Shown here in pieces: positions 1-6,073 of a stretch of DNA of 6,073 bases (positions within the stretch are counted from its first letter, which is position 1; every line of letters begins with the position of its first letter). This DNA comes from a virus (taxonomy: Duplodnaviria; Heunggongvirae; Uroviricota; Caudoviricetes), in the IMG/VR virus record IMGVR_UViG_2534681736_000018; one strand, given 5' to 3'. Both the position numbers and the translations under genes were made by a program. The notes under the pieces are model-generated. The model was not told the origin of the DNA. It was given only the letters and a program-made list of their open reading frames with translations, and did not search any database.

Positions 1-33
1 CGTTGAAAACAGGAAAGTTTTTAACCTGAGATT

Positions 34-51
34 GTTAAAGATATATTACAG
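34..51 (-). promoter_or_regulatory. Pho box-like PhoB binding site, probably the phoE promoter (phoE itself lies off-window to the left, minus strand)
   Basis: Minus strand reads CTGTAAT-ATAT-CTTTAAC, two 7-nt direct repeats with a 4-nt AT spacer, matching the PhoB box pattern (CTGTCAT N4 CTGTCAT); the 7+4 periodicity continues weakly toward position 1. Position upstream of proB fits the known phoE-proB divergent arrangement (from memory). Confidence 0.45.
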
Positions 52-239
52 ATTAATGATATTCTTAAAATGTGGTAATTTATTAAATCTGTAATAAAAG
101 CGTAAACAACTGCCGCTAGGCTTGCTGATCCCGCGCAACAAAACGCCATGCTTTGCTCGCAGATGGTTGGCAACCGACGACAGTCCTGCTAAAACGTTCG
201 TTTGATATCATTTTTCCTAAAATTGAATGGCAGAGAATC

Positions 240-1343
240 ATGAGTGACAGCCAGACGCTGGTGGTAAAACTCGGCACCAGTGTGCTAACAGGCGGATCGC
301 GCCGCCTGAACCGTGCCCATATCGTTGAACTTGTTCGCCAGTGCGCGCAGTTACATGCCGCCGGGCATCGGATTGTTATTGTGACGTCGGGCGCGATCGC
401 CGCCGGACGTGAGCACCTGGGTTACCCGGAACTGCCAGCGACTATCGCCTCGAAACAACTGCTGGCGGCGGTAGGGCAGAGTCGACTGATTCAACTGTGG
501 GAACAGCTGTTTTCGATTTATGGCATTCACGTCGGGCAAATGCTGCTGACTCGTGCTGATATGGAAGACCGTGAACGCTTCCTGAACGCCCGCGACACCC
601 TGCGTGCGTTGCTCGATAACAATATCGTTCCGGTAATCAATGAGAACGATGCTGTCGCTACGGCAGAGATTAAAGTCGGCGATAACGACAACCTTTCTGC
701 ACTGGCGGCGATTCTGGCGGGTGCCGATAAACTGTTGTTACTGACCGATCAAAAAGGTTTGTATACCGCTGACCCGCGCAGCAATCCGCAGGCAGAACTG
801 ATTAAAGATGTTTACGGCATTGATGACGCACTGCGCGCGATTGCTGGTGACAGCGTTTCAGGCCTCGGAACTGGCGGCATGAGTACCAAATTGCAGGCCG
901 CTGACGTGGCTTGCCGTGCGGGTATCGACACCATTATTGCCGCGGGCAGCAAGCCGGGCGTTATTGGTGATGTGATGGAAGGCATTTCCGTCGGTACGCT
1001 GTTCCATGCCCAGGCGACTCCGCTTGAAAACCGTAAACGCTGGATTTTCGGTGCGCCGCCTGCGGGTGAAATCACGGTAGATGAAGGGGCAACCGCCGCC
1101 ATTCTTGAACGCGGCAGCTCCCTGTTGCCGAAAGGCATTAAAAGCGTGACTGGCAACTTCTCGCGTGGTGAAGTCATCCGCATTTGTAACCTCGAAGGTC
1201 GCGATATCGCCCACGGCGTCAGTCGTTACAACAGCGATGCATTACGCCGTATTGCCGGACACCACTCGCAAGAAATTGATGCAATACTGGGATATGAATA
1301 CGGCCCGGTTGCCGTTCACCGTGATGACATGATCACCCGTTAA
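240..1343 (+). CDS. proB: Glutamate 5-kinase (gamma-glutamyl kinase), 367 aa
   Basis: ORF 153-1343; translation from the internal Met at 240 ([19 protein letters not shown]...) is recognisable as E. coli ProB with kinase and C-terminal PUA-like regions; 11 bp before proA. The in-frame extension back to 153 lacks an RBS and is not used. Confidence 0.96.
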
Positions 1344-1354
1344 GGAGCAGGCTG

Positions 1355-2608
1355 ATGCTGGAACAAATGGGCATTGCCGCGAAGCAAGCCTCGTATAAAT
1401 TAGCGCAACTCTCCAGCCGCGAAAAAAATCGCGTGCTGGAAAAAATCGCCGATGAACTGGAAGCACAAAGCGAAATCATCCTCAACGCTAACGCCCAGGA
1501 TGTTGCTGACGCGCGAGCCAATGGCCTTAGCGAAGCGATGCTTGACCGTCTGGCACTGACGCCCGCACGGCTGAAAGGCATTGCCGACGATGTACGTCAG
1601 GTGTGCAACCTCGCCGATCCAGTGGGGCAGGTAATCGATGGCGGCGTACTGGACAGCGGCCTGCGTCTTGAGCGTCGTCGCGTACCGCTGGGGGTTATTG
1701 GCGTGATTTATGAAGCGCGCCCGAACGTGACGGTTGATGTCGCTTCGCTGTGCCTGAAAACCGGTAACGCGGTGATCCTGCGTGGTGGCAAAGAAACCTG
1801 TCGCACTAACGCGGCAACGGTGGTGGTGATTCAGGACGCCCTGAAATCCTGTGGCTTACCGGCGGGTGCCGTGCAGGCGATTGATAATCCTGACCGTGCG
1901 CTGGTCAGTGAAATGCTGCGTATGGATAAATACATCGACATGCTGATCCCGCGCGGCGGGGCTGGTTTGCATAAACTGTGCCGCGAGCAGTCGACGATCC
2001 CGGTGATCACAGGTGGTATAGGCGTATGCCATATTTATGTTGATGAAAGTGCAGAGATTGCTGAAGCCCTGAAAGTAATCGTCAATGCGAAAACTCAGCG
2101 TCCGAGCACATGTAATACGGTAGAAACGTTGCTGGTGAATAAAAACATCGCCTATAGCTTCCTGCCCGCATTAAGCAAACAAATGGCGGAAAGCGGCGTG
2201 ACGTTACACGCAGATGCATCTGCGCTGGCGCAGTTGCAGACAGGCCCTGCGAAGGTGGTGGCGGTTAAAGCCGAAGAGTATGACGATGAGTTTCTGTCAT
2301 TAGATTTGAACGTCAAAATCGTCAGCGATCTTGACGATGCCATCGCCCATATTCGTGAACACGGCACGCAACACTCCGATGCGATCCTGACCCGCGATAT
2401 GCGCAACGCCCAGCGTTTTGTTAACGAAGTGGATTCGTCCGCTGTTTACGTTAACGCCTCTACGCGTTTTACCGACGGCGGCCAGTTTGGACTGGGTGCG
2501 GAAGTGGCGGTAAGCACACAAAAACTCCACGCGCGTGGCCCAATGGGGCTGGAAGCACTGACCACTTACAAGTGGATCGGCATTGGTGATTACACCATTC
2601 GTGCGTAA
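1355..2608 (+). CDS. proA: Gamma-glutamyl phosphate reductase (glutamate-5-semialdehyde dehydrogenase), 417 aa
   Basis: ORF 1355-2608 preceded by AAGGAG (1342-1347) 7 nt upstream of ATG; translation ([30 protein letters not shown]...) recognisable as ProA, aldehyde dehydrogenase superfamily; proBA operon arrangement. Confidence 0.96.
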
Positions 2609-2613
2609 ATAAA

Positions 2614-2679
2614 ACCGGGTGATGCAAAAGTAGCCGTTTGATTCACAAGGCCATTGACGCATCGCCCGGTTAGTTTTAA
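2614..2679 (+). terminator. Possible proBA terminator / thrW upstream structure
   Basis: 12-bp stem (2614-2625 ACCGGGTGATGC pairs with 2659-2670 GCATCGCCCGGT, one G-U) followed by TAGTTTTAA; the 33-nt loop is atypically large for an intrinsic terminator. Confidence 0.3.
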
Positions 2680-2722
2680 CCTTGTCCACCGTGATTCACG
2701 TTCGTGAACATGTCCTTTCAGG

Positions 2723-2798
2723 GCCGATATAGCTCAGTTGGTAGAGCAGCGCATTCGTAATGCGAAGGTCGTAGGTTCGACTCCTATTATCGGCACCA
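2723..2798 (+). tRNA. thrW: tRNA-Thr (anticodon CGU), 76 nt with encoded CCA
   Basis: GCCGATA acceptor stem pairing with TATCGGC, D-arm GCTCAGTTGGTAGAGC, anticodon loop TTCGTAA (CGT), T-arm GGTTCGACTCC, 3' ACCA; matches E. coli thrW from memory. 114-bp gap from proA as in the K-12 arrangement. Confidence 0.95.
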
Positions 2799-2812
2799 TT
2801 AAAATCAATAAG

Positions 2813-3976
2813 TTACACATCATTAGTACCTTCCTTATTTTTTGACTGGGACAAATTTGGGACCGATGGGTTCAGGATCGAGTCTATTTGCCGTGCGTGT
2901 TCGGTAAGGTGATTAGGTGCAAGGTGAGCATATCGACGAACCATTTCGATAGACTCCCAGCCTCCCATTTCCTGTAACACTGACAACGGGACTCCGGCTT
3001 GAACCAGCCAACTTGCCCAGGTGTGTCTCAAGTCGTGAAATCTGAAATCATCAATACCAGCCCGTCTCAGCGCCGCTTTCCAGGCTGTGTTTGCGTCATA
3101 CCGCATCTTCCTTACTGTTGGCGCTTTCGTTCCGTCTGGTTTGGTACAGCTTTCCTTGTACACAAATACCCAACGGTGATGATTCCCGATTTGTTTTTTC
3201 AATACGCGACATGCAGTATCATTCAGCGCAACGCCAATTGCGCGGTTTGATTTACTCTCTTCCGGGTTTATCCATGCCACCCGGCGCTGCATATCTATTT
3301 GTTGCCATTCAAGGTTGATGATGTTCGAGCGTCTTAAGCCTGTTGCCAGTGCAAATTCAACAACAGACTTTAATGGCTCCGGACATTCATCAATCAGCCT
3401 TTGTGCTTCATGGGGCTCCAGCCAGCGGATCCGTTTATTCTTTGGTTGAGGCACTTTAATAATTGGTGCCTTATCCAGCATTTTCCATTCACGCTCTGCG
3501 GCTCTTAGTAGGGCCTTTATAAATGAAAGATGCGTAGCCTTCGTTGCAACGGACGCTGGTTTTGGCGTGTATTCTGGAACAGGTTTCCCTTTTTTTCTGC
3601 ATGCTTCTGCCCTGAGTTTCCAGTTTTCCTCATGACGCCGGTTCGTCATTTTCTGCATTGCTGAATAAATTTTTGATTCAGTAATGTCTCTTAGTTGCAT
3701 TCCTGCGAAATGTTGAAGCCAGAATCCGATCCGGCTTTTGTCATCGTCCAGCGATTTTTTATGTGCTTTCTCTTCAAGCCACCTGACACACGCTTCCTCG
3801 AACGTTATATCAGGTATTTCACCAAGTTTGCTGACCCGCCATGCTTCAGCCTTTAGCTTGTCATGGAGTTCTGTCGCCTGCCTTTTGTCCTTTGTTCCAA
3901 GAGACTGTTTAAATCTTTTACCGTTCGGCAATGTGAAACTGGCGTACCATATTTCACCTCTGCGGAAGAGTGACAT
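2813..3976 (-). CDS. int: Phage tyrosine integrase, P22 Int-like, 387 aa
   Basis: ORF 2813-3976 (-); N-terminus [41 protein letters not shown] is characteristic of P22/lambda-family integrases; C-terminal catalytic region with ...[39 protein letters not shown] (R..H..R..Y motif region). RBS AGAGGAAAG upstream of ATG. P22 is known to integrate at thrW. Confidence 0.93.
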
Positions 3977-4203
3977 TTTCTTTCCTCTGTTATGCCATCA
4001 CCCGCGCTCACCTGGACAGTATGCAGCGGAGACTGAAGAGCCGCAATGCAGGCTTGTCGTGTTGTGAGGTAAGGAGATTTATTCTTAGTGGGATCTTTGC
4101 GTGTTGCCTGAAGACGCCCTGTGCGTATCCAGTTAATGGCAGTCGGTCTGGATATCTTGAGAAAATGACAGGCCTCATCGAGTGTGAGGCTGTATGGCTC
4201 CAT
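3853..4203 (-). CDS. xis: Excisionase (Xis), P22 Xis-like, 116 aa; 3' end overlaps int by 124 nt
   Basis: Internal start of ORF 3853-4287 at ATG 4203-4201, preceded by AAGAGGTGAAATA (strong RBS); begins [31 protein letters not shown], a helix-turn-helix typical of the excisionase/AlpA family; TAATG start/stop overlap with the upstream gene. 116 aa matches my recollection of P22 Xis length. Confidence 0.75.
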
Positions 4204-4508
4204 TATTTCACCTCTTGTTGTGACATTGTTGAAAAATGGATACCTGCTCGTTGCTGCCAGACGATCCAACCGAGAGTCATATCCCATGCCATGTATTCGT
4301 TATCGCCGTTTTTTGCTCTCCGACGATCTACTAAGTCACCGAAACGCTTTTCCATGAATAATTCATAAGCTTCGCGTTCATCTGGTTCTACTTCCAGAGA
4401 TAGGAGTGCGATTTCATAAGCACGGCGCTCAATATCGTCTCGCACGTCAAGGCTGCTGATACGCTCTTTAATTTCTTTAATCAGTTCTTTGTCGGTAAAA
4501 GTGGTCAT
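4203..4508 (-). CDS. Hypothetical prophage protein, 101 aa (size and position reminiscent of CPS-53 YfdT; from memory, unverified)
   Basis: ORF 4203-4508 (-); acidic, helical-looking sequence (MTTFTDKELIKEIKERISSLDVRDDIERRAYEIALLSLEVEPDEREAYELF...); TAATG overlap with the upstream gene at 4508 and with xis at 4203; GGAG upstream of start. Confidence 0.7.
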   Translation of the reverse strand: MTTFTDKELIKEIKERISSLDVRDDIERRAYEIALLSLEVEPDEREAYELFMEKRFGDLVDRRRAKNGDNEYMAWDMTLGWIVWQQRAGIHFSTMSQQEVK

Positions 4509-4870
4509 TATGCTCCAGCCTCCGGTGCTTTTGGCATTACTGCCCAGTGAGTGATATTGACGTTTTCAAGGTCCCCGACCTGAAATGTCCACTGCCATTC
4601 TCCGGTTTCTTTTTGTCCCCAGGTGTACCAGAGAGAACGCCAGCCAATTAGCCAGCCTTCTCCGTTAGCATCGAATAACAAAACACTTTCATTTGCTGGT
4701 GGCAGTTCAGTTGACACTGGTATTACTTTGTTTTCCTGTGCTGCACATTTAGCTTCAAGCGCATCGAATTTACGCACCAGGTATTCAGCATCTGTTTCAT
4801 TCACTTTCAGATCTCGCGGTACACATCTCCCACGAAGAAACCCTTCCATTTCGAAAACATTCATGCGCAT
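4508..4870 (-). CDS. DUF551-like prophage protein, 120 aa (reminiscent of CPS-53 YfdS; from memory)
   Basis: ORF 4508-4870 (-); C-terminal Trp-rich segment GWLIGWRSLWYTWGQKETGEWQWTFQ...ITHWAVMPKAPE resembles the DUF551 pattern common in enterobacterial prophages; GGAG 8 nt upstream of ATG 4870; overlaps the HD gene stop by 10 nt. An alternative ATG at 4864 is possible. Confidence 0.7.
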   Translation of the reverse strand: MRMNVFEMEGFLRGRCVPRDLKVNETDAEYLVRKFDALEAKCAAQENKVIPVSTELPPANESVLLFDANGEGWLIGWRSLWYTWGQKETGEWQWTFQVGDLENVNITHWAVMPKAPEAGA

Positions 4871-5397
4871 TTGCGTAACTCCGATAACTCGTTAAAACGT
4901 TCCATAAACATCCCGTAGGCATGGCCCGGTGCCTGTGGAATCACTTTGAACATCTCTGTTGCCGGGATACCTTCCAGTACAGGCCAGAAAGAGCCATCAT
5001 CAAGCCCGAGATCGCGGCGTTCGGTTGCCAGCATAATGAGATCGGCATATTTCACTGGCGTGCTCATAACAGGAGGTAACCCGTATTTCTCACGTATTAC
5101 GGCGTCTATTTTTTCTTCCATCCGTTTATAGTCAGGAAGAAGTCGTTTCAGTGGTGCGGGGATGTCCTGGCAATATGCTTCTGTTGCATCATGCATTAAA
5201 GCTTCAAAAGCAAATTCCTGTGGCACCAGCTGGCTGCAAAGCACCGCATGTTGGGCGACACTGTAGAAGTGTGAAAGATGTCCTGCAAAGCGACAGATAT
5301 TTGAAAGGGAAACCGCGATATCGTTAATAACGATGTCGTCTTTATTTATCCTGTCATAATAAAAATGCTTCCCGGAAAAAGTTTTAATAAATGACAT
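4861..5397 (-). CDS. HD-domain phosphohydrolase, YfbR/YfdR-like 5'-deoxynucleotidase family, 178 aa from ATG 5397 (187 aa if from 5424)
   Basis: ORF 4861-5424 (-); motifs HFYSVAQHAVL (His) and LMHDATEAYCQDIPAPLK (HD) parallel the YfbR motifs (...HSLQVAMVAH..., YHDASEVLTGDLPTPVK) as I recall them; the start at 5397 has GGAGAA 6 nt upstream, whereas 5424 lacks a clear RBS. Confidence 0.8.
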   Translation of the reverse strand: MSFIKTFSGKHFYYDRINKDDIVINDIAVSLSNICRFAGHLSHFYSVAQHAVLCSQLVPQEFAFEALMHDATEAYCQDIPAPLKRLLPDYKRMEEKIDAVIREKYGLPPVMSTPVKYADLIMLATERRDLGLDDGSFWPVLEGIPATEMFKVIPQAPGHAYGMFMERFNELSELRKCA

Positions 5398-5521
5398 TTT
5401 GTTCTCCACGTATATGCGCTGCACCGCGCTGAATTCGGGTAAAAGGAAGCCCTCACCGTCCGGCGATTATTGAGTCAATTACATTTCCATAAATGCCCCC
5501 GTAGGGGCGGTTAGTTTCTCC

Positions 5522-5610
5522 ACAAAACAGAGAAGAACACCTGCGGTGGCAGCCGCCCGGATGGATTGGGTTATGAGCCCGTCGTCCGGTGATGCTCTTC
5601 TCTGTTTTGT
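5522..5610. repeat. Perfect 15-bp inverted repeat (ACAAAACAGAGAAGA / TCTTCTCTGTTTTGT) enclosing a 59-nt GC-rich interior
   Basis: Arms at 5522-5536 and 5596-5610 are exact reverse complements; the interior contains nested GC stems (e.g. GCGG...CCGC at 5543-5556). Confidence 0.9.
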
Positions 5611-5618
5611 AAAAAGGA

Positions 5619-5655
5619 CGGTACCAGCCGGAAGCAAGGGTACAAGCTGGTACCG
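5619..5655. repeat. Perfect 10-bp inverted repeat hairpin (CGGTACCAGC / GCTGGTACCG), 17-nt loop; on the minus strand it is followed by UCCUUUUUA (terminator-like)
   Basis: Arms at 5619-5628 and 5646-5655 are exact reverse complements; plus-strand 5610-5618 is TAAAAAGGA, so a minus-strand transcript would have a U-rich tract immediately 3' of the stem. Confidence 0.85.
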
Positions 5656-5910
5656 CTAAGACTACACACAGCATAAAGTTGTGGTGCCGGGTGCCTCCCG
5701 GTGCCTGGCGAAGGTTGCACACCAGGCGGGTGGGTATCCACAGAAGGTCGACTGTCAGCCTCAACCTTAACCCGCGTGCGCTGAGCCGCATTCACCACAA
5801 CGCTAAGGATTCTCTCTGGTTGAAAATACTTAGCTGTTATGTGCCTGTCTTTTCACCACTTCAGGCTCGGTGGTATCCTTTTAAGCCCGTATACATAAAA
5901 GGAAAATCAA

Positions 5911-6045
5911 ATGACTTTTGATGAAAAAGAACTTGATAATGCAATTAATAAAATCATCGTAACGTCGCTCTTTTCCTGTCTCAGCGACACTCAGCAAAAA
6001 CAGTTTGAACCGCCCCGGGTTTCCTGGAGAGTGTTTTATCTGTGA
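5911..6045 (+). CDS. Small ORF, 44 aa (MTFDEKELDNAINKIIVTSLFSCLSDTQQKQFEPPRVSWRVFYL), divergent from the phage operon; uncertain whether it is a real gene or a remnant
   Basis: ATG at 5911 preceded by AAAAGGAAAA (RBS-like) 6-7 nt upstream; TGA at 6043-6045; below the ORF-track threshold; no recognisable family. Confidence 0.3.
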   Translation: MTFDEKELDNAINKIIVTSLFSCLSDTQQKQFEPPRVSWRVFYL

Positions 6046-6073
6046 ACTCAGGCTGCCAGATCATCGTTTCCGA

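Follow-up and report, generated by a model that had tools for sequence, protein, structure and literature searches.

An intact copy of the prophage gene yfdR, predicted to encode an HD-domain nucleotide phosphohydrolase, in a thrW-integrated defective prophage of Escherichia coli O157:H7

The open reading frame under study lies in a 6,073-nt stretch of DNA analysed at its full length (the window; IMG/VR record IMGVR_UViG_2534681736_000018) and is, by sequence comparison, an intact copy of the already described prophage gene yfdR, carried in a defective prophage of E. coli O157:H7. We consider it highly probable that the evidence as a whole is explained by an intact yfdR-encoded HD phosphohydrolase in an early-left operon of the SfII/SfIV/ST64B/CPS-53 type, with a nucleotidase mechanism taken from the K-12 protein. 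The identification is correct and contains nothing new, as the gene is already named, annotated in RefSeq and partly characterised; because it is named and partly characterised, its novelty is nil, and it carries little weight as a discovery, enzyme assays and DnaA binding having already been reported for the K-12 ortholog. The question of natural substrate and role concerns the whole YfdR/Atu1052 family and not this locus in particular.

The window is enterobacterial and reads proB, proA, tRNA-Thr (CGT) and then a minus-strand prophage arm, with the following features:

2723..2798, plus strand: tRNA-Thr (CGT), thrW, the prophage attachment site by int (ARAGORN; Rfam tRNA, 71.8 bits)
2813..3976, minus strand: tyrosine integrase (int), a 387-aa ORF and the last gene of the operon (Pfam Phage_integrase, 3.2e-48)
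3853..4203, minus strand: excisionase-like HTH gene (xis), 116 aa from the ATG at 4203 (PHROG 2907, 6.4e-51)
4203..4508, minus strand: yfdT-like gene, 101 aa, 96% identical to K-12 YfdT (yfdT in PGAP)
4508..4870, minus strand: yfdS-like gene, 120 aa, 96% identical to K-12 YfdS (Pfam DUF551; PHROG 583)
4861..5397, minus strand: yfdR, 178 aa plus stop, a predicted HD-domain nucleoside-5'-monophosphate phosphohydrolase and DnaA-binding protein by analogy with K-12 YfdR
5398..5508, minus strand: yfdR leader, 111 nt, which matches the sequence between yfdQ and yfdR in K-12, PhiR29_2 and Stx2a_1447 at 94-96% identity

The genes of this arm are tightly packed. The yfdR and yfdS frames overlap by 10 nt (4861-4870), the yfdS stop and the yfdT start have one nucleotide in common (4508), the yfdT stop and the xis start form a TAATG (4201-4205), and xis overlaps int; yfdR is translationally coupled to the four genes that follow it. 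An annotation made at first pass from the letters alone had described a tightly coupled operon in an integrase-proximal position, and both points hold, with overlapping stops and starts from yfdR through yfdS, yfdT and xis to int, and with int itself lying beside the tRNA-Thr gene. PGAP starts the integrase at 3931. The excisionase-like gene is also matched by Pfam HTH_17 and TIGR01764, and its PGAP starts differ among strains (144 aa from 4287 in FRIK944; a 351-nt CDS beside yfdT in AC-3); we regard 4203 as the likelier start because the 116-aa form spans the 117-position PHROG 2907 profile end to end. The order yfdR-yfdS-yfdT is also that of SfII, PhiR29_2 and K-12. Membership of a defence system was rejected, PADLOC giving no matches for yfdR, yfdS or yfdT.

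The yfdR frame is uninterrupted over its 178 codons and stop and begins with an ATG at 5397, 6 nt 5' of which lies a GGAG ribosome-binding site (5407-5404); a GTG at 5424 would extend the protein by 9 aa and is used neither by homologs nor by PGAP. BLASTP aligns the product with K-12 CPS-53 YfdR at 174 of 178 identical residues (98%) without gaps (E = 1e-136), and none of the four substitutions (R16K, K151N, Q154L and E170D, window to K-12) is at a catalytic position. PHROG 318, named 'deoxyribonucleoside 5' monophosphate phosphatase', matches across residues 1-178 with E = 3.8e-109. Values of this size rule out a chance match, and the coordinates and description given at first pass were correct. 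A megablast search of all complete E. coli genomes found the 3.4-kb prophage arm to be 100% identical in many O157:H7 genomes, and the identical locus is labelled 'yfdR: 5'-deoxynucleotidase' in RefSeq/PGAP (WP_000008235.1), where its neighbours are 'phage protein', yfdT, an HTH protein and, adjoining tRNA-Thr, a tyrosine integrase. Three features by which the YfdR family is recognised are found here, namely a full-length match, intact HD residues and a yfdR-yfdS(DUF551)-yfdT early-left neighbourhood. YfdR of K-12 CPS-53 (KplE1; b2361) is of equal length and shares all catalytic residues with the window protein, and both gene copies belong to the early region close to xis in prophages of the SfV/SfII type. 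The two prophages differ in their integration site, thrW in the window and argW for CPS-53, and int-xis adjoin the yfdRST cassette in the window, unlike in CPS-53.

The His...HD motifs that had drawn attention to the ORF are present in the translation as H50, H69-D70 and D119; R36, E73 and D78 are there as well, completing the catalytic set of a single-metal HD enzyme. All of these residues are invariant among 34 close homologs. In an alignment of 69 diverse representatives with 40-67% identity to the query, H50 is again invariant and R36, H69, D70, E73, D78 and D119 are each at least 90% conserved. Moreover, the catalytic residues line up with their counterparts in Atu1052 and with the HDxxE...D...PxK motif of YfbR.

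The first-pass label 'YfbR/YfdR-like' combined two assignments, of which the YfdR-type nucleotidase stands (98% identity to CPS-53 YfdR) and the likeness to YfbR holds at the superfamily level only. In the profile search that had been proposed as a check, the protein scores 24.5 bits against the Pfam YfbR model PF12917 (gathering score 25.9) over residues 41-104 only, where YfbR itself scores 258 bits, and 19.9 against the NCBIfam YfbR equivalog NF003009, which has a cut-off of 122. Strict YfbR membership was rejected, both curated cut-offs having been missed. Remote homology to YfbR was nevertheless recovered: PF12917 is matched weakly by 62 of the 69 family members, and a profile built from the diverse alignment reaches YfbR with an hhalign probability of 94.9% (E = 4e-8) and, in a search of the PDB, with E = 6e-5. 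A profile of close homologs only is too shallow for this (E = 0.14; hhalign 46%). By sequence, the sole clear relative of solved structure is Atu1052 (PDB 2gz4; E = 1.5e-12), and a fold search gave the following scores:

Atu1052 (2gz4): 20.3
PH0347: 8.7
HDDC2: 8.4
DatZ: 8.4
YfbR: 8.3
OxsA: 7.9
HD-GYP, PgpH and V-cGAP phosphodiesterases: 4.3-4.9

The window protein has the all-helical HD fold and the H...HD...D ligand pattern of the HD superfamily, in the form of a small nucleotide phosphohydrolase that stands alone, and both fold and catalytic motif are common to YfdR and the YfbR family. A cyclic-nucleotide phosphodiesterase of this superfamily (HD-GYP, PgpH-type) was rejected since the fold search favours YfbR, HDDC2, DatZ and OxsA; the protein falls in no phosphodiesterase subfamily and its metal-binding residues are intact, the two points on which the nucleotidase proposal had been made to hang. 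Because the curated YfbR models are not reached, Atu1052 is closest and the diverse profile reaches YfbR only remotely, we assign the window protein, at the level of sequence and predicted fold, to a YfdR/Atu1052 family of its own, which belongs to the branch of small nucleotide phosphohydrolases in the HD superfamily and is related to YfbR only remotely. Atu1052, a structural-genomics protein of Agrobacterium tumefaciens, is ~25% identical to YfdR with insertions of ~20 residues, and its entry documents no function or phage context, unlike the phage-borne YfdR. YfbR, the housekeeping 5'-deoxynucleotidase of E. coli (PDB 2paq/2par), resembles YfdR over ~45-70 residues only; it is encoded on the chromosome and has its place in thymidylate synthesis, while YfdR is carried by phages and is reported to have low affinity.

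The 'deoxy'-specific name is weaker than it looks, because the family is distinct from that of YfbR and structurally closest to an uncharacterised protein. After the conserved arginine the window protein has Phe (R36-F37), in keeping with a family consensus of CRFxGH, and this pair would correspond to R18-W19 of YfbR by motif spacing alone, the profile alignments being unreliable over the segment. A 2008 study by Zimmerman is said to have proposed Trp19 of YfbR as the deoxyribose selector, with YfdR used in support, and its abstract reportedly calls YfdR 'another 5'-nucleotidase in E. coli'. Phe37 in place of Trp19 would fit a less deoxy-specific enzyme, in line with the reported CMP activity. 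The Dmp protein of phage T5 was rejected as the source of the PHROG dNMP-phosphatase name, as Pfam finds no HD domain in it, its PHROG is 415 and hhalign gives a probability of 0.3%. This deoxynucleoside-5'-monophosphatase shares its annotated activity with YfdR, and both are early phage genes, but the two proteins are non-homologous and any likeness of role would be convergent.

YfdR is widespread and conserved. An exhaustive representative search (E <= 1e-3) returned 22,738 clusters at 50% identity, and tblastn found the protein in 332 phage records, among them Stx2a/2c-converting phages, SfII and ST64B as well as phages of Caulobacter, Bacillus, Vibrio, Pseudomonas and Rhizobium. A probe of the yfdR 5' end and leader matched about half of the complete E. 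coli genomes. Between the window and K-12 copies there are 15 synonymous and 4 non-synonymous differences (dN/dS 0.07), with corresponding values of 0.06 for PhiR29_2 and 0.07 for ST64B, where dS has reached saturation; by comparison of these copies, yfdR is under strong purifying selection. Several representatives of ~350-400 aa (P0122, P0126, P0130, P0139, P0168 and P0214) have two YfdR-like stretches and appear to be tandem duplications or domain fusions.

What has been published on function comes from K-12. [quoted passage not shown] The minimal inhibitory set in that work was yfdQ and yfdR plus either yfdS or yfdT, and deletion of yfdQRST gave no replication phenotype, the authors allowing that the over-expression effect might be an artefact (PMC4776307). 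The link between CPS-53 YfdR and replication interference cited at first pass was accurate, though the phenotype required yfdQ, which is absent here. As Zimmerman 2008 is summarised in PMC4776307, the affinity of K-12 YfdR for nucleotides is low, much lower than that of YfbR, and a metabolic-engineering paper credits the CMP phosphatase activity of YfdR to the same study (J Mol Biol 378:215) and reports that deleting yfdR did not raise the yield of CMP (PMC10870394). A 2025 eLife paper still calls YfdR a prophage inhibitor that competes with DnaB (PMC12122000).

By analogy with the K-12 protein, the window YfdR would hydrolyse nucleoside 5'-monophosphates to nucleoside and phosphate, with a divalent metal presumably held by its His/His-Asp/Asp ligands; its substrates would include dNMPs and, reportedly, CMP. 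The same protein would bind DnaA domain I at Phe46 in competition with DiaA and DnaB and, if over-produced with YfdQ and YfdS or YfdT as the K-12 genes were, would be expected to block initiation at oriC. Since the published phenotype needed yfdQ, replication inhibition cannot be assumed for the window cassette. The natural role is most likely that of an early phage accessory function that would tilt host nucleotide and replication resources toward the phage.

[quoted passage not shown] The direct, Phe46-dependent binding, the competition with DiaA and DnaB and the inhibition by yfdQRST (PMC4776307) all speak for it, as do its continued citation in 2025 (PMC12122000), the low nucleotide affinity reported, and the placement of the gene in the early-left operon of temperate phages with their own replication genes, which suits host takeover. 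We nevertheless consider it unlikely. The catalytic residues are at least 90% conserved in very diverse members, from phages of Caulobacter, Bacillus, Vibrio and Pseudomonas and from bacteria such as Agrobacterium, with a different DnaA domain I, and because this conservation extends across diverse YfdR members, catalysis is probably selected family-wide. Moreover, the inhibition was 'moderate' and required yfdQ plus yfdS or yfdT, the window being without yfdQ, and deletion had no phenotype (PMC4776307). Another reading is that of a non-canonical substrate, in which YfdR would be a (d)NTP or modified-nucleotide phosphohydrolase like DatZ and OxsA or would degrade a nucleotide signal, acting as a sanitiser or in counter-defence; we hold this to be quite improbable. 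The weak activity reported on canonical nucleotides may prompt its extension to the very large YfdR/Atu1052 family as a whole, in which the true substrate would be an immune signal derived from a nucleotide, or else a nucleotide that is damaged or modified, and DnaA antagonism the other half of a takeover or counter-defence module; none of the results points to this in particular, and it is a long shot.

A separate matter is whether the gene is expressed at this particular locus. The end of an IS3-family element (IS1203/IS629-like) occupies 6006-6073, starting TGAACCGCCCCGGG, and a short plus-strand ORF at 5911-6045 runs into it; in O157 genomes free of this IS, unrelated prophage sequence is found from ~6006 on, and the element sits between the operon and the cI/cro region of those strains. 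In the O157:H7 strain AC-3, a further IS1203 lies exactly at ~5510-5512, between the RNA block described below and the yfdR leader. Because of the IS at ~6006, and because a look at the minus strand upstream of yfdR revealed no sigma-70-like promoter within the window, expression of yfdR here is uncertain. The gene could then be a silent passenger of a remnant prophage, its promoter severed by the IS and its frame intact through recent inheritance from functional phages. The position of the IS, the lack of a consensus upstream promoter, the IS1203 insertions between RNA block and leader in other O157 strains and the missing yfdPQ part of the cassette are all consistent with this, and we regard it as a serious possibility, if a doubtful one: yfdR and every gene downstream of it are intact and overlap at their starts and stops, the identical yfdPQ-less arrangement exists in SfII and SKA5, which are viable phages, and transcription could start at the promoter of the STnc100-like element or outward from the IS. 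With yfdQ absent in cis at the window locus and the IS cutting off the immunity region, the yfdRST cassette alone is probably silent or provides enzyme activity only.

Upstream of the leader, the first-pass annotation had seen a structured RNA block, and this was borne out. An STnc100-like RNA at 5609-5831 (minus strand) scores 43 bits in Rfam, below the gathering score of 47, and the 443 nt upstream of yfdR (5398-5840, minus strand) have a fold z of -5.0. At the end of the element there is a perfect hairpin of 10 bp (5619-5628 / 5646-5655), after which comes a U-rich tract. PGAP annotates the stretch as a 'frameshifted hypothetical protein' and SfII carries a 112-aa ORF there; these ORFs are Arg/Pro/Gly-rich and look spurious. 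According to a 2026 preprint, STnc100 is related to the PasD sRNAs of pathogenic E. coli. Sub-threshold STnc100 matches are also found in SKA5, PhiR29_2, SfII and ST64B, and none was found in K-12.

The functional link between this RNA and yfdR that had been put forward as speculation finds no support in synteny. A junction probe comprising the yfdR 5' end, the leader and the RNA matched 3,014 of 5,426 complete E. coli genomes, and at a probe coverage of at least 80% the RNA abuts yfdR in only 466 of these ~3,014; the remaining matches, as sampled, break at ~5508, where the homology of the leader to the K-12, PhiR29_2 and Stx2a_1447 loci also ends. The leader begins with a small hairpin, GCCCC-TAC-GGGGC (about 5494-5509/5512), the 12-nt core of which (5497-5508) recurs on either side of the yfdP-yfdQ cassette in PhiR29_2 and Stx2a_1447. 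This cassette lies between yfdR and the RNA block, where the latter is present, in PhiR29_2, ST64B, Stx2a_1447 and K-12: the RNA block or its 3' hairpin module is directly upstream of yfdP in PhiR29_2 and Stx2a_1447, and the RNA block is upstream of yfdP in ST64B. SfII and SKA5, by comparison, share the window order of cI, RNA block, yfdR and yfdS onward. In K-12, yfdP-yfdQ are immediately upstream of yfdR, whereas in the window it is the STnc100-like block that adjoins the leader. Because the junction falls exactly at the hairpin repeated at the yfdPQ borders, we take the window to have the cassette-less layout, and the adjacency of RNA and yfdR to be a by-product of the absence of yfdPQ at this repeat. 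A specific RNA-yfdR regulatory or co-acting module was rejected on this synteny, K-12 sharing the 111-nt leader only. The RNA block is putatively a marker of the early-left operon head or an independent sRNA gene with a terminator-like hairpin, and is not specific to yfdR.

A second, longer hairpin, at 5522-5610 between the yfdR leader and the STnc100-like element, has arms of 25 nt and a loop region of 39 nt. The segment containing it (5497-5659) is kept at 93-96% upstream of yfdP in Stx2a/2c phages, mEp460 and the cdtI phage, including cases that lack the 5' part of the STnc100-like element. As the hairpin heads the early-left operon, and these phages show no N-like gene at that place, it might conceivably act in termination or antitermination. 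No isrK/C4 equivalent is present within the window, as its sequence stops at the IS, short of the immunity region; in the immunity region of ST64B, strong matches to isrK (64 bits) and to the C4 antisense RNA (80 bits) lie side by side at 7505-7693, downstream of the cro-like gene.

Follow-up and report, generated by a model that had tools for sequence, protein, structure and literature searches.

What kind of element occupies the 486-nt block (positions 5425-5910) between a yfdR-type gene and a small phage ORF in this O157 prophage? A sequence-only reading of the window, that is, the whole stretch of 6,073 nt analysed here, had proposed a structured ncRNA of a novel, perhaps retron-like kind in the integrase-proximal arm of a prophage, without assigning it to a strand. 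The structured ncRNA and its location stand, the element being a lambdoid prophage; its supposed kind and novelty do not. We find that the block is a cassette for a strongly folded non-coding RNA, encoded on the minus strand, and that this RNA is a divergent, as yet unannotated relative of the STnc100/PasD prophage sRNAs with a DicF-like tail. It is neither a retron nor an entirely new kind of RNA: what had been taken for a candidate novel ncRNA is a below-threshold member of a family already described.

Fold and strand of the block

The block had been described as GC-rich, rich in exact inverted repeats and heavily structured, and we could confirm all three. The GC content is 0.545-0.570 in 200-nt windows over 5401-5800, compared with 0.405 (5201-5400) and 0.380 (5801-6000) in the flanking phage DNA. 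A repeat search recovered the inverted repeats within 5425-5910, among them arms of 25 nt with 84% complementarity and an exact 15-mer inside (5522-5546/5586-5610), a fully complementary 10/10 pair (5619-5628/5646-5655, inverted repeat I4) and a 9/9 pair (5678-5686/5793-5801). The minus strand of 5425-5910 folds far better than dinucleotide shuffles (-196.3 kcal/mol, z = -6.73; none of 100 shuffles equalled it), and the plus strand gave a weaker value (z = -3.57). On the minus strand, the sub-elements 5835-5606 and 5616-5490 reached z = -3.9 and z = -8.0, respectively. Moreover, the G-U pairs and the U-tail are compatible with the minus strand only. The functional strand is the minus strand, shared with yfdR...xis-int. 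The elements of the cassette and the flanking genes are listed in Table 1.

Table 1. Positions of the cassette elements and flanking genes in the window.
Feature	Position	Strand	Remarks
Upstream hairpin H0 (ACCACCGAGCCUGAAGUGGU on the RNA strand)	5855..5874	-	Separates the RNA from the start of the small plus-strand ORF
5' stem-loop of the RNA	5802..5834	-	Arms 5834-5822 and 5814-5802; inverted repeat I2; in the MFE fold
STnc100 (RF02076) full-length match	5609..5831	-	43.0 bits, sub-gathering
Five-helix core	5674..5806	-	Own covariance model R1: 147 bits, E = 8.8e-41
P5 hairpin CCGGG-AGGCA-CCCGG	5687..5701	-	Within the 22-nt signature CACCGGGAGGCACCCGGCACCA
Single-stranded G/U-rich stretch UGCUGUGUGUAGUCUU, candidate seed	5658..5673	-	Unpaired in the MFE fold
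Intrinsic terminator	5611..5656	-	11-bp G+C-rich stem (5656-5646 with 5628-5618), U5 at 5615-5611
Module A, long hairpin with 25-bp arms	5517..5615	-	Begins in the terminator U-run; z = -8.0
GC hairpin GCCCC-UACG-GGGGC, then AUUUAU	5495..5508	-	Joint of the yfdP-yfdQ deletion
Small hairpin GCGC-GGUGCA-GCGC	5416..5429	-	Unchanged in SfV, mEp460 and ST64B; some 20 nt before the yfdR start codon
yfdR-type HD-domain 5'-deoxynucleotidase	4861..5397	-	First gene downstream of the cassette in this prophage
Small phage ORF, first 31 codons (phrog_3311, 81 aa when intact)	5911..6005	+	Broken by an IS3-family element from 6006

An STnc100/PasD core joined to a DicF-like tail

The STnc100 match covers the complete model on the minus strand (positions 1-206 of 206, E = 6.4e-8); with its 43.0 bits it lies under the curated Rfam gathering score of 47 bits and is displayed in E-value mode only. 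Consistently, an Rfam scan in gathering mode reported only a tRNA-Thr and no STnc100. Since the match falls under the cut-off, annotation pipelines overlook the cassette: Rfam-based annotation misses it, and gene callers render it as hypothetical proteins. Sub-threshold STnc100 matches (29-41 bits) are also found at the equivalent position in phiES15, SfV, sal3, ST64B and e14. Furthermore, the STnc100 signature, UGGUGAAU followed by CACCGGGAGGCACCCGGCACCA, which closes the multi-helix junction, is present in the window, and the exact 22-mer CACCGGGAGGCACCCGGCACCA occurs in at least 120 IMG/VR stretches.

Our own core model R1, seeded from the window and four relatives, found 95 full-length copies and also retrieved canonical late-region STnc100 copies at 40-90 bits. 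Across the 95 copies, 94.6% of the cells of the core pairing are paired, compared with 72% in shuffles and 38-46% in slid controls, and 26 of the 31 pairs have changed on both sides. The core covariation score of 0.521, compared with 0.141 for shuffles and at most 0.089 for slid controls, is to be read with the caveat that the alignment was fitted to the covariance model. When 14 divergent copies were aligned with MAFFT and folded with RNAalifold, the structure was recovered in parts only because the core interior is hypervariable, and the covariance-model alignment was used instead. In the core, the closing stem P1 pairs GUUGUGGUG (5801-5793) with CACCACAAC (5686-5678) and encloses P2-P5; the P5 stem covaries (GGUGG/CCACC, CCUGG/CCAGG) around a constant AGGCA loop.

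Upstream of the core, the 5' stem-loop is variable among relatives and falls within positions 1-30 of the STnc100 match. Hairpin H0 is kept in e14, an SfV-like contig and L145, with a covarying form in L143; the SfV annotation labels it a putative terminator, and a T-rich tail follows it on the plus strand only. A tRNA-like element (a GGTTCGATTCC-like string) considered upstream of the core in the Salmonella relatives was dropped, ARAGORN having found no tRNA in 12 loci.

Downstream of the core, the succession of core, single-stranded linker and Rho-independent terminator is common to the window and the canonical STnc100 units. The 16-nt candidate seed UGCUGUGUGUAGUCUU is nearly invariant in the copies from E. 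coli, Salmonella and Cronobacter phages; the flanking linker and terminator are both variable. The terminator aligns with that of the STnc100 model, and its stem covaries in relatives. A search for targets of UGCUGUGUGUAGUCUU inside the window returned only the seed itself. Against the DicF model (RF00039), the window scored 13.5 bits (E = 5.3), not reaching the gathering score of 48, and the e14 homologue reached 28.5 bits (E = 3e-4) in an alignment spanning the whole model.

The architecture of module A is found in 14 of 16 folded relatives, L084 being included despite a wholly different stem sequence, and is missing from phiES15. In this hairpin 90.6% of cells are paired, seven pairs have changed on both sides, and the inner part CCGGACGACGGGCUCAUAACCCAAUCCAUCCGG is conserved. 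Module A is also found in many phages with different upstream RNA. The GC hairpin that follows aligns to the post-yfdQ hairpin of SfV and mEp460, and the sequence from there through the yfdR ATG corresponds to the yfdQ-yfdR spacer of these two phages; relatives show at this position a UKGCAG-loop hairpin and then a yfdP/sb37 gene. We also considered a GKGCA-loop hairpin recurring upstream of ribosome-binding sites, which proved no commoner than similar hairpins elsewhere in the window.

Early-left setting and proposed role

The block is more than a promoter gap between divergent genes. In relatives it forms part of the leader of the early-left operon: in SfV, ST64B, e14, mEp460, phiES15 and phiNP, the cassette is found 300-900 nt downstream of cI/OL and precedes the first of the leftward early genes. 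All relatives examined have it between cI/OL and the early-left genes, beside int-xis, and not in the moron site of the late region (downstream of Q/PR', by stx, nanS-p or lysis genes); canonical STnc100 genes are arrayed after Q in L061. On one side of the cassette lie yfdR, a gene for a DUF551 protein, yfdT, xis and int, and on the other side the phrog_3311 ORF, an IS and cI. The yfdR-type gene carries this annotation from PGAP in CV261, matches phrog_318 (E = 3.8e-109) and scores 24.5 bits (cut-off 25.9; E = 2.4e-5) against Pfam YfbR-like, and the intact 81-aa ORF of CV261 matches phrog_3311 (3.1e-55). This prophage has lost yfdP-yfdQ (joint at about 5497-5509), and an IS3-family element separates the cassette from the inferred PL; in the related locus of CV261, the OL operators are found past an IS. 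O157 genomes show 100% identity to 5400-6005 and multi-copy sequence beyond.

At least part of the block gave blastn matches in 3153 of 5426 complete E. coli genomes; most of these matches are partial, and only 678 E. coli genomes hold at least 80% of the 486 nt. Blastn matches are also found in phages of Escherichia, Shigella, Salmonella, Cronobacter, Citrobacter and Klebsiella. In other phages the core is found apart from the seed/terminator module, or the two stand in another order: L145-type phages carry the core after the terminator, in the 5'UTR of the next gene, and mEp460 keeps the terminator and hairpin and lacks the seed. ST64B and phiNP have a non-coding leader of 700-900 nt without an N-like ORF. 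As candidates for an N-like protein we considered the first PL-proximal ORFs of e14 and SfV (YmfJ and Orf33), which do not have an arginine-rich N-terminus.

Judging from these sequence features and from the family members known as RNAs, we propose, with a probability of roughly 0.6, that the cassette RNA pairs with targets in trans as an Hfq-type sRNA, its terminator at the same time gating the early-left operon. The RNA would measure about 205-225 nt, running on the minus strand from about 5831 (or 5813) to 5611, and would fuse two modules, the STnc100/PasD five-helix core and a DicF-like seed with intrinsic terminator and U-tail. It may be produced from its own weak promoter or from the leftward early transcript of PL through termination or processing, as DicF is from the dicB operon. 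The terminator would gate transcription into yfdR...xis-int, since PL lies on one side of the cassette and the first leftward early gene on the other. In read-through transcripts, the U-run would become part of module A, and this long hairpin could plausibly serve the downstream mRNA as a stabilising element or as a processing site of the RNase III type. The analysis establishes the strand, the family relationship, the structure, the conserved seed, the terminator, the non-coding nature and the constant genomic position of the cassette; Hfq dependence, targets in trans, gating of the operon and RNA processing at the long hairpin are inferred. Moreover, since the core and the seed/terminator are separable and mEp460 is seedless, the core may have a non-base-pairing function of its own.

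A sigma-70 consensus scan upstream of the cassette on the minus strand gave no convincing promoter; since the scan also missed the promoters of the canonical STnc100 units, this absence is weak evidence. This copy does not appear among the 11 loci of the EDL933 STnc100 list in PMC5331693, and the passages searched of the novel-ncRNA table in that source hold no ncRNA near 305 kb. With an IS3-family element between PL and the cassette and with the yfdP-yfdQ deletion, this copy may consequently be poorly expressed.

Competing explanations and known systems

One might go further and regard the cassette in this O157 prophage as a family member reduced to an inert relic, severed from its promoter. 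The rearrangements would fit such a fate: the IS3-family element from 6006, the loss of yfdP-yfdQ (joint at about 5497-5509) and, in the related CV261 locus, OL operators beyond an IS, as would the absence of the locus from the searched passages of the EDL933 ncRNA tables (PMC5331693). However, none of the four elements (core, seed, terminator, long hairpin) is damaged, and they are 97-99% identical to those of the sequenced phages SfII, SKA5 and SfV. The defective e14 copy, by contrast, already shows a deletion and a substitution inside the P5 signature, and we consider it quite unlikely that the present copy is such a relic. Another explanation, which we hold to be unlikely, is that the cassette serves mainly as a cis-acting leader of the early-left operon in N-less lambdoid phages. 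Its core or hairpins would modify RNA polymerase or recruit a factor, in put-like processive antitermination or as an attenuator or processing switch; the short terminated RNA would be a by-product, and the switch would decide on transcription of yfdP/Q/R...xis-int. This would suit the constant position on the operon strand, 300-900 nt downstream of cI/OL and just before the first early-left gene, and the leaders of ST64B and phiNP, which hold no N-like ORF. Likewise, with a strong terminator directly before the operon and a second terminator-like hairpin after yfdQ, some read-through mechanism is needed. The core of L145-type phages lies past the terminator and directly in the 5'UTR of the next gene, the sequence of module A is more conserved than the core interior, and the canonical STnc100 copies are also co-oriented inside an antiterminated (PR') operon. 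On the other hand, putL and putR have no sequence or structure similarity to the cassette, and the PR operons of SfV and ST64B hold no second copy, whereas put consists of putL and putR. In addition, the canonical units look like self-contained sRNA genes with their own terminators and give discrete Hfq-bound transcripts, and an antiterminator ending in its own efficient terminator would be an awkward design. A related proposal, in our opinion distinctly doubtful, is that the core with its invariant loops (P5 AGGCA, GAAU/P2) is more than an sRNA scaffold, namely a cis RNA domain binding RNA polymerase or a phage or host protein; core, terminator and long hairpin would jointly make up an early-left switch for antitermination or read-through across the large group of N-less lambdoid phages (SfV, ST64B, e14, mEp460, phiNP), and the late STnc100 copies would act alike in PR' operons. 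The presence of a strong terminator in a non-coding leader of 700-900 nt raises the testable question of how N-less phages read through into their early-left genes.

Two further explanations dispense with an STnc100-type RNA. PGAP annotates the e14 homologue as ymfH and the CV261 one as a pseudogene for a 'frameshifted' hypothetical protein, and stop-free stretches of 75-112 codons exist in the block, as would be expected if it encoded a small YmfH-like hypothetical protein. We find this very improbable. In line with the earlier view that the block holds no real ORF, the crossing ORFs match no Pfam family and share no conserved frame: the minus-strand ORFs of 112 and 75 aa match no PHROG family, and the plus-strand ORF of 80 aa has only a weak and trivial partial match (phrog_36251, 23 residues). 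The longest-ORF test is uninformative on GC-rich sequence, in which long open frames are expected, as seen here, in several frames and on both strands; a frame comparison between the window and the e14 homologue was used instead and showed no conserved reading frame. What is a single YmfH frame in e14 maps to two different frames of the window, joined by a 1-nt indel inside the P5 hairpin, and substitutions keep base pairs, not codons. Our literature search returned no report of an RNA at ymfH, and the K-12 gene 'ymfH' of e14 is probably due for re-annotation as an RNA. In one screen, overexpression of the e14 'ymfH' clone set off the toxin of retron-Sen2 (bioRxiv 10.1101/2020.06.22.160242), and phenotypes of this type credited to 'ymfH' clones may be RNA effects; the screen concerns a different retron and not this locus. 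For a retron msr-msd or an RNA-guided or RNA-scaffolded defence module, an explanation that we find barely credible, speaks only the overall appearance of the block, a structured RNA within accessory DNA. A covariance-model search returned no msr/msd family at E <= 10 on either strand. The lack of a visible reverse transcriptase, already remarked in the sequence-only reading, extends from the window to the full-length relatives, as does the lack of any other effector, and PADLOC gave no defence match on the neighbouring proteins. Beyond the window, where an effector gene was to be looked for, full-length relatives show only ordinary phage genes (the phrog_3311 ORF, cI, cro and replication genes), a finding that the sequence-only reading had itself named as speaking against its proposal. 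Membership in the STnc100 family explains the RNA instead, and at the level of sequence analysis the retron explanation is refuted.

Compared with known systems, the cassette shares with retron msr-msd loci only the presence of a structured RNA in accessory DNA, with no reverse transcriptase, retron model match or defence gene. Its closest relatives are the STnc100/PasD RNAs. A Northern blot confirmed STnc100_4 in EDL933 (PMC5331693). STnc100 (RF02076) overlaps EcOnc27/sRNA103 of EHEC, EcOnc27 being an Hfq-bound sRNA (PMC12711010; PMC4104026), and PasD of EPEC, proposed as STnc100-related (bioRxiv 10.64898/2026.05.13.724894), is Hfq-dependent with RIL-seq target interactions (PMC8550237). The cassette has in common with this family the five-helix core, the signature motifs UGGUGAAU and CACCGGGAGGCACCCGGCACCA, the core-linker-terminator order, residence in lambdoid prophages and co-orientation with a long phage operon. 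The canonical copies occupy the late moron site behind Q/stx, and this cassette occupies the early-left leader next to int-xis. Its linker/seed and terminator depart from the canonical ones and resemble DicF, and the conserved long hairpin downstream of it has no counterpart in the canonical units. With this cassette, the STnc100/PasD family reaches beyond the late moron site into the repressor-proximal early-left operon and is linked to DicF, which suggests that phages shuffle core, seed/terminator and long hairpin as a modular toolkit.

HK022 offers another structured RNA in the early-operon leader of an N-less lambdoid phage (PMC9378689). The likeness to its put RNAs is one of leader placement, with a possible functional analogy only: these are about 70 nt long, form two stems, occur in both early operons and have no terminator of their own. 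We searched put for relatedness and discarded it, since blastn-short returned only chance words of 7-8 nt, nhmmer gave no match, nothing was apparent by eye, and R1 scored at most 9.3 bits on the HK022 immunity region, where putL and putR were located. StxS is a regulatory sRNA that arises from early termination of the PR' (Shiga toxin) transcript. It shares with the cassette the idea of a leader that yields a regulatory RNA upon early termination and a long mRNA upon antitermination; promoter and operon are different.

DicF, an Hfq-dependent sRNA of the Qin prophage that is processed from the dicB operon and represses ftsZ, resembles the cassette in the shape of the 3' module, in which a short single-stranded portion at the 5' end precedes a GGCGGUAyCAG...CCGCC terminator. 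The STnc100 core is missing from DicF, and the seed differs from the DicF consensus in the e14 alignment; the targets should therefore differ. Like the cassette, DicF sits in a repressor-controlled leftward operon of a lambdoid prophage.

A folded, non-coding block with an STnc100-type core

The block at 5425-5910 had been described from the sequence as GC-rich, filled with exact inverted repeats, heavily structured and non-coding, and this description was borne out. Its GC content is 0.545-0.570 against 0.38-0.41 in the flanks, the exact inverted repeats are present, and compared with shuffled sequence the fold reaches z = -6.73 on the minus strand and z = -3.57 on the plus strand. ORFs crossing the block match no Pfam family and give only weak and partial PHROG matches. 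The sole annotated homologue, YmfH of the E. coli K-12 prophage e14, has a frame that corresponds to two window frames owing to a 1-nt indel within an RNA hairpin, and PGAP calls the ORF over the block a frameshifted pseudogene. A protein-coding reading is therefore essentially excluded. The same holds for the retron or defence module suggested by the sequence-only reading.

The Rfam covariance search proposed at that stage spoke for an ncRNA below the curated thresholds, at which the tRNA alone was reported in the window. In E-value mode, minus strand 5831-5609 matches the whole STnc100 model (RF02076) at 43.0 bits (E = 6.4e-8), below the gathering score of 47 bits; phiES15, SfV, Salmonella phage 118970_sal3, ST64B and e14 each carry a below-threshold match (29-41 bits) at this position. 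The 22-nt STnc100 signature CACCGGGAGGCACCCGGCACCA is exact in the window and is shared by at least 120 IMG/VR stretches otherwise unrelated by blastn.

A covariance model of the core, built from the window and four relatives, recovered 95 full-length cores from 77 loci, canonical late-region copies among them, and scores the window core (5806-5674) at 147 bits. Paired cells make up 94.6% of the core alignment; shuffles reach 72% and slid controls 38-46%. Fitting the alignment to the model inflates this pairing somewhat. Both sides have changed in 26 of the 31 pairs, and the covariation score is 0.521 (shuffles, 0.141; slid controls, at most 0.089). Even so, five or six pair types occur at several positions, and the P5 stem varies (CCGGG/CCCGG, GGUGG/CCACC, CCUGG/CCAGG) around a constant AGGCA loop. 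We conclude, with far greater confidence than we attach to its mode of action, that the block encodes a structured ncRNA of the STnc100 family on the minus strand.

RNAs of this kind were already known, and the finding is not categorically new. New are a divergent STnc100 subfamily overlooked at Rfam thresholds, its home in the early-left operon leader, and the fusion of the core with a DicF-like module and with a long hairpin that is conserved.

Anatomy and genomic setting

Features of the window and, from hairpin H0 onward, of the RNA in 5' to 3' order
Feature	Position	Strand	Remark
proB, proA			
tRNA-Thr (thrW)	2723-2798		lambdoid prophage integrated adjoining it
int	2813-3976	minus	
HTH excisionase, yfdT, DUF551 protein		minus	same prophage as int
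yfdR, HD-domain 5'-deoxynucleotidase	4861-5397	minus	
Hairpin H0	5874-5855	minus	
Variable 5' stem-loop	5834-5802	minus	
Five-helix core, closing stem	5801-5793 / 5686-5678	minus	short linker follows
Single-stranded 16-nt stretch UGCUGUGUGUAGUCUU (candidate seed)	5673-5658	minus	
Terminator	5656-5618, 5615-5611	minus	11-bp G+C-rich stem, then U5
Long hairpin	5615-5517	minus	25-bp arms, starts in U-run; z = -8.0
Small GC hairpin	5508-5495	minus	
Native yfdR upstream spacer		minus	small conserved hairpin 5429-5416

The seed is nearly invariant among copies from E. coli, Salmonella and Cronobacter phages, and the neighbouring linker and terminator stems vary. The long hairpin is kept in 14 of 16 relatives folded (phiES15 is without it), with a wholly different stem sequence at the relative locus L084; 90.6% of its cells are paired and seven pairs have changed on both sides. 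Small G+C-rich hairpins whose loops (AGGCA, GGUGCA, UKGCAG) are related recur in P5 (5687-5701) and about 20 nt 5' of the yfdP and yfdR ribosome-binding sites (window 5416-5429; SfV, L002 2996-3015; L127 2970-2987). They could be binding sites of a common factor; such hairpins also arise by chance elsewhere in the window.

The cassette is invariably sense to the leftward early operon in SfV, mEp460, ST64B, e14, 118970_sal3, F1055, phiES15 and phiNP, with the cI repressor on one side and the first early-left gene on the other. Operator-like repeats also present in the cI-cro region directly follow the cI stop, which places the cassette 300-900 nt downstream of OL/PL; in ST64B and phiNP this leader holds no plausible ORF. 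In SfV, mEp460 and ST64B the rightward operon has genes for isrK and C4 antisense RNA, scoring above threshold, beside the antirepressor region (L002 5964-6152, L003 5652-5840 and L004 5732-5920), so these phages hold several RNA regulators.

The cassette is a mosaic. mEp460 and many Stx2c phages retain the terminator and long hairpin with a different core and no seed, and L145-type phages carry short hairpin, seed and terminator ahead of the core and the next gene. At L145 2150-2700 and L143 5650-6050, the core following the terminator has none of its own and abuts the ribosome-binding site of a small gene. In several relatives the heptamer CACAACA, inside a small hairpin, closely precedes the core: by about 60-70 nt at L176, L142 and L153, and at about 2600-2640 (minus strand) in L145. 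The window has CACAUAACA in its place. According to PMC4104026, the GcvB R1 seed has this CACAACA heptamer as its target consensus, of which the prophage anti-sRNA AgvB makes use.

The stretch 5400-6005 is 100% identical to many O157:H7 chromosomes, and a multi-copy IS3-family element occupies 6006 onward. This IS629-like end truncates the plus-strand phrog_3311 ORF (5911-6005) after codon 31; in strain CV261 the ORF is intact (81 aa), and a related IS lies at another site, about 290 bp further along. From the 5508-5495 hairpin to the yfdR ATG the window aligns with the spacer that separates yfdQ from yfdR in SfV and mEp460, which indicates that yfdP-yfdQ were deleted in this prophage, with the joint at about 5497-5509. 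The same arrangement, lacking yfdP and yfdQ, is found in phages SfII and SKA5.

Proposed working and alternatives

We favour, at a probability of roughly 0.6 for the whole statement, a trans-acting, Hfq-dependent base-pairing sRNA of about 205-225 nt, since its layout is the usual one for Hfq-dependent sRNAs and for canonical STnc100: a structured 5' domain leads into a conserved G/U-rich stretch that is unpaired, and then come a strong terminator and a U-tail. Because of the cassette's position, its terminator would also have to gate yfdR...xis-int, limiting PL transcription into these genes. In read-through transcripts the U-run may be taken up in the long hairpin, which could plausibly serve as an RNase III-type site. 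How lambdoid phages lacking N pass through this terminator thus becomes a question open to experiment.

The main rival is a purely cis-acting leader, working by put-like antitermination or attenuation. Such a role would suit the constant genomic position, the leaders lacking N, the additional terminator-like hairpin following yfdQ and the L145 core within a 5'UTR; however, similarity to the HK022 antiterminator RNAs putL/putR is absent, the PR operon has no copy and family members act as discrete sRNAs, and we consider this reading unlikely. Slightly less probable still is that the cassette is inert in this rearranged prophage; against this, the copy is intact and 97-99% identical to those of SfII, SKA5 and SfV, whereas the e14 copy has started decaying.

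Comparison with known small RNAs

In e14, the annotated ymfH, whose reading frame is not conserved, overlaps the cassette copy (L005 2989-3300), and K-12 'ymfH' is probably an RNA rather than a protein. A published screen identified a 'ymfH' clone as a trigger of the retron-Sen2 toxin RcaT (bioRxiv 10.1101/2020.06.22.160242), which could be an RNA effect.

Canonical STnc100 genes lie after Q as tandem core-linker-terminator units, whereas the window cassette occupies the early-left operon leader. At L061 4370-5510 four canonical units run in series from the Q-gene terminator to the lysis genes, units 1-3 spaced about 250 nt and a small ORF preceding unit 4; units 1, 2 and 4 each join a core to its own different linker and terminator. 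Canonical STnc100 is found downstream of stx2B, its RNA overlapping the Hfq-bound sRNA EcOnc27 (PMC12711010; PMC4104026). Of the 11 copies annotated in EDL933, none lies at the window locus and one is Northern-confirmed (PMC5331693). A common ancestor has been proposed for STnc100 and PasD (2026 preprint, bioRxiv 10.64898/2026.05.13.724894), an Hfq-dependent sRNA of EPEC (PMC8550237).

The e14 seed-plus-terminator aligns with the full Rfam DicF model (28.5 bits, E = 3e-4 in a 501-nt search), and the window copy scores lower (13.5 bits). DicF is an Hfq-dependent sRNA excised from dicB, the repressor-controlled leftward operon of the Qin prophage. By analogy, we regard it as the closest precedent for an sRNA at the cassette's position.

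Follow-up and report, generated by a model that had tools for sequence, protein, structure and literature searches.

What kind of element is formed by the longest inverted repeat of an Escherichia coli prophage leader, and in which strand does it reside? The window, i.e., the whole analysed stretch of 6073 nt, carries the sequence ACAAAACAGAGAAGA at 5522-5536 and, 59 nt further on, its exact reverse complement at 5596-5610. This 15-bp perfect repeat had been described in an original prediction as a structural RNA domain, possibly an msd-like stem, or as a protein-binding palindrome. No strand was given there, and the identity of part of the interior to the anticodon arm of tRNAfMet was also missed.

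Position and stability of the inverted repeat

The 15-bp repeat was present as described and was the longest perfect inverted repeat of the window. Its length exceeded the chance level, the longest repeat in 60 first-order Markov simulations of the window reaching 8-11 bp. Folding of 5500-5660, suggested as a check, was performed for both strands and yielded z = -4.9 for the plus strand and z = -7.3 for the minus strand, i.e., clearly better than shuffled sequence, with the minus strand superior. The hairpin alone reached -51.2 kcal/mol (z = -6.9) on the minus strand, and the nested stems claimed for the interior were recovered by folding.

The statement that no U-tract follows the hairpin on either strand was also accurate, the following sequence being AAAAAGG on the plus strand and GUGGAGAAAC on the minus strand; nor was the hairpin called by a terminator scan, and an intrinsic terminator was rejected. 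A tract of five U residues, absent from the earlier description, lies directly upstream of the hairpin on the minus strand. It is part of the preceding terminator-like hairpin and can also pair with GGAGA at 5521-5517, which in single-sequence folds lengthens the outer stem (P1) to 25 contiguous pairs. The perfection of the 15-bp arms proved to be particular to the sub-lineage of the window: one central pair was mismatched in 36 of 46 non-redundant relatives, as C·C in 28 of these 36.

The window runs from the E. coli genes proB-proA through the tRNA-Thr gene thrW into a prophage with all genes on the minus strand, encoding an integrase, an HTH/excisionase-like protein, YfdT, a DUF551 protein and a yfdR-like HD-domain nucleotidase. 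This prophage is related to SfV and e14 and is integrated at thrW. Approximately 500 nt to the right of yfdR are non-coding and house the inverted repeat; the hairpin lies in the long untranslated 5' leader of a leftward early operon comprising yfdR, DUF551, yfdT, xis and int. In regulon data for K-12, ymfH-xisE-intE was handled as a single leftward operon (PMC12133099). Coordinates of all features are collected in Table 1.

Table 1. Features of the window, including the parts of the leader hairpin (RNA sense corresponds to the minus strand)
Feature	Position	Strand	Basis
tRNA-Thr (thrW), prophage insertion site	2723-2798		ARAGORN, Rfam
Integrase	2813-3976	-	Window ORFs, Pfam
yfdR-like HD-domain 5'-deoxynucleotidase, first gene after the leader	4861-5397	-	Pfam YfbR-like/HD, RefSeq identical locus
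Small hairpin between Y element and ribosome-binding region	5494-5509	-	Relatives keep the hairpin, sequences differ
Conserved GGAGAAAC, directly 3' of P1, pairs with the U-tract	5514-5521	-	Alignment, RNAalifold
Whole Y hairpin (predicted)	5522-5610	-	MFE folds, RNAalifold consensus, pair counts on 46 homologues, covariance model R1
P1 stalk, 3' strand, pyrimidine-rich, RNA GGUGUUCUUCUCUGUUUUGU	5522-5541	-	Pair counts, RNAalifold
P3 variable hairpin, GCGG-CUGCCA-CCGC in the window	5543-5556	-	Alignment
P2 arm: CCGGA/UCCGG, GA/UC and GGG/CCC with small internal loops between	5557-5589	-	Pair counts
P2 tip CGGGCUCAUAACCC, three G-C pairs and loop CUCAUAA	5568-5581	-	tRNAfMet identity
P1 stalk, 5' strand, purine-rich, RNA ACAAAACAGAGAAGAGCAUC	5591-5610	-	Pairs with 5522-5541
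U5 tract, common to the upstream terminator and the P1 extension	5611-5615	-	Folds
Terminator-like hairpin of the STnc100-like RNA	5619-5655	-	Inverted repeat I8; Rfam alignment places the STnc100 terminator here
STnc100-like multi-branch small-RNA domain, upstream neighbour, outside the hairpin	5609-5831	-	Rfam RF02076, fold

The upstream neighbour of the hairpin matched the Rfam model RF02076 at E = 5e-7; its 43 bits fall short of the gathering score, which is 47. The hairpin itself lies outside this match and is not a member of STnc100; it begins one nucleotide past the 3' end of the Rfam model. Both STnc100 and PasD have been described as small RNAs of prophages (Zhu, Shabalina and Storz, bioRxiv 10.64898/2026.05.13.724894). 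No such hairpin was found behind the canonical STnc100 copy that follows stx2B in an Stx2 phage (153.8 bits). The terminator-like hairpin at the end of the STnc100-like RNA varied in stem sequence among relatives, with its self-complementarity kept.

On the minus strand, the order of elements is the STnc100-like RNA, the terminator-like hairpin with the U5 tract, the hairpin under study, GGAGAAAC, the small hairpin and the start of yfdR at 5397. The order of terminator, hairpin, GGAGAAAC, small hairpin, Shine-Dalgarno sequence and first gene was found in SfV, ST64B, LLS, Klebsiella, Cedecea, Mixta, Erwinia and others. The first gene varied across relatives, being yfdP-like, of a second kind that by eye resembles RdgC, or yfdR. 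The distance from the hairpin to the first start codon was always 45-110 nt, and the hairpin always stood beside a conserved GGAG.

Repressor-type promoters with operator repeats were observed upstream of the leaders. In Mixta, the hairpin follows such a promoter by about 35 nt, and in Hafnia, Kluyvera, Klebsiella and Cedecea the promoter lies directly after the terminator of the repressor gene. For the prophage of the window, a candidate promoter with operators was located outside the window, at approximately 10140-10200 of the extended locus (L001). At least two terminators stand between this candidate promoter and the first gene, so expression of the operon would need read-through; the hairpin itself, placed directly behind an intrinsic-terminator-like hairpin, would be transcribed only when that terminator is read through. 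One Pantoea prophage carried the element with its tip in a late leader, between the holin gene and a gene placed where the late antiterminator Q is expected, again directly after a terminator.

A structured RNA of the minus strand

Folds and alignment together predict that the hairpin forms a Y-shaped three-way junction of a stalk (P1), an arm (P2) and a variable hairpin (P3), referred to as the Y element (Table 1). Homologues were collected from phage genomes, IMG/VR viral contigs, one genome per bacterial species, and contigs reached via the neighbouring gene, and 46 non-redundant copies were aligned to one three-way junction. Most of the diverse homologues were gathered with a pattern covering the P2 tip, so that invariance of the tip among them is partly built in.

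In this alignment, standard pairs occupied 95.3% of 1518 cells. Compensatory changes, the comparison proposed with the original prediction, were sought among the homologues and found: 11 of the 33 pairs were altered on both sides. Neither the observed pairing nor the observed covariation score was reached by any of 500 shuffles, and a control in which the 3' partners were slid gave pairing of only 38-50%. The RNAalifold consensus arrived independently at the same fold, with the extension between the U-tract and GGAGA in addition.

The stalk comprises 20 bp (5610-5591 with 5541-5522), or 25 bp when the upstream U-tract is absorbed. Across the 46 homologues, 94% of the cells of its 19 counted pairs were paired, and six pairs had changed on both sides, for example from G-C to C-G in 22 and 24 sequences. 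These compensatory changes indicate that the long stalk is maintained. The ten pairs of P2 were formed in 98.5% of cells, two of them being changed on both sides. P3 reached lengths of up to about 45 nt in relatives, with insertions of 1 to 25 nt, and three of its four basal pairs were changed on both sides. Next to the stalk, the T residues of the U5 tract were at least 90% conserved (alignment A3), and GGAGAAAC was conserved also in relatives without the hairpin.

The strand was indicated by the kind of mismatch tolerated. Non-Watson-Crick cells of the 46-homologue alignment appeared as G·U 82 times when read on the minus strand versus 15 times on the plus strand. One U·G pair of P1 (RNA U28·G, alignment columns 28-106) was present in 41 of 46 sequences, its plus-strand equivalent being an A·C mismatch. 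The covariance model R1 of the element scored 118.6 bits on the minus strand versus 43.3 bits on the plus strand and found one copy in each phage genome scanned. The G·U asymmetry, together with the widespread compensatory changes, implies selection on one RNA strand, and the hairpin is best described, from these comparisons, as a selected structured RNA domain of the minus strand. Of the earlier proposals, a structural RNA domain rather than a canonical terminator is thereby supported, as it is by conservation across genera. A protein-binding DNA palindrome is unlikely, since the mismatches turn into G·U pairs on just one of the strands, and an msd-like retron stem is opposed by the operon-leader context and by the gene content: no reverse transcriptase was encountered among the window ORFs and their Pfam matches or in the RefSeq annotation of the surrounding 18.5 kb.

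Several known classes of element were also considered and rejected. With E values of up to 1 allowed, the hairpin was covered by none of the 4227 Rfam families, whichever strand was searched. The model for C4/CI antisense RNA (RF01695) gave no match in the window at E up to 1, and it detects C4 at other sites of SfV and of an Stx2a phage; a complementary target sequence for the Y element as an antisense RNA was not found. A tRNA gene was dismissed because neither ARAGORN nor the Rfam tRNA model detected a cloverleaf at the hairpin, the tRNA-Thr gene being the only tRNA seen in the window.

Coding sequence was rejected because no ORF across the region had a Pfam match at the family threshold, the best one reaching E = 0.03 and 14.7 bits against a cut-off of 27. 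Indels of 1, 2, 21 and 25 nt among homologues leave no conserved reading frame. PGAP calls a frameshifted ORF over the hairpin region, and the K-12 annotation names the homologous region ymfH.

An antiterminator of the HK022 put type did not fit a hairpin closed by a long stem and placed downstream of terminators. A separate conserved element of 76 nt lies shortly after the early leftward promoter (PL), at a putL-like position; its covariance model did not match the HK022 put sites, and blastn found nothing. As to a boxA/boxB nut site, UGCUCUU occurs in the 3' strand of P1, but it is base-paired and wrongly spaced. No N-type arginine-rich motif was apparent by eye in the YfdP first gene product. 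An integron attC site, a MITE and an ERIC repeat, considered for the terminal inverted repeats, were set aside because the flanks are fixed and each phage scanned holds one copy; the integrase present matches the general phage integrase family and was not shown to be an integron integrase. Literature searches on STnc100, ymfH, RNase III with xisE, and tRNA-like leaders returned the STnc100/PasD context and nothing on the Y hairpin.

The tRNAfMet-like tip and the exchange of leader modules

The P2 tip CGGGCUCAUAACCC, read on the minus strand from 5581 to 5568, was identical over 14 nt to nucleotides 28-41 of E. coli tRNAfMet, the identity ending there. This was the longest match to tRNAfMet on either strand of the window, compared with 8-11 nt in 40 simulated windows. 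The tRNAfMet query itself was 100% identical to annotated tRNA-Met in all 5426 of 5426 complete E. coli genomes, at a median of four places per genome.

The tip was predicted, in both single-sequence and consensus folds, as a stem of 3 bp G-C with a 7-nt loop. As in the anticodon arm of tRNAfMet, three consecutive G-C pairs close the loop CUCAUAA, and CAU (5575-5573) occupies the anticodon positions. Three consecutive G-C pairs are a mark of initiator tRNAs. When the literature was searched for mimics of the initiator-tRNA anticodon stem or for VapC decoys, it yielded only general papers on toxin-antitoxin systems and tRNA, and no previous report of such mimicry was found. Should the copy be functional, we know of no other bacterial virus in which mimicry of initiator tRNA has been described.

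The exact tip was present in 40 of the 46 representatives, a figure biased by the pattern, covering the tip, with which most of them were retrieved. A second sample, unbiased but shallow, consisted of 80 loci from viral contigs chosen only via an identical downstream YfdP protein. In these, the CUCAUAA loop was unaltered in 80 of 80, and the GGG/CCC stem was intact in 75, the five exceptions being single uncompensated changes. In the Pantoea prophage, the stalk and P3 were largely different in sequence and the 22-nt P2 tip was identical. In the defective K-12 prophage e14, the loop was changed to UUAAUAA.

A 511-nt query matched 3008 of 5426 complete E. coli genomes, at up to eight places per genome, and its most widely shared part was 5505-5659. 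The element was found in phages SfII, SfIV, SfV, mEp460 and ST64B and in Stx2- and Stx2c-converting phages. With one genome per species, the tip was detected in Escherichia, Shigella, Citrobacter, Enterobacter, Klebsiella, Kosakonia, Leclercia, Phytobacter, Pseudescherichia and Pseudocitrobacter, and further in Buttiauxella, Mixta, Erwinia and Pantoea. One more match of the tip came from a record titled Chryseobacterium, likely a mislabel.

Leaders upstream of YfdP homologues were additionally taken regardless of motif, in a small sample. In this sample, Klebsiella and Cedecea carried the complete Y element including the tRNA-like tip, and Kluyvera and Buttiauxella carried the STnc100-like domain only. 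In the same leader slot, Serratia had the same flanks around a plain 31-bp hairpin with an unrelated interior and no tRNA-like tip. Hafnia prophages had a stalk-like hairpin without the tip, or none, together with a genuine tRNA-like gene in this slot (ARAGORN; Rfam tRNA 47.7 bits). In a sister hairpin from Klebsiella, T-arm-like motifs GGUUCGAUUCC were considered and rejected, as its MFE fold did not support them (z = -1.3).

Constant features of the leaders were the long stalk flanked by CACAAC...GUUGUG and, downstream, GGAG(A/U)AA, the small hairpin and the ribosome-binding site. Because the Serratia relative keeps these flanks and a 31-bp stem of unrelated sequence, selection is taken to act on the stalk itself. 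Because the Kluyvera, Buttiauxella, Hafnia and Serratia lineages do without the tip or the whole hairpin in this small sample, the operon can dispense with the tRNA-like tip. Judged from these sequences, the interior of the Y element behaves as exchangeable cargo.

Possible functions and comparison with known systems

The preferred reading of the element, given a probability of roughly 45%, combines two roles: the stalk would be an RNase III-type site for processing or for RNA stability, and the tip would be a mimic of tRNAfMet directed towards a factor that reads the anticodon arm. On a transcript that has read through the terminator, the stalk would take up the U-tract of that terminator to give about 25 bp of duplex RNA, which would then act as such a site. 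Processing there would separate the upstream part, containing the small RNA and terminator, from the downstream mRNA and so set the 5' end of the latter. The tip may engage a factor that reads the initiator arm, candidate partners being MetRS, the 30S P site in combination with IF3, and nucleases specific for the anticodon of tRNAfMet, for example VapC; this engagement might couple or protect expression of the operon.

The length of the stalk is compatible with RNase III, for which a mostly uninterrupted duplex of at least 20 bp, or about two helical turns, was taken as the measure: 25 contiguous pairs were predicted in the window and 31 in Serratia. The analogy is with the RNase III hairpins of the lambda N leader and of the spacer that links metY to rimP-nusA-infB. 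The central C·C mismatch in P1 of most relatives may or may not suit this enzyme. Mimicry is favoured by a tip that has been kept in lineages with altered P1 and P3, Pantoea being the strongest case, and by the related tRNA-like genes that Hafnia prophages have in this slot; the lineages lacking the tip, the uncompensated stem changes, the e14 loop and an identity limited to 14 nt speak against it. A broader proposal seems doubtful: that early leaders of temperate Enterobacterales phages, and in one Pantoea case a late leader, carry the tRNAfMet mimic on a processing stalk as a VapC-type decoy or for docking in the 30S P site, and that the mimic belongs to a wider, unrecognised set of swappable cargo RNAs made of tRNA parts and sharing the CACAAC...GUUGUG stalk.

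Other explanations of the same observations were weighed against the combination of stalk and mimic. A purely structural role is possible, though clearly on the unlikely side; here the element would be a barrier, processing site or stabiliser, for instance a second block or pause behind a leaky terminator, protection of the long untranslated leader from Rho, or a stem guarding the 5' end, and the tip a tRNA-derived relic with no present function. The Serratia and Hafnia relatives, which keep a long stem in place with unrelated interiors, agree with this, as do the other tRNA-like or tRNA-derived modules in the same slot, the uncompensated stem changes in 5 of 80 close relatives and the changed tip of e14. 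Against a relic stand a tip that stays constant across lineages with diverged P1 and P3, again most strongly in Pantoea, and a loop unaltered in all 80 loci ascertained without reference to the tip; and an interior that is either near-identical or wholly replaced suggests a selected module.

If the tip is functional, it might serve as a decoy, in which the Y element, excised from the first early transcript or acting within it, soaks up a tRNAfMet-directed anticodon nuclease (VapC/MvpT) and so guards translation initiation during infection or induction. VapC cuts tRNAfMet in the anticodon region, of which the tip is an exact copy, VapC/MvpT toxins are found in Shigella and Salmonella, and the element is carried by phages of Shigella flexneri and Salmonella such as SfII, SfIV, SfV and ST64B; the early-operon leader position (late operon in the Pantoea prophage) and the long stalk, which looks like a processing stalk, also fit. 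No evidence for VapC systems acting against these phages was found, however, and many relatives lack the tip. The decoy is considered unlikely. Translational control through the P site is judged quite unlikely. Three consecutive G-C pairs and a CAU loop define the binding of initiator tRNA to the P site, so a mimic might dock in the 30S P site, pass the checking by IF3 and pair with AUG, either recruiting 30S to the leader or blocking initiation of the first gene, and its place 45-110 nt before the first start codon, adjoining the conserved GGAG, would suit this. Against it, the spacing between GGAG and an AUG is not constant, the operons begin with different genes, and apart from AUG nothing in the start regions of these genes is complementary to the loop; we also know of no bacterial precedent for P-site docking by an anticodon-arm mimic. 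A site acting at the DNA level, for a protein or recombinase or as a cruciform, has in its favour the long perfect palindrome and the fact that anticodon-loop-like DNA is a classical integrase target, but it is very improbable given the G·U asymmetry and compensatory changes, arms at least 59 nt apart around an interior of variable length, and a location always within the transcribed leader. Most improbable is a coding sequence (ymfH or "hypothetical protein") or a retron msr-msd: the K-12 annotation, the PGAP call and the earlier msd suggestion point that way, and they are countered by the lack of a Pfam match at threshold, by the frame-breaking indels and the frameshift in the PGAP call itself, and by the absence of a reverse transcriptase from the 18.5-kb locus.

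Irrespective of its function, the Y element, a widespread structured RNA in the operon leaders of prophages, had not been described before. Over half of the complete E. coli genomes carry it, some of them several times, as do many prophages of Enterobacterales and familiar phages; it is unannotated or mis-annotated as a dubious protein (ymfH, frameshifted ORF); recognition as RNA corrects this annotation. It adds a new conserved structured RNA motif, for which Rfam has no family, beside the STnc100/PasD small-RNA family. If the tip is functional, the element would allow a direct test of whether temperate phages guard translation initiation from tRNA-cutting toxins or control initiation. The leader layout, with a repressor-controlled promoter, a small conserved RNA, small-RNA terminators, the hairpin and then the genes, also offers a concrete system for asking what insulates the small-RNA genes expressed in a lysogen from excision genes, whose transcription would depend on read-through.

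When compared with known systems, the element shares with the retron msr-msd a long inverted repeat around a structured interior; unlike a retron, it has no reverse transcriptase nearby and is conserved in a lambdoid early-operon leader. The P1 C4 and P4 CI RNAs are likewise structured RNAs of about 80-100 nt, closed by a stem, within phage leaders. They are processed out of phage operon leaders, and tRNA-like processing is part of their biology. The Y element differs in that it has no Rfam C4 match, a true C4 being present elsewhere in related phages. STnc100 and PasD are linked to it through its same-strand upstream neighbour, which resembles STnc100 (43 bits), whereas the Y hairpin falls outside the Rfam model and the canonical copy following stx2B lacks it.

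The thrS operator, a mimic of a tRNA anticodon arm that binds ThrRS in an E. coli mRNA leader, is comparable: it too is a 5'-leader hairpin modelled on the anticodon stem-loop of a particular tRNA. In contrast, the Y element copies initiator tRNA and sits in a prophage operon, and the genes downstream of it do not encode tRNA-related enzymes.

RNase III leader hairpins (lambda N, the metY to rimP-nusA-infB spacer, pnp, rnc) differ in that the Y element, a putative cleavage site, opens at the end of its stalk into a three-way junction bearing a tRNA-like arm, and that most of its relatives have a central C·C mismatch. They resemble it in having a duplex of at least 20 bp in an untranslated leader, placed after an RNA element or terminator and before the first ribosome-binding site. 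The likeness extends to gene order in the case of metY-nusA, where an RNA gene, terminators, a hairpin and the mRNA follow one another as they do in the prophage leader.

Leader, stalk and relatives of the Y element

The prophage in the window lacks yfdP and yfdQ, in contrast to SfV, ST64B and LLS, and its leader runs straight into yfdR. Downstream of the Y element (window 5397-5520), the small hairpin preceding the ribosome-binding site reads GCCCC-UACG-GGGGC, a sequence unlike its counterparts in SfV, ST64B and LLS.

Among the Y-element relatives of alignment A3 and their flanks, loops containing (U)UGCAG were observed repeatedly, both in variants of the P3 hairpin and in the small hairpin located right before the ribosome-binding site. 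These loops hint at a common protein-binding loop.

The stalk of the Y element (window 5522-5541 and 5591-5610; relatives L236 and the Hafnia prophage L233) exhibited a purine-rich 5' strand and a pyrimidine-rich 3' strand in every lineage. The pyrimidine-rich stretches found across lineages were CUCUUCU, CUCUCCU, CUUCCU and CCACCU, and the 3' strand is therefore anti-Shine-Dalgarno-like. Were the stalk to be opened or cut, this strand could pair with a downstream GAGGAG or GAGGG.

The Pantoea copy of the Y element was flanked by a holin and by a 139-aa gene at the site expected for the late antiterminator Q, and it was placed directly 3' of a terminator with a long U-tract.

STnc100-like RNA, tRNA-like genes and overlapping ORF calls

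The closing helix of the STnc100-like RNA is formed by GUUGUGGUG and CACCACAAC (window 5801-5793 and 5686-5678, respectively). The same sequence forms the acceptor stem in genuine tRNA-like genes that Hafnia prophages carry at this position of the leader, and because of this identity a tRNA-like scaffold is suggested as the base of the STnc100-like small-RNA family. The anticodon arm of the Hafnia tRNA-like genes was odd and differed from copy to copy, and the genes partially overlapped a stalk-like hairpin at its 3' strand.

In the sister hairpin, two motifs resembling T-loops (GGUUCGAUUCC type) were noted; the minimum-free-energy fold did not present these motifs as T arms.

For ymfH of K-12 and the PGAP "frameshifted hypothetical protein", all Pfam matches were under threshold and the reading frame was not conserved. 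For these reasons, both are probably spurious ORF calls.

Coordinates of RNA elements and ORFs in the window and in related loci
Feature	Location	Strand	Remarks
Y element including tRNAfMet-like tip	L149 4878-4981	-	Pantoea prophage, late-operon leader
STnc100-like multi-branch RNA	window 5609-5831	-	Rfam score 43 bits, under the threshold of 47
Conserved hairpin ACCACTTCAGGCTCGGTGGT	window 5855-5874	+	upstream of STnc100-like RNA
Rightward ORF	window 5911-6045	+	right of the ACCACTTCAGGCTCGGTGGT hairpin; 81 aa in full locus
Sister hairpin	L237 about 1550-1625; L244 about 735-805		ends CACAAC...GUUGUG as in Y-element stalk; upstream of STnc100-like domain
ymfH (K-12) and PGAP "frameshifted hypothetical protein"	window 5453-5798; K-12 L002 3978-4289	- (window)	overlie structured RNA region
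76-nt RNA element	L001 (extended locus of window) 9991-10066	-	about 320 nt past right end of window
76-nt RNA element, further copies	SfV L256 25534-25609; ST64B L003 3094-3169
Hafnia tRNA-like gene	L233 1870-1943; L247-L251 about 1062-1143		early-left leader; recognised by both ARAGORN and Rfam tRNA model
isrK and C4 antisense RNA	SfV L256 27603-27791; Stx2a-converting phage L257 7895-8083		antirepressor (immunity) region; exceed Rfam thresholds

The 76-nt element near PL-type promoters

The 76-nt element contains a covarying CCNNN/NNNGG stem and was kept immediately 3' of early leftward (PL-type) promoters across phages with unlike operators, that is, of different immunity types. The covariance model made from this element gave no match to the put sites of HK022; the position of the element matches that of HK022 putL.

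Follow-up and report, generated by a model that had tools for sequence, protein, structure and literature searches.

DicF is among the oldest known bacterial small RNAs (sRNAs). STnc100, a prophage RNA of obscure function, occurs in multiple copies and is linked to Shiga-toxin phages. The 53-nt form of DicF arises by Rho-independent termination inside its operon and maturation of the 5′ end by RNase E, a 72-nt form results from RNase III cleavage of transcripts that read through into downstream genes, and the RNA is bound by Hfq and pairs with its targets through both its 5′ and its 3′ parts (PMC9438474, PMC5069750). It is a proven regulator (PMC5069750). Canonical STnc100 copies are ~235/247-nt Hfq-associated RNAs (PMC4104026; bioRxiv 10.64898/2026.05.13.724894). 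The Sp5 copy (EcOnc27) was seen as a ~235/247-nt RNA on Northern blots, and its Hfq cross-link peak of 80 nt (Sakai 1268411-1268490) appears to lie at the 3′ end, beside the convergent EcOnc02 (PMC4104026 supplement). We found no literature linking STnc100 with DicF, and the preprint on Pas RNAs and STnc100 (bioRxiv 10.64898/2026.05.13.724894) is silent on DicF. The hairpin described here resembles both RNAs, and we consider it probable that it forms the stem-loop and Rho-independent terminator of a DicF-type sRNA embedded in the leftward early operon of a prophage.

The stretch of DNA analyzed (the window, 6,073 nt) matches E. coli O157:H7 chromosomes and phage SfV. It contains proB, proA and the tRNA-Thr gene thrW (2723-2798), followed by prophage genes on the minus strand that encode an integrase, an excisionase-like HTH protein, YfdT, a DUF551 protein and the HD-domain 5′-deoxynucleotidase YfdR. 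The window is the proBA-thrW region of an O157-type E. coli with a defective SfV/e14-like prophage integrated at thrW. A preliminary description of this DNA had suggested that the hairpin might insulate an operon with an HD-domain gene, and the operon in which it sits does contain yfdR. The non-coding stretch is assigned to the leftward early operon because, in both SfV and O157 strain FRIK944, it is found downstream of a cI-like repressor gene on the same strand; the RNA module has the same placement relative to this repressor gene as dicF has relative to dicA. The operon is also marked by a 35-nt segment (Table 1) that in lambda, P22 and HK620 lies just upstream of the sieB promoter, between N or gene 24 and ral. 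The same segment is common to Stx phages, its plus strand holds a terminator-like hairpin (ACCACTTCAGGCTCGGTGGT + ATCCTTTT), and in the minus-strand minimum free energy (MFE) fold its 3′ half pairs with the DicF-like leader.

Several further features of the surroundings were recorded. A plus-strand ORF at 5911-6044 (MTFDEKELDNAINKII...) occupies a sieB-like position opposite the early operon and is truncated at ~6006 by an IS3-family element, an insertion that O157 strains such as FRIK944 do not carry. The deletion junction (5425-5513) holds a G+C-rich hairpin (5494-5509), a terminator-like site on the plus strand according to the scan, and the yfdP/yfdQ deletion variant recurs in several viral contigs. 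The 'putative terminator' annotated in SfV is a different, A+T-rich hairpin, corresponding to about 5891-5923 in the window when mapped by offset without direct alignment. Outside the window, the rightward immunity region of SfV (L001 6964-7152) carries an isrK and C4 antisense-RNA pair (64 and 82 bits), the P1/P7-type RNA immunity module that is matured by RNase P.

Table 1. Features of the RNA module and its surroundings; positions refer to the window unless a phage locus is named.
Feature	Position	Strand	Basis
STnc100-like structured domain	5678..5831	-	Rfam RF02076 match, inverted repeat
Helix closing the STnc100-like domain, GUUGUGGUG / CACCACAAC, with conserved CACCGGGAGGCACCCGGCACCA within	5801..5793 / 5686..5678	-	
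Candidate RNase E site AAC/UUUAU	5′ edge of leader 5658..5677	-	processing proposed by analogy with DicF (PMC9438474, PMC5069750)
G/U-rich single-stranded leader UUUAUGCUGUGUGUAGUCUU, candidate seed of DicF-like sRNA	5658..5677	-	same leader before differing stems in many phages
Stem-loop of DicF-like sRNA	5619..5655	-	repeat finder, fold, R1 match, covariation
Parts of the hairpin RNA: 5′ arm; loop (CUUGUACCCUUGCUUCC core); 3′ arm	5655..5646; 5645..5629; 5628..5619	-	
U-rich tail UCCUUUUUAC, putative terminator tract and presumed Hfq-binding 3′ end	5609..5618	-	U run 5615..5611
Element 2, stem with 25-nt arms (5522-5546/5586-5610)	5522..5610	-	repeat finder, compensatory changes
Near-invariant apical sequence of element 2, GACGGGCUCAUAACCCAAUCCAUC	5583..5560	-	
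Conserved GGAGAAAC immediately after element 2	5514..5521	-	
yfdR (HD-domain 5′-deoxynucleotidase), first gene downstream in this deletion variant	4861..5397	-	
Segment common to lambda, P22 and HK620; marks early-left operon	5840..5874	-	35 nt, 94% identity
End of multicopy IS3-family (IS629-like) element	6006..6073		O157 match ends at 6005; rest annotated IS3 family transposase
tRNA-like cloverleaf, phage locus L095	1077-1203	-	
tRNA-like cloverleaf, phage locus L078	1800-1925	+	
tRNA-like cloverleaf, phage locus L089	4364-4488	-	

The hairpin had been reported as a perfect 10-bp stem with a 17-nt loop and a U-rich tract 3′ of it on the minus strand, and both features are present as described. 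The repeat finder returns exactly these arms (CGGTACCAGC/GCTGGTACCG at 5619-5628/5646-5655, 10 nt, 100% complementary, 17 nt apart), and the tail follows at once. In the minus-strand fold the stem grows to 12 pairs by one G-U pair at each end (to 5657/5617) and the loop shrinks to 15 nt, giving a stable G+C-rich stem of 10 perfect pairs, 7 of them G-C, plus the 2 G-U. The 61-nt minus-strand RNA that encloses it (5660..5600) has a predicted fold of -20.9 kcal/mol against a mean of -11.4 for shuffles of the same stretch (z -3.65; a fold as stable in 2 of 200). Taken by itself the repeat carries little weight, because about 10% of shuffled windows hold one (99 of 1000 dinucleotide shuffles had a perfect 10-bp inverted repeat with a loop of 3-20 nt), but the combination of a 10-bp repeat with an adjacent run of five T arose in none of 1000. 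Near the stem base, CC is followed by UUUUU on the minus strand only, and there is no T run beyond the hairpin on the plus strand. The hairpin is not listed by a simple consensus terminator scan of the window because its loop exceeds the 8-nt limit of that scan; at 15-17 nt the loop lies outside the 3-8 nt typical of intrinsic terminators, and DicF, an accepted terminator, likewise has a long interrupted upper stem and loop. Relative to the family consensus GGCGG/CCGCC two basal pairs are weakened, to A-C and G-U, which should lower the efficiency of termination.

The decisive support for the hairpin comes from comparison with related sequences. The Rfam STnc100 model (RF02076) aligns end to end (model positions 1-206) with 5831..5609 on the minus strand at 43.0 bits (E 5.3e-7), below its gathering cut-off of 47 bits. 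Its terminal hairpin and UUUaU tail align on the 5619-5655 hairpin and its tail, and the full architecture is present: outer helix, UGGUGAAU, CACCGGGAGGCACCCGGCACCA, and terminal hairpin with UUUUUAC. That the model ends exactly on the hairpin supports the earlier suggestion of a minus-strand terminator or non-coding RNA 3′ end. The proposed start of this RNA near 5900 was not supported, as the scan of the window found no sigma-70-like promoter site there on the minus strand upstream of the hairpin and the structured RNA begins at ~5831. By analogy with DicF the RNA is probably made from the upstream early-left transcript and then processed, so that its size, first put at 250-300 nt, would be either ~223 nt or ~66-70 nt. 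The 401-nt stretch 5880..5480, which spans the STnc100-like domain, the hairpin and the long-stem element that follows (element 2), has an MFE z of -7.4.

STnc100, which is identical to EcOnc27 and related to PasD, shares with the locus a prophage-borne, multicopy character and the full-length match with its UUUUUAC tail. The two differ in position. Canonical copies lie in the late region, past Q or stx, and converge on AsxR/AgvB-type sRNAs; that of phage 933W (207.7 bits) is downstream of stx2B and converges on AsxR. The window copy, in contrast, belongs to the early-left operon, with element 2 next to it in the same orientation; it is not past Q or a moron and not convergent with an AsxR/AgvB-type sRNA. 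A further difference is that our covariance model of the hairpin (R1, below) does not match the canonical 933W terminator.

Resemblance to DicF was examined with model R1. Its training set comprised 12 DicF-like hairpins, K-12 DicF among them; none has the loop of the window, and some have its leader and lower stem. R1 matches 5677..5607 on the minus strand at 48.8 bits (E ~2e-9 by a rough calibration; next match 7 bits), thereby placing a leader, a GGCGG/CCGCC-based stem-loop and CUUUUU in series, and scores 7.3 bits on the plus strand of the hairpin palindrome. For the e14 hairpin of K-12, which has the leader and lower stem of the window, R1 gives 67.6 bits and the Rfam DicF model 28.5 bits (E 2.6e-4). 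On the window itself that model (RF00039) gives only 13.5 bits (E 1.5) at 5616-5670 on the minus strand, short of its gathering cut-off of 48 bits, and on this score we rejected filing the hairpin as a member of the Rfam DicF family. The low score is mainly due to the longer and different loop; weak Rfam DicF matches of 29 bits fall on the equivalent hairpin in two phage loci, L089 and L078. HnrS is a different sRNA, of the late region.

The placement of the hairpin adds to this comparison. In K-12 Qin a domain closed by GUUGUGG...CAAC precedes DicF, in Stx2c phages the same domain (~90% identity, judged by eye in the alignment) precedes a hairpin of the window type, and the shared domain argues for positional homology of the two hairpins. 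Like DicF of Qin dicBF, the hairpin is encoded on the operon strand within a lambdoid early operon close to the repressor gene, after a GUUGUGG...CAAC domain and a short G/U-rich leader, with a GGCGG...CCGCC-based stem-loop, a C/U-rich loop and CUUUUU. It differs from DicF in the leader sequence, in a different and longer upper stem and loop, in the absence of a loop complementary to ftsZ, and in its downstream partner, which is a long-stem element with yfdP/yfdR-type genes in place of dicB. Judged by sequence and position together, the hairpin is a homologue of the DicF stem-loop and terminator of Qin. It is homologous to the 3′ end of STnc100 too, yet it falls below both Rfam cut-offs and departs from the two in leader, loop and neighbors, and from STnc100 also in its place in the operon. 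Between dicF and dicB of K-12 Qin, the untranslated stretch (L133 2433-2642) itself holds an STnc100-like domain (Rfam 34.4 bits, E 6e-5), followed by dicB; the 3′ end of the reported RNase III-dependent 72-nt DicF would map to the outer helix of that domain.

Variation among homologues indicates that the structure is maintained as RNA. A MAFFT alignment of 12 variants has 90% of its cells paired and double-sided changes in 5 of 11 pairs; its covariation score was reached by none of 500 shuffles, and pairing in slid controls is 38-64%. Among 86 model-aligned matches (44 distinct) 94% are paired and 7 of 11 pairs show double-sided changes, in an alignment that is biased towards structure by having been fitted to the model. 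CUUUUU after the stem is kept in 43 of the 44 distinct homologues. The covariation of the stem and the retained U tract point to the minus strand, as the preliminary description had proposed. These data also bear on whether the palindrome acts as DNA, as a protein-binding or recombination site or a cruciform, an idea that appeals to the symmetry of the repeat, which forms on both strands, and to the two KpnI-type (GGTACC) palindromes inside it. We regard it as very improbable: the conserved flanks are asymmetric, with a T run on one side and the leader on the other, G-U pairs are tolerated only in the minus-strand reading (GU:10-11 at two positions), R1 discriminates between the strands (48.8 against 7.3 bits), and stem sequences differ wholly between phages while pairing is kept.

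Equally remote is the proposal that the region is a small protein-coding ORF. Minus-strand ORFs do run from 5453..5791 and 5571..5798, the e14 homologue is annotated as ymfH and the O157 annotation lists a 'frameshifted hypothetical protein', but the frameshift is flagged by PGAP itself, SfV has no annotated CDS there, and loop indels among the homologues are not in multiples of three (12, 13, 15, 16, 18, 19, 39, 42, 43, 47 nt). The compensatory substitutions in the RNA stems and RNA-model matches with E values down to 1e-13 also speak against it. In K-12 e14 the same module lies inside the annotated ymfH ORF, which is probably a mis-annotated non-coding region; we found no literature on any RNA or sRNA at ymfH/e14. 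In that prophage (L137, NC_000913.3 ~1,201,080-1,201,460, minus strand) ymfH covers most of the module, comprising the 3′ STnc100-like part, the DicF-like hairpin and element 2.

The module is widespread and its order is modular. Viral contigs scanned with element 2 as anchor yielded more than 100 loci with many hairpin variants, in which the DicF-like hairpin occurs as one match per locus, always immediately 5′ of element 2. Across phages the order is a GUUGUGG...CCACAAC-closed domain with variable interior, the hairpin, whose sequence varies while pairing is maintained, an invariant CYUUUUUAC and element 2. The 71-nt unit is matched in 2764 of 5426 complete E. coli genomes, with a best match of at least 95% identity in 1080 records; the K-12 CPS-53 prophage does not contain the module. 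Locus L015 has a second DicF-like hairpin upstream.

By analogy with DicF we infer termination, processing, Hfq binding and a trans-acting function for the RNA. Transcription would start at a repressor-controlled early promoter, presumably to the right of the window, and proceed leftward on the minus strand through the STnc100-like domain (5831..5678), the leader (5677..5658), the stem-loop (5657..5617) and the U tract (5615..5611). At the U tract some of the polymerases would stop to give an RNA of ~223 nt, which RNase E could trim at the A/U-rich junction after CCACAAC to ~66-70 nt, as in DicF. Hairpin and U tail would then bind Hfq and stabilize a base-pairing sRNA at its 3′ end, and the likely pairing surfaces would be the leader and the C/U-rich loop of 15-17 nt. 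Polymerases that read through, for example by antitermination on induction, would copy element 2 (5610..5522), a likely RNase III site, and enter the early genes, here yfdR ... xis, int. The preliminary description had offered an RNA 3′ end and an insulator of the operon as alternatives; both roles seem to apply, as in DicF, and the choice between them falls away.

Comparable arrangements are found in intra-operonic or 3′-UTR-derived sRNAs such as SroC and CpxQ, in which an internal intrinsic terminator is the sRNA 3′ end and RNase E trimming makes the 5′ end (PMC9438474), as would be the case here; they derive from core-genome mRNAs, whereas the precursor here would be the long non-coding leader of a prophage operon. 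Terminators of the lambda tL/tR class are likewise internal to an operon expressed on derepression, and the module adjoins the segment shared with the lambda/P22 N-sieB-ral region. It is unlike lambda terminators in sequence, and we identified no N/nut system here. Conservation of the leader and loop suggests that the RNA product has a function of its own.

The last comparison raises the question of whether the hairpin is purely a cis-acting attenuator, an early-left (tL-type) terminator that keeps the downstream genes silent until antitermination and whose RNA has no role in trans. Its position in a lambdoid early operon beside the lambda/P22 N-ral segment and the second terminator-like long stem that follows are in keeping with this, and so is the behavior of the loop towards ftsZ. 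Full-length duplexes with ftsZ discriminate nothing, and loop-only duplexes were used instead: the loops of K-12 DicF and variant L029 pair with ftsZ over -24..0, whereas the window loop alone shows no pairing with the ftsZ ribosome-binding site (best duplex -35..-18, z -0.27), and on this ground targeting of ftsZ by the window allele is rejected. A search for cis targets of the leader within the window returned only its match to itself. The Hfq-CRAC table of Tree et al. lists no Hfq-bound sRNA in Sp1, and no EcOnc sRNA there (PMC4104026). Against a purely cis-acting role, the single-stranded leader UGCUGUGUGUAGUCUU recurs 5′ of differing stems in many phages and a bare terminator has no need of it, 39 of 44 distinct loops keep C/U-rich anti-Shine-Dalgarno-like tetramers, and the homologues DicF and STnc100/EcOnc27 are Hfq-bound, DicF being a proven regulator (PMC5069750, PMC4104026). 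We therefore consider attenuation in cis alone possible but doubtful, and favor the reading as a DicF-type sRNA with its terminator.

Whether this particular copy is active is a separate matter. It may be poorly expressed or decaying, since the minus strand lacks a promoter-like site ahead of the module and an IS element is located 175 nt upstream of it. An account in which the element is a relic, inherited from a functional ancestor and unused in this defective prophage because it is untranscribed or a poor terminator, would draw on this IS insertion at ~6006, which in this strain separates the module from the repressor and early-promoter side, and on the loss of yfdP and yfdQ (SfV orf32 and orf31) from between element 2 and yfdR relative to SfV. 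The weakened basal pairs (A-C, G-U), the lack of a local promoter and the empty Sp1 entry in the Hfq-CRAC table fit as well. The unit is nevertheless found in about half of the complete E. coli genomes, with identity of 95% or more in the 1080 records noted above, its stem is still perfect over 10 bp (-20.9 kcal/mol for the 61-nt stretch), and the STnc100-like domain still covers the full Rfam model. Decay is a tentative explanation that we think somewhat unlikely.

Element 2 always directly follows the DicF-like terminator. The preliminary description had noted a 15-bp hairpin beside the first one; a hairpin is indeed there, although it is larger than stated, with 25-nt arms (5522-5546 and 5586-5610) that are 84% complementary. 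Compensatory changes occur in its long stem (CG/GC in 8 sequences, AU/GC in 3 and 3, CG/AU in 2), and its near-invariant apical part spans ~45 nt, with homologues in L001, L006-L010, L012-L131 and L137. Of 5426 complete E. coli genomes, 2809 contain element 2, for which Rfam has no matching family. Because the 25-nt arms form a near-continuous duplex, element 2 is a plausible candidate for an RNase III substrate, or possibly a second terminator. Its apical loop has 14 consecutive nt in common with the anticodon stem-loop of initiator tRNA (metZ) (CGGGCUCAUAACCC; CGGGCTCATAACCC), a score reached by 2 of 2000 shuffles in a comparison made post hoc. The apical motif is also found in late-operon tRNA arrays: in Klebsiella phage RCIP0098 (L005 1501-1551) it occurs as GAUGACGGGCUCAUAAUCCAAUCCAUC directly after two tRNA genes, downstream of Q, and lacks the long stem.

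A resemblance to tRNA extends to the first domain in some phages. Rfam calls the GUUGUGG...CCACAAC domain a tRNA in three phage loci (29.5-43.9 bits), and ARAGORN, with an intron of 44-46 nt allowed, reports tRNA-Met(CAT) or tRNA-Glu(CTC) in the domains of L095, L078 and L089 (Table 1). At the position that corresponds to the T-arm of these loci the window (5678-5801) has CCGGGAGGCACCCGG+CA+CCACAAC. Within the window ARAGORN and Rfam find thrW as the only tRNA; the STnc100-like body and element 2 yield no tRNA call even with introns, and calls at relaxed ARAGORN thresholds are noise. These observations suggest that STnc100-like and Qin-type domains fill a slot that is derived from, or exchangeable with, a tRNA-like gene. 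In L009, L006, L010, L015 and L078 a further long stem, element 0 (CACAACGAUGAGAGCAUUG...CAGUGCUCUCUUCGUUGUGG), lies 200-400 nt upstream of the DicF-like hairpin; its arms resemble those of element 2 and it contains internal T-arm-like hairpins (GGUUCGAUUCC, GUCCGUUCAAUUCGGAC), so that the region resembles related units arrayed in tandem.

A speculative extension, which we hold to be distinctly improbable, is that lambdoid early operons carry a widespread, previously undescribed three-part RNA cassette of tRNA origin: a variable GUUGUGG/CCACAAC-closed domain, a DicF-type sRNA and an initiator-tRNA-like element. The first part would have an acceptor-like helix, enclosing a tRNA-like cloverleaf with a 44-64 nt insert in some phages and the STnc100-like domain here. 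If this were true, the tRNA-like parts could direct processing by RNases P, E and III to release sRNAs, or alternatively could be mimics or decoys for factors that recognize initiator tRNA, and STnc100 and DicF would be parts of one evolving tRNA-derived system and not separate families.

More directly, the locus joins DicF and STnc100 in one modular architecture. About half of complete E. coli genomes carry a diverged, unannotated unit that appears to be of DicF type. K-12 is among them, its e14 copy being recorded as the protein gene ymfH. The e14 copy would provide a tractable K-12 model in which to study early-operon attenuation, sRNA targets and processing. For annotation, the results point to a class of probable sRNA/terminator units that is missed by current Rfam cut-offs.

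Follow-up and report, generated by a model that had tools for sequence, protein, structure and literature searches.

Does the mini-ORF at the right-hand end of this stretch of prophage DNA encode a small protein of its own, or is it a piece of something larger? The stretch analysed here (“the window”) is the whole of a 6,073-bp scaffold, JH699732.1, from the draft genome of Escherichia coli O157:H7 TW09195 (GCA_000267585.2; WGS AKLZ00000000). The TW09195 assembly is a short-read draft of the Velvet type in 1,288 contigs; the 26 strains of the paper PMC3593324 were sequenced with Illumina short reads alone or as Illumina/454 hybrids.

The left part of the window holds proB (153-1343), proA (1355-2608) and a tRNA-Thr gene with the anticodon CGT (thrW, 2723-2798). 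A prophage arm begins after thrW with the gene for a tyrosine integrase (2813-3976, minus strand), and it continues on the same strand with a helix-turn-helix excisionase-like gene, a yfdT-like gene (4203-4508), a gene for a phage protein (4508-4870) and yfdR, encoding a 5′-deoxynucleotidase (4861-5424). A G+C-rich structured stretch separates yfdR from the mini-ORF region. The prophage is an SfV/e14-like lambdoid prophage integrated at thrW, and its arm from 2600 to 6005 is 100% identical in many finished O157:H7 genomes.

The structured block at 5609-5831 (minus strand) aligned with the Rfam model of the sRNA STnc100 (RF02076) over the whole length of the model (positions 1-206 of 206), with a score of 43.0 bits that is just below the gathering score of 47 (E 6e-8), and it terminates in its own hairpin and U-run. 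In related genomes PGAP calls this stretch a frameshifted hypothetical-protein pseudogene. The corresponding element scores 39.5 bits in SfV and 71 bits, above threshold, in locus L016. We considered a consistent linkage of this STnc100-like RNA to the small gene described below and rejected it, as the element is missing in L008, L013 and L015.

The mini-ORF runs from 5911 to 6045 on the plus strand and specifies a product of 44 aa, MTFDEKELDNAINKIIVTSLFSCLSDTQQKQFEPPRVSWRVFYL, followed by a stop codon. A ribosome-binding site, AAGGAAAA, can be read directly at 5899-5906 (plus strand), its GGA lying 7 nt ahead of the ATG at 5911. The original prediction had listed this ribosome-binding site, the ATG and a 44-aa ORF ending at 6045, all of which are present in the window. 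It also had the ORF reading away from the phage operon, and this is the case: the integrase, excisionase-like, yfdT-like and yfdR genes are all on the minus strand. GenBank already holds the ORF as the hypothetical protein ECTW09195_0284. By itself an ORF of 44 aa is unremarkable, since the window contains 68 ORFs of at least 30 aa. What lifts this one beyond chance is the perfect agreement (100% identity) of its first 95 nt with the beginning of a conserved gene.

When positions 5850-6073 were searched against 5,426 complete E. coli genomes, the query split exactly at its base 156, which is window position 6005, and the first part matched single loci at 100% identity. Within the ORF this part (5911-6005, plus strand) is the native 5′ fragment of an 81-aa gene of the family PHROG 3311 and comprises nt 1-95, that is, codons 1-31 and two bases of codon 32. 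The fragment is 100% identical to loci L001, L003 and L006; the frame is 81 aa long in the L003/L006 type and 95 aa in L001, in which a deletion joins it to a tail-gene remnant. The match to these uninterrupted loci holds up to ...AAACAGTT (6005) and then gives way (TGAACCGCCCCGGG... / TGAACCGCCCCGGGTTTCCTGGAGAG...). The product had been described as belonging to no recognisable family. Its residues 1-32 do match the profile phrog_3311 (E 8e-18), covering only profile positions 1-32, and the product is a truncated member of that family. The original prediction had also proposed a check for sequencing or frameshift errors around 5960-6045; there is none in 5960-6005, where the sequence is identical to the reference loci. 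A deletion beginning at 6005 in typical O157:H7 genomes was considered as well and was rejected: in O157:H7 FRIK2455 the site is empty and the whole 81-aa frame is present, only unannotated by PGAP.

The remainder of the ORF comes from foreign DNA. Positions 6006-6045 (plus strand) lie in the inverted repeat of an insertion sequence and supply the third base of codon 32, the 12 codons for EPPRVSWRVFYL and a TGA stop. The 44-aa product thus consists of 32 native residues and a foreign tail. In another genome (P0005) this tail follows codon 76 of the same gene, and it is therefore merely what that frame of the insertion sequence encodes.

The DNA beyond 6005 is the terminal 68 bp (IRR end) of IS629/IS1203, an element of the IS3 family, at 6006-6073 on the minus strand, and the contig ends within the element. 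Over these 68 bases the window agrees at every position with the end of a complete 1,309-bp copy in L002 and with the element's end in L004; a 1,310-bp copy in L003 differs at three positions. Of the 5,426 complete E. coli genomes, 4,185 have this stretch, at a median of three sites per genome, which is the behavior of an insertion sequence. The terminal inverted repeat begins TGAACCGCCCCGG, as it does at the ends of complete copies, and the two ends of a complete copy agree at 22 of their first 25 positions. Just inside the right inverted repeat lies the stop codon of orfB (6048-6050). Translation of 6048-6073 on the minus strand gives the 3′ end of this IS629 gene, ...GNDDLAA, which is identical to the C-terminus (...ASIGNDDLAA) of the annotated IS3-family transposase of L002.

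The annotation of related copies agrees with this assignment. Those in L002 and L003 are annotated as an IS3-family transposase with a programmed frameshift, or as a frameshifted pseudogene of one, and the 1,310-bp copies in L003 and L017 are annotated with a programmed frameshift and a pseudoknot. PGAP labels the copies in the region as IS1203 family, and the copy in L003 is 98.9% identical to the depositor-annotated IS629 OrfA/OrfB of phage BP-4795. Neighboring complete copies are flanked by target duplications of 3-4 bp: CAG in L002, GTT in L003 and TCAG in L017. In O157:H7 there are 22-25 copies of IS629 per genome, 62% of them in prophages, with duplications of 3-4 bp (PMC3271280). The location of the window's copy in a prophage fits this published distribution, and in its inverted repeat and OrfB C-terminus it does not differ from complete copies of IS629 (= IS1203/IS3411) in O157:H7 prophages.

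The presence of this element also explains two other features of the window. First, the original prediction remarked that the window ends before the locus can be resolved, and this is correct: the window is a whole short-read contig that breaks in a repeat, and it stops at 6073 because short reads could not cross an insertion sequence of 1.3 kb that has about 20 copies. Second, a further frame on the plus strand had been reported that lacks an ATG and is not closed between 5963 and the window's end, and it does run to 6073. This frame opens after a TAA at 5960-5962, and its sole start-type codon, the TTG at 6005, lies across the IS junction. It is the +1 frame of the native gene continued into the end of the insertion sequence, antisense to orfB, and it is accidental and not a gene. 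The same frame of the insertion sequence, LNRPGFPGECFICELRLPDH..., forms the tail of the fusion products P0014 and P0028, in which IS629 is inserted in that register.

One possibility is that the junction at 6005/6006 is an assembly chimera at the end of a contig and that TW09195 truly has the intact gene. The junction lies only 68 bp from the contig end in a draft of 1,288 contigs, and no match to the exact junction at this site (thrW prophage, PHROG 3311 gene, nt 95) came from the 5,426 complete E. coli genomes or, with the 37-base junction as query, from species-representative genomes. However, the identical junction is present in a second, unrelated assembly, L004 (GCA_907175775.1), whose surrounding prophage differs and which has a SNP 9 bp upstream, and that contig also breaks inside the insertion sequence. 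The shared junction argues against a chimera. Since no complete or species-representative genome has the exact junction, its confirmation is this one other draft assembly. In addition, the switch to foreign sequence coincides exactly with base 1 of the IS inverted repeat, which is how real insertions look, and true complete insertions with target duplications are found in finished genomes 2 bp (L002) and 21 bp (L017) from the window junction. We consider a chimera very improbable.

Another possibility is that the 44-aa ORF has itself been under selection, as a genuine small protein or as a leader or regulatory peptide. It has an ATG preceded by a strong and conserved ribosome-binding site, it is annotated in GenBank as a hypothetical protein, and the same 44-aa product occurs in two assemblies. 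On the other hand, 12 of its 44 codons and its stop are IS629 inverted repeat, and the identical tail after codon 76 in P0005 shows the same sequence attached elsewhere in the gene. The common allele is the intact 81-aa form, with an intact gene pair in 404 genomes as compared to two assemblies with the 44-aa product. The conserved residues A36, I40, L59 and L63 are lost and helix 2 of the predicted fold is broken. There is no gene of the same orientation downstream for a leader peptide to regulate, the transposase being on the opposite strand, and at intact loci the ORF is a conserved 81-aa protein gene converging on its neighbor. We give hardly any credence to a selected 44-aa product.

The original prediction had named three alternatives for the small protein. 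The regulatory or leader peptide finds no support: its last 12 codons and stop originate in the IS inverted repeat, and its tail recurs in P0005. The first gene of a cargo module continuing past 6073 finds none either, as it is an insertion sequence that lies beyond 6005; in strains with an empty site, the 81-aa gene continues to its end after 6005, and beyond it come a convergent partner gene, a cI-like repressor gene, cro and ymfL. The third alternative, the remnant of a disrupted larger gene, is the one that stands, the larger gene being the 81-aa gene cut after nt 95 by IS629. The 44-aa ORF is thus almost certainly a by-product of an IS629 insertion after nt 95 of an 81-codon prophage gene, seen at a contig break.

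According to this explanation, a copy of IS629 inserted after nt 95 and left in place the native promoter region, the ribosome-binding site and the first 32 codons. Translation would run 12 codons into the IS inverted repeat and then stop, with the transposase encoded on the opposite strand. What the sequences show directly is the junction, which element and which gene meet there, and where the contig comes from. The window contains 68 bp of the element; the copy in TW09195 is presumably complete and flanked by a target duplication of GTT or AGTT, in which case the right junction would read ...GGGGCGGTTCA joined to (A)GTTCTACGAATCGG. Beyond the insertion sequence in TW09195 there would follow the remaining part of the gene, the convergent partner and the cI-like repressor gene. 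In that position IS629 would separate the repressor-proximal early-left promoter region from yfdR-xis-int, and it would be expected to be polar on these genes.

The cut falls after residue 32, inside predicted helix 2. It removes A36, I40, L59 and L63, and the remnant is without two thirds of the conserved residues. Because the remnant lacks most of the conserved positions and ends within predicted helix 2, we infer that function is almost certainly lost: the allele would be null or nearly so, and no small protein of a new kind would have arisen. For TW09195 the consequences would be the loss of the small protein and the splitting of the cassette from its partner.

The disrupted 81-aa frame has several features of a real gene. 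The intact form matches phrog_3311 end to end (positions 1-81, E 3e-55). An exhaustive search of 1.8 billion representatives returned homologues of 72-84 aa at 38-59% identity, and the conserved positions are spread along the whole 81-aa length. Compared to the orthologue at 59% identity, the differences number 23, 16 and 44 at the first, second and third codon positions, and 22 codons have synonymous changes only. The AlphaFold model is a three-helix bundle (helices 5-22, 26-45 and 53-74; pLDDT 80.7). An intact gene pair, consisting of the small gene and its convergent partner, is present in 404 of the 5,426 complete E. coli genomes. Some PGAP annotations include the small gene (WP_000141753.1), and the annotation is inconsistent. 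In the literature, no paper was found that names the protein accessions.

The signals around the start codon are conserved as well. An AAGGA/GAGG motif is kept at equal spacing in family members at 38-59% identity. Further upstream, 37-56 nt ahead of the ATG, there is a terminator-like hairpin (ACCAC...GTGGT) at 5855-5874 on the plus strand. It lies just outside the coordinates of the original prediction. Alignment and folds show that L008, L013 and L015 have a counterpart of this hairpin in the corresponding place, with altered stem bases in L015. It probably belongs to the 5′ untranslated region of the small gene, in which it may be a stabilizing element or a terminator.

Phage SfV provides the closest comparison. 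Its sequence (U82619.2, 25054-25296) contains a plus-strand frame that is 98.8% identical over all 81 residues to the intact protein and that likewise lies between cI and the early-left genes, convergent with orf33. The SfV depositors left this frame unannotated; the window's copy, unlike that of SfV, is truncated after residue 32. In strain Sakai (L012; NC_002695.2, 300042-310627), the thrW prophage, Sp1, is a different and decayed one that has an integrase pseudogene and is without the small-gene cassette. The thrW prophage therefore varies between O157:H7 lineages.

It could be argued that the 81-aa frame is no gene at all but the antisense of a promoter-proximal leader of the early-left operon, and that the remnant is biologically meaningless. 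For SfV the depositors gave only orf33, on the minus strand, and a putative terminator across the ATG region, PGAP skips the plus-strand frame in many genomes, and a consensus scan detected no sigma-70-type promoter upstream of 5911. Pfam, PADLOC and PDB sequences gave only sub-threshold noise for the 81-aa protein and its partner, and a fold search of the PDB and BFVD with the three-helix model gave nothing better than E = 1, although the lack of a fold match, which leaves no lead to a function, is expected for a small helical bundle. An antisense leader is, however, difficult to reconcile with the skew of substitutions toward the third codon position of the plus-strand frame, or with full-length homologues down to 38% identity, found at loci whose upstream DNA is poorly aligned except for the hairpin and the ribosome-binding site. 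Family members conserve the latter, and the frame is kept in phages that have the gene by the lysis cassette and not by the repressor, in L015 even without the partner. We regard the antisense reading as improbable; judged from its sequence, the intact 81-aa gene does look real.

The surroundings of the gene differ between phages. In the O157 thrW prophage, SfV and L008-L010 it lies between the minus-strand early-left genes and a cI-type repressor gene, with cro and CII/ymfL-like genes beyond. More distant members have it elsewhere: in L015 it lies between the Q antiterminator and holin genes, in L013 and L014 beside the lysis cassette, and in L016 near HicAB and a Sib RNA. The small gene opposes its flanking genes in the window, L007, L008, L013, L015 and L016, and these loci represent two different genome regions. 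Structured RNAs were also seen in some of these phages. The Sib antitoxin RNA of L016 (L016:2773-2925, minus strand) scored 107 bits and is ~250 bp from the small-gene homologue, and pairs of isrK and C4 antisense RNA occur in the immunity/replication regions of SfV and L013 (L007:7050-7238, plus strand; L013:6362-6545, minus strand).

The partner is a convergent gene of 91-107 aa (PHROG 3195; SfV orf33), and its 3′ end overlaps that of the small gene in three lineages. The overlap is ~55-110 bp (L006:252-690, L007:4501-4960, L008:4001-4439, L013:3501-3939). The partner is conserved at 50-52% identity (E 8e-36), and the two genes are conserved together, at ~50-59% identity, in phages that carry the pair in different genome regions; in L015 the small gene occurs without the partner. 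The AlphaFold model of the partner had a pLDDT of 45 and was unusable.

The pair has the geometry of ymfI/ymfJ of prophage e14 in E. coli K-12, in which a small plus-strand gene and a convergent gene of ~100 aa overlap, at the 3′ end of the latter. Beyond ymfI/ymfJ in e14, as here, there are a repressor gene (minus strand), a cro-like gene (plus strand) and ymfL. We rejected homology to YmfI/YmfJ, as BLASTP gave E 6.2 or no match and hhalign a probability of 0.2%, and ymfI/ymfJ is a positional analogue only.

The original prediction described the orientation of the ORF as that expected of a moron. This is reasonable for the intact family, which runs against the operon in five phage contexts, but this particular copy is broken. 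Lambda sieB has the layout of a phage moron, a small accessory gene set against the direction of the phage operon. Like morons such as sieB, the intact gene is small, reverse to the operon and lower in G+C than its neighbors (0.40, as compared to 0.46 for the early-left genes). Also like morons, the PHROG 3311 gene occupies variable accessory slots, by the repressor gene or between Q and the lysis genes. The PHROG 3311 protein resembles no known exclusion or defense protein in sequence or fold. The features of the intact family would fit a moron-like accessory unit.

IS629 insertions in different strains were found at a minimum of seven positions in this gene pair of ~600 bp (L002, L003, L004, L017, P0005, P0014 and P0028). 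Counted from the ATG of the small gene as nt 1, they lie at nt 74, 91, 93, 95, 172, 227 and 342. The insertion at nt 74 is in the opposite orientation and has the target duplication TCAG, and that at nt 93 has CAG; nt 95 is the site in the window and in L004; nt 342, with the duplication GTT, corresponds to codon 33 of the partner gene. Six of the seven sites share one orientation; a single orientation for all insertions was rejected, as strain 138 has the opposite one. The 8-mer AAACAGTT (window 5998-6005) occurs twice in the small gene, at nt 88-95 and nt 169-176, and five insertion events fall within it. A published survey of IS629 reported no sequence-based target preference (PMC3271280). 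As compared to that survey, several independent insertions are found here within one 8-mer.

Other variants of the gene change at the same place. P0024 and P0026 (one extra T) and P0033 (two extra T) are frameshifted exactly at the window's insertion point (~6003-6010), with CAGTT changed to CAGTTT or CAGTTTT, and two unrelated fusions (P0023 and P0025) begin directly after codon 33. The T insertions and the fusions near codon 33 could be footprints of IS excision, IS-mediated rearrangements or sequencing errors.

It could be speculated that PHROG 3311 and PHROG 3195 form a mobile two-gene cassette that lambdoid phages carry in reverse in the promoter-proximal regions of their lytic operons (by cI in phages of the SfV type, by Q or the lysis genes in others), that the cassette is expressed when those promoters are silent, and that it serves the lysogen, for example in superinfection exclusion or in damping leaky lytic transcription; separately, IS629 would have a local preference for AAACAGTT and would repeatedly inactivate the cassette in E. 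coli. We offer this proposal tentatively, as an unlikely one.

The feature itself is an ordinary IS629-truncated gene at the end of a draft contig, already in the public annotation. It carries a caution, since short hypothetical proteins at draft-contig ends are often gene fragments fused to IS inverted repeats, and recognizing ECTW09195_0284 as such a fragment strikes a false small protein from consideration. The strain-specific IS629 site in the O157:H7 thrW prophage could serve in IS-based typing. The reverse-oriented gene pair in lambdoid phages and the repeated insertion of IS629 at AAACAGTT, unsurprising as they are, are seeds for small studies.
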